From: Acidobacteriota bacterium
GTDB taxonomy: Bacteria; Acidobacteriota; Blastocatellia; Pyrinomonadales; Pyrinomonadaceae
DNA: 64,000 bases
Assembly (NCBI GenBank): GCA_032159235.1
Contig: JAVHWW010000075.1
Coordinates: 3,717-67,716, forward strand
Direction of reading: 5' to 3'
Positions 1 to 64,000 of this stretch are shown piece by piece (the first letter of the stretch is position 1; each line of letters begins with the position of its first letter). Both the position numbers and the translations under genes were made by a program. The notes beneath the pieces are model-generated. The model saw only the letters and a list, made by a program, of their open reading frames with translations, was not told the origin of the DNA and did not search any database.

Positions 1-852
1 GTCGTCAAACCGAATCAGCCGGAGGCGTTGAAGACGACCTGCCATCTCATCGAGTGGCTCAACGAGCACGGCATCAAGTTGGTCGGCACGCCTGACCTTG
101 ATCGCCAGCGAATCGAGAGCGAGACCGGATGTCCGATGGAGATCGTCGAGCCGGAGAGACTCGCGGCGGGCGTTGACTTGATCGTCGTGCTCGGCGGCGA
201 CGGGACGATGATCGGCACGTCGCGCATGATCGGCGATTACGACGTGCCCGTGATCGGCATCAACTACGGGACGCTCGGCTATCTGGCGGAGTTTCGCGTC
301 GAAGAGATGTACACGGCGCTGGAATCAGTCTTCAACGGAGCTTACGACCTCGACACGCGCGTGCGCCTCTCCGTCGAACTCGTGCACGGCGAAGAGGTCT
401 TGATGCACAGCCGCGTGCTCAACGATGTCGTCATCAACAAGTCTGCGCTGGCACGCATCATCGAACTCGAAGCGTATATGAACGGGCAACTGATCAGTAG
501 TTTCCGCGCCGACGGCTTGATTATCTCCACGCCGACCGGCTCGACCGCTTACAATCTCTCGGCGGGCGGCCCCGTCATCTATCCCTCGATGAACGCGCTC
601 GTCATCACGCCCATCTGTCCCTTCACGCTCTCGGATCGCCCGCTCGTCGTCCCGGACAGTGCCTTGATTGAGTTGCGCCTGCGGACGACGAAAGAGGATG
701 TGGTCTTAACTCTCGACGGGCAGGTCGGACTTCCCATCCTGCCCGAACATCACGTGCGAATTAGAAAAAGTCTGACGACGTTTAAGATCGTGCAGCCGAA
801 GGATAGAAATTACTTCGAGGTGCTGCGCGAAAAACTGCGTTGGGGAAAATAG
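1..852 (+). CDS. nadK: NAD(+) kinase, 5'-partial (frame open to window edge)
   Basis: Frame 1 is open from nt 1 (VVKPNQPEAL precedes the first ATG at 28). GGDGTMIG and NYGTLGYL NAD-kinase motifs. TAG at 850-852. Confidence 0.9.
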   Translation, partial: VVKPNQPEALKTTCHLIEWLNEHGIKLVGTPDLDRQRIESETGCPMEIVEPERLAAGVDLIVVLGGDGTMIGTSRMIGDYDVPVIGINYGTLGYLAEFRVEEMYTALESVFNGAYDLDTRVRLSVELVHGEEVLMHSRVLNDVVINKSALARIIELEAYMNGQLISSFRADGLIISTPTGSTAYNLSAGGPVIYPSMNALVITPICPFTLSDRPLVVPDSALIELRLRTTKEDVVLTLDGQVGLPILPEHHVRIRKSLTTFKIVQPKDRNYFEVLREKLRWGK

Positions 853-856
853 AAGT

Positions 857-930
857 AGTTTTGAATTTTGAGTTTTGAGTGTTGAATTATTGTTTTCAAC
901 TCAAAACTCAGAATTCAAAACTCATAATTC
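857..930. repeat. Family C palindromic element (7-nt units GAGTTTT/GAATTTT)
   Basis: Left arm 857-886, loop 887-894, right arm 895-930. Arms are imperfect reverse complements. Begins 5 nt after the nadK stop. Same unit family as 15510-15594. Confidence 0.85.
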
Positions 931-1198
931 GACATCGGGACGGCTGGCAAACGTGATGTGGAGCGCGGGGCGGAATGAAACCATGCCCGCGCATCAGATG
1001 AGTGTATGAGAATGAGTCTTGCCGAAGCTCTCTCACTTGCCAGCGTTGAGATGTAAAAACGCTCAACGCCACGTAATTGAAGCGCCTTTCAAAAAATCCC
1101 CGCCTTTGAAGTCCAAAGGAACAGCAGGTGCATGAACCCACTTGTTTGACCACGCTCTCTGTTGTTTGGCTATTGCAGGCGAGCGTTTCTAACATGAG

Positions 1199-1981
1199 GT
1201 GACAGCAACGATGATCTTCCCGATAGGCGATGACAACTCCGACCGCACGAGCGCGCCCATCATCAACTATCTGCTCATTGCGATCAATATCGTGGTCTTC
1301 GTCTGGCTGCAACAGGCCGGTGCGAATGACAAGTTCACCTACGCTTACTCGACCGTTCCCGAAGAGATTAGAACCGGGCGCGATGTGACCGAGCGCGACA
1401 TCCCAAACAATTATGCGATGCAAGACCCGCAAAGCGGCGAGCGCCGTACACTTCCACTTCAGCCGACGCCGGGTTCAGTTTACCTCACGCTGCTGACTTC
1501 CATGTTCATGCACGGAAGCTGGATGCATCTGCTGGGCAACATGCTCTTTTTGTGGATATTCGGTGACAATGTCGAGAACGCTTTGGGACGCATCAGGTAT
1601 TTAATCTTCTACCTCTTGACGGGCTTGATTGCATCGCTCGCACAGGTCTTTACGACGTTTGCGTTCAACGGCAATCCGTTCATTCCGAGTCTCGGCGCTT
1701 CGGGCGCGATCTCCGGCGTGCTCGGCGGTTACCTGCTTTTGTTTCCGCGCAATCAGGTGCGCGTGATTCTGTTCAGGTTCCTGACCAGCGTTCCGGCCAT
1801 CGTCGCCATCGGTCTCTGGTTCGTGTTGCAGTTAGTCAGCGCGTTCGGCGTCATCGGTGCTGGCCCACAATCGGGCGGCGGCGTGGCATTCATGGCGCAC
1901 GTCGGCGGCTTCATCGCCGGACTCGTGCTCGTCAAAATCTTCGCCATCGGGCGCACGCCCACTGTGGCGAGACCTTATTAA
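1199..1981 (+). CDS. Rhomboid family intramembrane serine protease
   Basis: HLLGNMLFLWIFG and GASGAISGVLG (GxSG) motifs plus a downstream AHVGGF His. Multi-TM. Start is GTG 1199 or ATG 1211. Confidence 0.85.
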   Translation: MTATMIFPIGDDNSDRTSAPIINYLLIAINIVVFVWLQQAGANDKFTYAYSTVPEEIRTGRDVTERDIPNNYAMQDPQSGERRTLPLQPTPGSVYLTLLTSMFMHGSWMHLLGNMLFLWIFGDNVENALGRIRYLIFYLLTGLIASLAQVFTTFAFNGNPFIPSLGASGAISGVLGGYLLLFPRNQVRVILFRFLTSVPAIVAIGLWFVLQLVSAFGVIGAGPQSGGGVAFMAHVGGFIAGLVLVKIFAIGRTPTVARPY

Positions 1982-2053
1982 CTTTTCCCGCAACGTGTCT
2001 TCAACAGACGCTTGCGGCTTTGGCACTAAAATTCAAGCAAGGAGAAACAAGCA

Positions 2054-2512
2054 ATGGCTACGGATAACGACAAGACAGTCTCGACTCTCAACAACTTAAT
2101 CGAAACCTGCAAGGACGGCGAGAACGGATTCCGCACCGCCGCCGAAGGCATCAGGAAAGGTGAATTGAAGACGCTCTTCAACACCTACTCGCAGCAACGC
2201 GCGCAGTTTGCCGCCGAACTGCAAGCGGAAGTCCGTCATCTCGGCGGCGATCCTGAAAACTCTGGCAGCGTGGTCGCCACACTGCATCGCGGTTGGATCA
2301 ATCTCAAGTCAGCCGTCACGGGCAATGACGATGGCGCAATCATCAGCGAGTGTGAGCGCGGCGAGGATTCAGCCGTCAAAAATTATGAAGATGCTCTGAA
2401 GGAGAACCTGCCTGCCAACATTCGAGCAATCATCGAACAGCAGTTCACGCAGGTTAAGGAAGCGCACGATCAAGTCCGCGCGCTCGAAAGAGCCAGCAGC
2501 GCGAAAGCGTAA
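2054..2512 (+). CDS. PA2169/DUF2383-type ferritin-like four-helix protein
   Basis: 152 aa. The N-terminal LNNLIETCKDGENGFRTAAEG pattern is typical of the DUF2383 family. AAGGAGA lies upstream of the ATG. Confidence 0.7.
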   Translation: MATDNDKTVSTLNNLIETCKDGENGFRTAAEGIRKGELKTLFNTYSQQRAQFAAELQAEVRHLGGDPENSGSVVATLHRGWINLKSAVTGNDDGAIISECERGEDSAVKNYEDALKENLPANIRAIIEQQFTQVKEAHDQVRALERASSAKA

Positions 2513-2517
2513 AAGAA

Positions 2518-2623
2518 GAGACGCGGAGAGTGGGAGACGCGGCGACGCGGCGAGAAAGAAGAGTTGCTGTTGAGACCTCTCTTCTCTTTTCGCCGCGTCG
2601 CCGCGTCGCCGTGTCCCCGCGTC
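2518..2623. repeat. Family D palindromic element (8-nt units GAGACGCG/GGCGACGC)
   Basis: Left arm 2518-2563, loop 2564-2576, right arm 2577-2623. Inner GAAAGAAGAG/CTCTTCTCTTT extension. Starts 6 nt after the stop at 2512. Confidence 0.85.
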
Positions 2624-2689
2624 GCTTTTGCCTTTCCGCACGCCGCTCCTGTAAGATCACCCGTCAACCAAGCTGTAGGAGTTTTATCC

Positions 2690-3112
2690 GTGTCAACGAC
2701 TGAAACCATTCTTCCTCCCGCCAATCAACAGGGTCTCGACATCCGCTCGACGCCACGCGCTGAGATGAATCTTTACCCGCTCGACACTTTCCAGTATGAA
2801 TTCGTCGGGCGCGAAATTAGTATCAACTTTGAGATACCGGAATTCACGGCCATCTGTCCGTTCTCGGATTTCCCGGACTTCGCCATCATCCGTCTCGAGT
2901 ATGTCCCGAACGAACGCTGCATCGAACTCAAGAGCCTGAAACTCTACATCAACTCATTTCGTGAGGTGAAAATTTTCCACGAGCACGTCATCAACATCAT
3001 CCTCGAAGACTTCGTTGCCGCCTGCGATCCCTTGCGCGTGGAGATTGAAGGCGACTTCCACATTCGCGGAAACATTAAGACTATTGTCAGAGCGAGATAC
3101 GAAAAACAGTAG
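2690..3112 (+). CDS. queF: NADPH-dependent 7-cyano-7-deazaguanine reductase (type I QueF)
   Basis: [14 protein letters not shown] catalytic-Cys region and the ELKSLKLY QueF motif. GTG 2690 is preceded by AGGAG (2677-2681). The longer ORF from 2564 reads through the family D hairpin and is rejected. Confidence 0.85.
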
Positions 3113-3138
3113 TCAGTGGTCGGTGGTCGGTGGTCAGT
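3113..3138. repeat. Family A left arm (GTGGTCR 7-mers), split element
   Basis: TCAGTGGTCGGTGGTCGGTGGTCAGT directly after the queF TAG (3110-3112). Complementary to 3548-3578, 410 nt downstream. Confidence 0.8.
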
Positions 3139-3159
3139 TAAACGAAGGAGTATCGGCTG

Positions 3160-3552
3160 ATGCCACTTAAAAGTTACGGCGAGTTGATTGCTTGGCAGAA
3201 GGCTATGGATTTGGTGCAAAGTGTTTATGAAGCGGTCAGGGCTTTTCCGAAAGAGGAGATTTATGGATTAACGAGCCAGTTGAAGCGGGCTGCGGTTTCC
3301 GTGCCATCGAACATTGCCGAAGGGCAAGGGCGCAAGTCCACTCGTGAATTTCTACATCATTTATCTATCGCCTATGGCTCACTCATGGAAGTGGAAACAC
3401 AAATACTCATCGCAGTCAGGCTTGACTATTTGAGTCAACAAGATGCCGAACGGATTATTGAACGAACATCGGAAGTCGGTCGGCTCATCAACGGCTTATC
3501 GAATGCTCTGGCTAATAAACAAACTGAAGCTGCCACAGCACTGAACAACTGA
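3160..3552 (+). CDS. Four-helix-bundle protein (23S rRNA intervening-sequence protein / Avd family)
   Basis: AWQKAMDLV...LKRAAVSVPSNIAEGQGR...EFLHHLSIAYGSLMEVETQ is the family signature. GAAGGAG at 3144-3150. The TGA stop lies inside the right arm of the family A repeat. Confidence 0.85.
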   Translation: MPLKSYGELIAWQKAMDLVQSVYEAVRAFPKEEIYGLTSQLKRAAVSVPSNIAEGQGRKSTREFLHHLSIAYGSLMEVETQILIAVRLDYLSQQDAERIIERTSEVGRLINGLSNALANKQTEAATALNN

Positions 3553-3578
3553 CCACCGACCACTGACCACTGACCACT
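3548..3578. repeat. Family A right arm (TGACCAC 7-mers), split element
   Basis: ACTGACCACCGACCACTGACCACTGACCACT, reverse complement of 3113-3138. Followed 4 nt later by the ATG at 3583. Confidence 0.8.
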
Positions 3579-3582
3579 ACTT

Positions 3583-3807
3583 ATGACTTTTGCACTTTCA
3601 TCAATCGGCGGAATCATTGCGGCACTGGTGCTGTTCATCATCCTGAAGCGCGTCATCGGCATAGTTTTCCGCATCATTCTGGCGGGAGTCTTGCTGTTAG
3701 CGATTGTGATAGGTGGTTGGTGGTGGTCGAGGTCTGGTAATTCCTCGACCGCTAACGACAATAATGCTCATCCGCAGCAAACGCAGCCCGCGAAGAAGAA
3801 ACGCTAA
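3583..3807 (+). CDS. Small two-TM membrane protein, hypothetical
   Basis: 74 aa with two hydrophobic helices and a basic C-tail. No recognisable family. Confidence 0.45.
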   Translation: MTFALSSIGGIIAALVLFIILKRVIGIVFRIILAGVLLLAIVIGGWWWSRSGNSSTANDNNAHPQQTQPAKKKR

Positions 3808-3825
3808 TCAGTTCATCTCTTAAAC

Positions 3826-5139
3826 ATGGCGGAAACAGATACCGACGCTGCCGACCAGTTTGATGCTGCGAGCAACGGGCAGAAACTTGACGAGGGCACG
3901 CCGGGACTCTGGCGGCGTTATCGGCGTCTTCCGAAAAATGTCTTCGTCATCGGTTTCATCAGTCTGCTCAACGATGCGTCGAGCGAGATCATCTATCCTC
4001 TGCTGCCGCTTTTCTTGACCGGCGCGCTTGGTGCTTCGCCGAGAGCCATCGGTGTGATTGAAGGCGCGGCGGAATCCGTCTCAAGTCTGCTCAAACTCTT
4101 CGCCGGATATTTCTCTGACAAGCGCGGACGGCGTAAAGGGATGGTCGTCTTCGGCTATGCGCTGGCGAATACGGTTCGCCCACTTATTGGCTTTGCGACG
4201 AGTTGGTATCAGGTACTTGCCATCCGCTTGACGGATCGCGTCGGTAAAGGCGTCCGCACAGCGCCGCGTGATGCGATGATCGCGGACGGAGTGTCTGTCA
4301 AAGAGCGCGGATTGGCCTTCGGGTTTCATCGTGCGATGGATCACGCGGGCGCTGTCATCGGGCCGCTCATCGGCTTTCTGTTGATCCAATTAATTGCGCA
4401 AGATAGAAACAATGCAACGCTTGGCGATTACAGAAAAGTCTTCCTCCTGGCTTCCATTCCTGCACTTGCCGCTGTCCTCGTCGCTGTCGTGGGTTTGCGT
4501 GAATCTGCGACGAAGCGCGGGGCTGATGAATTAACTCCGCCGCGCCTGAGTCTTCGCGGTTTCGATGGAAACTTCAAACGATTTCTGATTCTCGTTGCGC
4601 TTTTCACCTTATCGAACTCAACCGACGCTTTTCTGATTCTTCGTGCTAAACAGGCCGGAATTCCCGATAGTAATATCCTCTTACTGTGGGCCGCACTGCA
4701 CGGAGTTAAAGTTCTCAGTTCACTCATTGGCGGAGATTTGTCTGATCGGCTGGGTCGCAAGACTTTGATCGTTTCCGGCTGGCTGCTGTACGCAGCCGTT
4801 TATTTAGGCTTCGCTTTCGTCTCAACGAACGGCATGGCGTGGATACTCTTTCTCATCTACGGCGTCTATTTCGGCCTGGCTGAAGGAACAGAGAAGGCGC
4901 TCGTCGCAGACCTCGTGCGGCCAGAGCAGCGCGGGACGGCTTACGGGATGTATAATCTGGCTTTCGGCATTACTGTGCTTCCCGCTTCGCTGTTGATGGG
5001 CATTCTCTGGGACTGGCGCGGCCCGCAGACGGCGTTCATCGTGAGCGCGGCCATCGGCGCGCTTGCTGCGTTGCTGTTACTTTTGCTTGTCAGTACGCGG
5101 GCACACTCAAGCGGCGAGCAACTTCAAGCCGGACACTGA
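3826..5139 (+). CDS. MFS transporter
   Basis: 437 aa, about 12 TM. GYFSDKRGRRKG and DRLGRK loop motifs typical of MFS. Confidence 0.85.
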   Translation: MAETDTDAADQFDAASNGQKLDEGTPGLWRRYRRLPKNVFVIGFISLLNDASSEIIYPLLPLFLTGALGASPRAIGVIEGAAESVSSLLKLFAGYFSDKRGRRKGMVVFGYALANTVRPLIGFATSWYQVLAIRLTDRVGKGVRTAPRDAMIADGVSVKERGLAFGFHRAMDHAGAVIGPLIGFLLIQLIAQDRNNATLGDYRKVFLLASIPALAAVLVAVVGLRESATKRGADELTPPRLSLRGFDGNFKRFLILVALFTLSNSTDAFLILRAKQAGIPDSNILLLWAALHGVKVLSSLIGGDLSDRLGRKTLIVSGWLLYAAVYLGFAFVSTNGMAWILFLIYGVYFGLAEGTEKALVADLVRPEQRGTAYGMYNLAFGITVLPASLLMGILWDWRGPQTAFIVSAAIGALAALLLLLLVSTRAHSSGEQLQAGH

Positions 5140-5199
5140 CGGAAGCAGCGTTTCGTTGCTTGATAAAAGAGAGCTGATTGAAGTTCGGAGAGAAATAAC

Positions 5200-5508
5200 T
5201 TGAGCCTTAACGTCGAACGCTGGGACGGAAGTGAGATGCCTGAAGCGCACGTTTTACGCAAGCGCATGGAGGCTGAAGGTTACAGTGTCTTCGAGTCGCG
5301 GGACGCGGCGGGCACGTCTTACGGCCCGCACAGCCACGCCGAAGATCAATCGCACTGGATCGTGAGCGGTGCGCTCACTCTGCGCGTCGGCTGGGAGGAA
5401 TACACCTTGCGCGCGGGCGACCGTGATTATCTTCCGGCCAACACGGAACATTCCGCAGTCGTGCACGGCAACGAACCCGTCATCTATCTGATCGGCATAA
5501 AATATTGA
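5200..5508 (+). CDS. Cupin domain protein
   Basis: 102 aa. HSHAEDQSHWIVSG...P-x-x-x-EHSAV is a cupin two-motif pattern. TTG start with GGAGAG upstream. Confidence 0.7.
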   Translation: MSLNVERWDGSEMPEAHVLRKRMEAEGYSVFESRDAAGTSYGPHSHAEDQSHWIVSGALTLRVGWEEYTLRAGDRDYLPANTEHSAVVHGNEPVIYLIGIKY

Positions 5509-7289
5509 TGATTGCAACAGACTATCAACTGATTACCACACCCGAAGAATTACGCACTGCTGTCGAAGAGTTAAAGCATCATGCAGCCATTGGCTTCGAC
5601 ACTGAAACCACCGACCTTGATCCCTATCGCGGTCGCCTCCGCCTGATCCAACTCGCCGCCTCGGACGGCGTGCGGATTATTGATCTCGACCGCTTCGCCG
5701 ACGGCGATTTGAAGAAGAGCGATGCGCTCGCGCCGCTCAGAGAACTGCTCGCGGCGCATCGTCCCGTCAAGATCGCGCACAATGCAAAGTTTGACGCGAA
5801 GTGGACGAAGCATACGCTCGGAGTTGAGATCGGCGGACTGTTCGACACGTTGCTGGCGAGCCAGATTGTTTCGGCTGGCGACATGGATGAGCGTCATAGT
5901 CTCGAAGCCGTCGCCGCGCGCTATCTCAACGAGACGATTGACAAGGCCGAACAACTGAGCGATTGGAGCGGCGAGCTTTCGGAAAGGCAACTTGAATATG
6001 CCGCACGCGATGCTTCCGTGCTTCCTCCTCTGCGAGAGAAGTTGATTGAGAGGCTCAAAGCTGATGCGCTCGTGAATTGCGCGCAACTCGAATTTGAATG
6101 CGTGCTGCCTGTCGCGGCTCTCGAACTCGCGGGCTTCTATCTGGACAAAGATCGCTGGCGCGAGCAATTGGCCGTCGTCGAGAAAAAGCGCGAACAACTA
6201 TCTAACGAACTGCAAGAGATGATGGCCGAAGAATCCGCGCAAGGGTCGCTCTTCGGCGGGCCGAGCCGCATAGACCTCAATCTGGATTCGCACGTGCAGT
6301 TGACCAGAGCCTTAACGCGACTCGGTGTGCCCGTCCCCGACTCAACGCGCAACTGGAAACTCCAGCCGTTGGCCGCAGAATATCCGGTCGTCGCCAAGCT
6401 GCTCGAATACCGCACGATGCAGAAGGCGTTGACGAGTTACGGTGAAAATGTCTTGAACGAAATCAGTCCGGTGACGGGACGCATTCACGCGGACTTTCGA
6501 CAGATCGGCGCGCCGACCGGAAGATTTAGCTGCAACAATCCCAACATCCAGCAAGTGCCGCACTCCATCGAGTACCGACGCTGCTTCCGCGCACCCGAAG
6601 GAAGAAAACTCATCATCAGTGATTATTCGCAGATAGAGTTGCGTATTCTCGCGGACTTCACAGGCGATCAAGGCTTCGTTGATGCTTTCAATTCGGGCGC
6701 TGACCTGCATAAAGTCACCGCCGCGCAAGTCTTCAGCGTCCCGCTCGATAAGGTGACGAAGGAACAACGTGACTTCGCCAAGCGTCTCAACTTCGGCGTG
6801 GTCTATGGCATCGGCGCACAGCGTTTCTCAATGATGACGGGTCTCTCACTCACGAATGCCGAAGACATCCTGCGTCGCTACTTTGCCACCTATCGTCAAC
6901 TCGACGCCTGGCTCCGCGACGCAGCCCAACGCGCAGTCCGCGACCGCACGGCACGCACCGCATCGGGTCGCCTGGCACGCTTTCGCTTCGATTCCGAAGA
7001 CAGGCAGGCGATGTCTCTTGCTCAACGCAACGGAAAAAATACGCCCATCCAGGGATCGAGTGCCGACATTCTCAAACGTGCCCTCCGACTTCTTCACGAT
7101 CAACTACGCGACACGACCGCCTGCATCGTCAACATCGTGCATGATGAGATCGTGGTCGAAGCAGATGCTGATGACACTGAAGCTATCGCCAAAAAAGTTG
7201 AAGATGCGATGTGCGCGGCGGGCGAGGAGTACGTCAAGAAAGTTCCGGTGAAAGTTGAAACAGAAGTGTCGGACGAGTGGGTGAAATAG
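5508..7289 (+). CDS. polA: Family A DNA polymerase with 3'-5' exonuclease domain, no 5'-nuclease domain (Klenow-like)
   Basis: Exo motifs FDTETT, HNAKFD, YAARDA. Pol motifs DYSQIELRILA (A), RDFAKRLNFGVVYG (B), VHDEIVVE (C). ATG 5508 overlaps the cupin TGA (TGATG); an in-frame TTG lies at 5505. Confidence 0.9.
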   Translation: MIATDYQLITTPEELRTAVEELKHHAAIGFDTETTDLDPYRGRLRLIQLAASDGVRIIDLDRFADGDLKKSDALAPLRELLAAHRPVKIAHNAKFDAKWTKHTLGVEIGGLFDTLLASQIVSAGDMDERHSLEAVAARYLNETIDKAEQLSDWSGELSERQLEYAARDASVLPPLREKLIERLKADALVNCAQLEFECVLPVAALELAGFYLDKDRWREQLAVVEKKREQLSNELQEMMAEESAQGSLFGGPSRIDLNLDSHVQLTRALTRLGVPVPDSTRNWKLQPLAAEYPVVAKLLEYRTMQKALTSYGENVLNEISPVTGRIHADFRQIGAPTGRFSCNNPNIQQVPHSIEYRRCFRAPEGRKLIISDYSQIELRILADFTGDQGFVDAFNSGADLHKVTAAQVFSVPLDKVTKEQRDFAKRLNFGVVYGIGAQRFSMMTGLSLTNAEDILRRYFATYRQLDAWLRDAAQRAVRDRTARTASGRLARFRFDSEDRQAMSLAQRNGKNTPIQGSSADILKRALRLLHDQLRDTTACIVNIVHDEIVVEADADDTEAIAKKVEDAMCAAGEEYVKKVPVKVETEVSDEWVK

Positions 7290-7323
7290 ATAGTCGGCGA
7301 CGGCGCTCGCTGAGATTGCGCGT

Positions 7324-8361
7324 CTATTTCGATTTCGGGATCATCAGCAGATCAATATGAGAAGTATCACGCTTGTCGAATCGGCGCAGCACCTTCTCAA
7401 TATTATCCTCACATTCGATTAACTGATGATCGAACTCCAGGATTGAGATGTCATATCCTGCATTTATTAGCTCGTTAAGAAAGTCTTGGTCCGAGACGCC
7501 CGAGACGCTCCGCAATCCTGCCGGAGAAAACTCCGAGATGATAATTGGGCGATGAGATTTGAGGATATTTTCTGATCCTCGTAAGACGAGGTATTCAGCT
7601 CCCTCGACATCCATTTTAATAAGATTGACTGATTCTTCATCGCGCAGAACATCATCAAGCCTTAAGGCAGGAACGATGTGTCGTGAAGCTATGGATTCCA
7701 GATTAACATCAAATTGAGAAATGATGCCGTTTCCATGAGTCTCATCATAGATCACGGTTTTTCTTTGATCGGCAACCGCAAATGGATAAATCTCTATGTT
7801 AGAAAGCCCATTACCTTTTGCGCTCATGTAAAGCAGTTTGCAAAAAAACTGGCTCGGCTCAAAACTTATAACCTTGCCGCTCTTTCCAACTTCCAGTGCG
7901 GCGATTAAGCTGAGATAGCCGATATTAGCTCCCACATCAACAAAGACCATGCCGGGCTTCAATACGCGCCGGATAACTGCTGTGATGTGCGGTTCGTACT
8001 GATGCGCCTCAATAATTGCTCGCGCGACGGGTGAGTCTTGTGAGGGGACGAATATTTTGAATCCATCCAACTCAATAAGTTGAATTGTCGAGCGCACGTT
8101 TTCTTGATCCAGTTGTCGGTTGCGGAACTCGACGGAGTTTAGAAAAGAAGCGACAAGGCTTTGAACGCTCGTACCACTTTTGATGGCAGACGTATAAGTA
8201 ATCCAGCCATCGGGGTCGGGTTCTCTATTCAGGATCAAGCGATAGCAGTAGTAAATATCCTCTTCGGAGGCGGTCTCCCAATTAGGTTCAGTGGCATGTT
8301 CAGTATGGCTCGAAAAACGCATAGCTTCATTATCCGAAAATGTTTGAGACCTCTTAGCCAT
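7324..8361 (-). CDS. FkbM-family methyltransferase with N-terminal DUF4214-like domain
   Basis: VDVGANIGYLSL SAM motif. N-terminal YCYRLILNREPDPDGW...SFLNSVEF pattern. Visibly AT-richer than its neighbours. Overlaps the upstream permease gene by 8 nt. Confidence 0.8.
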   Translation of the reverse strand: MAKRSQTFSDNEAMRFSSHTEHATEPNWETASEEDIYYCYRLILNREPDPDGWITYTSAIKSGTSVQSLVASFLNSVEFRNRQLDQENVRSTIQLIELDGFKIFVPSQDSPVARAIIEAHQYEPHITAVIRRVLKPGMVFVDVGANIGYLSLIAALEVGKSGKVISFEPSQFFCKLLYMSAKGNGLSNIEIYPFAVADQRKTVIYDETHGNGIISQFDVNLESIASRHIVPALRLDDVLRDEESVNLIKMDVEGAEYLVLRGSENILKSHRPIIISEFSPAGLRSVSGVSDQDFLNELINAGYDISILEFDHQLIECEDNIEKVLRRFDKRDTSHIDLLMIPKSK

Positions 8362-9913
8362 TGATTGTTCGGCTCTTTGCGTCCGCCGTTTCCGTCTCGA
8401 ATGCCGAACGTGGGGCGGCGCTCCTGCGCCAGATGAAATAGACGGGAATGCCGGTCAGCACGAGTAGGTAGCCGATGCCGGATGTCGCCGGGGTCAGATA
8501 AGCCAGGTCAATGACCAGCAGTAACGCCAGCACGATATAGATGATAGGGACTACCGGATAGCCGAAGGTGCGATAAGGTCTCACCACATCCGGCGCTTTG
8601 CGGCGCATGATGATGACGGCCCCGACCATCAGCGCGTAGAAGACCAGATCAGCCGAGACGATGTAGTCGAGAAGTTGCGTATAGACGTTGCCATACGGGT
8701 CTTCGCCAGGCGCTGGATGCGCTTTGATGGTGCGCGGCAGTGTCAGCAAGCAAGCCCAGATGCCCTGCGCGACGAGCGCGACGACAGGCACGTGGCGCGC
8801 GTTGACAGTTCCGACCCGCGCGAAGAACAGTCGGTCACGCGCCATCGCGTAGTAGATACGCGCTCCTGCCAGAATCAATCCGTTGTTGCAGCCGAAAGTG
8901 GCGATCATGATTGCGATAGCCATCACGATCATGCCGGGTTGACCGAAGATCGCCTGCATCGTGTCGGTGGCGACTTTGTGTTGCGGATTCTGAATCTTTG
9001 CGAGTGGAAGCGTGACGACGTAAGCGACGTTGGCGAGAAGGTAGAGCAGGACGACCGCGCCGCAACCGATGAGCAAAGCGCGCGGCAGATTGCGTCCGGG
9101 ATCGCGTATTTCGCTGCCCGTGAAGGTCACGTTGTTCCAGGCCGATTGCGCGAACAATGGCCCGACCATCGCATATCCCACGAGTAGCAGGAGCGCAAGC
9201 GGTCCCGCCGTCATCTGAAGCGGCAGTGGTGTTGTCTGCGGATTCCAACCGTTGACGACAGGATTCCACCATGACGAAGTGAAAGCGGCGCTGCCTTTGT
9301 TCCATCCGAGCGCGACACCTAAGATGATGAGGCCGATGAGCGCCGCAGTCTTCGTGAAGGTGAAAGTGTTTTGGATAACCTTGCCCGTCTTCAGACCGCG
9401 CGTGTTGGTGAAAGTGAGAAGAAGAATGAGCAGGATGGCGACGAGTTGCTGCGTCGAGAGGCTGATGGCGTAGCTTCCCAGATGAACCGGCGCGATGATG
9501 TAGTTAAGGGAAGAGACTCCGGGCGCAAGCACTCCCAGAAAATCCGCGAAGGCGACCGCGACCGCCGCAATCGTTCCCGTTTGAATGACGAAGAAAAGCG
9601 ACCAGCCAAAAAGAAAACCTGTCGCCGGGCCATAGGCTTCACGCAGGAAAACGTACTGCCCGCCGGCGCGCGGCATCATCGCCGCCAGTTCCGCGCAGCA
9701 GAGCGCGCCCGTAATCGTCAACACGCCGGCCAGCGCCCATGCTGCGAGCAACCAACCGGGCGAGCCGACGAGCGCAGAGGATTTCGCTGAGACGATGAAG
9801 ATGCCCGAACCGATCATCGAGCCGATGACGATCATCGTCGCATCGAGCAAGCCCAGTCCGCGTATGAGTTTTCCCTGCGCGACGCTTGTTTGCGTGCTCA
9901 TAGATTGCTCCAT
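8354..9913 (-). CDS. APC-superfamily amino acid permease
   Basis: 519 aa, about 12-13 TM. N-terminal GSMIGSGIF motif. Confidence 0.85.
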   Translation of the reverse strand: MEQSMSTQTSVAQGKLIRGLGLLDATMIVIGSMIGSGIFIVSAKSSALVGSPGWLLAAWALAGVLTITGALCCAELAAMMPRAGGQYVFLREAYGPATGFLFGWSLFFVIQTGTIAAVAVAFADFLGVLAPGVSSLNYIIAPVHLGSYAISLSTQQLVAILLILLLTFTNTRGLKTGKVIQNTFTFTKTAALIGLIILGVALGWNKGSAAFTSSWWNPVVNGWNPQTTPLPLQMTAGPLALLLLVGYAMVGPLFAQSAWNNVTFTGSEIRDPGRNLPRALLIGCGAVVLLYLLANVAYVVTLPLAKIQNPQHKVATDTMQAIFGQPGMIVMAIAIMIATFGCNNGLILAGARIYYAMARDRLFFARVGTVNARHVPVVALVAQGIWACLLTLPRTIKAHPAPGEDPYGNVYTQLLDYIVSADLVFYALMVGAVIIMRRKAPDVVRPYRTFGYPVVPIIYIVLALLLVIDLAYLTPATSGIGYLLVLTGIPVYFIWRRSAAPRSAFETETADAKSRTING

Positions 9914-9964
9914 CAGCTTTGAGTCAATAGAACTTCTGACGGACGCCCAAGTTCGATCTCAAAT

Positions 9965-10570
9965 TTACCGTCCGGGTTTGATCTTGTCAGGGTTGCTCCG
10001 CGCAATCTCGTCCGCCTGGCTCTCTAACCTGTTTGATTCGTTAATCAAATCGTCGAATTTTGCGCTCGATTGTTGAACCTCGCTCTGCGCTTTTTGGGTG
10101 GCGGCTTTGTCCGTGCTGCCCACGCTGTCGCGGAAAGTAACGATGCCCTTGCGCAGTTCCCTGAAGGCTTCGATGGCTTTGTTGACCGACTGCGCGCGAA
10201 ACGAGAGATAGTCTTTGATCGTCCGGTCAACATCGAGTTTGGAGGCTTTGTCTAATTTATCGGCAGCACTCTGCCCTTTCGCCAGACCCTGATCTATCGC
10301 TTTGATGGTCTCATCCATCAAGCGTTTGGCTGCCTCATAGTTGTTCGCGTTGAGCGCGGCGGTGATCTGTCCCTCTTTGTCTTTGTTCTCCTGAACGAGC
10401 CTGTCTATCTCGGTGATGTCTGCGCCCGCGCTTTGATTGAGTTGGTTGGCTTCATCCATGCCACTGCTGCCGCCGAAGCGCTTGAGTGCTTGGCAGGAGA
10501 TGAGTGTGAATGAGGCAAGCAGGATGAATGCTGTGAGAACTATTCCGCGCTGTCTTCTCGGATCAAACAT
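9965..10570 (-). CDS. Hypothetical lipoprotein (helical, coiled-coil-like)
   Basis: Signal peptide plus LISC lipobox. Ala/Lys/Gln-rich helical body. No family recognised. Confidence 0.5.
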   Translation of the reverse strand: MFDPRRQRGIVLTAFILLASFTLISCQALKRFGGSSGMDEANQLNQSAGADITEIDRLVQENKDKEGQITAALNANNYEAAKRLMDETIKAIDQGLAKGQSAADKLDKASKLDVDRTIKDYLSFRAQSVNKAIEAFRELRKGIVTFRDSVGSTDKAATQKAQSEVQQSSAKFDDLINESNRLESQADEIARSNPDKIKPGR

Positions 10571-10649
10571 GACTGTTCAAAAGTTCCTTTGATGATTTGG
10601 ATGTCGGGTGTGGATATTGACCCGCTCACAGGACGGTGTCAAGGAGAAG

Positions 10650-10728
10650 CAGTGGTTAGTAGTCAGTGGTCAGTGGGCAGTAAAAACAGCTTTTCAACTG
10701 ACCACTGACCACTGACCACTGACCACTG
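10650..10728 (-). repeat. Family A palindromic element (core in minus orientation)
   Basis: Left arm 10650-10681 (degenerate GTGGTYA units), loop AAAAACAGCTTTTCAA 10682-10697, right arm 10698-10728 (4x CTGACCA). Confidence 0.85.
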
Positions 10729-10737
10729 CATTAGTTG

Positions 10738-10767
10738 ACAGTCCGCGCGGCGCTCACATAGTCTTAA
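10738..10767 (+). promoter_or_regulatory. Candidate sigma70-type promoter of the polysaccharide locus
   Basis: TTGACA 10738-10743, 18-nt spacer, TAGTCT 10762-10767, about 75 nt upstream of the ATG at 10843. Pattern match only. Confidence 0.3.
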
Positions 10768-10842
10768 TAGTTTGAATGGAGTGGCGCACGCTGCTCATGC
10801 CAGCTTGAAGCAAAAACCCGCTAACGGAAGATAAGAACAAAC

Positions 10843-12180
10843 ATGGTCAAAGATGAGGTCACGAATTTAATAGAATCGAGAGGCGCACGCATCGGCGTCA
10901 TTGGCCTGGGCTACGTCGGCCTGCCGCTCCTCGTGGAATTTGCGCGCAACGGCTTCGACTCAACAGGCTTTGAAGTTGACGAAACGAAAGCGGCTGAGAT
11001 TAACAATGGGCGCTCTTACATCGGTGATGTTCCCGCCTCCGCCGTCAGGGAACTGACGGAAGCGAAACGTCTGCGCGCCACCACCCAGTTCGAGCATCTG
11101 AAAAATTGCGACGCCATCATCATCTGCGTGCCGACGCCGCTCCGCAAGACCAAAGAGCCTGATGTCTCTTACATCCTCGCTGCCGCCGAAGAGATTAAGC
11201 AGAACCTCAGACGCGGCCAACTGATCGTCCTTGAGTCAACCACCTATCCGGGCACAACAGATGAAGTGTTGCTTCCGATGTTTGAAGAGACCGGCCTCAA
11301 GCTCGATGATGATTTCCTGCTTGCCTTCTCGCCTGAGAGAGTTGATCCCGGCAATCCGCAGTTTCAAACGCACAACATTCCGAAAGTCGTCGGCGGCTGC
11401 ACGGACGCTTCGACCGAAGCGGCAGCGCAACTCTATTCGCAGATCGTCAAGGAAGTCTTCGCCGTTAGCTCGGCGCGCGTCGCCGAAGCCGCCAAACTTC
11501 TGGAGAATACTTTTCGCGCCGTCAACATCGGCATGGCTAACGAGATGGCGCGGCTCTGCTACACCTTGAATATAGATACCTGGGAGGTCATCAAGGCGGC
11601 GGCGACCAAACCTTTCGGCTTCATGCCGTTTTATCCCGGCCCTGGAATTGGAGGACACTGTATTCCGTTGGACCCGCATTACCTCTCATGGAAAGCGCGG
11701 CAGCATGGATTCGATTCGCGCTTCATCGGATTGGCCGAAGAAGTCAACTCGCGGATGCCTGAGCACGTCGTGCAACTCATCTCCGATGGTTTGAACGATG
11801 CGGAGAAGCCTTTGAAGGGATCGCGCGTGCTATTGCTGGGCGTGGCTTACAAGAAGGACATCAACGATGTGCGCGAGAGTCCGGCGCTTTCGATCATTGA
11901 TCTCTTGCGCGCCAAAGGCGCTCGCGTCAGTTACCACGATCCGTTCGTCTCGGAAGTCAGATTCGATGACTCGCACACGCAGAGTGCTGGCGATCCGATT
12001 CAATCAATCGCCCTCACGGATGAAGAATTGCGCGCGTCCGATTGCATCGTGATCGTCACCGACCACAGCGAGATTAACTATCGCCGCGTCACCGACCTCG
12101 CCACGCTCATCGTTGACACACGCAACGCCCTCAACGGTGAACTGCGCCGCGAGAGCAAGGCCAGGGTTATTCGCTTGTAA
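10843..12180 (+). CDS. UDP-N-acetyl-hexosamine 6-dehydrogenase (WecC/WbpA/TviB nucleotide-sugar dehydrogenase family)
   Basis: IGVIGLGYVGLPL Rossmann motif, catalytic GGHCIPLDP region, 445 aa. Confidence 0.9.
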   Translation: MVKDEVTNLIESRGARIGVIGLGYVGLPLLVEFARNGFDSTGFEVDETKAAEINNGRSYIGDVPASAVRELTEAKRLRATTQFEHLKNCDAIIICVPTPLRKTKEPDVSYILAAAEEIKQNLRRGQLIVLESTTYPGTTDEVLLPMFEETGLKLDDDFLLAFSPERVDPGNPQFQTHNIPKVVGGCTDASTEAAAQLYSQIVKEVFAVSSARVAEAAKLLENTFRAVNIGMANEMARLCYTLNIDTWEVIKAAATKPFGFMPFYPGPGIGGHCIPLDPHYLSWKARQHGFDSRFIGLAEEVNSRMPEHVVQLISDGLNDAEKPLKGSRVLLLGVAYKKDINDVRESPALSIIDLLRAKGARVSYHDPFVSEVRFDDSHTQSAGDPIQSIALTDEELRASDCIVIVTDHSEINYRRVTDLATLIVDTRNALNGELRRESKARVIRL

Positions 12181-12251
12181 AGTGGTCAGTGGTCAGTGGT
12201 CAGTTGAAAAGCTGAACCAACTGACCACTGACCACTGACCACTGACCACTG
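12181..12251 (+). repeat. Family A palindromic element (core in plus orientation)
   Basis: Left arm 12181-12204 starts at the nt after the TAA (12178-12180). Loop TGAAAAGCTGAACCAA 12205-12220. Right arm 12221-12251. ATG at 12256. Confidence 0.9.
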
Positions 12252-12255
12252 CTTT

Positions 12256-13368
12256 ATGAAAATTCTCAACGTCGTCGGCGCGCGTCCCAATTTCATGAAG
12301 GTCGCGCCCATTGTTGAAGCGATGAAGCGGCGCGCGAGCGCGTTTACGCCGCTCGTCGTACACACGGGGCAGCACTACGACGCGCAGATGTCGGATGCTT
12401 TCTTTCGTGATCTGGGTCTGCCCGAACCCGACGTTTATCTGGGCGTCGGCTCAGGCTCTCACGCGGCGCAAACTGCCGCCGTAATGAAGAGTTTCGAGCC
12501 AATCGTGCTCGATGAGAAACCCGACTGGGTGCTCGTCGTCGGCGATGTCAACTCGACGCTGGCGTGCGCGCTCGTCTGCTCGAAGTTGCTGGTGAAAGTC
12601 GCGCACGTCGAAGCGGGCCTTCGCAGCCGCGACCGCACGATGCCCGAAGAGATCAATCGTCTGCTGACGGATCAGATCGCAGACCTTTTGCTGACGCCCT
12701 CACCAGACGCCGACGAGAACTTGAAAGCCGAAGGAATCCCGCAGGAGCGCATCCGCTTTGTCGGCAACGTGATGATTGATTCGCTCTTCAGTCAACTCAA
12801 GCGCGCCGAACAATCAACTGTGCGCGAAGACTTGGGCGTGGCCGGAAAGGATTACGCCGCGCTCACTCTTCATCGTCCATCAAATGTTGATGATGCGACA
12901 ACATTCAAACGCATCCTCGACGCGCTCGACGAGATTAGCCAACGCCTGCCAATCATCTTTCCCGTTCATCCGCGCACGCGCGCACGCCTTGCAGAGTTTG
13001 GCTTCAACGATTTAATTACCCGCGCGCCGAATCTTCGTCTCATCGAACCGCTCGGCTATCTGGATTTTCTACGGCTCTATAGCGGCGCGCGTCTCGTGCT
13101 CACGGATTCCGGCGGCATTCAGGAAGAGACAACCGCGCTCGGCATTCCCTGTCTCACGCTGCGCGAGAACACGGAGCGTCCCATCACAGTAGAGATGGGC
13201 ACGAACATCGTCGTCGGCACAAACACAGAGAAGATCACACACGCGGCATTCAACACGCTCGACACGCCGCGCGACCAGCAAACGACGCGCGTCCCGCCGC
13301 TCTGGGACGGCCACACGGCTGACCGTATCCTCGACGCGCTTCTCGAAGGGATGAGGGATGAGGGATGA
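12256..13368 (+). CDS. wecB: UDP-N-acetylglucosamine 2-epimerase (non-hydrolysing)
   Basis: MKILNVVGARPNFMKVAPI...HTGQHYD...GDVNSTLA...DSGGIQEE are canonical WecB motifs. The last 7 codons (GMRDEG) are encoded by the family B repeat arm. Confidence 0.9.
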   Translation: MKILNVVGARPNFMKVAPIVEAMKRRASAFTPLVVHTGQHYDAQMSDAFFRDLGLPEPDVYLGVGSGSHAAQTAAVMKSFEPIVLDEKPDWVLVVGDVNSTLACALVCSKLLVKVAHVEAGLRSRDRTMPEEINRLLTDQIADLLLTPSPDADENLKAEGIPQERIRFVGNVMIDSLFSQLKRAEQSTVREDLGVAGKDYAALTLHRPSNVDDATTFKRILDALDEISQRLPIIFPVHPRTRARLAEFGFNDLITRAPNLRLIEPLGYLDFLRLYSGARLVLTDSGGIQEETTALGIPCLTLRENTERPITVEMGTNIVVGTNTEKITHAAFNTLDTPRDQQTTRVPPLWDGHTADRILDALLEGMRDEG

Positions 13369-13425
13369 GGGATGAAGAAAAGAAAGTCTTAAAATTCATC
13401 CCTCATCCCTCATCCCTCATCCCTC
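13348..13425. repeat. Family B palindromic element (7-nt unit GGGATGA)
   Basis: Left arm 4x GGGATGA 13348-13375, loop 13376-13395, right arm 4x TCATCCC 13396-13425. Contains the wecB stop. Confidence 0.9.
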
Positions 13426-13523
13426 AGCTACGGCGCGCTCTGCGTGGTGAAGTTGATGCGCGCACACTTGCGCTGGAAGCGTGGAGACGCAGCCGCACGC
13501 AGCGTGAGCGACGGCGTGAGCGA

Positions 13524-15509
13524 ATGATGCTCGAAACTCTCGCTCAAACTCCGGCGCGCTTGCGGCAAGAGTTTGAGCGGATGTCCTCATCCGAACTGCT
13601 GGATCATTTCCGCAATCGAACGACGCCCACGTTTCTGCCAGGCTCTGATGCGCTCTCGCAGACGGCCAGCCTGCAACGTCACCTCTTCCCCTTTGAAACG
13701 GCGCAACTGCTCGAACGAGCCGCGCGCATCGCGGATGAACATTGCTGGCCTCTGCTCGGTTATGGCGAAAAATATTTTGGTGAGAAGATCGAATGGCTGT
13801 GCGATCCGTTGTCGGGCGTGTTGTGGCCGCCGGACTATCACGCGGACGTGCAACTTCTGCGCGGCGACGGCTCGGATGCGCGTGTACTGTGGGAAATCAA
13901 TCGCCTGTCGCATCTCCTGACACTCGCACGCGCTCACGTTGTCACGGATGATGAAAAGTTCGCTGCGGAAATATTCGCGCAGCTTGCAAGCTGGCGCGAG
14001 CAGAATCCTCTGGGTCGCGGGGCTAATTGGGCGTGCGCGATGGAAGTTGCGTTGCGCGCGATGAATCTGCTGGCTGTCTTTGAACTCACGCGCCGCTCGC
14101 CGCAGTTGAATGAAGCGACGTTGCCTCAGTTTCTGCAAATGTTCGACCAGCACGGCGCGCACATTCGACGCAATCTGGAGTTCTCTTACATCATCACGAG
14201 CAATCATTATTTGTCGGATGTCGTCGGATTATTCTGTCTCGGAATCGCGTTGCCGGAACTTGTGGCGGCAAATGAGTGGCGCGAGTTCGGTCTGCGCGAG
14301 ACTTTGCGCGAGATGGACAAGCAGGTGCTCCTGGACGGCGCAGACTACGAAGCCTCGACGGGTTATCATCGTCTCGTCCTCGAACTCTTTCTCTACTCCT
14401 TCATAACCGCACGCGCCAACCAAATCGAGATTGACGAGAGGCATTGGAAGAAACTACGCGCGATGCTTGATTACATGCGCGCTTATCTACGGCCTGACGG
14501 ACGCGCGCCGCTCATCGGCGACACGGACAGCGGACAGGTCTTACCCATCTCTCAACGCGCCGCAGACGATCACGCTTACGTGCTGGCGCTCGGCGCAGTC
14601 GTCTTCGACGAGCCGCGCTTCAAGCAGGCGGCTGAGAAGATGCCGGAAGAGTTGTTGTGGGTGCTGGGCGCAGACGGTGTGAGCAAATATGAGAGCCTGC
14701 CGGAGATTAGTGAAAACATCCATTCGCAAGGTTTCGCGGACGCGGGCACATACATCATGCGCGCAGATGATGTCTATCTGCTCTTCAACGCGAGCGGCAA
14801 CGGCCTCATGGGACGCGGTTCGCACAGCCACAACGATGCGTTGAGCATTGAGGTGAGCGCCTGCGGCGTGAGCTTCATCTGTGATCCGGGCACATATGTT
14901 TACTCTGCGGATTTGCGCGAGCGTCACTTGTTCCGCTCGACCGCTTATCATTCGACTGTTGAAGTTGACGAGACGGAGCAGAACTCAACCGACACTGCGC
15001 TTCCTTTCGTCATCGGCGATGAGGCGCATCCGCGCGTCGTGTGCTGGGAGAGTGAGCCGGAGCGTGACATCATCATCGCCGAGCACGGTGGATACAAACG
15101 TCTCGCACAGCCAGTCACGCACCGCCGCACCGTTCGTTTCGAGAAACGCGAGCGGTTATGGATTGTCGAAGATTCATTGTCCGGTGAAGGCGAGCATGTC
15201 TTTCGCTTCCGTTTTCATTTCGCGGAAGGCGTTGAGGCGAGCGTGCGCGCTGATGGAATCGCGCTCGCCTGCGATAAGATGACGGGCGCGCGTCTCTTCG
15301 TCGTTGCGCTGGATGCGAACGCTGCGCCGGAGCTTGAGCCGCGCTTCACGTCGCGTGATTACGGCGCAAAGAGCGCCTCCGTTTCTGCTTGCTGGAAGAT
15401 TCGTGCGACAGTTCCGCTCGTATTTCGCTGGGCAATCGTGCCCGCGTGCGCGAGCGAAAATGAGAGCGAGAGGCTGAGTTTGATCGCGCTTGAGAAGCGA
15501 GGAGCTTGA
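13524..15509 (+). CDS. Heparinase II/III-like (alginate-lyase superfamily) protein
   Basis: Large alpha/alpha-toroid-like N-half (NWACAMEVALRAMN, NHYLSDVVGL, GYHRLVLE) plus a beta-rich C-half. The ORF opens at 13365 but its first 20 codons read through the family B hairpin. ATG 13524 is proposed; start uncertain. Confidence 0.75.
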   Translation: MMLETLAQTPARLRQEFERMSSSELLDHFRNRTTPTFLPGSDALSQTASLQRHLFPFETAQLLERAARIADEHCWPLLGYGEKYFGEKIEWLCDPLSGVLWPPDYHADVQLLRGDGSDARVLWEINRLSHLLTLARAHVVTDDEKFAAEIFAQLASWREQNPLGRGANWACAMEVALRAMNLLAVFELTRRSPQLNEATLPQFLQMFDQHGAHIRRNLEFSYIITSNHYLSDVVGLFCLGIALPELVAANEWREFGLRETLREMDKQVLLDGADYEASTGYHRLVLELFLYSFITARANQIEIDERHWKKLRAMLDYMRAYLRPDGRAPLIGDTDSGQVLPISQRAADDHAYVLALGAVVFDEPRFKQAAEKMPEELLWVLGADGVSKYESLPEISENIHSQGFADAGTYIMRADDVYLLFNASGNGLMGRGSHSHNDALSIEVSACGVSFICDPGTYVYSADLRERHLFRSTAYHSTVEVDETEQNSTDTALPFVIGDEAHPRVVCWESEPERDIIIAEHGGYKRLAQPVTHRRTVRFEKRERLWIVEDSLSGEGEHVFRFRFHFAEGVEASVRADGIALACDKMTGARLFVVALDANAAPELEPRFTSRDYGAKSASVSACWKIRATVPLVFRWAIVPACASENESERLSLIALEKRGA

Positions 15510-15594
15510 GAATTATGAATTATGAGTTTTGAATTTTGAATTAAAAACTGTCAGTTCCGCCTTCAATTCAAAATTCAAAACTCATAATTCATAA
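15510..15594. repeat. Family C palindromic element (7-nt units GAATTAT/GAGTTTT/GAATTTT)
   Basis: Left arm 15510-15542 begins at the nt after the TGA (15507-15509). Loop AAAAACTGTCAGTTCCGCCT 15543-15562. Right arm 15563-15594. ATG at 15603. Confidence 0.9.
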
Positions 15595-15602
15595 CTACTT
15601 TT

Positions 15603-17531
15603 ATGTGTGGTATCTGTGGAGTCTGGGAATACGGGGCGGCGCGGGGACGGGTTGAGCGTGCGTTGATCGAACGGATGCGCGACGAGATGCCGCATCGCGG
15701 GCCGGATGACGCGGGCGCACTTGTCTTCGATGATGCACGCGGCGGATTCGGCTTTCGACGGCTCTCGATTATTGATCTCTCGGAAGCGGGACATCAACCG
15801 ATGCACGGCTGTACGGAAAACGTCTGGCTCGTCTTCAACGGCGAAATTTACAACCACGCGCGTCTTCGTGAAGGATTGGAAGAGCGCGGCCACGTCTATG
15901 CCTCGCACACGGATTCCGAAACCATCCTTCATCTCTACGAAGAGCGCGGCCTTGATTTCGTCCACGACATCGAAGGCGACTACGCTATCTGTCTCTGGGA
16001 CGCGCAGCGCGAACAACTCACACTCGTGCGGGATCGCATCGGCGTCAAGCCGCTCTACTTTTATCACAAGGACGGGCGCTTCATCTTCGCTTCCGAAATC
16101 AAAGCTATCTTGCAGCATCCGGCTGTCACGCCGGACGTTGACGAAGAATCGCTCTATCACTATCTGACGTTTCTGACCACGCCCGCACCGCGCACGCTCT
16201 TCCGCGACATCCAGAAAATTCCTGCCGGACATACGCTTGTGGTCTCGCGCGACGGCACGATCAACCTCAAACAATACTGGGACGCTTTGCCGCCGGAACA
16301 GACGGACGCTCGCAGCGATGAAGAACACAAGGCGGAAATCCTGCGCCTGCTCAGGGACTCAATCAAGAAACGCATGATGTCGGACGTGCCGTTCGGCGTC
16401 TTCCTTTCGGGCGGAGTTGATTCATCTGCTAACGTCGCGTTGATGTCGGAATTGATGTCGCGCCCGGTCGAGACGTTCACTGTCGGCTTCAGCGATGCGG
16501 AGTATCTCAACGAGCTTGATTCGGCGCGGCGCATCGCGCGCGACTTCGGGACGAACCATCACGAGGTCATCATCTCCGCGAATGAGATGCAGAAGTTTCT
16601 GCCCGATCTGGTCTTTCATCAGGACGAACCGATAGCCGACCCGGTTTGTGTGCCGCTCTATTACGTCTCGAAGCTCGCGCGCGATTCCGGCACTATCGTC
16701 GTGCAGGTCGGCGAAGGCGCGGACGAGATTTTCAGTGGTTATGAAAACTACGTGCGGCATCTGCGGATTTACGAAAAGTTCTGGCGACGTGCAGAGCGTG
16801 TGCCGCTCAGTCTGCGACGCGCGGCGAGCGCGCTCACACGTCCTGCACTCGAAGCGACCGGCAGAAAGCGCGCAATGATAGAACTCATCCGTCGTCTTGG
16901 CGCAGACGAGCCACTCTTCTGGGGCGGCGCGGTCGTTTACGATGAGACTTTCAAGCCGCGCGTGCTCTCCGCAGAAATGCGCGGGCGCATGAACGGACGC
17001 TCGTCGCTCGAAGTCGTCAACAAGTATCTTGAGCATATCGAACGCGAGCGCCCCGGCTCGGATTTTCTCTCGCGCATGACCTATCTTGAATTGAAGCTGC
17101 GCCTGCCTGAATTGCTGCTGATGCGCGTGGACAAGATCACGATGGCGACATCAGTGGAAGCGCGCGTGCCGTTTCTGGATCATCATCTGGTCGAGTATGC
17201 GCTTGCGTTGCCGCGCGAGTTGAAAGTCGAAGGGCGCAGCGGCAAGCACATCCTGAAACGCGCGCTCGAAGAGATTCTGCCGAGAGACTTGCTCTACAGC
17301 GTCAAGCGGGGTTTCGGTGCGCCGGTGCGCGAGTGGTTCAGAGACGGCCTTGGCGAGTGGTTCGATTCGCACCTGATGAACTCGACGATGCGTCGGCGCA
17401 ACTTCTTCGATTACAAATTCATCGCGCGCCTCCTGGACGAGCATCGTCGCGGCGCACAGGAGTGGGGCTTTCATCTATGGGCTTTGCTCAATCTCAGTTT
17501 GTGGTACGAGCGGTGGATTGATCGCGGTTGA
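15603..17531 (+). CDS. asnB: Asparagine synthase (glutamine-hydrolysing) family amidotransferase
   Basis: MCGICG N-terminal nucleophile. SGGVDSS PP-loop. 642 aa. Confidence 0.9.
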   Translation: MCGICGVWEYGAARGRVERALIERMRDEMPHRGPDDAGALVFDDARGGFGFRRLSIIDLSEAGHQPMHGCTENVWLVFNGEIYNHARLREGLEERGHVYASHTDSETILHLYEERGLDFVHDIEGDYAICLWDAQREQLTLVRDRIGVKPLYFYHKDGRFIFASEIKAILQHPAVTPDVDEESLYHYLTFLTTPAPRTLFRDIQKIPAGHTLVVSRDGTINLKQYWDALPPEQTDARSDEEHKAEILRLLRDSIKKRMMSDVPFGVFLSGGVDSSANVALMSELMSRPVETFTVGFSDAEYLNELDSARRIARDFGTNHHEVIISANEMQKFLPDLVFHQDEPIADPVCVPLYYVSKLARDSGTIVVQVGEGADEIFSGYENYVRHLRIYEKFWRRAERVPLSLRRAASALTRPALEATGRKRAMIELIRRLGADEPLFWGGAVVYDETFKPRVLSAEMRGRMNGRSSLEVVNKYLEHIERERPGSDFLSRMTYLELKLRLPELLLMRVDKITMATSVEARVPFLDHHLVEYALALPRELKVEGRSGKHILKRALEEILPRDLLYSVKRGFGAPVREWFRDGLGEWFDSHLMNSTMRRRNFFDYKFIARLLDEHRRGAQEWGFHLWALLNLSLWYERWIDRG

Positions 17532-17688
17532 GCGAGACGCGGAGAAACGAGACACGGAGACACATAGACGCGGGGACGCGGCGAAAGACCGAAACGGAAA
17601 AGCTGAAAGAGTGAGCCAGCAGACTGAAAAATCGTCAGTCATCGCAGACGACTTGCCGCGTCTCCGTGTCCCCGCGTCTCCGCGTCGC
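17532..17688. repeat. Family D palindromic element with long loop
   Basis: Left arm 17532-17584 (about 8-nt units GAGACGCG/GAGACACG). Loop of about 68 nt containing GAAAAGCTGAA (17597-17607). Right arm 17653-17688. Starts at the nt after the asnB TGA. Confidence 0.85.
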
Positions 17689-18996
17689 TTCTCAGTTCAC
17701 GTCGCATGGACTGTCGCGGCGCGTCTGTTGATGACGGTCAACAGTGTCGCTGCCGGAGTCATCGTCGCGCGCTGGCTCGGCGCGGAAGGCTTGGGACAGT
17801 TAGCGGTCATCAACGTCGCTGTCGCAACCATTGTTCAACTGAGCAGCGCGGGTCTGCCTTCGGCCAACACATATTTCATCGCGCGCGATAAGAGCCATTT
17901 CGCGCCCGCCGCCGTCAACTCGCTTATCTTCGCGCTCGTTGTCGGCGGACTGCTGGCTCTGTGTTTGACGGGCGCAGCCGTGTGGCGTCCCGGTTGGTTC
18001 GGATTCATTTCGCCGCGATTGATTGGCATCGCCTCCATCTCAATCCCGTTTCAACTCATCACGCTCGTCGGCCTCAACATCTTTCTGGCGGTCGGACGTG
18101 TGGGGCGTTTCAATCTCTTCGATCTGGTCGGACAATCATTCGTGCTCGTCAACGCCATCGTCGCGCTCGTCATCCTGAACGCGGGGCTGTGGCTGCTCGT
18201 CTCCTTAAATGCAGGCGCGAGCGTGGTGATTGCCATCCTGATCGTGGCTCTGATCGGAGCTTACGGCGCGCAGATGAAAGAGCGAGTCGCGTGGCGTCCT
18301 GATCTACGACTCTTCGGACGCATGATGCGCTATGGCTTAAAATTTCATATCTCGATTCTCGCGGGTGCGCTCATCTTTCGCGCTGATTTGCTGGTGGTCA
18401 ACCATTTTCGTGGAGGCGCGGAGGCGGGAGTTTATAGCGTGGCGTCGCAGGTGGCGATGATGTTGATGCTGCTGCCGGGCGTCATCGCCACGCTGCTTTT
18501 TCCGCGCGTTGCAGCGAAGCGGGATGAGACAGGCGGGTTGACCTGCGTGGTGACAAGGCACACGGCGTTTGTGATGCTATGCCTTTGTTTGCTTGCTGCA
18601 CCGCTCAGTTTCGTTCTACCAATTCTATATGGCGCGGCGTTCGCGGATGTGAGCGTGCAGTTATTGATCTTGCTGCCGGGCGTGTATCTCATCGGGTTGG
18701 AGTCTATACTCGTGCAGCACTTCAATGCTGTCGGATTACCGATGGCGATTCCGCTCTTCTGGGTGGCGACGCTGGCGATCAACGTCGCGCTCGTCTTCGG
18801 ACTCGTTCCGCCCTTTGGAGCGCGCGGCGCGGCGTTAGCTTCAACCGTAAGTTACGCTTTGATCTTCGCTCTGGTCGCCATCTATTTTAGGATGTACACC
18901 CGCCGTAAACTTTCAGAAATGTTCTTCCTGAGTGGCTCGGAACTACGTGAATTGTTCGCGGCACAACGATTGAAAGTATCTTCCAAAAGAGCTTGA
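17653..18996 (+). CDS. Wzx-like polysaccharide/oligosaccharide flippase (MOP superfamily)
   Basis: About 12 TM with an ARWLGAEGLGQ N-terminal motif. The ORF opens at 17518 but that part is the family D hairpin. TTG 17653 is the last in-frame start before the first TM helix. Start uncertain. Confidence 0.7.
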   Translation: MPRLRVPASPRRFSVHVAWTVAARLLMTVNSVAAGVIVARWLGAEGLGQLAVINVAVATIVQLSSAGLPSANTYFIARDKSHFAPAAVNSLIFALVVGGLLALCLTGAAVWRPGWFGFISPRLIGIASISIPFQLITLVGLNIFLAVGRVGRFNLFDLVGQSFVLVNAIVALVILNAGLWLLVSLNAGASVVIAILIVALIGAYGAQMKERVAWRPDLRLFGRMMRYGLKFHISILAGALIFRADLLVVNHFRGGAEAGVYSVASQVAMMLMLLPGVIATLLFPRVAAKRDETGGLTCVVTRHTAFVMLCLCLLAAPLSFVLPILYGAAFADVSVQLLILLPGVYLIGLESILVQHFNAVGLPMAIPLFWVATLAINVALVFGLVPPFGARGAALASTVSYALIFALVAIYFRMYTRRKLSEMFFLSGSELRELFAAQRLKVSSKRA

Positions 18997-20672
18997 TGAA
19001 AGAGAAGCCAGCCGCGCGTGAAGATACGCGGCGCAATCAGATGAAGATCGTTCTGCTTGTCTTGAGCGGCGAAGCAATCCGCGCGCGCGATGCGTTGGTT
19101 GAGTGTTATCCGCAGGCCGAAATGGTTGAGATTCCACGCGCGCGACTCGAAAGCAGCGCGATGACGCAGCGTCTCAGTGCCTTGCGCGCTCTGCGCCCGG
19201 ACATCTTCGCGGTGGCGACCGAACGCCTCGCCTGGCAGCGCGGACAGAATGCTTTCTTACTCTTCGGTGCGCTGGCCGGAGCGCGACGCACAATCATCCT
19301 GGATGCTCACGGCGCGCAGCGTGAAGAGACGCGCGCGCGCAGCTTGATCGCTTCGCCGACGCGACTTGCGCGCGAGGCTGCGATCAGCGCGGCGGCGATC
19401 CGGCGCGGGGGCCAGCAACTGCGGAGACTCGAACTAGCTATTAAACGCGGTGAGCATCTGCGAACAAGCCCGCAGCAGAATTTGGAAACCGACGCGACCA
19501 CGATTACCTATCTTCGCGCGACGCCCGGACCCGGCACACAAATGGGCGGCGCGGCGAGCCACATCAACGGTTTCATCAACGCAGCGTTAGAGCTAGGCGC
19601 GCACATTTCTCTGGTCAGCAACGATCAGATCGCGGGGCTTGATGAAAAGAGGACGCCGTTGAAAATCATCTGGCCGAAACCGATTGGCTCGACCCGCGCC
19701 GCCTTCGACATCTACAACAACCTGCGCTTCACGCACGATGCTGCGCAGGAGATTCAGGAACAGCCGCCGGATTTCATCTATCAACGCTACAGTCGCTTTA
19801 GCTGGGCAGGAGTTGCAGCGAGCTTGAGAACAGGACGTCCACTGTTTCTCGAATACAACGGCTCGGAGGTGTGGGTCGGGCGCTACTGGGATCGCGTCGG
19901 GATGTTGGGCTTGCTTGAGCGCTACGAGCGACTTAATCTCGCAGCCGCCACGCGCGTCTTCGTCGTCTCGGAGGTTGAGCGACAGAATCTACTGCGCGCC
20001 CGCGTTGCGGATGAAAAGATTGTGGTCAATCCAAACGGCGTGGACGCAGAGCGTTTTCAACCGCACATCGGCGGCGAGCGCGTGCGCCGTGAGCTGGGGA
20101 TTGAAGGAGATGAAACGCTCGTTGGCTTCGTCGGCACGTTCGGCCCCTGGCATGGTGTGTTGGCGCTGGCCGAAGCGATCAAGTTGATTCCGAAAGACGC
20201 TCGCGTGCGTTTTCTCTTGGTCGGAAGCGGCGCTTTGCGGAGCGAGGTCGAAAGAATTTTGCGCGAAGCGAATGTTGAGCGGCGCGCAATTATGACCGGC
20301 GCAGTCGAGCATGAGCGTGTGCCCGCGCTGCTTGATGCGTGCGATGTGCTCGCCTCGCCGCACGTGCCGCTCGAAGACGGAAGTGAATTCTTCGGCTCGC
20401 CGACAAAACTTTTCGAGTACATGGCGATGGGCAAGGGCATTGTCGCCAGCCGTCTGGGACAAATCGGCGAGGTGCTCGCGGACGAAGAGACGGCGCTGCT
20501 GGTCGAGCCGGGCAACGCGCTTGAGTTGAGCGAAGCCGTCATGCGTTTGGTAAACTCTCAACAGTTGCGCGAGAGACTCGGCGCAGCAGCCAGACGCGAG
20601 GCCATCGCCAAACACACGTGGACGCACAATGCTCGGCGTGTGTTGGATGCGTATCGTTCCTGGCGTAAATGA
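18993..20672 (+). CDS. Glycosyltransferase family 4 (GT-B) with about 170-aa N-terminal extension
   Basis: C-terminal GT1/GT4 core (GTFGPWHG, EFFGSPTKLFEYMAMGKGIVAS = E-x7-E region). Alternative start ATG 19041. Confidence 0.85.
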   Translation: MMKEKPAAREDTRRNQMKIVLLVLSGEAIRARDALVECYPQAEMVEIPRARLESSAMTQRLSALRALRPDIFAVATERLAWQRGQNAFLLFGALAGARRTIILDAHGAQREETRARSLIASPTRLAREAAISAAAIRRGGQQLRRLELAIKRGEHLRTSPQQNLETDATTITYLRATPGPGTQMGGAASHINGFINAALELGAHISLVSNDQIAGLDEKRTPLKIIWPKPIGSTRAAFDIYNNLRFTHDAAQEIQEQPPDFIYQRYSRFSWAGVAASLRTGRPLFLEYNGSEVWVGRYWDRVGMLGLLERYERLNLAAATRVFVVSEVERQNLLRARVADEKIVVNPNGVDAERFQPHIGGERVRRELGIEGDETLVGFVGTFGPWHGVLALAEAIKLIPKDARVRFLLVGSGALRSEVERILREANVERRAIMTGAVEHERVPALLDACDVLASPHVPLEDGSEFFGSPTKLFEYMAMGKGIVASRLGQIGEVLADEETALLVEPGNALELSEAVMRLVNSQQLRERLGAAARREAIAKHTWTHNARRVLDAYRSWRK

Positions 20673-20759
20673 GGGGTCAAAGGTTAAATGGGGAAATGGT
20701 TAAAGGGAAGGCGGTAGCCGTTCTGCCTTTTCACCATTTCCCCATTTAACCTTTCCCCT
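20673..20759. repeat. Family F palindromic element (8-nt units AAGGTTAA/ATGGGGAA)
   Basis: Left arm 20673-20714, loop 20715-20722, right arm 20723-20759. Starts at the nt after the TGA (20670-20672). Confidence 0.85.
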
Positions 20760-20780
20760 ATCCTTACTGAAAGGTGAAGC

Positions 20781-21611
20781 GTGAAAGTTGAAGATAGTCA
20801 AAGCGGGCTGGTGGCGGAGAAGCGGCGCGCCCGCGAGCAGTGGTCGCAAGACCCTTGCGGCGCACGATACGGCGCGAAGTATGAATTCGCCACGCGGGAA
20901 TTTTTCGATGAGGTTGAGCGGCATCGCTACTCTGAGTATGCGCCCTGGATGCCGGAGGTGATGGGGTTTGACAAATTCGCCGGGAAGCGGCTGCTGGAAA
21001 TCGGCTGCGGGATGGGGACAGACCTCTTGCAGTTTACGCGCGGCGGTGCACGCTGCACGGGCGTTGATCTCACGCCGCGCTCGGTCGAGATTTCAAGTCT
21101 GCACTTCGGACGTTACGACATGTGGGCGGATTTTGCGCTCGCTGATGGAGAGCACCTGCCCTTCGCAGACGAGAGTTTCGATGTCGTTTATTCCAACGGC
21201 GTGCTGCATCACACGCCGGACACCGCGCAGGCAATCAAAGAAGCTCATCGCGTCCTCAAGCCCGGCGGCGTCGCCAAAGTGATGCTTTATCATCGCCGCT
21301 CGTTCCATTATTGGAGCGACATCATCCTCTATCGCGGAATCCTGCACGGCCACTTCCTGCGCGGCCACTCGCCGCAGGAGATCATGAGCCGCTACGTGGA
21401 ATACTCCGAGCATGATGCCAAGCCGCTCGTCAAAGTCTATAACCGAAGACAGGCACGCGCGCTTTTCAAGCCTTTCCGTGAAGTGAAGACGGAAGTCGAG
21501 CAGATGGTTCGTGCGGAGTTGAGATTTCTGAGTCCGCTCTTTTCGGAAAAGATGTTTCGGCGATTACGACGCAACGCCGGATGGAACGTCATCATCACTG
21601 CGAAAAAGTGA
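20781..21611 (+). CDS. Class I SAM-dependent methyltransferase
   Basis: LLEIGCGMGTD motif I and DVVYSNGVLHH. GTG start with AAAGGTGAAG upstream. Confidence 0.85.
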   Translation: MKVEDSQSGLVAEKRRAREQWSQDPCGARYGAKYEFATREFFDEVERHRYSEYAPWMPEVMGFDKFAGKRLLEIGCGMGTDLLQFTRGGARCTGVDLTPRSVEISSLHFGRYDMWADFALADGEHLPFADESFDVVYSNGVLHHTPDTAQAIKEAHRVLKPGGVAKVMLYHRRSFHYWSDIILYRGILHGHFLRGHSPQEIMSRYVEYSEHDAKPLVKVYNRRQARALFKPFREVKTEVEQMVRAELRFLSPLFSEKMFRRLRRNAGWNVIITAKK

Positions 21612-21635
21612 CGGAGGTTGAAGAGGGGGATGAAA

Positions 21636-21748
21636 AACGACGCGGGGACACGGAGACACGGAGACGCGGCGAGAAGAAAGATTATTGACGAGACCACGCT
21701 TTTCTTTTCGCCGCGTCTCCGCGTCGCCCACTCTCCGCGTCTTCACCC
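21636..21748. repeat. Family D palindromic element
   Basis: Left arm about 21636-21680 (GGACACGG/AGACACGG/AGACGCGG units). Loop with ATTATTGACGAGACC. Right arm about 21700-21748. Lies between convergent genes. Confidence 0.85.
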
Positions 21749-21760
21749 TTGCTCTTCCAG

Positions 21761-22117
21761 CTAATCCTTCTTCACTACAGTTTTACTCTTGTAAGTGGTA
21801 TCGGCTCCGCCTCGTGAACGCCCGCGCGCTGAGAGGAGGACGATTAAGAGAATAGCCAGCAGCGCAATACCGCCGATTATCAGATAGAGAGGGTTGATGC
21901 CGGCGGCTTCAGTTGTGCTGGATGTCTGCTTTGTGGATTGCTGCGAACTGCTCTGCGTTGTTGGGTTGCTCTGCGTCGTCGTGGTCGTTGCTGGGCTGCT
22001 CTGCGTCGTGGTCGTGCCATTATTCTGCGCTAACGCTTGCATCGCAAACGGCGCGAAGCCCAAAGTCAAAGCGAGCACGATGGCTCTCGCAAAATTTACC
22101 AGGTTCAAAGATTTCAT
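21761..22117 (-). CDS. Small secreted Thr/Ser-rich protein with C-terminal TM anchor, hypothetical
   Basis: MKSLNLVNFARAIVLALTLGFAPFAMQALA signal peptide preceded by GGAGAAGGAGAA. T/S/Q-rich low-complexity middle. C-terminal hydrophobic helix plus basic tail. Confidence 0.5.
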   Translation of the reverse strand: MKSLNLVNFARAIVLALTLGFAPFAMQALAQNNGTTTTQSSPATTTTTQSNPTTQSSSQQSTKQTSSTTEAAGINPLYLIIGGIALLAILLIVLLSARGRSRGGADTTYKSKTVVKKD

Positions 22118-22538
22118 GATCGGAATTCTCCTTCTCCAAAAATTTAGGAAGGAAGAAAACACCTTCCTGTTCAAAGCAACTACCGACTCAACGCCATAAC
22201 CTGATGCGTTGAGTAACTCGATTCTCCAGTTCTCTGTTCAGTCTCGTGGCCTGTCTCTCCGCTTCAGAGCGTAAAGAAAGAAGACGCCGCACCCTTGAGC
22301 AACAGTGGTTTAGAGCCACTTTTGCAGGAAATCAGGACGGCGCTCGGACAGACGCAATAAGGTAGGCTATTATTGTGCCAAGCTGAGGAACGAAGATGGA
22401 GACGAGGATGGCTGCGAGCTATTGACCGAATCCTTAACTCACATGAAGCATGATGCGACTCTCGCGCTCCAATTCAAACTGAGCTAAGATACTCGCCCGT
22501 TAGTCACATCAACCGTTCGGATTTCAAACCAGTCTCCG

Positions 22539-23234
22539 ATGAAAAGTTGCCCTACATGCAATCGCACTTTTGAAGATACCTTCACTTTTTGTTTGGCTGA
22601 CGGTTCTTTACTTAATGCGCCATTTGACCCGCACGCTACGCTGGTTATTCCCGAACCGAGACAAACAGAGCCGCAGCAGATTAAGGCTTCACCTGCTGAG
22701 GCTTCCCGAAAGTCCAGTCGCTCTCCTTTGATTATGATTGGCATCGGCGCACTACTGATAACCGGTCTTATCTTCTTTATTGCCTCAAATCGGAGAGGCA
22801 GTACAGCCGAGAACTCCAACACAACGAATGAGCCTAAATCAGTGCCTTCAACTTCAGCGCCATCAGTATCCGGTTCAGAGACTACTTCCAATAATTCTTC
22901 TAGCGGCAAAGTCATTGACATAACGGACAGCAATTATGATAACGAAGTGATAAGTTCAAAGACGCCTGTGCTAATTCATTTCTGGGCGTCATGGAGTATT
23001 CCTGACCGCGAGCTTTCGCCAATAGTTGAAGCCCTTGCGAAAGAGTATGCCGGAAAGATAAAGGTCGGCAGAGTTGATTTTGATGAGAACGCCAAACTCA
23101 AAGAAAAATTTAATGTCCATGCTGTTCCAGAGATAATAGTTATAAAAAACGGAGTGGAGCAGGAGCGGGTTATCGGAACAACCTCTACAGAGAATCTCAA
23201 AATTGTGCTTAACAAATATACTGATAATCCGTAG
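22539..23234 (+). CDS. Zinc-ribbon / single-TM / thioredoxin-fold protein lacking the CxxC active site
   Basis: N-terminal CPTC...FC ribbon, TM at about residues 63-83, S/T/N linker, and a Trx fold VLIHFWASWSIPDR...VPE in which WCGPC is replaced by WSIPD (22992-23006). Confidence 0.75.
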   Translation: MKSCPTCNRTFEDTFTFCLADGSLLNAPFDPHATLVIPEPRQTEPQQIKASPAEASRKSSRSPLIMIGIGALLITGLIFFIASNRRGSTAENSNTTNEPKSVPSTSAPSVSGSETTSNNSSSGKVIDITDSNYDNEVISSKTPVLIHFWASWSIPDRELSPIVEALAKEYAGKIKVGRVDFDENAKLKEKFNVHAVPEIIVIKNGVEQERVIGTTSTENLKIVLNKYTDNP

Positions 23235-23245
23235 CGGTATTAGAT

Positions 23246-23281
23246 GCAAAAGCCTGCCCGTGGAAGGAGCAGGCTCTTTTC
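23246..23281. terminator. Bidirectional rho-independent terminator candidate
   Basis: AGCCTGC (23251-57) pairs with GCAGGCT (23269-75). Flanked by CAAAA upstream and CTTTT downstream. Lies between convergent ORFs. Confidence 0.5.
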
Positions 23282-23307
23282 GCATACAGCAATCCGAAGC
23301 TAGTAGC

Positions 23308-23439
23308 TTAACTTCCTTCGCTTGTATCCACCGTTGCCAGTTGAGAGTTAATAACTCTATTCTTCCTTAGCTTGCGAATCCTCGAAGCCGTGACGACCAG
23401 ACTAGAAGCAATGAGTAAGATGACCGCTTGTTCTAACAT
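23308..23439 (-). CDS. Possible 43-aa membrane peptide (below the ORF-track cutoff)
   Basis: Translates to MLEQAVILLIASSLVVTASRIRKLRKNRVINSQLATVDTSEGS. GGGAAGGA lies 4 nt upstream of the ATG. One TM helix plus a basic stretch. The terminator candidate lies downstream. Confidence 0.25.
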   Translation of the reverse strand: MLEQAVILLIASSLVVTASRIRKLRKNRVINSQLATVDTSEGS

Positions 23440-23737
23440 TTAATCCTTCCCTTTGTTCGTTTAATCTCTGCGAAAGTGAAACTGATAATAAGGGATAGAT
23501 TCCCAAGTCGAGGTAGAAGAAACAGAAAAGTGAGAGTGTTGACAGTTCCGATATAAATCTGAGGACAGCGTTAAAGCAGACTTGACGTGAGCAACTATGA
23601 ATCGTTCAGCTTCTGCTCAGATGAGAAATCCAGAAACAAGCATGTTAGTATTCAACAGGTATTTCTTGAGTACCTCTTGAGTACCTCAAGGGCAAAATCA
23701 GGGTCAAAATTAGCTTCAAAAGCGTGGAGAATCGCTT

Positions 23738-24970
23738 ATTTTCACAGGAAAATCCATCATCTGCTTTGCCGGTGAAGATTGGTGGTATCACCATCCGCAC
23801 TCGAAGAACCACTTGATGCGCAGGTTTGCGCGTGCAGGCAATAAGGTCATCTTCGTCAATTCGATTTCGATGGGTTTGGCTTCTGTCACGAACAAGGACT
23901 TGCTTCCGCGCGTGGCGAGAAAGTTGAAATCTTACGCGAAGCTGGCGCGCACGACGGAAGAAGGCATCACTGTAGTCTCACCTGCCGCGTTGCCTTTCTT
24001 CGGGAGTCGCGCCTCGCGTGCAGCTAATCGTCATCTACTGAGCGCGCAGGTCGGGGCGCTGGCGCGCAGTCGTGGACTCAGGAATCCTATCTTGTGGATT
24101 GCTATTCCGACAGCCGTTGAGATGATCGGACGGCTTCATGAGCAGTTGGTCGTTTACCAAGTCTCGGATAAGTACGACGCGAACACGATGGATCACGCGA
24201 CCGACCCAAAGACGATTCGCATCCTGCACGAACGCGCGTTAGATTCCGCCGACATCATCTTATATTCGGGACGCAAACTTCTGGCGGAAGCGACCAATGG
24301 GCGCGAGCGTTCATTTCTTTTGGAGCAAGCGGTTGATTTCGAGCACTGGGCGCGTGTAGGAAGCGGAGAGCTTGAAGTTGCGGAAGAAGTCGCACAGATT
24401 CCACGTCCGCGCATCGGCTACTTCGGCGCGATTGAACCCTGGCTCGTGGATCAGGAGTTAATCAAGCGGGCCTCGCGCGAACGTCCTCTCTGGCATTGGG
24501 TCTTCATCGGCAATCGCTCGCGCGGGCTTGAGATTGAAAATTTGCCGAACGTGCATTTTATTCCGCCCGTGAAATACGATGAGCTGCCACGCTACGCCGC
24601 AGGCTTCGACGTCTGCGTGCTGCCGTGGGAGACTGAGCAGACGTTCACCTCTTACGGCTCGGCTATCAAGGTGCGAGAATATCTGGCGACCGGCAAGCCC
24701 GTCGTCATCGCGCCGCTCCCCGAATATGAGCCGATGGCGGATGTGCTACGCATCGCTCGCAGCCGCGATGACTTTCTCAGGTTGGTTGAGGATGCGCTTG
24801 ACGAACAGGGAACTGAGCAGGCGCTCGCTCGCCAGGCCGCAGTGAGAGGTGGAACATGGGACGCGCGCGCAGAATGGGTCAGTAATTTAATTGAAGAAGC
24901 ACTGAAGAAAAAGTGGTCAGTGGTCAGTGGTCAGTGGTCAGTTGAAAAGACTGAACCGACTGACCACTGA
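23738..24970 (+). CDS. GT-B glycosyltransferase; probable non-canonical ATT start
   Basis: The first ATG (23813) truncates the conserved N-terminus. In-frame upstream codons read FTGKSIICFAGEDWWYHHPHSKNHL after TAG 23711-13. ATT 23738 sits 7 nt after GGAGA (23726-30). The C-terminal 19 codons are read from the family A repeat. Confidence 0.7.
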   Translation: MFTGKSIICFAGEDWWYHHPHSKNHLMRRFARAGNKVIFVNSISMGLASVTNKDLLPRVARKLKSYAKLARTTEEGITVVSPAALPFFGSRASRAANRHLLSAQVGALARSRGLRNPILWIAIPTAVEMIGRLHEQLVVYQVSDKYDANTMDHATDPKTIRILHERALDSADIILYSGRKLLAEATNGRERSFLLEQAVDFEHWARVGSGELEVAEEVAQIPRPRIGYFGAIEPWLVDQELIKRASRERPLWHWVFIGNRSRGLEIENLPNVHFIPPVKYDELPRYAAGFDVCVLPWETEQTFTSYGSAIKVREYLATGKPVVIAPLPEYEPMADVLRIARSRDDFLRLVEDALDEQGTEQALARQAAVRGGTWDARAEWVSNLIEEALKKKWSVVSGQWSVEKTEPTDH

Positions 24971-24989
24971 CCACTGACCACTGACCACT
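24912..24989 (+). repeat. Family A palindromic element (core in plus orientation)
   Basis: Left arm 24912-24942, loop TGAAAAGACTGAACCGA 24943-24959, right arm 24960-24989. Contains the GT stop (24968-70). ATG of the next gene at 24994. Confidence 0.9.
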
Positions 24990-24993
24990 TTGT

Positions 24994-26937
24994 ATGTGCG
25001 GTATCGCCGGAATCATCAGCACGAATGCGGAAGCACGCATTGGAGCGATGCTTGAGAGCATTGAGCATCGCGGGCGCGACGATCAAGGTGTGTGGACCTC
25101 TGCGGCGATAGATGCTGCGGGGCGGCGTGCGTGTCTGGGTCATCGCCGCCTCTCAATCATTGACACGAGCAGCGCCGGACACCAGCCGATGTTCTCTGAA
25201 GATGGCCGTTTTGTGCTGACCTTCAACGGCGAGATTTACAATTACCGCGAACTCAAACAACGGCTTGCAGCGCACGGCCACAAATTTCAGACAGACACAG
25301 ACACGGAAGTTCTGCTCGCCGCATTCACAGAATGGGGCGTTGGCTGCTTGCCGCATCTCAACGGAATGTTCGCCTTCGCGATCTGGGATACGAAGGAGCG
25401 ACAGTTGATCTTAGCGCGCGACCGGCTTGGCATTAAGCCGCTCTACTACGCACAGGTTGAAGGAGAGAACGGCGCATCTTTCATCTTCGCTTCGGAAGTC
25501 AAAGCTATCTTAACGACCGGACTGACGGAGCGTGCGATTGACCCGGAAGCGCTCAATCAATTTCTGACCTTTCTCTGGACGCCAGACCCGAACACGCTCT
25601 TTCGCGGCATCAGGAAGTTGCCGCCCGCGCACGTGCTCACGCTCCGCGATGATGAAATAGAGGTGCGCGAGTGGTGGGATGTTTCGTTTGGCGAAATCGA
25701 AGAGGGACGCAGCGAAGCGTGGTGGCAGGAGCATGTGCTTGAGACTCTGAATCGCGTCGTCGGGATGGAGATGGTCGCGGACGTGCCATTAGGCTCTTTC
25801 CTGTCGGGCGGGATTGATTCGTCGTCAATCGTCGCGTTGATGAAGAATCACTCAGGCGGGCGGCGTGTTTCGACCTACACCATCGGCATCGAGGCGGAAG
25901 ATTTACGCTACGACATTATCCCGGATGATGTCGTCTGGGCGCGTCGTGTGAACGAACTGCTTGATACCGAATACCACGAGATCATGCTCAAGCCTGATGT
26001 CACTGACTTGCTGCCGAAACTCGTCTATCATCTGGACGAGCCGGCAATTGACATGGCGATTCCGAGTTATCTGGTTTCGCGCGCGGCGCGTGAGACTCTG
26101 ACGGTGATGCTGTCGGGCATGGGTGGTGATGAAGTCTTCGCTGGCTACCCGCGACAGATGGCGATGAAACTGGCGAGCGCGTTTGATCCTGTGCCGGGCT
26201 TGTTGCGAAGACCGTTGATGAAGACTCTGGCGAGTGTGCTGCCCGGCGGGTTGCCGGGAAAACTGACAGCGCCACTCAGGAACGCGAAGAAGTTTGCGCG
26301 TAGCGCCGCGCTCGATTTCGAGAATCGTTATCTGGGCTACGGAACTTATTTTACGGACGAAGCCAAAGCGCGTCTCTACACGGACGAGATGCGCGAGGCG
26401 ACGCGAGAGCTTGACGCTTATCATCATCATCGCCGCTACTTCGAGCGTGTGAAAACGGCTGCGCCGCTCAATCGTTTGCTTTACGTTGATCTCAAAACTT
26501 TCCTGCCGTGTCTGAATCTGACGACGACCGACAAGACTTCGATGGCGGCTAACTTAGAAGTGCGCGTGCCGTTTCTCAATCACGAGTTGGTGGAGTTGGC
26601 TGCACGGATGCCGACCAATTTGAAGCTGCACGGGTTGAAGCGCAAGTACATCTTGAAGCGCGTAGCTGAGACGTTATTGCCGAAGGATGTCGTGTGGCGC
26701 AGGAAGGCGGGCTTCAGCGCGCCGATTCGCTCATGGCTGCGCGGGGCGTTGCGTCCGATGGTTGACGATCTGTTGTCGGAGGAGACCATCAGGCGGCGCG
26801 GACTGTTTAAGCCGCAGGAAGTCCGGCGCATCATCGCGGCGAATCTTTCAGGGCGCGAAGATTACAACCTGCAAGTCTTTCAACTCCTGACACTCGAACT
26901 GTGGCAACGAACGTTTATTGACTCCAAGACGATGTAA
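24994..26937 (+). CDS. asnB: Asparagine synthase (glutamine-hydrolysing) family amidotransferase, second paralog
   Basis: MCGIAGI nucleophile. SGGIDSS PP-loop. 647 aa. Confidence 0.9.
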   Translation: MCGIAGIISTNAEARIGAMLESIEHRGRDDQGVWTSAAIDAAGRRACLGHRRLSIIDTSSAGHQPMFSEDGRFVLTFNGEIYNYRELKQRLAAHGHKFQTDTDTEVLLAAFTEWGVGCLPHLNGMFAFAIWDTKERQLILARDRLGIKPLYYAQVEGENGASFIFASEVKAILTTGLTERAIDPEALNQFLTFLWTPDPNTLFRGIRKLPPAHVLTLRDDEIEVREWWDVSFGEIEEGRSEAWWQEHVLETLNRVVGMEMVADVPLGSFLSGGIDSSSIVALMKNHSGGRRVSTYTIGIEAEDLRYDIIPDDVVWARRVNELLDTEYHEIMLKPDVTDLLPKLVYHLDEPAIDMAIPSYLVSRAARETLTVMLSGMGGDEVFAGYPRQMAMKLASAFDPVPGLLRRPLMKTLASVLPGGLPGKLTAPLRNAKKFARSAALDFENRYLGYGTYFTDEAKARLYTDEMREATRELDAYHHHRRYFERVKTAAPLNRLLYVDLKTFLPCLNLTTTDKTSMAANLEVRVPFLNHELVELAARMPTNLKLHGLKRKYILKRVAETLLPKDVVWRRKAGFSAPIRSWLRGALRPMVDDLLSEETIRRRGLFKPQEVRRIIAANLSGREDYNLQVFQLLTLELWQRTFIDSKTM

Positions 26938-27111
26938 TACATAATCGTGCGCCTACCTTTGCCGTGAAATAATCCGGCTCTGAATATGGATGCTCTCAAC
27001 GAATTAAAAGAGGCGCTTGCAGAAGATCGCGCCGTCCTCTGGTAACGGTGCGCCGATTGAATCGGGGCATGAGACGTTGAGTGTGATAAAATCTCTTTAC
27101 GGGATTGGCTT

Positions 27112-27663
27112 ATGATTACGAAGACTCGCGCGACCATCGAAGATTTATATCAAGTGCCTGGCAATGGTAAGGCTGAGATCGTTAATGGAGAGTTAGTCAT
27201 TATGTCGCCAACGGGAGCCGCGCCTAATTACGCAGCAGGTGAGGTCTTCGCCAGCCTGCGCGAATATTCCCGCAAGATGAAGACGGGCCGCGCCGTCACA
27301 GACAATGCAGGCTTCAAAGTTAATCTGCCCCATAGAGATTCACTCAGCCCTGACGCAGCTTTCTACACCGGCGAACCCAAAGGGATGAAATTCTTCGAGG
27401 GCGCTCCGGTCTTTGCCGCCGAAGTCAGAAGCGCAGGGGATTATGGTCCAGCAGCCGAAGAAGAGATCGCACGCAAGCGCGCAGATTACTTCACGACAGG
27501 AACGCTTGTGGTGTGGGACGTTGATCTGCTCAGTGTTGATGTCGTGAAGGTCTATCGCGCGAGTGAGCCGATGAAGCCAGCTATTTACCGGCGCGGAGAA
27601 ATTGCCGAAGCAGAGCCTGCCGTTCCCGGATGGTCAATGCCGGTTGATAACCTCTTCGATTAA
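27112..27663 (+). CDS. Uma2 (DUF820) family PD-(D/E)XK-like endonuclease
   Basis: AEIVNGELVIMSP...PDAAFY...APVFAAEVRS...YFTTGTLVVWDVD matches the Uma2 layout. Confidence 0.8.
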   Translation: MITKTRATIEDLYQVPGNGKAEIVNGELVIMSPTGAAPNYAAGEVFASLREYSRKMKTGRAVTDNAGFKVNLPHRDSLSPDAAFYTGEPKGMKFFEGAPVFAAEVRSAGDYGPAAEEEIARKRADYFTTGTLVVWDVDLLSVDVVKVYRASEPMKPAIYRRGEIAEAEPAVPGWSMPVDNLFD

Positions 27664-27720
27664 ACCGCGAGTGATAACTCCTCGCGCCCTGATGACCTAT
27701 CAGCATCTTAAGGTGAGATC

Positions 27721-28755
27721 ATGAAAAGAAGACTTGAGATCGTTGCGTTTGCAATCGTGGTATCGTCTGTAATGATGACGTTGATTCCAAAATCGAGCGC
27801 GCAGAATAATCAGTCGCAGTCACAAACACAACAGCGACCTTTGCGGCCTGTTCACACCTTCTCGATTGTGGCACGCGACCCGGAGACGGGCGAGATTGGC
27901 GTGGCTGTGCAGTCGCATTGGTTCTCTGTCGGTTCGGTTGTGCCCTGGGCTGAGGCGGGCGTCGGTGCGGTGGCGACGCAGTCGTTTGTTGATGCAAGCT
28001 ACGGCAAACTTGGTCTTGACCTGATGCGAATCGGCAAGAGCGCGCCGGATGCTTTGAAGGCATTATTAGCCGGAGACGAGGCGCGCGATGTGCGACAGGT
28101 GGCGATGATTGACGCGCAGGGTCGCGTTGACGCCTGGACTGGCAGCAAGGATATTCCGGCGGCTGGACACATCGACGGTAAGAACTATTCGGTGCAGGCC
28201 AACTTGATGTCGAACGATAAGATTTGGCCTGCGATGTCGCGCGCGTTTGAGACGACGAAGGGCGATCTGGCGGAGCGGATGCTGGCGGCGCTCGATGCGG
28301 CGCAGAGTGTGGGCGGTGATATTCGCGGCAGGCAGTCGGCGGCGTTGATCGTCGTCACGGGCAAGCCGACGGGCAAGCCCTGGGCTGATCGCGTTTTTGA
28401 TCTGCGCGTTGACGATAGCCCTGAGCCTTTGAAGGAACTCAGGCGGCTGGTGACTTTGCAGCGCGCGTACAATCACATGAACGCGGGCGATTTGGCAGTT
28501 GAGAAGAAAGATAACGAGGGTGCGTTGCGTGAGTATGGCGCGGCTGAGAAACTCGTGCCCGACAGCGCGGAGATGATCTACTGGCACGCGGTCGCACTCG
28601 TCAACATGGGGCGCGTTGATGAGTCCTTGCCGCTCTTTCGCAAAGTCTTTGCGATGGATAAGAACTGGGCCACGCTCACGCCGCGCATCTCAAAGGTTGG
28701 ACTACTGCCGGATGATGCGAAGTTGATTGAGCGCATTTTGAAAGAGAGCAAATGA
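27721..28755 (+). CDS. DUF1028 (Ntn-hydrolase-like) family protein with signal peptide
   Basis: TFSIVARDPETGEIGVAVQSHWFSVGSVVPWAEAGVGAVATQS is the DUF1028 N-terminal signature. Helical-repeat C-terminus. Confidence 0.8.
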   Translation: MKRRLEIVAFAIVVSSVMMTLIPKSSAQNNQSQSQTQQRPLRPVHTFSIVARDPETGEIGVAVQSHWFSVGSVVPWAEAGVGAVATQSFVDASYGKLGLDLMRIGKSAPDALKALLAGDEARDVRQVAMIDAQGRVDAWTGSKDIPAAGHIDGKNYSVQANLMSNDKIWPAMSRAFETTKGDLAERMLAALDAAQSVGGDIRGRQSAALIVVTGKPTGKPWADRVFDLRVDDSPEPLKELRRLVTLQRAYNHMNAGDLAVEKKDNEGALREYGAAEKLVPDSAEMIYWHAVALVNMGRVDESLPLFRKVFAMDKNWATLTPRISKVGLLPDDAKLIERILKESK

Positions 28756-29264
28756 GCGAAGAGATCAGACTCGTCAAAGACCTCACGGATGAAGAGCGCC
28801 AGCGTCTCTTCGGCTGGGGCGAAAATATTTTCGGCATGGAAGATCGCAACTATCGTTGGCGACCGAAAGACTTGCATTTCATCTTAGATGTTGATGGCGA
28901 GCCTGTGAGCCATGTTGGGCTGATTGACCATACTGTGAAAGTTGCGGAGCAGCCCGTTCGCATCGGCGGCATCGGCGCAGTCGTCACGGCGGGAGACTTG
29001 CACGGGCGCGGTTATGCACAGAAGACGCTGCGCTATGCTGAGAAGTTTATGTGCGAGGAGTTGAAAGTTGAATTCGGGCTGCTCTTCTGTCTTGATCGTT
29101 TGAAGCCTTTTTACGAGCGGCAGGGTTGGCAACTTCTACGTGAAGTGGTCGAGTTCGATCAGCCTGCGGGGAAGATGGTCTCGCCTTTGAACGTGATGGT
29201 GCTGCCGTGTCGGAAGAGCGTGTGGCCTGCGGGCGCGACCGATATTTGTAGTCTGCCCTGGTGA
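28752..29264 (+). CDS. GNAT family N-acetyltransferase
   Basis: 170 aa. The VVTAGDLHGRGYAQKTL acetyl-CoA loop (R/Q-x-x-G-x-G/A) is present. 4-nt ATGA overlap with the upstream gene. Confidence 0.7.
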   Translation: MSEEIRLVKDLTDEERQRLFGWGENIFGMEDRNYRWRPKDLHFILDVDGEPVSHVGLIDHTVKVAEQPVRIGGIGAVVTAGDLHGRGYAQKTLRYAEKFMCEELKVEFGLLFCLDRLKPFYERQGWQLLREVVEFDQPAGKMVSPLNVMVLPCRKSVWPAGATDICSLPW

Positions 29265-29282
29265 ATTCCTGCGAGAGAGAAT

Positions 29283-29861
29283 ATGCGAAAAGTTGTCTGC
29301 AAATTTTGTTTGCTGTTGAGTGCTTCTCTATTCCTGCTCTCATGTCGAAGTGAGACCTCTTCCAACAATGTTCAGCCCAGCAATCAAGCGGTCGGCGGGA
29401 AGAAGATGGAAATGAAAGTGACAAGCCTTGCTTTTCAGGATGGCGGGATGATTCCGCCGCAGTACACTTGTACGGGAGCGAATATCTCGCCGCCGCTGGC
29501 CTGGAATTCCGTGCCCGAAAAGACGAAGAGTCTCGCGCTCATCACGGACGACCCGGACGCGCCGGGCAAGACGTGGGTGCATTGGATCGCGTTCAATCTT
29601 CCGGCGAGCGCGCGCGAGTTGCCTGAGAATGTTCCCGCGCAAGAGAGCCTCAACGGCGGCAAGCAGGGCACGAACGATTTTAAGAAAGTCGGCTACGGTG
29701 GCCCCTGTCCGCCGAGCGGCACGCATCGCTACTACTTTAAGCTCTACGCGCTCGACACAAATCTCACACTCGATTCGAGCGCGACGAAAGATCAACTATT
29801 GAAGGCGATGGAAGGTCATGTGCTGGGCGAAGGTCAGTTGATGGGGAAGTATCAAAAGTAA
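29283..29861 (+). CDS. YbhB/YbcL (PEBP/Raf-kinase-inhibitor-like) family lipoprotein
   Basis: LLSC lipobox. DPDAP...WVHW...GYGGPCPPSGTHRYYFKLYAL are PEBP motifs. Confidence 0.85.
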   Translation: MRKVVCKFCLLLSASLFLLSCRSETSSNNVQPSNQAVGGKKMEMKVTSLAFQDGGMIPPQYTCTGANISPPLAWNSVPEKTKSLALITDDPDAPGKTWVHWIAFNLPASARELPENVPAQESLNGGKQGTNDFKKVGYGGPCPPSGTHRYYFKLYALDTNLTLDSSATKDQLLKAMEGHVLGEGQLMGKYQK

Positions 29862-30003
29862 AAGCAGAATTCAGGAGTCAGAATCCAGAATCCAGAAGAA
29901 AAGAAAAACCGAAGCGCGGAAGAACGGAAAAGCAGAATCTGTCAAAGTGGTTCTCCGCCTTTTCATTCTGGCTTCTGAATTCTGGATTCTGACTCCTGCT
30001 TTT
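29861..30003 (+). repeat. Family E palindromic element (7-nt units CAGAATC/CAGGAGT) with conserved core
   Basis: Left arm 29861-29898. Core of about 65 nt including AGAATCTGTCAAAGTGG...CCGCCTTTTCATTCTG. Right arm 29964-30003. Confidence 0.9.
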
Positions 30004-30149
30004 CGTAGGTATTGAAATCCCCACAGCTTTGGCGTAGTATTCCCGCCTAAAGGTCGCTGCTCGCAAAACCTGTCTTCAGTCGCACGGGTTTCGTTGTCCG
30101 CTATTTTTAAGTCTTCTTTCCTTGTTCCCGGCTCGCTGAATTTGAATCA

Positions 30150-33100
30150 ATGATCGGGCAGACAGTTTCACATTATCGTATCCTGAAAAAGCTCGGCGAG
30201 GGCGGGATGGGCGCTGTCTATCTGGCTGAAGATACACACTTGGGCAGGCGCGTCGCCGTCAAGTTTCCCACCAGCACCAAGGACGAGCATCAATTTCGCG
30301 CGCGCTTCCTGCGCGAGGCACGCGCCGCCTCCGCGCTCAATCACCCGAACATCGCCACCATCTACGACTACGGCGAAACGGACGATCATCATCCTTTCAT
30401 CGTCATGGAGCTGGTCGAAGGAAAATCCCTGAGCGATCTGTTGGATGAAGGCCATGTCACGATGGGGCGCGCCGTCTCGATTATCGAGGATGTCGCACGG
30501 GCGCTCGGTGAAGCGCACGCGCACGGCATCATTCATCGTGACATCAAGCCGGCGAACATCGTTATCAACGAGCGCGGGCAGGTGAAAGTTTTAGACTTCG
30601 GCCTCGCCAAGCAGTTGAACGTGGAACACTCTCACTCCACCGACCCGAACGCACGGACTTTGCTGGCGACGCGCACGCAGAGCGGGGTGGTCGTCGGCAC
30701 GCCTCTCTATCTGTCGCCGGAGCAGGCGCGGGGCGTGCCCGTTGATTCGCGCAGCGACCTCTTTGCCTTGGGCGCAGTGCTGTATGAGTGCATCGCCGGG
30801 AAGCCCGCTTTCTCCGGCGCGGGCGCGGGTATCGTTGAGATTGCAGCCAACGTCATCCACGTTAATCCGTCGCCGCCATCCAGCTTCAACCCGCGTGTCC
30901 CGCCGGAGTTAGATCAAGTCACACTCAAGGCGCTGGCGAAGAAGCCGGAAGAACGCTACCAGACTGCGGACGAATTGATCGCAGGTCTTGACGAAGCAAA
31001 GGCCGCGCTCAGAGAGAGCGATCTGGGACATGCGCGCACGCAGAGAATTCAACTTGCGCGCGAGACCGATCACCACAGCGCGTTGGCGACACTTTCCGAT
31101 CTCCTCAAACGTCCGCGTCTCTCCGTCAGAGTCGTCATCGCCGCTCTGCTCGCGGTCGGGTTGATTGCGTGGGTCGTCGTGCGCAGCCTGCGTGCCGTGC
31201 CGCATCAACCGACGGCAGTGGCCGCGCGTTGGTACGAGACGGGCACGAACGCTCTGCGCGACGGCGCTTACTATCAGGCCAGCAAAGCGCTCGAACAGGC
31301 CATCAGCAGTGATGAGAATTTTGCGCTCGCGCACGCGCGCCTCGCGGAAGCCTGGATGGAACTGGATTACATGGACATGGCGAAGGATGAACTGCTGCGC
31401 GCCTCCTCGCTCGCGCAGGACAATACCGGATTGTCGCAACTGGATGCGGTTTACTTGAGAGCCATCACCTCGGCTGTGCGCCGCGATTTCCCTGCGGCCA
31501 TTAAATCTTACAGCGAGATCGCGCGTCAGATTCCAGACCAGGCACACGTCTATGTGGACTTGGGACGCGCCTACGAGAATAACGATCAGACGAAGGAAGC
31601 GATTGAGAGCTATCTCGAAGCGACGAAGCGCGACTCGCACTACGCGACGGCTTTCCTGCGCGCGGGAATTCTCTACGGTCGGCAACTGGAATTAGCCAGC
31701 GCCAAGTCAGCGTTTGATAAGGCCGAAGAACTTTATCAGGCGATGGGCAACGTCGAAGGGCGTGCGGAAGTCTTCTTTCAACGCGGCGCGCTGTCCATCG
31801 GATTGAGCAAGATGGCAGAAGCGCGCGACGAGTTGCAGCAAGCGCTCGACATGGCACGCGCGACCGGCAATCAGCCGCAGCAAATTAAAACGATGCTTCA
31901 ACTCGTTTATGTTTTCCAGAGCGGGAATGATTCTGTGCAGGCCGAGAAGTTGGCGACCGATGCCGTCAGTCTGGCGCAGTCGAACGGGATGGAGAATCTC
32001 ACGGCGCGTGGTCTGGTTGATCTCGGCACGGTCTTTTTCCTGCGCGGCAATTACCCCGAAGCTGAAAAGTATTTCCAACAGGCCCTCGATTTCGCGCAAA
32101 GATACAAGGCGCGGCGCAATGAAGCCAGAGCGCGTTTGATGTTTGGCAACTTGCGGATCGCGCAGGGCAATACGGACCAAGGCGTCGGTTACGTCGAGCA
32201 GGCGTTGGCCTTCTATCAGCAGGCCGGTTTTCGCAGAGAGACCTCGCGCGCTTTAACTCTCCTGGCGCGAGCTAACCGTCAGAAAGGTGATTACGATGCT
32301 GCGCTTGGAGCTTTCCAGCAATTGTTCGACCTGGCCGGACAGATAGACGATCCCACACAGAAGGCTCTCTCACAGGAAGGAATCGGATCAGTCCTTGTCC
32401 GGCAGGAAAAATACACTGAGGCTCTGACTCATTTTCAGCAGAGCTATGCTATCAATAAAGAATTGAACAACCAGCGCGCGGTGGGCAATAGCTTATCGGA
32501 CTTGGGTAATGTTTTGTGGCAACTAGGCCGTTATCCAGAAGCTCGCGCGAAGTTAGACGAAGCGTCCACCATCGCAAATCAACCCGGCGGAGATAAATCG
32601 CTCCTGGCCGATATCCAACTAGCCAACGCGGAAATGGCCCTCAGCGAGCGCCGTTTCCCGGAAGCGAAAACTCAGGCCGAGCAGGCGCTGGCTTCGGCGG
32701 GCACACAACCAACACCGACCGCCATTGAACTCAAGCGCGTGCTCGGCTTGGCGCAGGTCTTCTCTAATGCGAAACATGAGGGAAGGTTGTCATGCGAAGA
32801 GGCCGTGAAGATGGCGACGCAAGCGGGCGATCCGTGGCTGCTCTCCAGAACGCGGCTCGCGCTCGCCGCAGCATTACTCGAAGACAACGACGCGCCGGAC
32901 GCATTAACAAACGCACTACAGGCGCAGGAAAGTTTTGCACGCGCCGGACAGCAGGATTCAGAGTGGCGCGCATGGTTACTGGCTGCGCGTGCCAGCCGCC
33001 GCGCAGGCGACGAACTGAAAGCGCGCGAGTACGCAGCCCATGCCGCCGATTCATTAGCTAACCTTCAGCAGAAATGGGGCGACGATAGTTACAACAGCTA

Positions 33101-33173
33101 TCTCGCCAGACCCGACGTGCAGTTCTTTCGTAAACAACTCACCGGAGAATTTGCGATGAGTAATGGAACTTAA
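30150..33173 (+). CDS. Ser/Thr protein kinase with TM segment and long TPR-repeat domain
   Basis: Hanks kinase motifs GEGGMGAVY, VAVK, HRDIKPANI, DFGLAK, GTPLYLSPEQ. TM at about residues 335-355. About 650 aa of TPR-like repeats follow. Confidence 0.9.
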   Translation: MIGQTVSHYRILKKLGEGGMGAVYLAEDTHLGRRVAVKFPTSTKDEHQFRARFLREARAASALNHPNIATIYDYGETDDHHPFIVMELVEGKSLSDLLDEGHVTMGRAVSIIEDVARALGEAHAHGIIHRDIKPANIVINERGQVKVLDFGLAKQLNVEHSHSTDPNARTLLATRTQSGVVVGTPLYLSPEQARGVPVDSRSDLFALGAVLYECIAGKPAFSGAGAGIVEIAANVIHVNPSPPSSFNPRVPPELDQVTLKALAKKPEERYQTADELIAGLDEAKAALRESDLGHARTQRIQLARETDHHSALATLSDLLKRPRLSVRVVIAALLAVGLIAWVVVRSLRAVPHQPTAVAARWYETGTNALRDGAYYQASKALEQAISSDENFALAHARLAEAWMELDYMDMAKDELLRASSLAQDNTGLSQLDAVYLRAITSAVRRDFPAAIKSYSEIARQIPDQAHVYVDLGRAYENNDQTKEAIESYLEATKRDSHYATAFLRAGILYGRQLELASAKSAFDKAEELYQAMGNVEGRAEVFFQRGALSIGLSKMAEARDELQQALDMARATGNQPQQIKTMLQLVYVFQSGNDSVQAEKLATDAVSLAQSNGMENLTARGLVDLGTVFFLRGNYPEAEKYFQQALDFAQRYKARRNEARARLMFGNLRIAQGNTDQGVGYVEQALAFYQQAGFRRETSRALTLLARANRQKGDYDAALGAFQQLFDLAGQIDDPTQKALSQEGIGSVLVRQEKYTEALTHFQQSYAINKELNNQRAVGNSLSDLGNVLWQLGRYPEARAKLDEASTIANQPGGDKSLLADIQLANAEMALSERRFPEAKTQAEQALASAGTQPTPTAIELKRVLGLAQVFSNAKHEGRLSCEEAVKMATQAGDPWLLSRTRLALAAALLEDNDAPDALTNALQAQESFARAGQQDSEWRAWLLAARASRRAGDELKAREYAAHAADSLANLQQKWGDDSYNSYLARPDVQFFRKQLTGEFAMSNGT

Positions 33174-33197
33174 CCCCAAACTCAAAAGGAGAAAACC

Positions 33198-33560
33198 ATG
33201 GCACAGAAGAAAACCGCAAGTAAGAAGAGCAAAGCCGCCAGTAAGAAAGGCAAAGCCGCGCGCTACAGACTTGATAAAGAAGGCAATCTGATCGGCCTGA
33301 CCGGGAGGAAGGTCAAACTTGAAGTGGGAGATACTCCAATCGTCATCAATGGCGGCTCTCTCAATATAGCCTCTGTTGGTGATCTTGACGATGATGAGCA
33401 TCCGGGACAGAGTACGCATTCGCTTCATGCCAGAGATGCTACAAAACACATCTCCTTTATTCAACTTATAGGATTTTCGCCCGACGCAACAAATCCTAAT
33501 AGGTTTGTCCCAACTAACGCAAACAACCCTGTGTGTCACATCTTCATCCACTATGAGTGA
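33198..33560 (+). CDS. Hypothetical protein with Lys-rich N-terminal tail
   Basis: AAAGGAGAAAACC precedes the ATG, 25 nt after the kinase stop. N-terminus is MAQKKTASKKSKAASKKGKAA. No family recognised. Lower GC. Confidence 0.45.
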   Translation: MAQKKTASKKSKAASKKGKAARYRLDKEGNLIGLTGRKVKLEVGDTPIVINGGSLNIASVGDLDDDEHPGQSTHSLHARDATKHISFIQLIGFSPDATNPNRFVPTNANNPVCHIFIHYE

Positions 33561-33585
33561 TGTGCAAGGCATATTATAGCCGTTT

Positions 33586-33735
33586 GCAATTGGGTGGAGA
33601 CTGACTGACTCTGCTGGGAGTGCAGGCATCTCTGCCTGCCAGCGTGCACCAGCACGCTAATCTTTATTCGCGCTCACGCGCTCAGGCAGGCACGGATGCC
33701 TGCGCTCCCAGCTACACGCAATTGCAATTCGCTAT
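33586..33735. repeat. Composite multi-hairpin palindromic element (not heptamer-based)
   Basis: Closing stem GCTGGGAG (33613-20) / CTCCCAGC (33705-12) encloses four hairpins at 33622-39, 33641-58, 33670-81 and 33686-703. GCAATTG motifs flank it. Confidence 0.7.
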
Positions 33736-33888
33736 CGTGCTGCTTGAGCAGCTTGTTCCGTTGATAGAAGACACAAGTGGGAGCTAACGAAAAACAGCAT
33801 CAAGGTGATGAGTTAATCTTCAGACAAGAGAACGGGTGGAGTTCACAACTCCACCCGTTCTCTTCTGATGTTAGCAAGGCTCGATGGG

Positions 33889-34242
33889 TTATTTCTTTTC
33901 CCGCCCGCCTTTTTTATCTTCCTGAGAGATGCCCGCAGCTTCCTCGACTGCCGGGATCACTTCTTCGACAGCGCTCTTGACCGCTCCTGAGACTGCCGCC
34001 GAGAGGACTTTACCCGCAACCTTCTTCAACTTCCTGCTCACTGAAGGCTGGCTTCTCCGGGCGCTCTTCTTGCCGCCCTTTTTACCTGCTGCACCGGACG
34101 CCTTCTGAGCGCCGCGCTTGTTGGAAGGCTTGCCCGAAGATTTTTTCGCGCCGCCTTTGGCAGACGATCCCTTCTTCGACGATTTCGCTCCACCGCCGGA
34201 AGAGGTCTTCGCTGATTTCTTGCTCCCCTTTTTAGTTGCCAT
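33889..34242 (-). CDS. Lys/Ala/Gly/Ser-rich basic protein (histone H1/Hc1-like composition)
   Basis: Starts MATKKGSKKSAKTSSGGGAKSSKKGSSAKGGAKKSSGK. AGGAG lies 9 nt upstream of ATG 34242. The longer ORF start (34344) is rejected. Confidence 0.5.
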   Translation of the reverse strand: MATKKGSKKSAKTSSGGGAKSSKKGSSAKGGAKKSSGKPSNKRGAQKASGAAGKKGGKKSARRSQPSVSRKLKKVAGKVLSAAVSGAVKSAVEEVIPAVEEAAGISQEDKKGGREKK

Positions 34243-34389
34243 GTTTTCCATCTCCTTGTAATTTTTGTGCCGACCGTTGAACAGACAAGCTACCACAAGC
34301 AGGTAGAAAGGCGAAGGGAGAAAGTGAGGACACACCCAAGGCATGATTTATAAAAAGAGCATGGCACAGCTTGGTCCGCATCCTTCCGG

Positions 34390-34414
34390 CTTCTGACTCT
34401 TGACTTCTGGATTC
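34390..34414. repeat. Solo family E arm
   Basis: CTTCTGACTCTTGACTTCTGGATTC resembles a family E right arm, with no partner arm within 600 nt. Confidence 0.5.
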
Positions 34415-34649
34415 CGCTTCCTCTCGTCCATTCCTGATTGCCGAATTAGCCGGTTTGAGCTAAATTACGTGCAACAAAAAACGAAACTTTTATACGTCCG
34501 CGTTTTTCAGCCCTTGTGGTGGAGAGGATAGTCCGATGCAAACAGCCTTTTCCGTTCCTTTGTCTGGTGACCATCTCGAAGCTCGATACTTGGGATTATC
34601 TTCAAGTCATTTCTCGCCGGGCGGCAAAGATCAAGCGGACGCTGATGCG

Positions 34650-35051
34650 ATGGTGTTGATGAGTGAGCCTGCGAAGAGGCCGGGCAGGCCGCGCGCACTG
34701 GTCGTTGACGACGCGCCAGACGTGACCGAGATGCTCGCCATGTTTCTTGAGCACGCGGGCTATGAAACGGTCATGGCCTTCTCCGCCATCGAAGCTCTCG
34801 AAGTGGCGCAACAGGATAAATTTGAAATCATCGTCTCCGACATCGGAATGCCGGGCATGAACGGCTACGATCTGGCTGTCGCGCTGCGCGCCCTGCCGGA
34901 ATACACGGACGTGCCGATGATCGCCGTCACAGGCTTCTCAATGTACGACGACCGGGGCCGCGCGCTTCAATCCGGCTTCAACGCCCACCTGACTAAACCC
35001 ATCAGTCCGATGACGCTCCTCGACCTGATTAAGAAATTGAGAGAGGGATGA
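34650..35051 (+). CDS. Single-domain response regulator (CheY-like receiver)
   Basis: VVDDAPD, IIVSDIGMPGMNG, AVTGF and LTKP correspond to the DD, phospho-Asp, T and K positions. ATG 34650 is chosen over the upstream ORF start 34536. Confidence 0.8.
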   Translation: MVLMSEPAKRPGRPRALVVDDAPDVTEMLAMFLEHAGYETVMAFSAIEALEVAQQDKFEIIVSDIGMPGMNGYDLAVALRALPEYTDVPMIAVTGFSMYDDRGRALQSGFNAHLTKPISPMTLLDLIKKLREG

Positions 35052-35055
35052 AGAA

Positions 35056-35159
35056 CAGAAGTCAGGAGTCAGAATCCAGAATCCAGAATACTAAGGCGGA
35101 AACCGCGTCCACAGATTTTGTTTTTATTCTGACTCCTGACTTCTGGATTCTGAATGCTG
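35056..35159 (-). repeat. Family E palindromic element (core in minus orientation)
   Basis: Left arm 35056-35090, right arm 35125-35159. The reverse complement of the loop, AAAACAAAATCTGTGGACGCGGTTTCCGCCTTAGTATTC, aligns with the cores at 54196-54230 and 55656-55696. Confidence 0.9.
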
Positions 35160-35168
35160 CTTTAACAA

Positions 35169-37340
35169 ATGCCTGATACTAGCGAGGAAACGGTAGATAA
35201 CGTCGAGGTCGAGCAAGCGAAGGAGCAGGCAGGGTTCTTCGGGAAGGAGACGACTTACTACGCCGCGCTCCTGCTCATCGGCGCAGTCGTCATCGGACTC
35301 ATCTTCCGCAAGTTGCAATACGCTACGCAGTCCGTCTGCTGCGGCGACTTCGACGGCTACTATCACATCAAGTGGAGTCGTCTGCTCTGGGAAGGAATGA
35401 AGCAGGGACATTTCCCGCCGACCTTCAAGTGGCTGCCACTCACGACGCTCAATCCGCAGGCTTACGCAGATCATCATCTCTTCTTCCACTTCCTACAGAT
35501 TCCGTTCACATGGTTCAGCGACCTGCGCGCGGGCGCGAAAGCCGCCTCGTGGCTTTACGCCACGCTCGCAGTTCTTTCGTGCTACTGGTTAATCCTGCGC
35601 TATCGCATTCGCCACACGCTCATCTGGTTAATCGCACTGCTGGCCTGCTCCGCGCCGTTTCTCTATCGGATGAACATGGCGAAAGCGCCGCCCGTCGCCA
35701 TCATCTTTATGGTCATCGGCATCTATCTGCTCTTTGAAGAGAGATACTTGCTGCTGCTGCCCCTCGCCTTTCTGTTCGCCTGGACTTACAGCCTGTTCGT
35801 CACACTCGTTGGAGCTGCTTTCATCTGGTCGTGCGTGGTGAGTTGGAGCGAGCGGCGTCTTGAGTGGCGACCTTGCGTCTGGGCATTTATTGGAGCGGCG
35901 GCGGGCTTAGTAATCAATCCATATTTTCCGAAGAACGTCTGGCTCCTGGTCGAGCACATTCTGATTAAAGCGACGGTCACGGGCTTCACAACAGAAGTCG
36001 GACAGGAATGGTCTCCTTATGATAGCTGGTTTCTTTTGGGAAGTTGCCTCATCGCTTTCGTTGCCATGATCGTTGGCTATGCGGCTTATGACTCGTCGGA
36101 TAAAAAACGCGCTGCACGCCCGCTCTTCTTCCTCTTCTTTTCGACGGCCTTGATGATTATCAGTTTTCGCTCGCGGCGCTGGGTCGAATACTGGCCGCCG
36201 TTCGCTGTGCTGTTCGCGGCCTTCAGTCTCAAACCGCTTCTCGAAGGCGCGCGTGCCGCTATCGGTCGCTTGCCGAGCGAGGTGCTGGATGAATTGCAAC
36301 CTTTCTTAGACCGAAATGAACCGCCCGGTGCGGTTGAAAGCGAGCGCCGCAGAGACTTCTGGAAAGAGATCGAGATGGCCGCCATCGGCATCGCGCTCGG
36401 TCTCGCGGGCTACTTCGTCTTGAAGCAGATTTTCTACCGACCGCCCAATCATTCGGTCGTCTATGTGCTACTCGAACCTAAAGTCTTCGTTGTCATCGCC
36501 GTCTTCCTGATCGGTTTTGCAGCTTACGTTTTCTGGCGTCGTAGTCTGACCAAAGCCTTCGCTGCCTTGCTCGTCTTCGCTCTCGTCGTCATCTTGAATT
36601 TCAACCTGCACGAGACGCGCAAGGACATCGCGGGCGACGCCAAGCCGGAACATTACGAGGCTTCGATGGCCTGGATACGCGACAACGTGCCGCCCGGAGA
36701 AACCATCTTCAATACGGACTGGGACGATTTCCCGAAGATGTTTTTCTACGACACCAATCACGTTTACATCTCCGGCCTCGACCCGACTTACCTGCTCGAC
36801 AGAGACAATCAACTCAAGCGCGATCCGAGTCTGGCCGAACTCTTCAAGAAGATTACGCTCGGCCAGGATGTGACAATCAACGGTGAGAAGAAAGAATACG
36901 CGCCGCTCATCCGTGAAAAATTCGGCGCGCGCTACGTCTTCACCGATACCGAACAGGTTCACGACAACTTCTACGGCAACGCGATGGACAGTGGCTGGTT
37001 CGACGAAATACACATCTACACCTTCGAGCGCCAGGACGGTCGCCCGCTCACCGCAAAAGACCTCGACACGCTCAAGCAGACCGCGCCGCCTGAGCTTAGT
37101 GAGTCTCACAATTGGATTCTGATAACCGAAGGCCGCCGCGTCGTCTCCGGCACAACCAAAGATTTCACCTGCGCGGACATCAACGGCATCTGCGATCATT
37201 ACGTCGTCAACAAAGACTTCGATTCCAGAGTGCTACGCATCCGCGACCAGAAAGGCCAGCCGCCACCGGAATCCAAAGACGACACCGGCGATGAGGGCGA
37301 CGAGGGTGATACCGGCGGTGATGATGAGCCGGGAAATTAA
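35169..37340 (+). CDS. Large polytopic membrane protein, GT-C-fold glycosyltransferase-like (possible STT3/PglB/AglB-type)
   Basis: About 13 TM plus a soluble C-domain. GDFDGYYH in the first loop (residues 59-66), TTEVGQE at about 274-280, AWIRDNVPPGETIFNTDWDDF at about 501-521. Acidic C-tail. Confidence 0.6.
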   Translation: MPDTSEETVDNVEVEQAKEQAGFFGKETTYYAALLLIGAVVIGLIFRKLQYATQSVCCGDFDGYYHIKWSRLLWEGMKQGHFPPTFKWLPLTTLNPQAYADHHLFFHFLQIPFTWFSDLRAGAKAASWLYATLAVLSCYWLILRYRIRHTLIWLIALLACSAPFLYRMNMAKAPPVAIIFMVIGIYLLFEERYLLLLPLAFLFAWTYSLFVTLVGAAFIWSCVVSWSERRLEWRPCVWAFIGAAAGLVINPYFPKNVWLLVEHILIKATVTGFTTEVGQEWSPYDSWFLLGSCLIAFVAMIVGYAAYDSSDKKRAARPLFFLFFSTALMIISFRSRRWVEYWPPFAVLFAAFSLKPLLEGARAAIGRLPSEVLDELQPFLDRNEPPGAVESERRRDFWKEIEMAAIGIALGLAGYFVLKQIFYRPPNHSVVYVLLEPKVFVVIAVFLIGFAAYVFWRRSLTKAFAALLVFALVVILNFNLHETRKDIAGDAKPEHYEASMAWIRDNVPPGETIFNTDWDDFPKMFFYDTNHVYISGLDPTYLLDRDNQLKRDPSLAELFKKITLGQDVTINGEKKEYAPLIREKFGARYVFTDTEQVHDNFYGNAMDSGWFDEIHIYTFERQDGRPLTAKDLDTLKQTAPPELSESHNWILITEGRRVVSGTTKDFTCADINGICDHYVVNKDFDSRVLRIRDQKGQPPPESKDDTGDEGDEGDTGGDDEPGN

Positions 37341-37364
37341 TTTACCATTGACCATGTACCAGCT

Positions 37365-37550
37365 ATGAAATGTCCGAACTGTGGGAAGCCCGCCGAATGG
37401 CAAGATAATCCGCACCGCCCTTTCTGTTCCGAACGCTGCAAGCTGATAGACTTTGGTCGCTGGGCTAACGAAGAATATCGCGTGCCTGCTGAGCCTGCGC
37501 CAATTACTGAGAACAAAGAAGAGGATGTCGAAGCAGAAGATAGTAACTAA
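37365..37550 (+). CDS. yacG: DNA gyrase inhibitor YacG (zinc-binding)
   Basis: CPNCGK...[20 protein letters not shown] is the YacG signature. 61 aa. Confidence 0.8.
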
Positions 37551-37611
37551 AGCGCCGCACCTCTTTGAACAGCTTACTGTCAGATTGCTTCGTTTTAATG
37601 AACGAGAAGAG

Positions 37612-38223
37612 ATGTTTCAAATAATATCCATCAGAAGATTTTTTGTTACTTCCTTTTGCGCGGCTGTATTGCTCATACAATCTTCTTGTATTAAAGACTC
37701 TCCACGAGTAAACAATTCCAATGTCGTGTCAACGGTAAACAATTCTAACGCTGTGGAAGCCACACAACATCAGGGACCACAGCCGCCCTTTCATTCTTAT
37801 CAGGTAAAAATTTCCGGCCCTGTCACTTTAGACGAAACATGGATCGAGCTCCATCCTGAAACATATCTGAAAGCTGATAATGATCTTCAGGAAGTTGGGT
37901 TAGAGTTAGAGCAGCCTTTCAATGATGATTTCTTTAGCAAGGGCAAAGGTCCAAATAAAGGGAAAGGCATTCTGATGCCCGATGGAGATGTGATAAATCC
38001 TGAGATAGAAGTCGTAGATCAAGATGGGAACGTGTTCGACCTAGTTTATGGCGGAGGGCATATACCGGGTAATGGAAAGGGAGGCACAATAATTTATAAT
38101 CCGCCCTACCCGCAAGAGTTCCCAAGAGATAGAGAGTACAAGACGGTGAGAATCAGATCACCAAGACCCATTAAATGCAAAGCAGTTTATTGGGTCTCCG
38201 AGTCGGTAAAAGATTGGCCGTAA
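37612..38223 (+). CDS. Hypothetical lipoprotein
   Basis: MFQIISIRRFFVTSFCAAVLLIQSSC is a signal peptide plus lipobox. AT-richer. ATG 37612 is chosen because the longer ORF (37453) overlaps yacG. Confidence 0.5.
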   Translation: MFQIISIRRFFVTSFCAAVLLIQSSCIKDSPRVNNSNVVSTVNNSNAVEATQHQGPQPPFHSYQVKISGPVTLDETWIELHPETYLKADNDLQEVGLELEQPFNDDFFSKGKGPNKGKGILMPDGDVINPEIEVVDQDGNVFDLVYGGGHIPGNGKGGTIIYNPPYPQEFPRDREYKTVRIRSPRPIKCKAVYWVSESVKDWP

Positions 38224-38388
38224 AGTTGTGAGTTAATGCGAAGGGTGCGATCTAAGAAGTCATTTGAACGGATGCGCCGATAGCCCAGCTTATTATAATT
38301 ATTCTTACGATGAATATTGCTTCGCCCTGACATCCATCCCCTGTTAAAATGCCCTGACGGTTTCATACACACAGTGGAGTTCATAAGA

Positions 38389-39021
38389 ATGCAATTGGCT
38401 TTTTTCACTTGCGCGCGCCGATGGACGATCATCATCTCAATCAGCGCTCTCTTAATTCTTCTAGCTCTCTCCGCGGCCTGCAATAATGCGCCTGCGCCGG
38501 TCGCCATCAGCGAGACGAGGACGCCGTCCGGCAATACTGCGCCGCGCACTTCGCTTCCGATGCCGCCTGTCACAACAGCCAGCAGCAACGGTGCGACCAG
38601 CGCGCAGAATTTCACGCTGCTCAACGATCAGCCAGCTAAACTCTCTGACTATCTGGGCAAGGTCGTCGTCCTGGACTTCTGGGCGACCTTCTGCCCGCCG
38701 TGCCGGGACGAAGCGCCGCACCTTGATGCGCTGCAAAAGCGTTACGGCCCGCAGGGCTTACTCGTCATCGGTCTCAACGTCGGCGGCCCGGACGACCGCC
38801 CGTTGATTGCGGATTTTGCCAAAGGACTAAACCTGAAATACACGCTCGGCTTCCCCGCGCCGGAGATGACCGATCTCTACATGGGCAACGACGACCGGAT
38901 TCCGCAAACGCTCGTCTTTGATCGCAAGGGGCGCATCGTCGAGCATTTCGTCGGCTACGACAACGATGTCTCGGCAGAGCTTGAGCGCGCAATTCAAAAG
39001 GCGCTGGAAGAAAAAGACTAA
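38389..39021 (+). CDS. TlpA/ResA-family thiol:disulfide oxidoreductase (redoxin) lipoprotein
   Basis: LSAAC lipobox. VVLDFWATFCPPCRDEAP CxxC motif. GGAG lies 9 nt upstream of ATG 38389. Confidence 0.85.
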   Translation: MQLAFFTCARRWTIIISISALLILLALSAACNNAPAPVAISETRTPSGNTAPRTSLPMPPVTTASSNGATSAQNFTLLNDQPAKLSDYLGKVVVLDFWATFCPPCRDEAPHLDALQKRYGPQGLLVIGLNVGGPDDRPLIADFAKGLNLKYTLGFPAPEMTDLYMGNDDRIPQTLVFDRKGRIVEHFVGYDNDVSAELERAIQKALEEKD

Positions 39022-39026
39022 AAGGA

Positions 39027-39110
39027 GGGATGAGGGATGAGGGATGAGGGATGAATAAAAACGGATGAACGCTCCTCTGCTTCATCCCTCATCCCTCATC
39101 CCTCATCCCT
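39027..39110. repeat. Family B palindromic element (GGGATGA)
   Basis: Left arm 4x GGGATGA 39027-39054, loop 39055-39081, right arm 39082-39110. ATG at 39117. Confidence 0.9.
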
Positions 39111-39116
39111 TCCAAT

Positions 39117-41144
39117 ATGCCTCGTGACATTCCCGTCGGTAATGGCTCGCTGCTCGTCACCTTCGACGAGTTGTATCAAATCCGCGACATCTACTTTCCA
39201 CACATCGGTAAAGAGAATCACTCGGAGGGACATCCGTTTCGCTTCGGCCTCTGGGTGGACGGCGAGTTCTCCTGGATCGGCGACAAAGGCTGGACGCGCG
39301 AGTTGAATTATCTGAGCGAGACTCTCGTCACGGACGTGCGCCTCGTCAACGAGCAGCTCAAGGTCGAGATCGTCGCCAACGATGCGGTTGACTCGCATGA
39401 GAACATCTTCGTTCGCCGCATCACGTTAAAGAACACTGCGGACACGCGCCGCGAGTTTCGTCTCTTCTTTCATCAGGATTTTTACATCTCCGAATCCGAA
39501 GTGGGCGATACGGCCTACTATGATCCTGAGACGCAGGCGCTGATTCACTACAAAGGCCAGCGATACTTTCTCATCTCAACGGACGCGCCGACCGGCGTCG
39601 AGACGTTTGCGACCGGACGTAAAGCCTTCAGAGGCGCGGAGGGGACTTGGCGCGACGCGGAAGACGGACGCTTAAGCGAAGGCGCGATCACGGAAGGCTC
39701 TGTTGATTCGACCATCGGGCGCACGCTCACGGTTGAGGCCGGAGAACTGGCGGAGATGTTCTACTGGATTGCGGCGGGCACGTCCTACAGTGAGGTGGCG
39801 AAATTGAACGCGCTGGTGCACGAACTCACTCCGCGCAGATTGATCGAGCGCACGGGCGACTATTGGCGCGGGTGGGTCAATAAGAACGAGACCGATTTCG
39901 GCAACCTCCCGCCCGAAGTCGTCCGGCTCTACAAACGCTCTCTGCTCGTCGTCCGCACGCAGATTGATCGTGGCGGCGCGATTCTCGCGGCCAACGATTC
40001 CGATGTCACGCTGCGCGCGACAGATCATTACAGCTACCTCTGGCCGCGCGACGGCGCCCTCGTCGCTTACGCGCTCGACCTTGCCGGACACAACAACCTG
40101 CCGCGCTCGTTCTTCGCCTTCTGCGGCCAGATCATCACGCCCGAAGGATATTTTCTACAGAAGTACAACGCGGACGGCTCCGTCGCTTCAGGCTGGCACG
40201 CTTCCTGGGACCCGTACACGAAGCGTCGCCTGATCCCGATTCAGGAAGACGAGACCGCGCTCGTGCTGTGGGCGCTGTGGAATCACTACGACGAATTCCG
40301 CGACATCGAATTAGCCAGCAGACTCTACCGGCAACTCATCACACGCGCGGCAGATTTTCTAGTGCGCTTCCGCGACGAGGAGACACGCTTGCCGCAGCCT
40401 TCATGGAACTTGTGGGAAGATCGGCGTGCCGTCCACACTTTCACCTGTGCGACAGTCGTCGGCGGACTGCGCGCGGCAGCAAATTTTGCGACGCTGTTTG
40501 GAGAGCAGGAACTTGCGGCGAAGTACACACAAGCGGCGCAGGAAGTGTGCGACGCGATGCGTGCGTATCTTTATCGCGCGGAGCTTGGACGTTTCGCCAG
40601 ATCAATCATGCCTCTGGCAACCGGCGGCTTTGAAGTTGACGAGACGATTGACGCATCGCTTTTCGGCATCTTTTACTTCGGAGCGTTCGCGCCTGACGAT
40701 CCGTTAGTGCAAGAGACGATGCGCGCGGTCGAGGAGCGTTTGTGGGCGAAGACGGATGTCGGAGGCTGCGCGCGTTACGAGGGCGACGGCTACATGCGCG
40801 TGACGGACGAGGTGGAGAAAGTCCCCGGCAATCCCTGGTTCATCTGCACGCTCTGGCTGGCCGACTATCGCATCGCGTCGGCGCGCACCCTCGAAGAGTT
40901 GGAGAGAGCAGTTGAGATTCTGGAATGGGTGACGAAGCGTGCGCTGCCTTCCGGCGTGCTCGCCGAGCAGGTTGATCCGTTGACGGGCGCACCCATCTCC
41001 GTCTCGCCGCTGACGTGGTCGCACTCGACCGTCGTCGCCACAGTGATCGCCTACTTGCGCAAACTCGAAGCAATGCTTGAGTGTGAATCTTGCGGTCGCC
41101 CGCTCTTTCGTTATGATCGCCGTGCGCGGAGAGTTTATAGTTAA
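39117..41144 (+). CDS. Glycoside hydrolase family 15 (glucoamylase/trehalase-like)
   Basis: YLWPRDGA, IQEDETALVLWAL, WNLWEDR and TWSHS motifs of bacterial GH15. 675 aa. Confidence 0.9.
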   Translation: MPRDIPVGNGSLLVTFDELYQIRDIYFPHIGKENHSEGHPFRFGLWVDGEFSWIGDKGWTRELNYLSETLVTDVRLVNEQLKVEIVANDAVDSHENIFVRRITLKNTADTRREFRLFFHQDFYISESEVGDTAYYDPETQALIHYKGQRYFLISTDAPTGVETFATGRKAFRGAEGTWRDAEDGRLSEGAITEGSVDSTIGRTLTVEAGELAEMFYWIAAGTSYSEVAKLNALVHELTPRRLIERTGDYWRGWVNKNETDFGNLPPEVVRLYKRSLLVVRTQIDRGGAILAANDSDVTLRATDHYSYLWPRDGALVAYALDLAGHNNLPRSFFAFCGQIITPEGYFLQKYNADGSVASGWHASWDPYTKRRLIPIQEDETALVLWALWNHYDEFRDIELASRLYRQLITRAADFLVRFRDEETRLPQPSWNLWEDRRAVHTFTCATVVGGLRAAANFATLFGEQELAAKYTQAAQEVCDAMRAYLYRAELGRFARSIMPLATGGFEVDETIDASLFGIFYFGAFAPDDPLVQETMRAVEERLWAKTDVGGCARYEGDGYMRVTDEVEKVPGNPWFICTLWLADYRIASARTLEELERAVEILEWVTKRALPSGVLAEQVDPLTGAPISVSPLTWSHSTVVATVIAYLRKLEAMLECESCGRPLFRYDRRARRVYS

Positions 41145-41168
41145 GTTCAAGCGCAGGTTAATTTCCTG

Positions 41169-41555
41169 ATGGAAGGCACTGGAAGATTTATCGGCGGCAG
41201 GTGGACGGCGCGAGTCGAATTGTTGCCGGGCGAGTTTGAAGTCTTCACACGGTCGGCACGACGCGGCTGGCGCGTGGGGCAGCTTGTCTTCACCAACCAG
41301 CGATTCATCTGGCTGCCGAAGTTCAAACGCAATGTGGAGGCGTCGGACATGCTGGTGATTCCACACGAGCGCGTGATGAGTTGCGGGACGGCGCGTCCCT
41401 GGCAGCATCTCTTTCTCGAACGTGCGTTGCGCCTACGGCTGCAAAGCGGCGAGACGATTCTCTTGATGGCCGGAGATGTGGAGACCATCTTGCCGCTCGT
41501 GCGCGATTACATGTCGCGCGGGCGTTATAAGCCTGGGGAACTGTTCAAAAATTAA
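41169..41555 (+). CDS. Hypothetical protein (PH/GRAM-like)
   Basis: 128 aa. The LVFTNQRFIWLP pattern resembles bacterial PH/GRAM domains. Weak call. Confidence 0.45.
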   Translation: MEGTGRFIGGRWTARVELLPGEFEVFTRSARRGWRVGQLVFTNQRFIWLPKFKRNVEASDMLVIPHERVMSCGTARPWQHLFLERALRLRLQSGETILLMAGDVETILPLVRDYMSRGRYKPGELFKN

Positions 41556-41645
41556 AAATGCAAAAGGAAAAATGCAAAATGGAAGATGAGAGGCTCACTC
41601 TTCGGTTTTCCATTTTGCATTTTTCCTTTTGCATTTTTAATTTTT
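41547..41645. repeat. Family H palindromic element (7-nt units AAAATGC/AAAAGGA)
   Basis: Left arm 41547-41584 (contains the TAA at 41553-55), loop 41585-41607, right arm 41608-41645. Confidence 0.85.
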
Positions 41646-41667
41646 CTTTGTAGATAATGGTCTCATT

Positions 41668-43104
41668 GTGAGAAAAGCTAAAATCCTTGCCACGCTGGGG
41701 CCCGCGTCGCGTGAGCCTGCGCTGCTTGAGGCGCTGCTGGCGGCGGGCGTGAACGGCGTGCGTATCAATATGTCGCATGGCACACAGGATGAACACGCGG
41801 AGAACATCACGCGTGCGCGTGCTGCCGCCGAGAGAATGAAACGCCCGCTCTCCGTTCTGGTTGATCTCTCCGGCCCCAAGATTAGAACGGGCGTGCTGAA
41901 GAACGGCCAGCCTGTTCAACTCGAAGCCAACTCGCTATTCACCATCACGACGCGCTCTGTCGCGGGCGACGCGCGCGAAGTTTCAACTAACTACGCATGG
42001 ATGGCGCGCGACGTGAAGCCGGGCGCGCGTCTGTTACTTGACGATGGATTGATCGAGCTTCATGTTGAGCGCACGACCGAGACGGATGTCGTCTGTCGTG
42101 TTATCAACGGCGGAGTCTTAGGCGAACGCAAAGGCATCAATCTGCCGGGCGTCAATCTGCCGATTCCTTCGTTGACGGACAAAGACCGCCGCGATCTTCA
42201 GTGGGCTGTGCGACAGAGCGTGGATTACATCGCGCTCTCGTTCGTGCGCCGCGCATCGGATTGTCTGGAAGCCAAGACGCTGATTGAAAACGCGGGAGGT
42301 CATCAACCGCTCGTCGCCAAGATTGAGAAGGCCGAAGCGATTGCTAATCTCGATGAAATCATCGCTGCTGCCGATGGGGTGATGGTTGCGCGTGGCGATC
42401 TCGGAGTTGAGACGGGCGTCGAGCTGGTGCCGGTCTATCAGAAACGCATCATCGAGCAGGCGAATCTGGCTGGCAAGTTCGTCATCACGGCGACGCAGAT
42501 GTTGCAGTCTATGGTGACCAACCCGCGCCCCACACGCGCCGAAGCATCGGACGTGGCAAATGCTGTCTGGGACGGCTCAGACTGCTTGATGCTCTCAAAT
42601 GAAACGGCGATGGGGCAGAATCCTGTCGCATCTGTGGCGACGATGGCACGCATCATCGAATCTGCGGAGACTGGCAGACCGACTGGATCAAGTGAAGTTC
42701 ATAAATGGGCTGGCAAGCAGTCGGGCAAGTTCAGCCGCGCACTCTGCGAGGCCGCCGCGTTCGCTGCTGAAGAGATGGGCATCAAGACGACGGCGGTCTT
42801 CACAGAATCAGGCTTGATGGCGCGGCGTCTCTCATCCTTGCGCCCAGACCAACGCATCATCGCACTGACGAATTCAAAAGATGTGCGGAACGAACTCGCT
42901 CTGGTTTGGGCCGTTGAGCCGTGTGTGATTCCAACATGTGACACTACGGAAGAGATGGTGCGAACAGGCGAGCGCGCGTTACTCGAATCAGGCATCGTGC
43001 AACAGGGCGAGATGATTGTCTTGATGGCAGGCAAGCTATCAGGACTCGGATTGTCTAGGTCAGTTAAGCTGCACGCTATTGGTGACGTTGAAGGGCAGCA
43101 ATAG
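41668..43104 (+). CDS. pyk: Pyruvate kinase
   Basis: KILATLGPAS, NMSHG, MVARGDLGVE and ATQMLQSM motifs. GTG start. 478 aa. Confidence 0.95.
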   Translation: MRKAKILATLGPASREPALLEALLAAGVNGVRINMSHGTQDEHAENITRARAAAERMKRPLSVLVDLSGPKIRTGVLKNGQPVQLEANSLFTITTRSVAGDAREVSTNYAWMARDVKPGARLLLDDGLIELHVERTTETDVVCRVINGGVLGERKGINLPGVNLPIPSLTDKDRRDLQWAVRQSVDYIALSFVRRASDCLEAKTLIENAGGHQPLVAKIEKAEAIANLDEIIAAADGVMVARGDLGVETGVELVPVYQKRIIEQANLAGKFVITATQMLQSMVTNPRPTRAEASDVANAVWDGSDCLMLSNETAMGQNPVASVATMARIIESAETGRPTGSSEVHKWAGKQSGKFSRALCEAAAFAAEEMGIKTTAVFTESGLMARRLSSLRPDQRIIALTNSKDVRNELALVWAVEPCVIPTCDTTEEMVRTGERALLESGIVQQGEMIVLMAGKLSGLGLSRSVKLHAIGDVEGQQ

Positions 43105-43152
43105 CACGGCGGTTATCGCTCTCTCATCATGCCGGGACTTTACAGCGTCATC

Positions 43153-43809
43153 TCACCTTTGGAGTTTCCACTGGCCGTCCTCTTTGACGAAATTAACAGT
43201 CACCCACCTGTCTCCTCTGTCTTTAACTTTCAGCGTGGCCTTGTCGCCCGTGATATTTTCCTCCTTTGATTCAAACGGGGGATTATCTTTGGGTCCTAAC
43301 TCAAGATATTCCTTGAGCATATCGTCAGGATTTTTGCCTTCCCTCTTCGCCTCCTCTTCCAGCCTCTGGAGCGAGTCCTTCGACAGTACATTCTTAACGC
43401 CTTGAACATCTTTTGCTATAATGGCTTCGTAATAGGCTTTGGCTGTAGCGGTTGGAGATGTGCCTGCTGATGATGCTTGACTATTAGAATTATTCGGAGT
43501 CGAACCTTTCGGTATGACTAAGTAAATGATAAAAGCCACAGCCAACGCCGCAGTGATGAGCCACGGGAGAAGACTTCGTTTATGTACTATCTTCTCTCGG
43601 AGAGAGTTTGTTGGCGACAGCACTGGGTTTGTATTCACCGGCAGTTGACTTGTAGGGAGAATCTCTGTTGACGGCTCTGTGCTGCGAAGCGTGGGACTTG
43701 CCAGAGTCAGATTAGGATCATCCGGTGCGGTGAGAAAAGCTCCGTCAGCCAGACAGAAATTCAGGGATTCATCCGTATAGGTTCTGTTACACGTCGGGCA
43801 ACATTTCAT
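43153..43809 (-). CDS. Zinc-ribbon / single-TM / NTF2-like (DUF4878-like) domain protein
   Basis: The N-terminus MKCCPTCNRTYTDESLNFCLADGAFL is paralogous to 22539-23234. It is followed by a TM helix, an S/T/N linker and a small C-terminal domain. Confidence 0.7.
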   Translation of the reverse strand: MKCCPTCNRTYTDESLNFCLADGAFLTAPDDPNLTLASPTLRSTEPSTEILPTSQLPVNTNPVLSPTNSLREKIVHKRSLLPWLITAALAVAFIIYLVIPKGSTPNNSNSQASSAGTSPTATAKAYYEAIIAKDVQGVKNVLSKDSLQRLEEEAKREGKNPDDMLKEYLELGPKDNPPFESKEENITGDKATLKVKDRGDRWVTVNFVKEDGQWKLQR

Positions 43810-43823
43810 TACTTTAGGTGTAA

Positions 43824-44840
43824 TTAGTCAGCGCCTACCATCTGACCAACCGATTCTTTCTTGCCTGACTCGCTCTGCGTTCCGCTTGCGGTCTGCTGCG
43901 GGTGTCGCCAGTTGTCGAGGATGCCGACCTGATGCACGCATTGGAGTGTGCAGGTCGGAGCGCACCACTTCTCCGTATTATACTCGCGCTCGAAATCTTT
44001 CATCGTGTACTCTTCGAGCGGAATGCCCGGATAGCCGCGCTGCTGCGAGCACCAGTGAACCAGACCGTCCTCGCAGATGTAGAGGTAGCGCGCTCCGGCG
44101 CGGCAGCGCCATTCGTAGGGCTTGCCTTCGGCGATTGAGTCTTGAAACCAGTTGAGGCGCGCGTGGTCGCGGTTGCCGACTTTCTTGACCTGCTGAAAAA
44201 TCTCTTTCTCTTTTTCATTGAGAGGCTTCAACGTGCCGTCATGGTCGTGGATGACGCCGACCGTGCTGGAGAAACCAAGCTCGACGGCGCGGCGCGCGAT
44301 GACAAGCGCATCTTCAGGAGTCTTGATGCCGCCGCCGATGACGGAGTTGATGTTGATGTGAAACTCCGCGTGCTCGGCCAGATGCTGCAACTTCTTGTTG
44401 AGATTCTTGAGACTCTTCTTCGAAACTTCATCAGGCTCGACGTTGTCTATGCTGATCTGTAGATATTCAAGCCCGGCGTCGTTCAATCGCTTGATGCGTT
44501 TGGGCGTGAAGTAGTAGCCATTGGAGATTAACCCGGCGATCATCTTGTGCGCGCGGATGTGACGAATGATGTCGTCCAATTCGGGATGCATCAGAGGCTC
44601 GCCGCCGGAGATGGTGACGATTGAGGTGCCGAGCGCAGCGAGTTTATCCAGACGCCGCTTCATCACGTCGAGCGGCACAGGCTCGGAGACTTTATCGTAC
44701 TCGTTGCAGTAACCGCAGGCCAGATTGCAGCGACGCATCGGAATAATGTGCGCGAGTACGGGATGCTTCGTCGAGAGCAGTGCGCGCGAGATAAAACTCG
44801 TCTCGCGTAGTTTGAGCCTGAGAAATTTGCTTCTCTTCAT
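43824..44840 (-). CDS. Radical SAM protein with Cys-rich C-terminal auxiliary region
   Basis: [11 protein letters not shown] CxxxCxxC cluster, GGEPLM, and C-terminal Cys residues (WRCRAG...YICEDG..HWCS...[10 protein letters not shown]). Confidence 0.85.
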
Positions 44841-44945
44841 TTAATCCTGATTGACTACTTCGCGTTTGCGGACTTTAGCGCCGCTAGATTATGACTTGCA
44901 GGATATTCGAGACACAACGCCTTTGGCAAGAAGACACGCGCGCCT

Positions 44946-44990
44946 AAACCAAACAGCGAAGGGCTTCGGTCTTTCAACTCGAAGCCCTTT
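44946..44990 (-). terminator. Rho-independent terminator candidate after the LolA-like gene
   Basis: GAAGGGCTTCG (44958-68) pairs with CGAAGCCCTT (44980-89). On the minus strand it is followed by GCTGTTTGGTTT. Confidence 0.5.
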
Positions 44991-45015
44991 GCTTCCAAAC
45001 TTCCCGGATCGAATG

Positions 45016-45732
45016 TTAGGCCGGAATGATCTTCACGCCCGGCGCGAGTTTCAAAATAAACTCGTCGAGCGAAATGCTGGTGTTGCGCTGCAAGTTGCTC
45101 AGACGCACGGTGGTCGAGTCGTCATTCTTCTCAACCACTTTGGTCTGCACCGGCATCCCGTCTTTGTCAATCCATGCTTCGGCCCATTTGAAACTAGCCG
45201 CGCCCTTCGGCACGAGTTTCACGTGCGACGTGGAAACCCCGCCGCTCCACAGGCTGCCCGACAGTCTCTCCTGTCCCATGTCCTGCGCGTCGTAGCGCGC
45301 CGCCAGTTCCTGCTTTGACATGCTCAGGAATTCAAAAGCCGCATTGCCTTTTTCTCTTCCAGACCTGCCGTTAGCGTTGCCCACGTAGGCCATGTTGAGG
45401 CGCGGGCGAAACAGTGTGAACTTGCCGTTAGCGACGGCCAGTGTCTCGTTCTGCGGATAGCTCCAGTCAATGCGAACATAAGCGTTGCGGCCTGCCGCAG
45501 GAACATACAGCACTACGCCTTTATACTTGTCTGTGTCACCAATTTGCGCGTTATATTTTTCCATGTCAACGCTGGCGCGCAGAGATTTCAAGCCCTGACG
45601 GTTGCGCTCCATGCGGTTGAAAACCGTGCTGATGAAACCCGGACCTTGGGCGTATGTTTCCGTCGGGGAGCTAACGGCGACGACAGCCAGCAAAAGTGCG
45701 ACTGCGAGGCCAAGGGGAACAAGTCTCTTCAT
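45016..45732 (-). CDS. LolA-like outer-membrane lipoprotein carrier/sorting protein
   Basis: Signal peptide MKRLVPLGLAVALLLAVVAV. Beta-rich body of LolA-family size. GAAGGAG lies 6 nt upstream of ATG 45732. Confidence 0.65.
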   Translation of the reverse strand: MKRLVPLGLAVALLLAVVAVSSPTETYAQGPGFISTVFNRMERNRQGLKSLRASVDMEKYNAQIGDTDKYKGVVLYVPAAGRNAYVRIDWSYPQNETLAVANGKFTLFRPRLNMAYVGNANGRSGREKGNAAFEFLSMSKQELAARYDAQDMGQERLSGSLWSGGVSTSHVKLVPKGAASFKWAEAWIDKDGMPVQTKVVEKNDDSTTVRLSNLQRNTSISLDEFILKLAPGVKIIPA

Positions 45733-45801
45733 AAAAAACTCCTTCAAAAATATCAGTCCTCAAAATAGAGACTGAAAATCCTGCCGATTATCATTGGATG
45801 A

Positions 45802-46173
45802 TTACTTGATGTCAACCTCGTAAGCGACCACTTTGCCGTTTTCATCAAGCTTCGGATGCACATCCGAAATCACTATATCTGCGCGGCCTGTAATAGTTCG
45901 CACGCGATTTTCAATCTCATTTCGAGCCATTTGCGCCGGGAAATTGTCACCCATGAGAATCACTTTGGAGGCGACCGGACTTTGATGCGTCGGGCTGGAA
46001 ACTGGTTTGCCATTCGACCAATTTCTCATGCCCGTTCCGCTATCAAACCAGCGTTGCGGAGTCAGAAAAATAAAGGCCAGGATGCAGGCACACAGCACGT
46101 CATATTGCCATGTATTTCGTGCATAGCCCCAGAAGAAAAGTCGCTTAATAATACGAAAAATATAACCCAACAT
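45802..46173 (-). CDS. Hypothetical membrane-anchored protein
   Basis: 123 aa. N-terminal TM helix plus a small C-terminal domain. No family recognised. Confidence 0.45.
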   Translation of the reverse strand: MLGYIFRIIKRLFFWGYARNTWQYDVLCACILAFIFLTPQRWFDSGTGMRNWSNGKPVSSPTHQSPVASKVILMGDNFPAQMARNEIENRVRTITGRADIVISDVHPKLDENGKVVAYEVDIK

Positions 46174-46225
46174 TTCGATTGCGGACGCGCGGAATAAAAG
46201 AATTGATACATTTATTCATGTAATC

Positions 46226-46252
46226 ATTGATTCAATGAAGAAATGAATCAAT
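46226..46252. promoter_or_regulatory. Perfect 9-9-9 palindrome in an AT-rich intergenic region (candidate operator)
   Basis: ATTGATTCA-ATGAAGAAA-TGAATCAAT. Lies 53 nt upstream (minus strand) of the start at 46173. Confidence 0.3.
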
Positions 46253-46369
46253 CTATCAATCTTCTTCATTCTGCAATATTATTCGCCAACTGTCGGATTC
46301 AGCTTGCGCTCATGAGTTCCGATACTTTGTCCTTCGACTCATGAATCAGATTTTTCAACCCTCGCCCAA

Positions 46370-47062
46370 TTACATTTGCACGTTCTGTGCCGGTTCGATG
46401 ATCTGCCCGTCGCGCATCTGTACGATCCGTTTGCACATGGCGGCGGCTTCCGGGTTGTGCGTAATCATCACGACAGTCTGATTGAAACGATAATTGAGTT
46501 CCTGAAACATGTTGAGCACGATGGCGGAATTCTCAGTGTCGAGATTGCCCGTCGGCTCGTCAGCGAGAATGATCGTCGGGCGCGTGACCACTGCACGAGC
46601 AAGTGCGACACGCTGCTGCTCGCCGCCGGAAAGCTCCAGAGGCTTGTGGTGCATCTTGTCTTCAAGGCGCAGCAGTCGCAAGACCTCGCGCCGCCTTTCC
46701 GGGTCATCCTTGCCGTTGCTGTGGATGCTCTCGGCGAGACGCAGATTACCTTCGGCGGTCAGGGTCGGAAAAAGATTGAAGCGTTGAAAGACGAAACCAA
46801 TCTTGCGGCGGCGGATGTCTGTGCGCTTCGCGTCCGAAGCGGCAGTCAAATCTTCGTCATCAATAATAATGCGCCCGCTCGTCGGCGTCAGCAGTCCTCC
46901 GAGCAAGTGCAGCATCGTTGATTTGCCGCAACCCGAAGGCCCCATAATCGCAACGAACTCGCCCTCCTGCACCGCAAGCGACACGCCGCGCAACGCGGGC
47001 ACATCAACCTTGCCCACGCGATAAACTTTTTCGAGATTCTCAGCCTGTAAGATAGTTCGCAT
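46370..47062 (-). CDS. ABC transporter ATP-binding protein (LolD/MacB/FtsE-like)
   Basis: Walker [10 protein letters not shown], signature LSGGEQQRV, Walker [12 protein letters not shown]. 230 aa. Confidence 0.9.
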
Positions 47063-47068
47063 GAAAAT

Positions 47069-47159
47069 AGTGGTCAGTGGTCAGTGGTCAGTGGTCAGTG
47101 GTCAGTGGTCAGTCGGTTCAGCTTTTCAACTGACCACTGACCACCGACCACTGACCACT
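47069..47159 (-). repeat. Family A palindromic element (core in minus orientation)
   Basis: Left arm 47069-47113 (6 units), loop CGGTTCAGCTTTTCAA 47114-47129, right arm 47130-47159. Fills the whole gap between the permease stop (47159-61) and the ATPase start (47062). Confidence 0.9.
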
Positions 47160-48268
47160 CATTCGTATGACAGTGCGCTCACGGCGTCCAGGTTCGCGGC
47201 GCGGATCGCAGGATAGAGCGCGCCTATTGCACCGCCAAATAATCCGATTGCAGCGGCGGCGATGGCCCAGCCCCAGCCGTACTCGAAGATCAGCCCGTAA
47301 GCGCGATGAATCAGAATGCCCGCAAGCAACGAGACCGCGAAGCCGACGACGAGGCCGAACGCGCTAATCAGGATCGCTTCCTTTTCAATCGCGCCGATGA
47401 TATAGCCGCGCGACGCGCCCATCGCTTTGAGGATTCCAATCTCGCGCGTGCGCTCCGTAATCGTCGTGTACATCGCCAGCATGACGACGAGCGCGCTGAC
47501 GACCGCCGATAGTCCAACGAGCACTTTCAGAAAGATGCCCAGATAAGGAATCTTCTTCTCGATGCTCGTGAACACGTCGCGCGTGAACTGAATCTTGTTG
47601 CCCTTCGTCCGCGAGTCAGCGTCAATTCGCTCGGCCAGCGTTTTCTCGTCCACGCCGTCTTTGGCCTTGACGAGAATGTACGTGCACTTGTCCGAAGTCT
47701 CAAGTAATTCCTGCATCGTATGCAAAGGCATCTTAACACGCGCGCCGGACTCGGGGCTGTAGATGCCCGCCACATGAAACGGCTTGTCGCCGAAAGGTGT
47801 AACACTGCTTCCGACTGCGAGATTGTCGTTGCGTGCTTTCGTCTGGTCAATGACAATCTCATCGGCGGCTTGAGGCGGGCGCCCCCCTTCCTCAATCTGC
47901 AAGTTGTTCATTTTGGCAAGTGCAGGCCAATCCGCGCCCTCAATCTGCTCGAATCCGAAACCGCCCTTGCCCTGAAAGAAATAGACGATCACAGGCACCG
48001 CCGATTCGACGCCGTCAATGGCCTGTAGCCGCTCAACATACTTGGTGCTCAAGTTCGTCGTCGAGCTGGTTAGATTATCCATCGTGCCGGGACGACTGAA
48101 GATAATCTCCGCCCGCAGATTCTGCGAACGGCGCAGCAGATCGTTCGACATCCCACGCGCCAGTCCCGTGAACAACATCACGAGCGCCACACCCAGCGCC
48201 ACACCAATCACGCTCACGAGCGAGCGGATCGGGCGCTGTCGAATGTTTGAGGCGATGAGATTATCCAT
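47159..48268 (-). CDS. ABC transporter permease, FtsX/MacB/LolCE family
   Basis: N-terminal TM, large periplasmic domain and C-terminal 3-TM FtsX domain (ILKAMGASRG). ATG 48268; the longer ORF start (48346) reads through the family G repeat. Confidence 0.85.
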   Translation of the reverse strand: MDNLIASNIRQRPIRSLVSVIGVALGVALVMLFTGLARGMSNDLLRRSQNLRAEIIFSRPGTMDNLTSSTTNLSTKYVERLQAIDGVESAVPVIVYFFQGKGGFGFEQIEGADWPALAKMNNLQIEEGGRPPQAADEIVIDQTKARNDNLAVGSSVTPFGDKPFHVAGIYSPESGARVKMPLHTMQELLETSDKCTYILVKAKDGVDEKTLAERIDADSRTKGNKIQFTRDVFTSIEKKIPYLGIFLKVLVGLSAVVSALVVMLAMYTTITERTREIGILKAMGASRGYIIGAIEKEAILISAFGLVVGFAVSLLAGILIHRAYGLIFEYGWGWAIAAAAIGLFGGAIGALYPAIRAANLDAVSALSYE

Positions 48269-48269
48269 T

Positions 48270-48375
48270 GTGAATGAGTGATAAGTGATGAGTGATAAGT
48301 GATGAGTGATAAGTAATAAGATGAAAGCCACGCTCTTTCTTATCACTTATCACTTATCACTTATCACTTATCACT
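48270..48375. repeat. Family G palindromic element (7-nt units GTGATAA/GTGATGA)
   Basis: Left arm 48270-48320, loop 48321-48339, right arm 5x TTATCAC 48340-48375. Contains the stop of the upstream lipoprotein gene. Confidence 0.9.
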
Positions 48376-49440
48376 CCCTTTCGCCCGTTGTTTCTCGCGC
48401 GCGTCTAAATCGAGTTCGGGCAGTTGCCATTTGTTTTCGAGGACGAAGATGCTCGACTTATATTCGTGATCAAGTTCGACGGCATCGGGCGCTTGATAGC
48501 TCATGCTCAGCTTGTAGCGGTCATGCGGGCGCGTCAGCTCGATGCGCGAAGGCATCACGAGGCGTCCGCCCTCGCCGAAATTTTTCGGGTCAAAGTATGA
48601 GACATCAGAATCCAGCAGTCCGTCCTTATCGAAAGTCTGCACGCGCGCCAGATGAATGCCGCCCACACGATCAAACCAGAAACGTCGCAACAGCCTGGCT
48701 CCGGTCTCACCTCCCGGCTCAAGCTCGTCCAGCAGATAATAGCCGCGCACGACACGCTCATCCTTCTTCGCACGCGGGCGCGTGTCCGCTTCCTCCTGAT
48801 AAAACTCGCTCATCGCATAAATCAATCCTGATTCTGCGCGCGATTGAACGGGACGAATCATCAGCGCATCCGTGAAATGCTGCGGGCGCAGATTAGAGAG
48901 CGCGTTGACCGTGCGCTCGCCATCCACTCCCTTCTTCTTTTTATCGTCCGCGCTCGTGTCCTCCATTGCCAGCTTCGGATAGACGGCGTTATTCGTTCCA
49001 CGCACGAAGCGCTTGTACGTCTCCTCGCCCTGCAAGACCGCGACCCGGAAATGCTCGCCATCGGAAGTCATCTCCGCGATGTCTGTGGCGACAAACGGCG
49101 CTTGAATCTTGAGATAAATCTGGCCGGGTCGCTGCAAATAGACAGTTCCGTCCGCCGTCCTGTATTTCTCGGCGAGGCCGGACTCGGCAAACGAGTTGTC
49201 CTGAATCTGGATGTCAATCTTGCCTTTGATGGAGCGCACGGTAGCCAGGCGATTGACTTCCGCCGTGAGTTGCGTCAGGTTCGCATTAGTCAGAGGCCCC
49301 AGCAGAGGCGCTGTCTTTACGGAATGCTTAACGCCGAACAGACTCGCGCAGCCGCTGACCATCAACAGGCTCAACGCAATTATGAAAAAGCTGGCGACGC
49401 GCGAATGATAGCTTTTCGACAAAGAGAATGAATTAAGCAT
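48364..49440 (-). CDS. LolB/LolA-like (DUF4292-like) lipoprotein
   Basis: LLMVSGC lipobox. Beta-rich body with a GKIDIQIQ...LQRPGQIYLKIQAPF pattern. ATG 49440. The last codons (GSDK) are encoded by the repeat arm. Confidence 0.6.
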   Translation of the reverse strand: MLNSFSLSKSYHSRVASFFIIALSLLMVSGCASLFGVKHSVKTAPLLGPLTNANLTQLTAEVNRLATVRSIKGKIDIQIQDNSFAESGLAEKYRTADGTVYLQRPGQIYLKIQAPFVATDIAEMTSDGEHFRVAVLQGEETYKRFVRGTNNAVYPKLAMEDTSADDKKKKGVDGERTVNALSNLRPQHFTDALMIRPVQSRAESGLIYAMSEFYQEEADTRPRAKKDERVVRGYYLLDELEPGGETGARLLRRFWFDRVGGIHLARVQTFDKDGLLDSDVSYFDPKNFGEGGRLVMPSRIELTRPHDRYKLSMSYQAPDAVELDHEYKSSIFVLENKWQLPELDLDAREKQRAKGSDK

Positions 49441-49533
49441 TAACAAAAATTGCGAAGGCTCGAAGTTATCATATCCCGTTAATGATCTTGATAAAATTAA
49501 GTAAAGCAACCTAACAAAGTGTCTTCGTCATTG

Positions 49534-50118
49534 TCAACGAACGATGCGCTGCCGCTCGACGACGAGTTGCTGCAAAACTTCATTAACAACTTCTCCGGCA
49601 ATGCCATCCAGACGAAAATCCCGCTCCGCGACACCATCCCAGAACTCGTCAAGCCCACGCACGCCCGCGCGCTCAAAGGAGAGCGTCTGCACGAGCAAAT
49701 CAATCACGTCCGCAGCCTTGACGAGCCGCGCTTCCAAGCTCTCACGCTCCTCGTAATCTTCATGCAGCGCGCTATATTTTTCAGCAATAGCGCTCGTTTC
49801 AAGCCTGCTCACGATCTCCTTAAAAGCCGCGCTCTCAGCGCCTTTTCTCGTCTCTGCGCCGAAATACTCCGTCGCCGTGCGCGGTAAATCGCCAACGCGA
49901 ACCTCCGCCCAATCGTGCAGGAGCGCGGTTCTCAAAACGCACTCCATGTTGACTTCGACGCCGCGCGCAATCAACTCATCGCCTAACAACATCGCCGCCA
50001 CCGCCACACCATACGAATGATCCGCCACAGACTCCGCACCCGCCGCGATGCCGCGCAGCATCCAGCCCGTGCGCCCCAATCCCTTCAAACGCTGTAACTC
50101 GATCAGTGTGGAAAGCAT
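49534..50118 (-). CDS. HD-domain phosphohydrolase (YfbR-like 5'-nucleotidase family)
   Basis: ESVADHSYGVA and LLHDWAEVRVGDLP metal-binding H..HD..D motifs. 194 aa. Confidence 0.8.
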   Translation of the reverse strand: MLSTLIELQRLKGLGRTGWMLRGIAAGAESVADHSYGVAVAAMLLGDELIARGVEVNMECVLRTALLHDWAEVRVGDLPRTATEYFGAETRKGAESAAFKEIVSRLETSAIAEKYSALHEDYEERESLEARLVKAADVIDLLVQTLSFERAGVRGLDEFWDGVAERDFRLDGIAGEVVNEVLQQLVVERQRIVR

Positions 50119-50120
50119 AT

Positions 50121-50170
50121 CAGTGGTCAGTGGTCAGTCGGTTCAGCTTCTCAACTGACCACTGACCACT
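50121..50170 (-). repeat. Family A palindromic element, short (core in minus orientation)
   Basis: Left arm 50121-50138, loop CGGTTCAGCTTCTCAA 50139-50154, right arm 50155-50170. Fills the gap between the stop at 50173 and the start at 50118. Confidence 0.85.
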
Positions 50171-50172
50171 AC

Positions 50173-51600
50173 TCAAACAAACATTTTTCCCGGATTAAGA
50201 ATGCCGAGCGGATCGAGTGCGCGTTTGATCCGCTTCATCGCTTCGACGGTCGGGGCATTGATCGCCATCTCAAGATAAGGCGCTTTGACGTAGCCGATGC
50301 CGTGCTCGCCGCTGATCGTGCCGCCAAGTTCGATTGCCACACTGAAAGTTTCACGCACGGCCTCGCGTGCACGTCTGACAGCTTCCTTGTCTTCACGGTC
50401 GCACATGAAGTTGACGTGAATGTTGCCGTCGCCCGCGTGGCCGAAGTTGACGACGAAGGTTTGATGTCGTCGGCCTATCTCTTCGACGCGCTCGATCAAC
50501 TCAGGCACGCGCGAGCGCGGGACGACGACATCCTCATTGAATTTGAGCGTCCCAAACTTTTTAATCGCGGGCGAGAGTGCGCGCCGCACATCCCACAAGC
50601 GATCTTCGTCTTCTTTAGTCGCCGCGCGAATCAGATCGTAGCCGCCGCCATCGCGCAGGACATCTTCTATCAACAGAGATGTTCGCTCGACCTCTTCAGT
50701 CGCGCCGTCAACGGAGACGAGCAGCAGCGCACCGGCATCATGCGCCAGCCCGAAAGCGTACTGCGCTTCGACGGCAGCGATGGAGTTCCGGTCAAGCACT
50801 TCAATCGCCACCGGCGTGACACGCGCGCGCGAGAAGCGCACGACACAAGCGCAGGCTTCACGCATCGTGTGAAATGTTGCGCGCACGGTGCGTGTTGCTT
50901 CCGGTAGCGGCAATAGTTTGAGCGTCGCTTCCGTGATGATGCCGAGCATTCCTTCCGAGCCGCAGATGAGTCCGGTCAAATCGAACCCGACGACATTCTT
51001 GCTCGTCAGTCCGCCCGTGCGGATTATCTCGCCCGTCGGTGTGACGACTTCCAAACCCAGCACGTAATGCTTCGTCACGCCGTATTTCGCGGAGCGGATG
51101 CCACCGGCGTTTTCGGCGATGTTGCCTCCGATGAAAGATTCTTTGTAAGACGCAGGGTCGGGCGGATAGAAAAGTCCCTGCGCTTCGACAGCTTGTTGCA
51201 GCGTGTAGGTCGTCACGCCCGGCTCCGTGATGACATAAAGGTCGTCGGCGTTAATCTGCTTGATCTGGTTCATGCGGTCAGTGCCGATGACGACGCCGCC
51301 TTCAATTGGAACTGCGCCACCTGAATAGCCGACGCCGCCGCCGCGCGCCGTCACAGGAAAACGCGCTTCATTGGCGAGTTTGAGAATCGCCGCGATCTCT
51401 GCGGCTGTGCGCGGCAGCAAGACGGCTTCGGGCGGAAACTTTTCCTTGACCGCATCCTGCGCGTAAGGCTCTACCTTGTCTGGATCAATGATGACATGCT
51501 CCGCGCCGACGATCTCACGCAGCCGCGCCAGCACCGCCATGTCGGATGCAGCCGTGCGCGTGCGCGCCCTGCCTGAGATGATGCCAACCGAGCCGCTCAT
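50173..51600 (-). CDS. FAD-linked oxidase (GlcD / D-lactate dehydrogenase family)
   Basis: FAD-binding PCMH domain (PVTARGGGVGYSGGAVP) plus a C-terminal FAD-oxidase domain (GTISGEHGIG). ATG 51600; an in-frame TTG lies at 51615. Confidence 0.9.
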   Translation of the reverse strand: MSGSVGIISGRARTRTAASDMAVLARLREIVGAEHVIIDPDKVEPYAQDAVKEKFPPEAVLLPRTAAEIAAILKLANEARFPVTARGGGVGYSGGAVPIEGGVVIGTDRMNQIKQINADDLYVITEPGVTTYTLQQAVEAQGLFYPPDPASYKESFIGGNIAENAGGIRSAKYGVTKHYVLGLEVVTPTGEIIRTGGLTSKNVVGFDLTGLICGSEGMLGIITEATLKLLPLPEATRTVRATFHTMREACACVVRFSRARVTPVAIEVLDRNSIAAVEAQYAFGLAHDAGALLLVSVDGATEEVERTSLLIEDVLRDGGGYDLIRAATKEDEDRLWDVRRALSPAIKKFGTLKFNEDVVVPRSRVPELIERVEEIGRRHQTFVVNFGHAGDGNIHVNFMCDREDKEAVRRAREAVRETFSVAIELGGTISGEHGIGYVKAPYLEMAINAPTVEAMKRIKRALDPLGILNPGKMFV

Positions 51601-51658
51601 GCGTTTGTGTTCCAATCTGGAATTACTTTAACGCGAAGTTGACCAACTCATCAACGCG

Positions 51659-51702
51659 CAAAAAGAGAAGCGGCGCTGCGATTTATCGCACATCGCCGCT
51701 TC
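51659..51702 (-). terminator. Rho-independent terminator candidate
   Basis: GAAGCGGCG (51667-75) pairs with CGCCGCTTC (51694-702). On the minus strand it is followed by TCTTTTTG. Confidence 0.5.
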
Positions 51703-51826
51703 AATGGTTTAGTTCCTTTTGGAGTGATACCTGTTGAGGCGCTGGATAAGACGAGATGTGGCGGTCAATCTCTCGTCACCTTAATTACGATTTGATGCTC
51801 AGGCCAGCGATGAGAGCTTGTCTTTC

Positions 51827-51982
51827 TCAACGGCAGCCATCATGCTCGCAGCCGCAGCCGATCTCCATGACGTGCGATCTCTCCGCGTCTTTGCAGTATT
51901 CGCCGCAATACTTTTGATCGCCTGGGACGCTGCAATCGCAGGCCGGATGCGCGCATTTGTGTTTGTTTTGCTCGTCTGCCAT
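51827..51982 (-). CDS. Bacterial metallothionein-like protein (SmtA/BmtA-like), 51 aa, absent from the ORF track
   Basis: Manual translation gives MADEQNKHKCAHPACDCSVPGDQKYCGEYCKDAERSHVMEIGCGCEHDGCR (8 Cys, 4 His). GGAAGGAAGGG lies 7 nt upstream of the ATG. KCAxxxCxC...YCxxxC...GCGCxHxGC parallels SmtA. Confidence 0.55.
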   Translation of the reverse strand: MADEQNKHKCAHPACDCSVPGDQKYCGEYCKDAERSHVMEIGCGCEHDGCR

Positions 51983-52158
51983 GACCGTACCCTTCCTTCC
52001 CTACGAATTAAAGACAGCTTCGGGGGAAAGCCGCTCGTGCCTAAATTCATCTCAGGGGAATGTTCAGTAGTTTCATGCTAGGCCGCGACACACCGGACGG
52101 TCAAGCCACGAAGAACAGTTCACCAGACGCGAAGAAAGAGAGCGCACGCACTGAGACT

Positions 52159-52791
52159 TTATTGCGCCGCACGGACTGTAATCTTGACGCGCTTCTTTTT
52201 CACGGGAACTTCGAGCGTGCTGCCCAACGGTGCGTTATAAACCTTGTCGTCAACGACGATTTCAACCGACGATGGCGCAGGCGCACTAACAGTCGCGGAC
52301 GGTGCAGGCGGCACAGGTTGCGTTGCGGCTTCAACAGGCTTCGCCGTATCGCTCGTGCGCGTCAGCAGATTGTTTGCCACGATGCGCCATGTTCTCGGCG
52401 CGCACGTCAGACGCAGGCCCGGCGCGTCCGTCTCCGCCTGCTCATTCGGTGCCAGAGAATTCAAACTGAACTCTCCCTCGCCGCAGCGCACGCCCCGCTC
52501 ATCATAAAAGGTCACGCTGCCGGAAACGTAGGTGTAAAAGAACGCGCTCTTGTTCTCGACGATGAAACGCGCGTTCCGCACGGGCGCGTCCGGCGTGCCG
52601 TTGAGAGCCGTCGTGAGAAGTTTTCCGGCGATGGCCGTGCGTCCCAATGAATCCAGCGCGACGGGCTGCTCTTCGAGCGCGACGTGACGTTCAGTTCCGG
52701 TATCCTGTGAAGTGGCTGCTTGCTGCCCGCGAACGCTCAGTGCGCCACAGGCCAAGAGCGTGATGAGCGCTGCTATGATTTTTGTTCTCAC
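52159..52791 (-). CDS. Secreted hypothetical protein
   Basis: Signal peptide MRTKIIAALITLLACGALSVRG. Beta-rich. No family recognised. Confidence 0.5.
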   Translation of the reverse strand: MRTKIIAALITLLACGALSVRGQQAATSQDTGTERHVALEEQPVALDSLGRTAIAGKLLTTALNGTPDAPVRNARFIVENKSAFFYTYVSGSVTFYDERGVRCGEGEFSLNSLAPNEQAETDAPGLRLTCAPRTWRIVANNLLTRTSDTAKPVEAATQPVPPAPSATVSAPAPSSVEIVVDDKVYNAPLGSTLEVPVKKKRVKITVRAAQ

Positions 52792-52886
52792 GACGGAATC
52801 TCCTCTGTGTGATGAATGCGATTTGAGCGTTTAGGATTGTAGTGCTGAAACGGGGGCACGAGCAATAGCTTGCCTGACATCTTCAA

Positions 52887-54155
52887 TCAGGCGGAAGCAA
52901 CAACAGGGAGCAGCGAAGAGCCGTGCGGCATGAGGTAGCCTTGAGAATTTTGATTTATTTGCGCGAGCGCTTCATCAATCGAGCGCGCAGGAATCATTCG
53001 CATCTGTCGCACATCCGTCTCCGACAACTTTGAAACGAGATGCACGCGAAACCTCTCCGCTTTGACGAGCAGAGACCACGCTGTCTGACCGTTCACTTCG
53101 TAATGCTCGCGCAATCTCTCTTCAAGGGCGCGCGAATCCGCCGCGTCAAACCATTTGAGAAAATCCGCGCGCCCGAAACCGTCAACGCATTCGGCCAGCA
53201 GAATGATGTCGCCTCCATCGTGGCAGGCGTGCGCGGCCATATCCAGAGTCTTGTGTGCCTGAATCAGATTGATGTCCCAGGGCGAGCCGCCGCAACTTGC
53301 GATGACGACATCGTGCGGCGCTTCGATTTTGACTGAATGCTCTTCTGCATACTCCGCACACGCACGGCGATGCGCTGCGCGCCAGTCGCCAGCATAAACG
53401 CGCACGGCACGTCCGCGCTCGTCCGTCACAGCATTAATCAGAAACGACGGCGCGATCAACGCCGCGACACGCTCACACTCTTCGTGAACAGCATTGCCTT
53501 CGAGCAGACCTGTGCCGACGCCTGCACGACGCCCGCCGCGCTCTAAATCCAGCGCAAGCGTATGCGTCGCTTCGATTGTCTGCGCCGAAGCCAGACCGGG
53601 GCAGATGCTTTTACGTCCGCCCGTGAAGCCAGCGAAATAGTGAAAGCCAATCGCGCCGGTGAGAATGACGTGGTCGTGTTCCTTGAGCGCGCGATTGACT
53701 TCGACAGGCGTGCAGTGCGCGGTCGTGCCGAGTTGAATCATGCTCGCGGAATCCTGAGCATCGTGATTGATGGTCTTGATTCTCTGCGCGATGAACGGCG
53801 TGAGCAACTCGCGCTTTTCTTCCGGCGTAACCGCGCGATGAATGCCCGTCGCAAAAATAATGCTGACATCATTCGGCGCAACACCCGACTCGATCAAACG
53901 CCGCACGAGCAGATTGACAACCTGCGCGGCGGCGGTCGCGCGCGTCGCATCGGAGACGACAATCAAGACGCTCTCGCCCGCCGAGATGATCTCTTCGAGC
54001 GGAGGCGAACCAATCGGCGCATCTATAGCTGCTCCGATCTCGACATCCGTCAAGGGATGACTCTCGCACACCTCAACTTCAAGCACACGAAAACGCGCTT
54101 CGTCGTAAGCGAAAGAGATAGATTCTCGTCCGTAACCTAATTTGATTGCAGACAT
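52887..54155 (-). CDS. LarA-like nickel-pincer-dependent lactate racemase family protein (DUF2088)
   Basis: 422 aa. ATGIHR, FAGFTGGRKSICPG (cofactor-tethering Lys region) and GGSPWDINLIQAHK patterns typical of LarA homologs. Confidence 0.8.
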   Translation of the reverse strand: MSAIKLGYGRESISFAYDEARFRVLEVEVCESHPLTDVEIGAAIDAPIGSPPLEEIISAGESVLIVVSDATRATAAAQVVNLLVRRLIESGVAPNDVSIIFATGIHRAVTPEEKRELLTPFIAQRIKTINHDAQDSASMIQLGTTAHCTPVEVNRALKEHDHVILTGAIGFHYFAGFTGGRKSICPGLASAQTIEATHTLALDLERGGRRAGVGTGLLEGNAVHEECERVAALIAPSFLINAVTDERGRAVRVYAGDWRAAHRRACAEYAEEHSVKIEAPHDVVIASCGGSPWDINLIQAHKTLDMAAHACHDGGDIILLAECVDGFGRADFLKWFDAADSRALEERLREHYEVNGQTAWSLLVKAERFRVHLVSKLSETDVRQMRMIPARSIDEALAQINQNSQGYLMPHGSSLLPVVASA

Positions 54156-54156
54156 A

Positions 54157-54271
54157 AAAGCAGGAGTCAGAATTCAGGAGTCAGGAGCCAGAAGAAAAGA
54201 AAATCAATAAAAGCGGGTTGCCGCCTGATCCATTCTGGATTCTGAATTCTGACTCCTGAATTCTGCCTTTC
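54157..54271 (+). repeat. Family E palindromic element (core in plus orientation)
   Basis: Left arm 54157-54195, core GAAAAGAAAATCAATAAAAGCGGGTTGCCGCCTGATC, right arm 54231-54271. Fills the gap between 54155 and 54273. Confidence 0.9.
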
Positions 54272-54272
54272 A

Positions 54273-54515
54273 TTAAATCCCGAACTGAACAAGTGTGCGT
54301 TCGATTGAGTTAAGCGAGATGAAATCTGTTTGTCCGGCGGCGCGCGCGTCTGCCAGCCAGCGCCGCAGCTTGCGCGCTTCGTCGAGCGAAGAGATGCGAC
54401 ACGCGCCCGTCAGCGCCAGCGTGACCAGACAATCGGGCGCACCGTGCGTGACGAGCGCCGCCTGTAATGCCGCCTGTTCGCGTAGATCGAGTGTTAATAG
54501 AAGATTGATTTCCAT
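54273..54515 (-). CDS. Hypothetical 80-aa protein
   Basis: ORF exactly bracketed by a family E and a family A element. No family recognised. Confidence 0.35.
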   Translation of the reverse strand: MEINLLLTLDLREQAALQAALVTHGAPDCLVTLALTGACRISSLDEARKLRRWLADARAAGQTDFISLNSIERTLVQFGI

Positions 54516-54516
54516 A

Positions 54517-54600
54517 GGTCAGTGGTCAGTGGTCGGTGGTCAGTGGTCAGATGGCGACGAGTGGTTTTCACTGACCACTGACCACTGACTACCGACCACT
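54517..54600. repeat. Family A palindromic element with divergent loop
   Basis: Left arm 54517-54550, loop ATGGCGACGAGTGGTTTTCA 54551-54570, right arm 54571-54600. Confidence 0.85.
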
Positions 54601-54603
54601 ATT

Positions 54604-55614
54604 TCATTCTCTTGCCGAACGAAAGCAGGCCGTGCCCGCGTGACAGAAGTGGAATGTTTCGTCCTCGAAATCCGTTGTCTCCATTTGAATCGTCAGGTGG
54701 TCAACGCCGAAACGATCCTGGAGTTTCGCGCGCAGTTGCTTCAAGAGTTCCGCCTGCGAGATTGTCTCGATGTGAATCACGTGCGCGCTCAGTGCCTCGC
54801 GTCCTGAAGTGATCGTCCAGATGTGCAGGTCGTGAACGTCCGTCACGCCGTCCGTCTGTAAGATAGCATCCTCGACCGCCGCGAGGTTGATGTGCGCGGG
54901 CGTGCCTTCCAGCAGCACGTTGGTTGATTCACGAATCAGATGCCACGAACTCCAGATGATGAGCAGGCCGATGAGACAACTAAAGAGCGGGTCGGCGGCG
55001 TACCATCCGTAAACGGACATCAACACGCCCGCGATAATCGCGCCGACGGAGCCAAGCGCATCGCCGATGATGTGCAGCCACGCGCCGCGCACATTCAAGT
55101 CGTCCTTGTGATCGCCGTGCAGCAACCGCGCGCAAACGAGATTGATGACCAGCCCGCCGCTTGCGACCAGGATCATCAAACCGCTTCTGACCACCGGCGG
55201 CTGTGCCCAGCGCTGATATGCCTCGTAGAAAATCAGAAACGAAATCAGAACGAGCGCGACGCCGTTAATCAAAGCGGCGAGAATCTCCAGACGATAGTAA
55301 CCGAACGTCTTGCTTGAAGTCGCTGGACGCGAGCCGAACCAGACGGCGATTAAAGCCAGCGCCAGCGCCGCGACATCTGTCAGCGCATGTCCGGCGTCGG
55401 CCAGCAGCGCGAGTGAGCCGGTCAACCATCCGCCCGCAGCCTCCGCAAACATGTAAACAGCCGTCAGCACCAGCACGATGCTCAGGCGACGGCGACTGCG
55501 CGCCGCACGACTATGCGAATGCGAGTGCGTGTGCTGAGGCTCTGACGCAGCATCATTCTCACGCGCCAACTCGCGCTCAACCTCATGTCCCACGCTGGTC
55601 TTCATCTGAAACAT
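54604..55614 (-). CDS. Cation diffusion facilitator (CzcD/ZitB-type) metal efflux transporter
   Basis: His-rich N-tail (HTHSHSHS). TM2 HALTD and TM5 HIIGD metal-site motifs. C-terminal cytoplasmic domain. Confidence 0.9.
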   Translation of the reverse strand: MFQMKTSVGHEVERELARENDAASEPQHTHSHSHSRAARSRRRLSIVLVLTAVYMFAEAAGGWLTGSLALLADAGHALTDVAALALALIAVWFGSRPATSSKTFGYYRLEILAALINGVALVLISFLIFYEAYQRWAQPPVVRSGLMILVASGGLVINLVCARLLHGDHKDDLNVRGAWLHIIGDALGSVGAIIAGVLMSVYGWYAADPLFSCLIGLLIIWSSWHLIRESTNVLLEGTPAHINLAAVEDAILQTDGVTDVHDLHIWTITSGREALSAHVIHIETISQAELLKQLRAKLQDRFGVDHLTIQMETTDFEDETFHFCHAGTACFRSARE

Positions 55615-55620
55615 AGCAAT

Positions 55621-55719
55621 CCAGAATTCAGAAGCCAGAAGTCAGAAGCCAGAAGAAAAGAAGAACAAAATCTGTCGAAGCGGGTTGCTGCCTTAGCATT
55701 CTGAATTCTGGATTCTGCC
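55621..55719 (+). repeat. Family E palindromic element (core in plus orientation)
   Basis: Left arm 55621-55655, core AAAAGAAGAACAAAATCTGTCGAAGCGGGTTGCTGCCTTAG, right arm 55697-55719. Confidence 0.85.
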
Positions 55720-55851
55720 TTTCAAGCGCCTGTGTACTGTCTGCGATGATGTCACCTGCGGCTTCGATGCCGACAGCGCGCACATGCCTCAGCCCCGCCG
55801 CGTCCAGCTTCTAAGATTAGCAGATTACGAGGGAGGCTGACAGCCGAAGAT

Positions 55852-55940
55852 AAGGTGAAAAGGTTAAAAGGTTAAATGGGGAAGGGGGCAAAGCAGATTG
55901 CTCTTACCTTTCCCCATTTAACCTTTTAACCTTTGCCCTT
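55852..55940. repeat. Family F palindromic element (8-nt units AAGGTTAA/ATGGGGAA)
   Basis: Left arm 55852-55893, loop, right arm 55908-55940. Ends 4 nt before the stop codon at 55945-47. Confidence 0.85.
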
Positions 55941-55944
55941 CTGA

Positions 55945-56739
55945 TTAAATCGCGGCGATGTTGAGCGCGGCGTTGAAGTCGCGGTAGAGGTCGTTGAAAT
56001 CACGAAGCGTGCCTTCGAGCACGTTGGGCAGACGGTCTATGTCGGCGAGGTTGACCACCAGATTGACGTTGTGAACAAAGGCTGTGTGCGTATCCAGAGT
56101 GCGAGCCGTCGGAGAAAGTTGAACGAAGAGGAGCCGACGGCGCGCGGCTGGACGCAAGGCGTTGATCTCACTCGTGACGAAAGCTGCGCCCTGCTCGATG
56201 GGGTCGAAGTCCGTCTCAAGGATCACGATATCCATCTTCTCTTCGCGCATCCGTTCGATGGCCTGCGAAGTGTTCTCCGCAATATAGACCTGATAGTTTT
56301 TATCCACTAACGCCCGCCCGATCTCTTCGCGGCGCGCGGGCGCGGCGCACACGAGCACGCGCCGGTGCTCCCATTTGAGCCGCGTCGCGCTGCGTTGTTT
56401 CCCGTCCGCAGGTGCGCTGCGCTGCAACAACTCCACGAGCAAGAGTGCGAGATCATTCGGCTCGGCAGAGGTCGCGCGGCGATCAGCCTGAACTTCTTCT
56501 TCACGCGCAGCATTCTCCGGCTTGAAGACCGGAGCCGCCGTCGGCGGACTGAATCGCGTGTTATCGAGTGCGGGCGACTCGCCGACGCTGATCCCGCTCT
56601 GCTGCACGCCTGTGTTGCCGGGCGGCTGCCCGTGAATCAGGCTCTGGCACTTCGGACAACGAACGGTGAAAGCGCGCGAAGGAATCTTCGCATCGTCAAG
56701 TTGCAGGCGCGTCGCGCATTGTGAACAGACAACGATCAT
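55945..56739 (-). CDS. MJ0042-type zinc-finger protein with C-terminal receiver-like (pseudo-receiver) domain
   Basis: N-terminal CSQC...CPKC zinc ribbon and a low-complexity linker. The C-terminal flavodoxin-like fold VLVCAAPA...DIVILETDFD lacks the N-terminal acidic pair. Confidence 0.6.
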   Translation of the reverse strand: MIVVCSQCATRLQLDDAKIPSRAFTVRCPKCQSLIHGQPPGNTGVQQSGISVGESPALDNTRFSPPTAAPVFKPENAAREEEVQADRRATSAEPNDLALLLVELLQRSAPADGKQRSATRLKWEHRRVLVCAAPARREEIGRALVDKNYQVYIAENTSQAIERMREEKMDIVILETDFDPIEQGAAFVTSEINALRPAARRRLLFVQLSPTARTLDTHTAFVHNVNLVVNLADIDRLPNVLEGTLRDFNDLYRDFNAALNIAAI

Positions 56740-56814
56740 GATGTTAGGCAGTTGCTGAGAGATTTTTCAAACGCCGCTCTGCGGATTCGATGAACGGCGC
56801 GACGAGTTGTGGCC

Positions 56815-57999
56815 TTACTCGATGGCACCAAGCATCGAGCCGTAATCCTGAAAAGCGTTGACCGGCACATTGCTGTTGCTGGTGCGAATGTAATCTTCGG
56901 ATGAAGAGAGTCCCTTGAGCGCGAGCAGCAGGTTGTTCTGGTTCGTGGCAAAAGCGATGCCGTCTTCCAGCGTCACGGTTTTGCTTTCGATCATACTCTT
57001 AATCACGCTGTCGAAGTCCTGCATCCCGTCAATCTTGCCATCGCGCATCGCGTCGAGCAGCGACTTGCCTTCCGACTCGCCCTCTTCAATGTACTCGCGC
57101 GTGCGCGGGCTTGATTTCAAAATCTCCACCGCAGCGATGCGGCCCCGACCATCCGCGCGCGGAATCAAACGCTGCGAGACGATGTAGCGAAACGTCTGCG
57201 CGAGCCGCGTGCGGATGACCTTCTCTTCGTTCTTCGGATAGAGGCCGATGATGCGGTCAATTGATTTCGAGGCGTCAATCGTGTGCAGGGTCGAGAGCAC
57301 GAGGTGTCCGGTCTCGGCGGCTTCCAAGGCGATCTCTGTGGTTTCAAAATCGCGCATCTCGCCAATCAGGATCACTTTCGGAGCCTGACGCAACGCGGCG
57401 CGCAACGCCGACGGAAAGTCTTTCGTGTCGGAGCCGACCTCGCGTTGATTGATCGTCGAGTTCTTGTGCGCGTGTAGAAACTCTATCGGGTCTTCGATGG
57501 TGACGACGTGATAGTGCTTCGTCTCGTTGATGATGTCTATGACGGCGGCGAGCGTGGAGCTTTTGCCAGAGCCGGTCGGCCCCGTCAGCAGCACGATGCC
57601 GTTGCGCAACTCCGCGATGTCGGAGAGTTGCAGCGGAAGACTGAGCGATTGCAGGCTCGGAATCTCCGTCGGGATGACGCGCATGACGATGGAGTAAGAG
57701 CCGCGTTGCTGAAAGACGTTGACGCGGAAGCGCGTGCGTGAAGGCAGGCTGTAGCTCAAATCTGCTGTGCCCGTGTGCGCCAGTCGCTCGGCAGCTTCAG
57801 GGTTGCCGTGCATCAGAGTCATGGCGATGACCTCTGTCTGGTACGGCATCAATTTTTGCAGACCGAGCGGTTGCACGGGCGTCAACTTGCCGTTGATCTC
57901 AACCTGCGGCGGCTGGCCGACGCTGAAATTCAGGTCGCTGATTTTGTCGGAGACGAGCAGCATACGCTCGATGATGGGCGGCAGGTCAAAGAAGCTCAT
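56815..57999 (-). CDS. pilT: Type IV pilus retraction ATPase PilT family
   Basis: Walker A GPTGSGKSS. ITIEDPIEF, LRQAPKVILIGEMRD and GHLVLSTLHT motifs. ATG 57999 (an in-frame GTG lies at 58011). About 40-aa C-terminal extension. Confidence 0.9.
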   Translation of the reverse strand: MSFFDLPPIIERMLLVSDKISDLNFSVGQPPQVEINGKLTPVQPLGLQKLMPYQTEVIAMTLMHGNPEAAERLAHTGTADLSYSLPSRTRFRVNVFQQRGSYSIVMRVIPTEIPSLQSLSLPLQLSDIAELRNGIVLLTGPTGSGKSSTLAAVIDIINETKHYHVVTIEDPIEFLHAHKNSTINQREVGSDTKDFPSALRAALRQAPKVILIGEMRDFETTEIALEAAETGHLVLSTLHTIDASKSIDRIIGLYPKNEEKVIRTRLAQTFRYIVSQRLIPRADGRGRIAAVEILKSSPRTREYIEEGESEGKSLLDAMRDGKIDGMQDFDSVIKSMIESKTVTLEDGIAFATNQNNLLLALKGLSSSEDYIRTSNSNVPVNAFQDYGSMLGAIE

Positions 58000-58186
58000 G
58001 CAGGGCAGCACTCCAAAGTAGGTCGAGGGTGGTGTCTAAAGGCAAGTCGTCTGGAAACAATCAACCGGGTCAAGAGAGTCGGCAACGCGCGTTGCTCAGA
58101 CGACTTCGATTGTCTCGTATAACTTGGCTAAACGCAAGCAAAAATTGTTTGCTCTGGCTATTTACAGGGATTTTTGAGGATTTTGG

Positions 58187-58810
58187 CTAGAAATTGGTCA
58201 GTATTTCCCGCGTGCGCTCTTCAATCTTCAATGAATCAGCAAGCAAGAGGCTGATGACGGCAACTGCATCGGCTCCTGCTGCGAGCACCTCTTTGATATT
58301 CCTGCGACCGATTCCGCCGATGGCGACGAGCGGAATCTCACCGACTATTTGCCGGACGCGACGCAGTCCGTCGAGACCAATCACAGGGTCAGGATTCTCT
58401 TTCGATGTAGTCTCAAAGATTGGCCCAATGGCGATGTAATCAACGGGCAGACGAGCGGCAACTGCGGCCTGTTCGACATTGTGTGTGGAGAAACCGATGA
58501 TGGCGTGCTCGCCCAGAAGCTCGCGCGCCGCCGCAGGCGGAAGATCATCCTGTCCCAGGTGAACACCGTCGGCAGCAAGCGCGAGCGCGATGTCAACGCG
58601 GTCGTTGATGATGAGTCGCACACCGCACGAGCGCGCAACGCGCAGTGCTTCTTCCGCTGCTCTATAAAATTCACGCGGAGCGTGCTGCTTCTCTCGCAGT
58701 TGAATGAACGTCGCACCGCCCGCGCTCAAACATCTGATCTGCTCCGCGTGTGAGAGGCCGGAGAGTCGAGCGTCTGTGATCGGATAAAGTTTAGGTAGAT
58801 TGACTCGCAA
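58187..58810 (-). CDS. thiE: Thiamine-phosphate synthase
   Basis: LYPITD, IQLREK, INDRVDIALA and GGI motifs. TTG start 11 nt after the upstream stop. Confidence 0.9.
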   Translation of the reverse strand: MRVNLPKLYPITDARLSGLSHAEQIRCLSAGGATFIQLREKQHAPREFYRAAEEALRVARSCGVRLIINDRVDIALALAADGVHLGQDDLPPAAARELLGEHAIIGFSTHNVEQAAVAARLPVDYIAIGPIFETTSKENPDPVIGLDGLRRVRQIVGEIPLVAIGGIGRRNIKEVLAAGADAVAVISLLLADSLKIEERTREILTNF

Positions 58811-58821
58811 GTTAAATCGGA

Positions 58822-61800
58822 CTACTGTGCCTGGCCGCTCAGAGTTTGCGCTTGCGTCGCACGCGCTTCTTCCTCGTTATCCGGCGTTGGCTCTCTCTCA
58901 CCAAGGACGATACGCACCTGATGCGTCTTGCCGTCATCTGCGAGCGGAATTTCAAAAGTCGGCTGCTGCACATCGTCAAGCCACACTTCAGCGACGCCGC
59001 GACTGATGCCTGACGGATTCTCAACTTTGATATTGTAGCGCGTGCGCCCGCGACGATAGCTCATTTCGTAGCCGCGCCAGCTACGCGGGATGCACGGCTC
59101 GATTCGCAAACTCTCGCCCCGCAATTCAAAACCTAAAATTGATTCCAGCCCCGCGCGATACATCCAGCTTGCGCTTCCTGTGTACCACGTCCACCCGCCG
59201 CGCCCAGTGTGCGGCGGCACAGCATAGACATCGCCCGCCGCCACGTAAGGCTCCGTTTTATACTTGTGAAGCCCCGCGCGCGTCGAGGCGTGATTGATCG
59301 GATTCAAGAGAGCGAAGAGTTCGCCCGCGCGGTCGCCGTCGCCTAAGCTGGCGTAAGCGATCAGAGTCCAGAGCGCCGCGTGCGTGTATTGTCCGCCGTT
59401 CTCGCGCACGCCGGGCACGTAACCCTTGATGTAGCCGGGATCGAGCGCCCCTTTGTCGAACGGCGGATTAAACAGAATGACGAGGCCATCACCGCGCCGG
59501 ATCAGATACTGCTCGACGGCGGACATGGCGCGCGCTGCGCGATGTTTATCCGCCGCGCCGGAGATGACGCCCCACGATTGCACAATCGAATCAATGCGGC
59601 ACTCTTCGTTCTGCGCGGAGCCGAGCGGCGTGCCGTCGTCAAAGTAAGCGCGGCGATACCAGTCACCATCCCAGCCATTTTCTTCGAGCGCCTTTTTCAA
59701 ACTCGTCAAATGCTCGCGGTACGCGGTGGTACGTTTCGTTTCACCACGCGCTTCGCTAAATTGTGCGAAGCCGCCAAGCGTCGTGTGCAGAAACCAGCCG
59801 ACCCAGACGCTCTCGCCTTTGCCCAAATAACCGACGCGATTCATCCCATCGTTCCAGTCGCCAGCGCCCATCAACGGCAGGCCGTGCGCGCCGACTGCTA
59901 AACTTCTGTCAAGCGCACGCGCGCAGTGCTCATAAACGCTCGCCGTTTCAGTGGAGACTGTGGGCTGTGTATAAGACTCGCTCTCGTCCGGCGCCAGCAA
60001 TGGCGCTTCAATGAACGGCACAACCTCGTCGAGCACGGATGCGTCGCCCGTCACTTCGATGTAGAAATCTGCGACGTAAGGCAACCACAACAGATCATCG
60101 GAGAAGCGCGTGCGCACGCCGCGTCCCGTCGGTGGATGCCACCAGTGTTGCACGTCGCCTTCTTTGAATTGCCGTGATGCCGCGCGCACGATCTGCTCGC
60201 GCGCAATATCCGGCTTTGAATAGACGAGCGCCATCACGTCCTGCAACTGATCGCGGAAACCGTAAGCACCGCCCGATTGATAGAAGGCTGAACGCGACCA
60301 GACACGACACGCCAATGCCTGATAGAGCAACCAACGATTGAGCAACGTGTCCATCGCCGCATCCGGCGTGTGAACCTCGATGGTGCTGAGCAACTCATCC
60401 CAGTGACTAAGGACACGCTCGAACGCCTGATTAACCTCTGCGGCCTGACTGAACCTGGCCGCCAGCGTGCGCGCTTCATCAATGTTCGCGCCTTCGCCTA
60501 ATAGAATAACGATCTGGCGTGATTCTCCGGGCGCGAGTTCGACATAAGACTGCATCGCCGCGCACGGATCGAGTCCCGCTCCGGCATGACCCGAAAGTTT
60601 CGCGTGGCGGAGAGCGGCTGGACTCGCCAGCGAACCGTTGCGTCCCAGAAATTCTTTGCGGTCGCACGTCACAGTGCGCTCGCTCTCGCTCATCTCGACG
60701 AAGGCGACGCGATCTGCAAACTCGTTGTTGTAAGGATTACGCGCCGTGATCGTGCCCGTCGTCTCGTCCACTTCCGTGATGATGAAGGGCGCGGAGGTGC
60801 TTCGCCCGACGCCGAGCACCAACTCGTTGTAGCTCGTGATGGATAGTCGCCGCTTGCGGTCTGTCTGGTTACGCAATCTGAGCAAAGAAATTTTCACGGG
60901 AGCATCAAGCGGAACAAACTGCAAAAGCTCCTGAGCCAGTCCATGACTCGTGCGCTCGAAGACCGTGTAGCCTTGCCCGTGACGAATGATGTATGGCCCG
61001 GCTTCGCGGATGGGCAGCGGCGTCGGCGTCCAGACCGTGCCGGTTTCTTCGTCGCGCAGGTAGATGACTTCGCCGGGAGGATCAGAGACGGCATCGTTCG
61101 ACCAGGGCGTCAGGCGATTCTCGCGGCTGTTGACAGACCAGGTGTAGCCCGCGCCTGTTTCAGTCACCTGAAAGCCGAAGTCGTGGCCGTTTGCGACGAC
61201 GTTGAGCCAGGGTGCGGGCGTCCACTGTCCTTCACCGATCACAGTCACATACTCGCGTCCTTCTGGATTGAAGCCGCCGAGACCGTTGAAGAAAGAGAGG
61301 TCTGGAATCTCGACGGTCGGCTCTGGATACGTGCGTGAAGGCCGACGCGGGATGAAGGGCAGCGGCAGATCATTCTCAGCGGGGCGACGCACGAGTTGCT
61401 CCTCAAGCGAGCCACGATCCGTGACGATGACGATGCGCGCGACCGTGTGCAGCAGAATCCTGTCGGCTTCCGGGAGGATGTCGCTGCGCCGCAGGAAGAC
61501 GCCGCCGGGTTTGTCGAGCAGCGCATGTGAACCGCTCTTGCGAATCAGAGTTTGGATGTCGTCGTGAAGCTCCTGGATGTAGCTCAGTGGCCGGTCGTTC
61601 AAAATCACCAGATCGAAGATGAGACCTTTCAGACGCAGGTACTCGTGCGCGCGCAGGATTTGACGCACCATGTCCAACTCTTCCGCCTGACCGATGCGAA
61701 CCAACACGATTGGCAGATCGCCACTGATACCGTAAGGCCACAAGCTTGATTGCGCTTTCGTGTTGAGCGCGAGGACGTGCGGGCGCGGGCGCAAACTTGG

Positions 61801-64000
61801 ATCGGAATAGAGCAGACGACCCGCGAGACGTTGGAAGAGATGCGCCTCTTCCGGGTCCATGCTGAGATGCTGCATCTCGACTTTCGACTGCGTCCAGGCC
61901 AGCCGCGCCTCGCGCTCAAATCTACTCGCGTCGTGATACTTGTCCGCGAGTTGAAGCGCCTCCTCATGCGAGCGCGCGACGGCGGTGGTGAAGGAGACGC
62001 GCGCAGTCTCATCCGGCTTGAGACGCACGCGCTGGCGAAGACAGAAGACAGGATCGAGCACCGTGCCGACAGTGTTCGAGAGCGGGCGGTCTTCCATCAC
62101 GGCGACAGGCGCGGCAGCGTCGTGGCCGCGTCCCAGAAATCGCCCGCGATCAGTTTCATACTGCACCGCTCCAACCGCCTCACCATCAGTCACGACTGTG
62201 TGCACGCCCCACACCGGCTCGTCCTTTTCCGAACGCTGGCGGCGATGCGCGATGAGCGAATTATCCGCAGCGACGAATTCCGTCTCGATGAAGAGATTGC
62301 TGAAGGCCGGATGCGCGGCGTCGGCTGCGGGAGGCGCGAGCACGACCTCCATGTAGCTCGTCAACTCGATCTCGCGCGTGCGCGACGATTGATTCGTGAC
62401 GGAGACGCGGCGCACCTCAGCATCATCTTCCGGCGAGACGATGATCTCTGTGTGCGTCAGGATTCCGGCATCCTCTCGCCAGAATTCAGCCTTGTCTTCA
62501 GATAAACTGACTTCGTATGAGCCGGGCTGATGCGCCGTCGGCTGGAAGCCCGCAGACCAGACCGCGCTCGTGCGGACATCGCGCAGGTAACAGAAGCTGC
62601 CCCAGTGATCGCGCGTCACGTCTTCGCGCCAGCGCGTGACGGCAAGTGGGCCACAGTTAGAATAACCAGCGCCTGCGGTCGTCACCATCACGGAGTAAGT
62701 TCCGTTGGAGAGAAGCTGGACACGCGGCGTCGGTAAATCAGCCGTGTCGAAGCGGCGTGTCACGGGTGCGACCACGCCGCGCACGACGCGACTCAGCAAG
62801 ACCTCTTCGGCGCGCGGTCGCGTGATGGCGACATTGACAGGGATGCGCTCTTGCAGCAGCAATTCCGTTGCCTGCACCAGAGGGTCTGCGTGAAAACGCT
62901 CCTGCATGATGTTGCCGTTGAGCACGTTGTCAATCGCCACCATGCTCATCCCCTGATGATGCGCCATGAAGGCTTGAATGATGACGCGCTTCTGATCCTG
63001 CGGCAGATGATCCGGCGTGTAATCAATCGCCTCGTAAAATCCATATCGTGCGAGTGCGCCCTCGCGTGCCAGCCGATCAAGATTCTCCTTCGCCGCCAGA
63101 GGGTCAATCATGCCCGCGAGCATCGTCGAATAAGGCGAGATGACGAGGTCTTGAATGAGGCCGCGTTTGAGTCCGAGACCGGGAACACCGAACGGGCCGT
63201 ATTGATAATTGAGATGCAGGTCGCGCGCGTTGTAAGCGGACTCACTGACGCCCCAGGGCACGCCGCGCTCGTCACCATATTCAATCTGACGTGCGACCAC
63301 GGCGCGGTAGGTTTCGCCCAGGAGCGTGTCATGAAAATCGCGCATCACCAGGAGAGGCATCAGGTACTCGAACATCGTCCCCGTCCATGAAACCAGCGCG
63401 CGGTGTCCGTCCACCGGAGTTAATTGACGCCCAAGACGAAACCAGTGTTCCTGCTGCACGTCGCCTTTGGCGATAGCGATGAAACTTGTCAGACGCGCTT
63501 CGGATGCGAGGAGATCGTAGTAAGAGTTGTCGCGCCGCCCTTCCGTGACGTTGTAGCCGATGGCGAAGACTTTGCGCTCGTCGTCGAGAAGGAAACGAAA
63601 GTCCATCTCGTTGAAGTATTGATCGCACTGCTGCACGAGACTACTCATCCGCGCCAGCACATTCTTCGCCGCCGTCGCCGCTTCTTCGATAGTGACGATC
63701 AACAGGCTCAAGCCGTTGAGCGCCGCTTCACGGTCGGGCATCGCTGCGAGCGAGCAAGTTTCAATCTCCGACTTCATCGCGTCGAGACGCTTTAATGCTT
63801 CATCGCACTCTTCAGGTATTTGCGCCAGAGCCGGAACGCTGTCGAGCGAGCTTGAGATGCGCTGCCACTCAGCGCTCACTTCCGGCGAGCAGCCTTTGAG
63901 GACGGGACTGAAATGCGCCGTCAACTTGCCGGCCCAGGGCGTGTGCGTGTTGAGGTCTCTGCGCACGGCGCGCGTTTGATGAAGCAGCGAGCGCACCCAG
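58822..64000 (-). CDS. GH94-type glucan phosphorylase/cyclic beta-1,2-glucan synthase (NdvB/Cgs-like) giant protein, 5'-partial
   Basis: Frame open to the window edge (over 1724 aa seen). C-terminal GH94 (GT36) catalytic-domain patterns (RFSDDLLWLP, GDWNDGMN, GGQYTHAA). The N-terminus lies outside the window. Confidence 0.85.
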   Translation of the reverse strand, partial: WVRSLLHQTRAVRRDLNTHTPWAGKLTAHFSPVLKGCSPEVSAEWQRISSSLDSVPALAQIPEECDEALKRLDAMKSEIETCSLAAMPDREAALNGLSLLIVTIEEAATAAKNVLARMSSLVQQCDQYFNEMDFRFLLDDERKVFAIGYNVTEGRRDNSYYDLLASEARLTSFIAIAKGDVQQEHWFRLGRQLTPVDGHRALVSWTGTMFEYLMPLLVMRDFHDTLLGETYRAVVARQIEYGDERGVPWGVSESAYNARDLHLNYQYGPFGVPGLGLKRGLIQDLVISPYSTMLAGMIDPLAAKENLDRLAREGALARYGFYEAIDYTPDHLPQDQKRVIIQAFMAHHQGMSMVAIDNVLNGNIMQERFHADPLVQATELLLQERIPVNVAITRPRAEEVLLSRVVRGVVAPVTRRFDTADLPTPRVQLLSNGTYSVMVTTAGAGYSNCGPLAVTRWREDVTRDHWGSFCYLRDVRTSAVWSAGFQPTAHQPGSYEVSLSEDKAEFWREDAGILTHTEIIVSPEDDAEVRRVSVTNQSSRTREIELTSYMEVVLAPPAADAAHPAFSNLFIETEFVAADNSLIAHRRQRSEKDEPVWGVHTVVTDGEAVGAVQYETDRGRFLGRGHDAAAPVAVMEDRPLSNTVGTVLDPVFCLRQRVRLKPDETARVSFTTAVARSHEEALQLADKYHDASRFEREARLAWTQSKVEMQHLSMDPEEAHLFQRLAGRLLYSDPSLRPRPHVLALNTKAQSSLWPYGISGDLPIVLVRIGQAEELDMVRQILRAHEYLRLKGLIFDLVILNDRPLSYIQELHDDIQTLIRKSGSHALLDKPGGVFLRRSDILPEADRILLHTVARIVIVTDRGSLEEQLVRRPAENDLPLPFIPRRPSRTYPEPTVEIPDLSFFNGLGGFNPEGREYVTVIGEGQWTPAPWLNVVANGHDFGFQVTETGAGYTWSVNSRENRLTPWSNDAVSDPPGEVIYLRDEETGTVWTPTPLPIREAGPYIIRHGQGYTVFERTSHGLAQELLQFVPLDAPVKISLLRLRNQTDRKRRLSITSYNELVLGVGRSTSAPFIITEVDETTGTITARNPYNNEFADRVAFVEMSESERTVTCDRKEFLGRNGSLASPAALRHAKLSGHAGAGLDPCAAMQSYVELAPGESRQIVILLGEGANIDEARTLAARFSQAAEVNQAFERVLSHWDELLSTIEVHTPDAAMDTLLNRWLLYQALACRVWSRSAFYQSGGAYGFRDQLQDVMALVYSKPDIAREQIVRAASRQFKEGDVQHWWHPPTGRGVRTRFSDDLLWLPYVADFYIEVTGDASVLDEVVPFIEAPLLAPDESESYTQPTVSTETASVYEHCARALDRSLAVGAHGLPLMGAGDWNDGMNRVGYLGKGESVWVGWFLHTTLGGFAQFSEARGETKRTTAYREHLTSLKKALEENGWDGDWYRRAYFDDGTPLGSAQNEECRIDSIVQSWGVISGAADKHRAARAMSAVEQYLIRRGDGLVILFNPPFDKGALDPGYIKGYVPGVRENGGQYTHAALWTLIAYASLGDGDRAGELFALLNPINHASTRAGLHKYKTEPYVAAGDVYAVPPHTGRGGWTWYTGSASWMYRAGLESILGFELRGESLRIEPCIPRSWRGYEMSYRRGRTRYNIKVENPSGISRGVAEVWLDDVQQPTFEIPLADDGKTHQVRIVLGEREPTPDNEEEARATQAQTLSGQAQ

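Follow-up and report, generated by a model that had tools for sequence, protein, structure and literature searches.

The question raised by this locus is whether a long membrane-protein gene of a soil acidobacterium encodes an oligosaccharyltransferase (OST), which was the tentative call of an initial annotation made from the sequence. [quoted passage not shown] The gene in question, P0001, occupies 35169..37340 (+) of the window, by which we mean the whole 64,000-nt stretch that was analyzed, and it was followed through its open reading frame, its homologs, an AlphaFold model and a fold search.

The gene, its family and its neighborhood

The reading frame of P0001 (35169-37340, +) is free of internal stops and specifies 723 aa, and the gene is real: it has thousands of homologs, the closest at E = 0 and with identities of 54-98% among the 120 matches listed. 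All four strings quoted in the initial annotation are present where it placed them, among them GDFDGYYH at residues 59-66 (nt 35343-35366), TTEVGQE at residues 274-280, and AWIRDNVPPGETIFNTDWDDFPKMFFYDTN at residues 501-530. Its estimate of about 13 transmembrane (TM) helices followed by a soluble C-terminal domain also agrees with hydropathy and with the AlphaFold model (pLDDT 83, pTM 0.85), which give 13 helices and then an alpha/beta domain. Searched with the single P0001 sequence, Pfam, NCBIfam and the PDB returned no match. The family to which the gene belongs has neither a Pfam nor an NCBIfam model and no studied member; it is large, comprising ~2,400 clusters at 50% identity. Each of the 10 genomes sampled from this bacterial family, Pyrinomonadaceae going by the record names, carries a member, in single copy, so that within this sample it is strongly conserved; elsewhere its occurrence is patchy. 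A search for related loci with 18 sequences returned, as its best 80, only records of Pyrinomonadaceae and other Acidobacteriota, and a cluster look-up with ten distant members, one of them from Sumerlaeaceae, turned up almost no names. Two homologs bear the JGI automatic name "asparagine N-glycosylation enzyme membrane subunit Stt3". Another JGI name, "intracellular septation protein A", on one distant cluster is at odds with a GT-C fold and was taken as a misannotation.

Conservation was judged on 80 diverse members at 25-55% identity. From these, and from the model of a 484-aa core member, the typical protein has ~500 aa and 11 TM helices. Of the 13 helices in P0001, 2 belong to a clade-specific insertion (~residues 412-470; 36402..36578, +) that is missing from many Pyrinomonadaceae homologs and present in about 3 of the 80 diverse members; the family profile jumps over window positions 36417-36530, and the confidence of the P0001 model is reduced there. 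The PglB-like count of 13 helices therefore does not survive as a family feature. A second clade-specific element, found in the closest homologs only, is a C-terminal extension (37014..37340, +) made up of a ~75-aa Cys-containing insert and then an acidic tail, for which pLDDT is low (block means ~44-86, with minima near residues 641-670 and 701-723).

Directly upstream lies P0382 (34536..35051, +), a receiver-only response regulator (Pfam Response_reg, 2.9e-23) in whose sequence the receiver residues DD, D, T and K can be read. An ortholog is the next gene upstream, in the same orientation, in 61 of the 74 related loci that offer sufficient flank, and lies no more than 3.5 kb away in a further 7; more distant members have no regulator of this type in their flanks, and the link is limited to the close clade. 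The 117-nt gap between the 2 genes is filled by a perfect 20-nt inverted repeat with a 50-nt spacer (35056..35145, without strand), which belongs to a dispersed family of palindromic repeats; its arm has 11 matches in the window against 0.01 expected. Lipid-linked-oligosaccharide (LLO) assembly genes, which the initial annotation had named as something to look for, were found neither at the window locus nor in 20 distant loci. Among those 20 loci no recurring neighbor pointed to donor or acceptor either, save in one acidobacterial lineage (4 genomes), where the family member is directly preceded by the gene of a GtrB/DPM1-type GT2 that carries two TM helices at its C-terminus. No such partner stands beside the window gene, the best counterpart in its own genome having 28% identity, and most loci have no GtrA-type flippase or GT2 nearby.

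Fold and profile comparisons

With regard to structure, the initial annotation had proposed superposition on PglB and AglB, with a better match to a non-OST GT-C family counting against it. The best PDB matches found by Foldseek are all OST catalytic subunits: STT3, AglB and PglB chains fill the top 13 places for P0001 (E 7e-8) and the top 17 for the 484-aa core member (best E 4e-10), whose own model is of high quality (pLDDT 95.5, pTM 0.94). Over the query, TM-scores are 0.69-0.74 for the STT3 chains and 0.59-0.66 for AglB and PglB. DPY19, ALG12, ArnT and ALG9 rank after the OST subunits in both searches, and the order of OST above ArnT and DPY19 reflects Foldseek E-values 2-4 orders of magnitude apart, with no qualitative gap: ArnT is matched at E 1e-6 to 4e-6, and DPY19 (7ZLI) matches the core model at E 8e-7 with a TM-score of 0.67. 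PMT structures match poorly (E 0.03-0.08), and AftA is among the GT-C(A) matches. The features of GT-C(A) enzymes are in place, namely a polytopic N-in topology and a long external loop 1 (EL1) that bears a conserved Asp and a pair of juxtamembrane helices.

Profile searches gave a more divided picture. PF02516 and PF22627 (AglB_core) find nothing in P0001 even at E up to 10, and nothing in its genome or in the 80 members, yet the same STT3 models do match canonical STT3 of other Acidobacteriota. PF13231 and PF02366 likewise match neither P0001 nor any of the 80, and the source genome has 9 separate PMT_2 genes. The family profile, on the other hand, has AglB (3WAJ/5GMY) as its only significant PDB match, at E 8.8e-8 over TM6-TM13, with no other membrane protein; diverse homologs were needed for this, since a profile of close homologs only had no PDB match.

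Profile-profile alignment with hhalign places the family at a probability of 96% (E 5.8e-9) against five canonical acidobacterial STT3 proteins, in its middle part, and at 96% (E 1.4e-9) against twelve PMT_2 proteins, over residues 38-248 only. By sequence, then, it appears to be about as near to PMT_2 in its N-terminal half as to canonical STT3 in its middle part. Taken separately, the N-terminal half (TM1-TM7, with the D62 loop) scores E 2.4e-7 against PMT_2 and 2e-5 against STT3, whereas segment 236-366, with the E280 loop and R337, scores 2.1e-5 against STT3 and 0.17 against PMT_2. In the hhalign alignments STT3 has extra helices ahead of the loop equivalent to that of E280.

Conserved residues and the C-terminal domain

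Seven residues, D62, H66, H103, H107, R167, E280 and R337, are kept in nearly all of the 80 diverse members. H66, R167 and E280, together with G536, are invariant (80/80), and D62, H107, R337 and F521 occur in at least 78. The 2 acidic residues that the initial annotation would have made catalytic are retained, D62 in 79 members and E280 in all 80, so that neither of the two computational outcomes which it had named as counting against it was observed.

D62 belongs to the EL1 motif G59-D-F-D62-G-Y-Y-H66 (35343..35366, +), where the first juxtamembrane helix begins, and is the putative catalytic Asp. The motif had been read as an acidic "DxD", of which only the second half stands, D60 being kept in just 27 of 80. 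By hhalign, D62 is matched to the Asp in the "DE" motif of PMT_2, and a colinear alignment of low confidence sets it on the EL1 Asp of canonical STT3; an Asp in EL1 is common to all GT-C(A) families and so cannot tell one from another. The second juxtamembrane helix of this loop (residues 104-115 in the model) carries D101-H-H103-L-F-F-H107 (35469..35489, +), with D101 in 70, H103 in 75 and H107 in 79 of 80, a candidate cluster of metal or phosphate ligands. An off-register pairing of these residues (101-107) with the EL2 D-H-H of STT3 was rejected at an hhalign probability of 1.3%.

At the periplasmic end of TM3, in F-L-Y-R167-M-N-M-A-K172 (35658..35684, +), the Arg is invariant, residue 172 is basic (R or K) in 79 of 80, and there is no DxD. 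With hhalign, R167 is paired with the Arg in the "N/G-R-T/S" stretch of STT3. Where canonical acidobacterial STT3 reads R-T/S-x-x-G-[FY]-x-D-[TH]-[DH], however, the family has R167 followed by M-x-M-x-R-A-Q/P, and neither the 80 members nor the hhalign comparison with canonical STT3 yields a conserved acidic residue after R167 as a counterpart of the EL2 DxD/DxH.

The long periplasmic loop after TM7 resembles the catalytic loop EL5 and runs from N250-P-Y-F-P-K-N through a juxtamembrane helix to V-G-Q-E280-W (35916..36011, +), with W281 and P251 in 78 and F253 in 77 of 80. HMMER aligns the Glu of the family "vGnEW" (E280) on the Glu of AglB "TI-AE"; the hhalign match to bacterial STT3 takes in this loop as well, with an offset of 4-5 residues. 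The motif reads V-G-x-E-W, and the loop follows TM7, not TM9. Further on, S-R-R337-W-V-E340-Y (36171..36191, +), at the periplasmic end of TM9/TM10, has R337 in 78 and E340 in 74 of 80; its Arg matches that of the STT3/AglB "N/L-R-F", and the stretch aligns to AglB "qNRFAYY" and bacterial STT3 "ggLRFtvY" in the confident part of both alignments.

The periplasmic alpha/beta C-terminal domain (residues 490-615; 36636..37013, +) contains W502-I-R-D-N-V-P, D517-W-D-D-F521 and G536-L-D-P, and its strand-helix pattern is seen in both AlphaFold models. The WWD(YG) motif of STT3 binds the +2 Ser/Thr of the sequon. WWD has been called strictly conserved in STT3 proteins (PMC10859629), but in this family it is replaced by [D/N/S]-W-D-D-F, the first Trp being lost and "YG" becoming "DF": position 517 is D in 49 of 80 (otherwise mostly N, S or E), W518 is kept in 72, D519 in 60, D520 in 65 and F521 in 79. 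D517-W-D-D comes to lie on W-W-D-Y only in a no-confidence part of a colinear greedy hhalign alignment. The other conserved columns of the domain bring the list to W, D, D, F, L, Y, G, L, D, P, G (G536 in 80 and D538 in 76 of 80), among which, judged from conservation and not from superposition, neither a Lys nor an M-x-x-I stands out as a DK/MI motif. A profile of the C-terminal domain alone found no OST domain. Its PDB hits, a GH18 chitinase-like "W..D.DDF" (E 0.3) and a PH domain (E 0.24), were set aside as chance-level noise. The W-[LI]-x-x-N-T-P stretch, offered in the initial annotation as an OST sign, is present but not specific to OSTs, because it is also found in PMT_2-type and other acidobacterial GT-C proteins.

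Function and comparison with known systems

The reading that we prefer is that P0001 is probably an outward-facing glycosyltransferase of GT-C(A) fold, from a large unannotated family, and a remote, reduced relative of STT3/AglB/PglB. That it might be no enzyme at all, and instead a polytopic transporter, a scaffold or the sensor partner of the upstream response regulator, with a GT-C likeness due to a general helical bundle, we regard as very improbable. The lack of a curated family match and a signaling gene as the sole conserved neighbor would suit such a protein, but the regulator neighbor is limited to one clade, the invariant residues are charged and by the alignments lie in periplasmic loops at GT-C catalytic-residue positions, and fold matches at E < 1e-3 reach at least 6 GT-C enzyme families, the matches to transporters and GPCRs all having E > 0.1 and TM-scores of ~0.1. 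A true N-OST, that is, a minimal bacterial STT3 transferring a lipid-pyrophosphate glycan en bloc to periplasmic Asn through xWDDF as an altered WWDYG pocket, is unlikely. It would account for the OST subunits at the top of both structural searches, for AglB as sole PDB profile match (an alignment that pairs E280 with the TIxE Glu, R337 with the conserved Arg and WLxxNTP with WMRENTP), for the colinear pairing of D517-W-D-D with W-W-D-Y, and for the Stt3 name on two homologs. Against this stand the altered WWD, a pairing that lies in the no-confidence part of its alignment, the missing EL2 DxD, the absence of conserved DK/MI residues, a C-terminal-domain profile without an OST match, a core of 11 TM helices rather than 13, unlinked LLO assembly genes, and PF02516 and PF22627, silent here though they match canonical STT3 of the same phylum. 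On balance, P0001 probably does not function as an N-oligosaccharyltransferase; what holds of the original call is a divergent STT3-like GT-C enzyme, on the strength of the fold and of D62/E280, and what is less likely than not is the OST assignment, in view of WWD, EL2 DxD, PF02516 and the C-terminal domain.

A stronger contender, with a likelihood somewhat short of even, is a modifier of the ArnT/Gtr type, which would take one sugar from undecaprenyl-phosphate-sugar and attach it to lipid A, LPS core, O-antigen or exopolysaccharide, the STT3 likeness being confined to the level of the fold. This is the commonest sub-case of the preferred explanation and is treated separately because the acceptor is named. 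The N-terminal half, nearer to PMT_2/ArnT than to STT3, the ArnT-sized C-terminal domain of ~120 aa and the strong ArnT fold match are all in line with it, as are the GtrB-type GT2 partner in one lineage and a gene that usually stands alone, as expected of a decoration enzyme using shared donors. It has to contend with PF13231 and PF02366 matching 0 of 80 members, with an E280 loop and R337 segment that fit STT3 and not PMT_2, with the poor PMT fold matches, and with most loci having no GtrA-type flippase or GT2 nearby. A different reading, to which we attach only a small probability, is a minimal 11-helix, STT3-derived protein-glycosylating enzyme whose rebuilt xWDDF/GLDP pocket would read a target other than N-x-S/T and which in Pyrinomonadaceae would be switched by the CheY-like receiver as its dedicated regulator; bacteria would then have a type of protein glycosylation not recognized before.

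To return to the glycosyltransferase that we prefer, its gene, family, fold, conserved residues and neighbor are matters of observation, and from them we infer catalytic roles, donor, acceptor and regulation as follows. A polyprenyl-phosphate-linked sugar would sit in a membrane-embedded cavity, where R167, R337 and K124, all of them basic and invariant, would grip its phosphate(s), while H66, H103 and H107 perhaps bind a metal that helps to hold the phosphate. D62 in EL1 and E280 in the mobile long loop after TM7 would activate the acceptor nucleophile, and the small periplasmic C-terminal domain, with xWDDF and GLDP, may place the acceptor. For the donor, a polyprenyl-monophosphate monosaccharide has about an even chance, and the GT2 in one acidobacterial lineage is a hint; a pyrophosphate-linked oligosaccharide is possible but less likely. 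The acceptor could as readily be an envelope glycan or lipid as something else, a protein side chain is plausible at slightly under even probability, and within the latter the canonical Asn of N-x-S/T is a doubtful candidate. The pairing of the gene with a CheY-like receiver in the close Pyrinomonadaceae clade suggests phosphorelay control there.

What the locus offers is a GT-C glycosyltransferase of an undescribed STT3-like family and not a demonstrated N-OST. The family keeps an Asp/Glu/Arg core, swaps the sequon-reading motif and cuts the scaffold to 11 helices. If it is protein-directed, its donor and acceptor could represent a new bacterial protein-glycosylation chemistry of glycoengineering interest; alternatively, it would show how an OST scaffold was adapted to envelope-glycan decoration in abundant soil bacteria; and if it is an ordinary glycan-decorating enzyme, the gain is chiefly in annotation.

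Among known systems, DPY19 C-mannosyltransferase (GT98; 7ZLI) offers a parallel in having an STT3-like fold and no WWD motif, and this eukaryotic family uses a polyprenyl-monophosphate monosaccharide as donor; P0001 has no sequence match to the Pfam Dpy19 model. ArnT/PMT_2 (GT83/GT39; PF13231, PF02366) shares the N-terminal seven-helix module (E 1.4e-9, D62 falling on the "DE" Asp), a periplasmic C-terminal domain of small size and, in one lineage of the family, an ArnC/GtrB-like GT2 partner, but it has no counterpart of the E280/R337 middle segment and is outranked by OST in both fold searches. From STT3/AglB/PglB (GT66; PF02516, PF22627) the family departs in a C-terminal domain of ~120 rather than at least 250 aa, in xWDDF for WWDYG with no EL2 DxD/DxH and no DK/MI motif seen, and in a core of 11 rather than 13 TM helices with an N-terminal half nearer to PMT_2 and no linked LLO cluster. 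Nonetheless, it is these enzymes, exemplified by A. fulgidus AglB-L (3WAJ, 5GMY, 7E9S), yeast and human STT3 and C. lari PglB, that are its best fold matches and that share with it the EL1 Asp, probably the invariant Glu of the long mobile loop, the Arg in the following helix pair, and a periplasmic C-terminal domain that opens with W-L-x-x-N-T-P and continues with a beta strand and then an aromatic/acidic motif.

The gene product and its modelled fold

The ORF at 35169-37340 (+) runs uninterrupted for 723 codons, and its translation places the motifs quoted in the initial annotation at the residues claimed for them: GDFDGYYH at 59-66, TTEVGQE at 274-280 and AWIRDNVPPGETIFNTDWDDFPKMFFYDTN at 501-530. 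Overlapping ORFs on the opposite strand are unsupported; homologs of the + strand product number in the thousands. The predicted architecture of about 13 membrane helices followed by a soluble C-terminal domain also held up, with 13 helices counted both by hydropathy and in an AlphaFold model (pLDDT 83, pTM 0.85; input alignment of 80 homologs) that orients the protein N-in, C-out and begins an alpha/beta domain at about residue 490. At 723 aa the protein is longer than is usual for its family (470-560 aa). The excess comes from a two-helix insertion at about residues 412-470, missing in many Pyrinomonadaceae homologs and in about 77 of 80 diverse members, and, toward the C-terminus, from an insert of about 75 aa and an acidic tail. 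That insert carries a Cys-x6-Cys (D-F-T-C-x-D-I-N-G-x-C, about 37150-37200), and a Cys-Cys pair, C57-C58 (35337-35342), lies just N-terminal of the putative catalytic Asp motif in this protein and in only 8 of the 80 diverse members; these clade-specific periplasmic cysteines are possible disulfides. A 484-aa core member was modelled separately, with 11 membrane helices (pLDDT 95.5, pTM 0.94).

In fold searches of the PDB, the 13 best matches to the window protein were AglB and yeast or human STT3 (E 7e-8 to 3.5e-6), followed by ArnT (4e-6), ALG12, PglB and ALG9. The 17 best matches to the core member were oligosaccharyltransferase (OST) subunits only (STT3 at 4e-10, with TM-scores of 0.69-0.74 over the query; AglB at 1e-7; PglB at 4e-7), ahead of DPY19 (8e-7), ALG12, ArnT (1.2e-6), ALG9 and AftA. 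PMT was a poor match to the core member (0.08), and transporters and receptors all had E above 0.1 and TM-scores near 0.1. As modelled, the fold is GT-C(A), and in both searches OSTs are the closest structures solved.

Sequence relationships and conserved residues

A single-sequence search with the window protein returned no match in Pfam (E up to 10), NCBIfam or PDB sequences. The PF02516 (STT3) check proposed in the initial annotation came back empty for the protein, for the 80 diverse members and for its own 4.4-Mb genome (87% complete), while archaeal control genomes matched. The PMT and PMT_2 models matched 0 of the 80 members. By profile-profile comparison, hhalign aligned the family to twelve PMT_2 proteins with a probability of 96.4% (E 1.4e-9, residues 38-248), as against 95.9% (E 5.8e-9, residues 128-360) for five canonical acidobacterial STT3 proteins bearing WWD[YNKQ]G or WWNNG. 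By region, the N-terminal module is closer to PMT_2 (E 2.4e-7) than to STT3 (2e-5), the segment that includes the E280 loop and R337 is matched by STT3 (E 2.1e-5) but not by PMT_2 (0.17), and the C-terminal domain matches neither (STT3 E 0.27; PMT_2 0.019, limited to the W-L-x-x-N-T-P stretch). The profile of the 80 members, searched against the PDB, found A. fulgidus AglB-L (3WAJ, 5GMY) at E 8.8e-8 and no other membrane protein; the alignment spans AglB residues 274-518 and pairs 'vGnEW' with 'TI-AE', 'sRRfvEy' with 'qNRFAYY' and 'WLkentp' with 'WMRENTP'. A profile of the C-terminal domain only found no OST in the PDB. A greedy colinear alignment to STT3 sets R167 on the Arg of 'N-R-T' within the confidently aligned core; it also sets D62 on the EL1 Asp and DWDD on WWDY, both in stretches without alignment confidence.

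Across the 80 members (25-55% identity to the window protein), H66, R167, E280 and G536 are invariant. Kept in at least 70 of 80 are D62, H107 and F521 (79/80 each), R337 and W281 (78/80), D538 (76/80), H103 (75/80), E340 (74/80), K124 (73/80), W518 (72/80) and D101 (70/80); D520 (65/80), D519 (60/80) and D517 (49/80) are kept less often. The acidic motif claimed for the first external loop is present and conserved at D62, but not as a DxD: only 27 of 80 members keep D60, and the family therefore has one conserved loop-1 Asp. External loop 1 with its two juxtamembrane helices, the outer ends of TM3 and TM9/10, the long loop after TM7 and the C-terminal domain contain the conserved residues, all of which would face the periplasm in the model topology.

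Weak matches to the family profile occur in other Acidobacteriota, and eight that were examined comprised two canonical STT3/AglB_core proteins (carrying WWDQG or WWNNG), two PMT/PMT_2 proteins and four unassigned GT-C-like proteins. The phylum does have canonical STT3/AglB proteins of archaeal type, 690-770 aa long, as at five loci (L098, L099, L100 (= L093), L102 and L103 (= L090)), each with WWDYG, WWDNG, WWNNG, WWDKG or WWDQG; L090 and L093 match PF02516 and AglB_core, and L100 and L103 have EL2 D-H-H. The window's own genome yielded none. Of the 201 genomes sampled, 27 have a PF02516 match over the cut-off, though many of these matches lack WWD. Another acidobacterium encodes a 654-aa GT-C-like protein (L089:1799-3763 (+)) with a further variant, 'EWLRANVPADENVVCDWSHGYEIQ', at the WWDYG position and a weak Dpy19 match (E 0.006) as its sole Pfam match. 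Three GT-C-like proteins of 590-620 aa (L087, L088, L091), with first-loop motifs HDTGFH, DPDTFWH or HDDLFFH, matched no Pfam glycosyltransferase model and may be another unannotated family; two have weak sub-threshold TPR matches near the C-terminus.

Distribution and gene neighborhood

An exhaustive search gave 2,370 family representatives at 50% identity at E <= 1e-3, and 461 at E <= 1e-30. Strong profile matches occur in about 32 of 201 sampled Acidobacteriota genomes, including 10 of 10 from the window's own family, and the gene is single-copy in its own genome. Beyond Acidobacteriota the distribution looks patchy, since one Sumerlaeaceae genome has a member and 0 of 40 others sampled from that phylum do. 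Automatic names in public collections disagree: two homologs (P0048/P0371) are named 'asparagine N-glycosylation enzyme membrane subunit Stt3'; the P0140 cluster is named 'intracellular septation protein A', a mismatch with the GT-C fold and probably wrong; the remaining homologs are all 'hypothetical protein'. The window's own genome also has nine separate PMT_2-type GT-C matches (contigs C81, C31, C22, C74, C67, C111 and others), and relatives have 6-24; for periplasmic glycosyltransferases this set is unusually large.

No glycan-assembly genes adjoin 35169-37340. Downstream are an ORF without assigned function, a thioredoxin-like protein and a GH15 hydrolase; immediately upstream is a receiver-only response regulator (34536-35051) with the canonical DD, D, T and K residues. 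This regulator is the only conserved neighbor. Of 74 related loci whose flanks are long enough, 61 have it as the next gene upstream, on the same strand, and 7 others have it within 3.5 kb. All are close relatives; no receiver gene lies within 3 kb at 20 more distant acidobacterial loci or at two loci of other lineages. The ORFs flanking the pair, 37453-38223 (+) and 33889-34344 (-), have no Pfam match, and the former is not conserved beside homologs of the glycosyltransferase. The 117-nt gap before the glycosyltransferase gene is occupied by an inverted repeat with perfect 20-nt arms (35056-35145), which belongs to a dispersed palindromic family located between genes, among other places on both sides of the regulator gene. 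Related copies lie at 29865-29984, 34390-34409, 54168-54265 and 55629-55655, and units like CAGAAGTCAGGAGTCAGAAT have 11 matches in the window versus 0.01 expected.

The distant loci share no neighbor family save a GT2 in one acidobacterial lineage, directly upstream of the family member in four genomes of two genera of one family (L143, L145, L146, L147). This GT2 is 317-324 aa long, has two membrane helices at its C-terminus and the GtrB/DPM1/ArnC architecture, and is the sole donor-related neighbor found; at L145 its ORF overlaps that of the family member by 4 nt. The adjacency counts as a single evolutionary event and does no more than hint at the use of polyprenyl-monophosphate sugars by family members; the window's own genome has no close homolog of this GT2. 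In a Blastocatellia-class genome (L156:2995-6903 (-)), a family member of 517 aa lies 19 nt after a membrane protein of 778 aa that matches nothing in Pfam and may be a lineage-specific partner.

Proposed activity and relation to STT3

The window protein is very probably a GT-C glycosyltransferase. Solved GT-C(A) enzymes suggest, by analogy, that the donor would be a sugar linked to polyprenyl phosphate, which R167, R337 and K124 would hold, possibly together with a metal at H66, H103 and H107; D62 and E280 would act on the acceptor nucleophile, which the C-terminal domain would present. For the donor, a monophosphate monosaccharide has about an even chance, and a pyrophosphate glycan is a somewhat less likely alternative. 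A glycan or lipid acceptor is similarly in the balance, a protein acceptor is plausible at somewhat less than even, and canonical N-glycosylation is improbable.

The initial proposal of a divergent OST is partly supported, by fold and remote homology but not by the motif and curated-model tests. According to a review (PMC10859629), STT3 proteins strictly conserve the WWD motif, which binds the +2 Ser/Thr; in the family the motif reads [D/N/S]-W-D-D-F. The EL2 D-x-D/D-H-H of canonical acidobacterial STT3 proteins has no counterpart after R167, the family has no conserved DK/MI-like Lys or M-x-x-I, curated STT3 family models do not match it, and the window protein reaches 13 helices by a different insertion from that of STT3. 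For these reasons the protein is not filed as an STT3-family member. It is a GT-C(A) superfamily member of an undescribed family, which is a variant, at the level of the family, of a known kind of enzyme and has the OSTs as its nearest relatives of solved structure.
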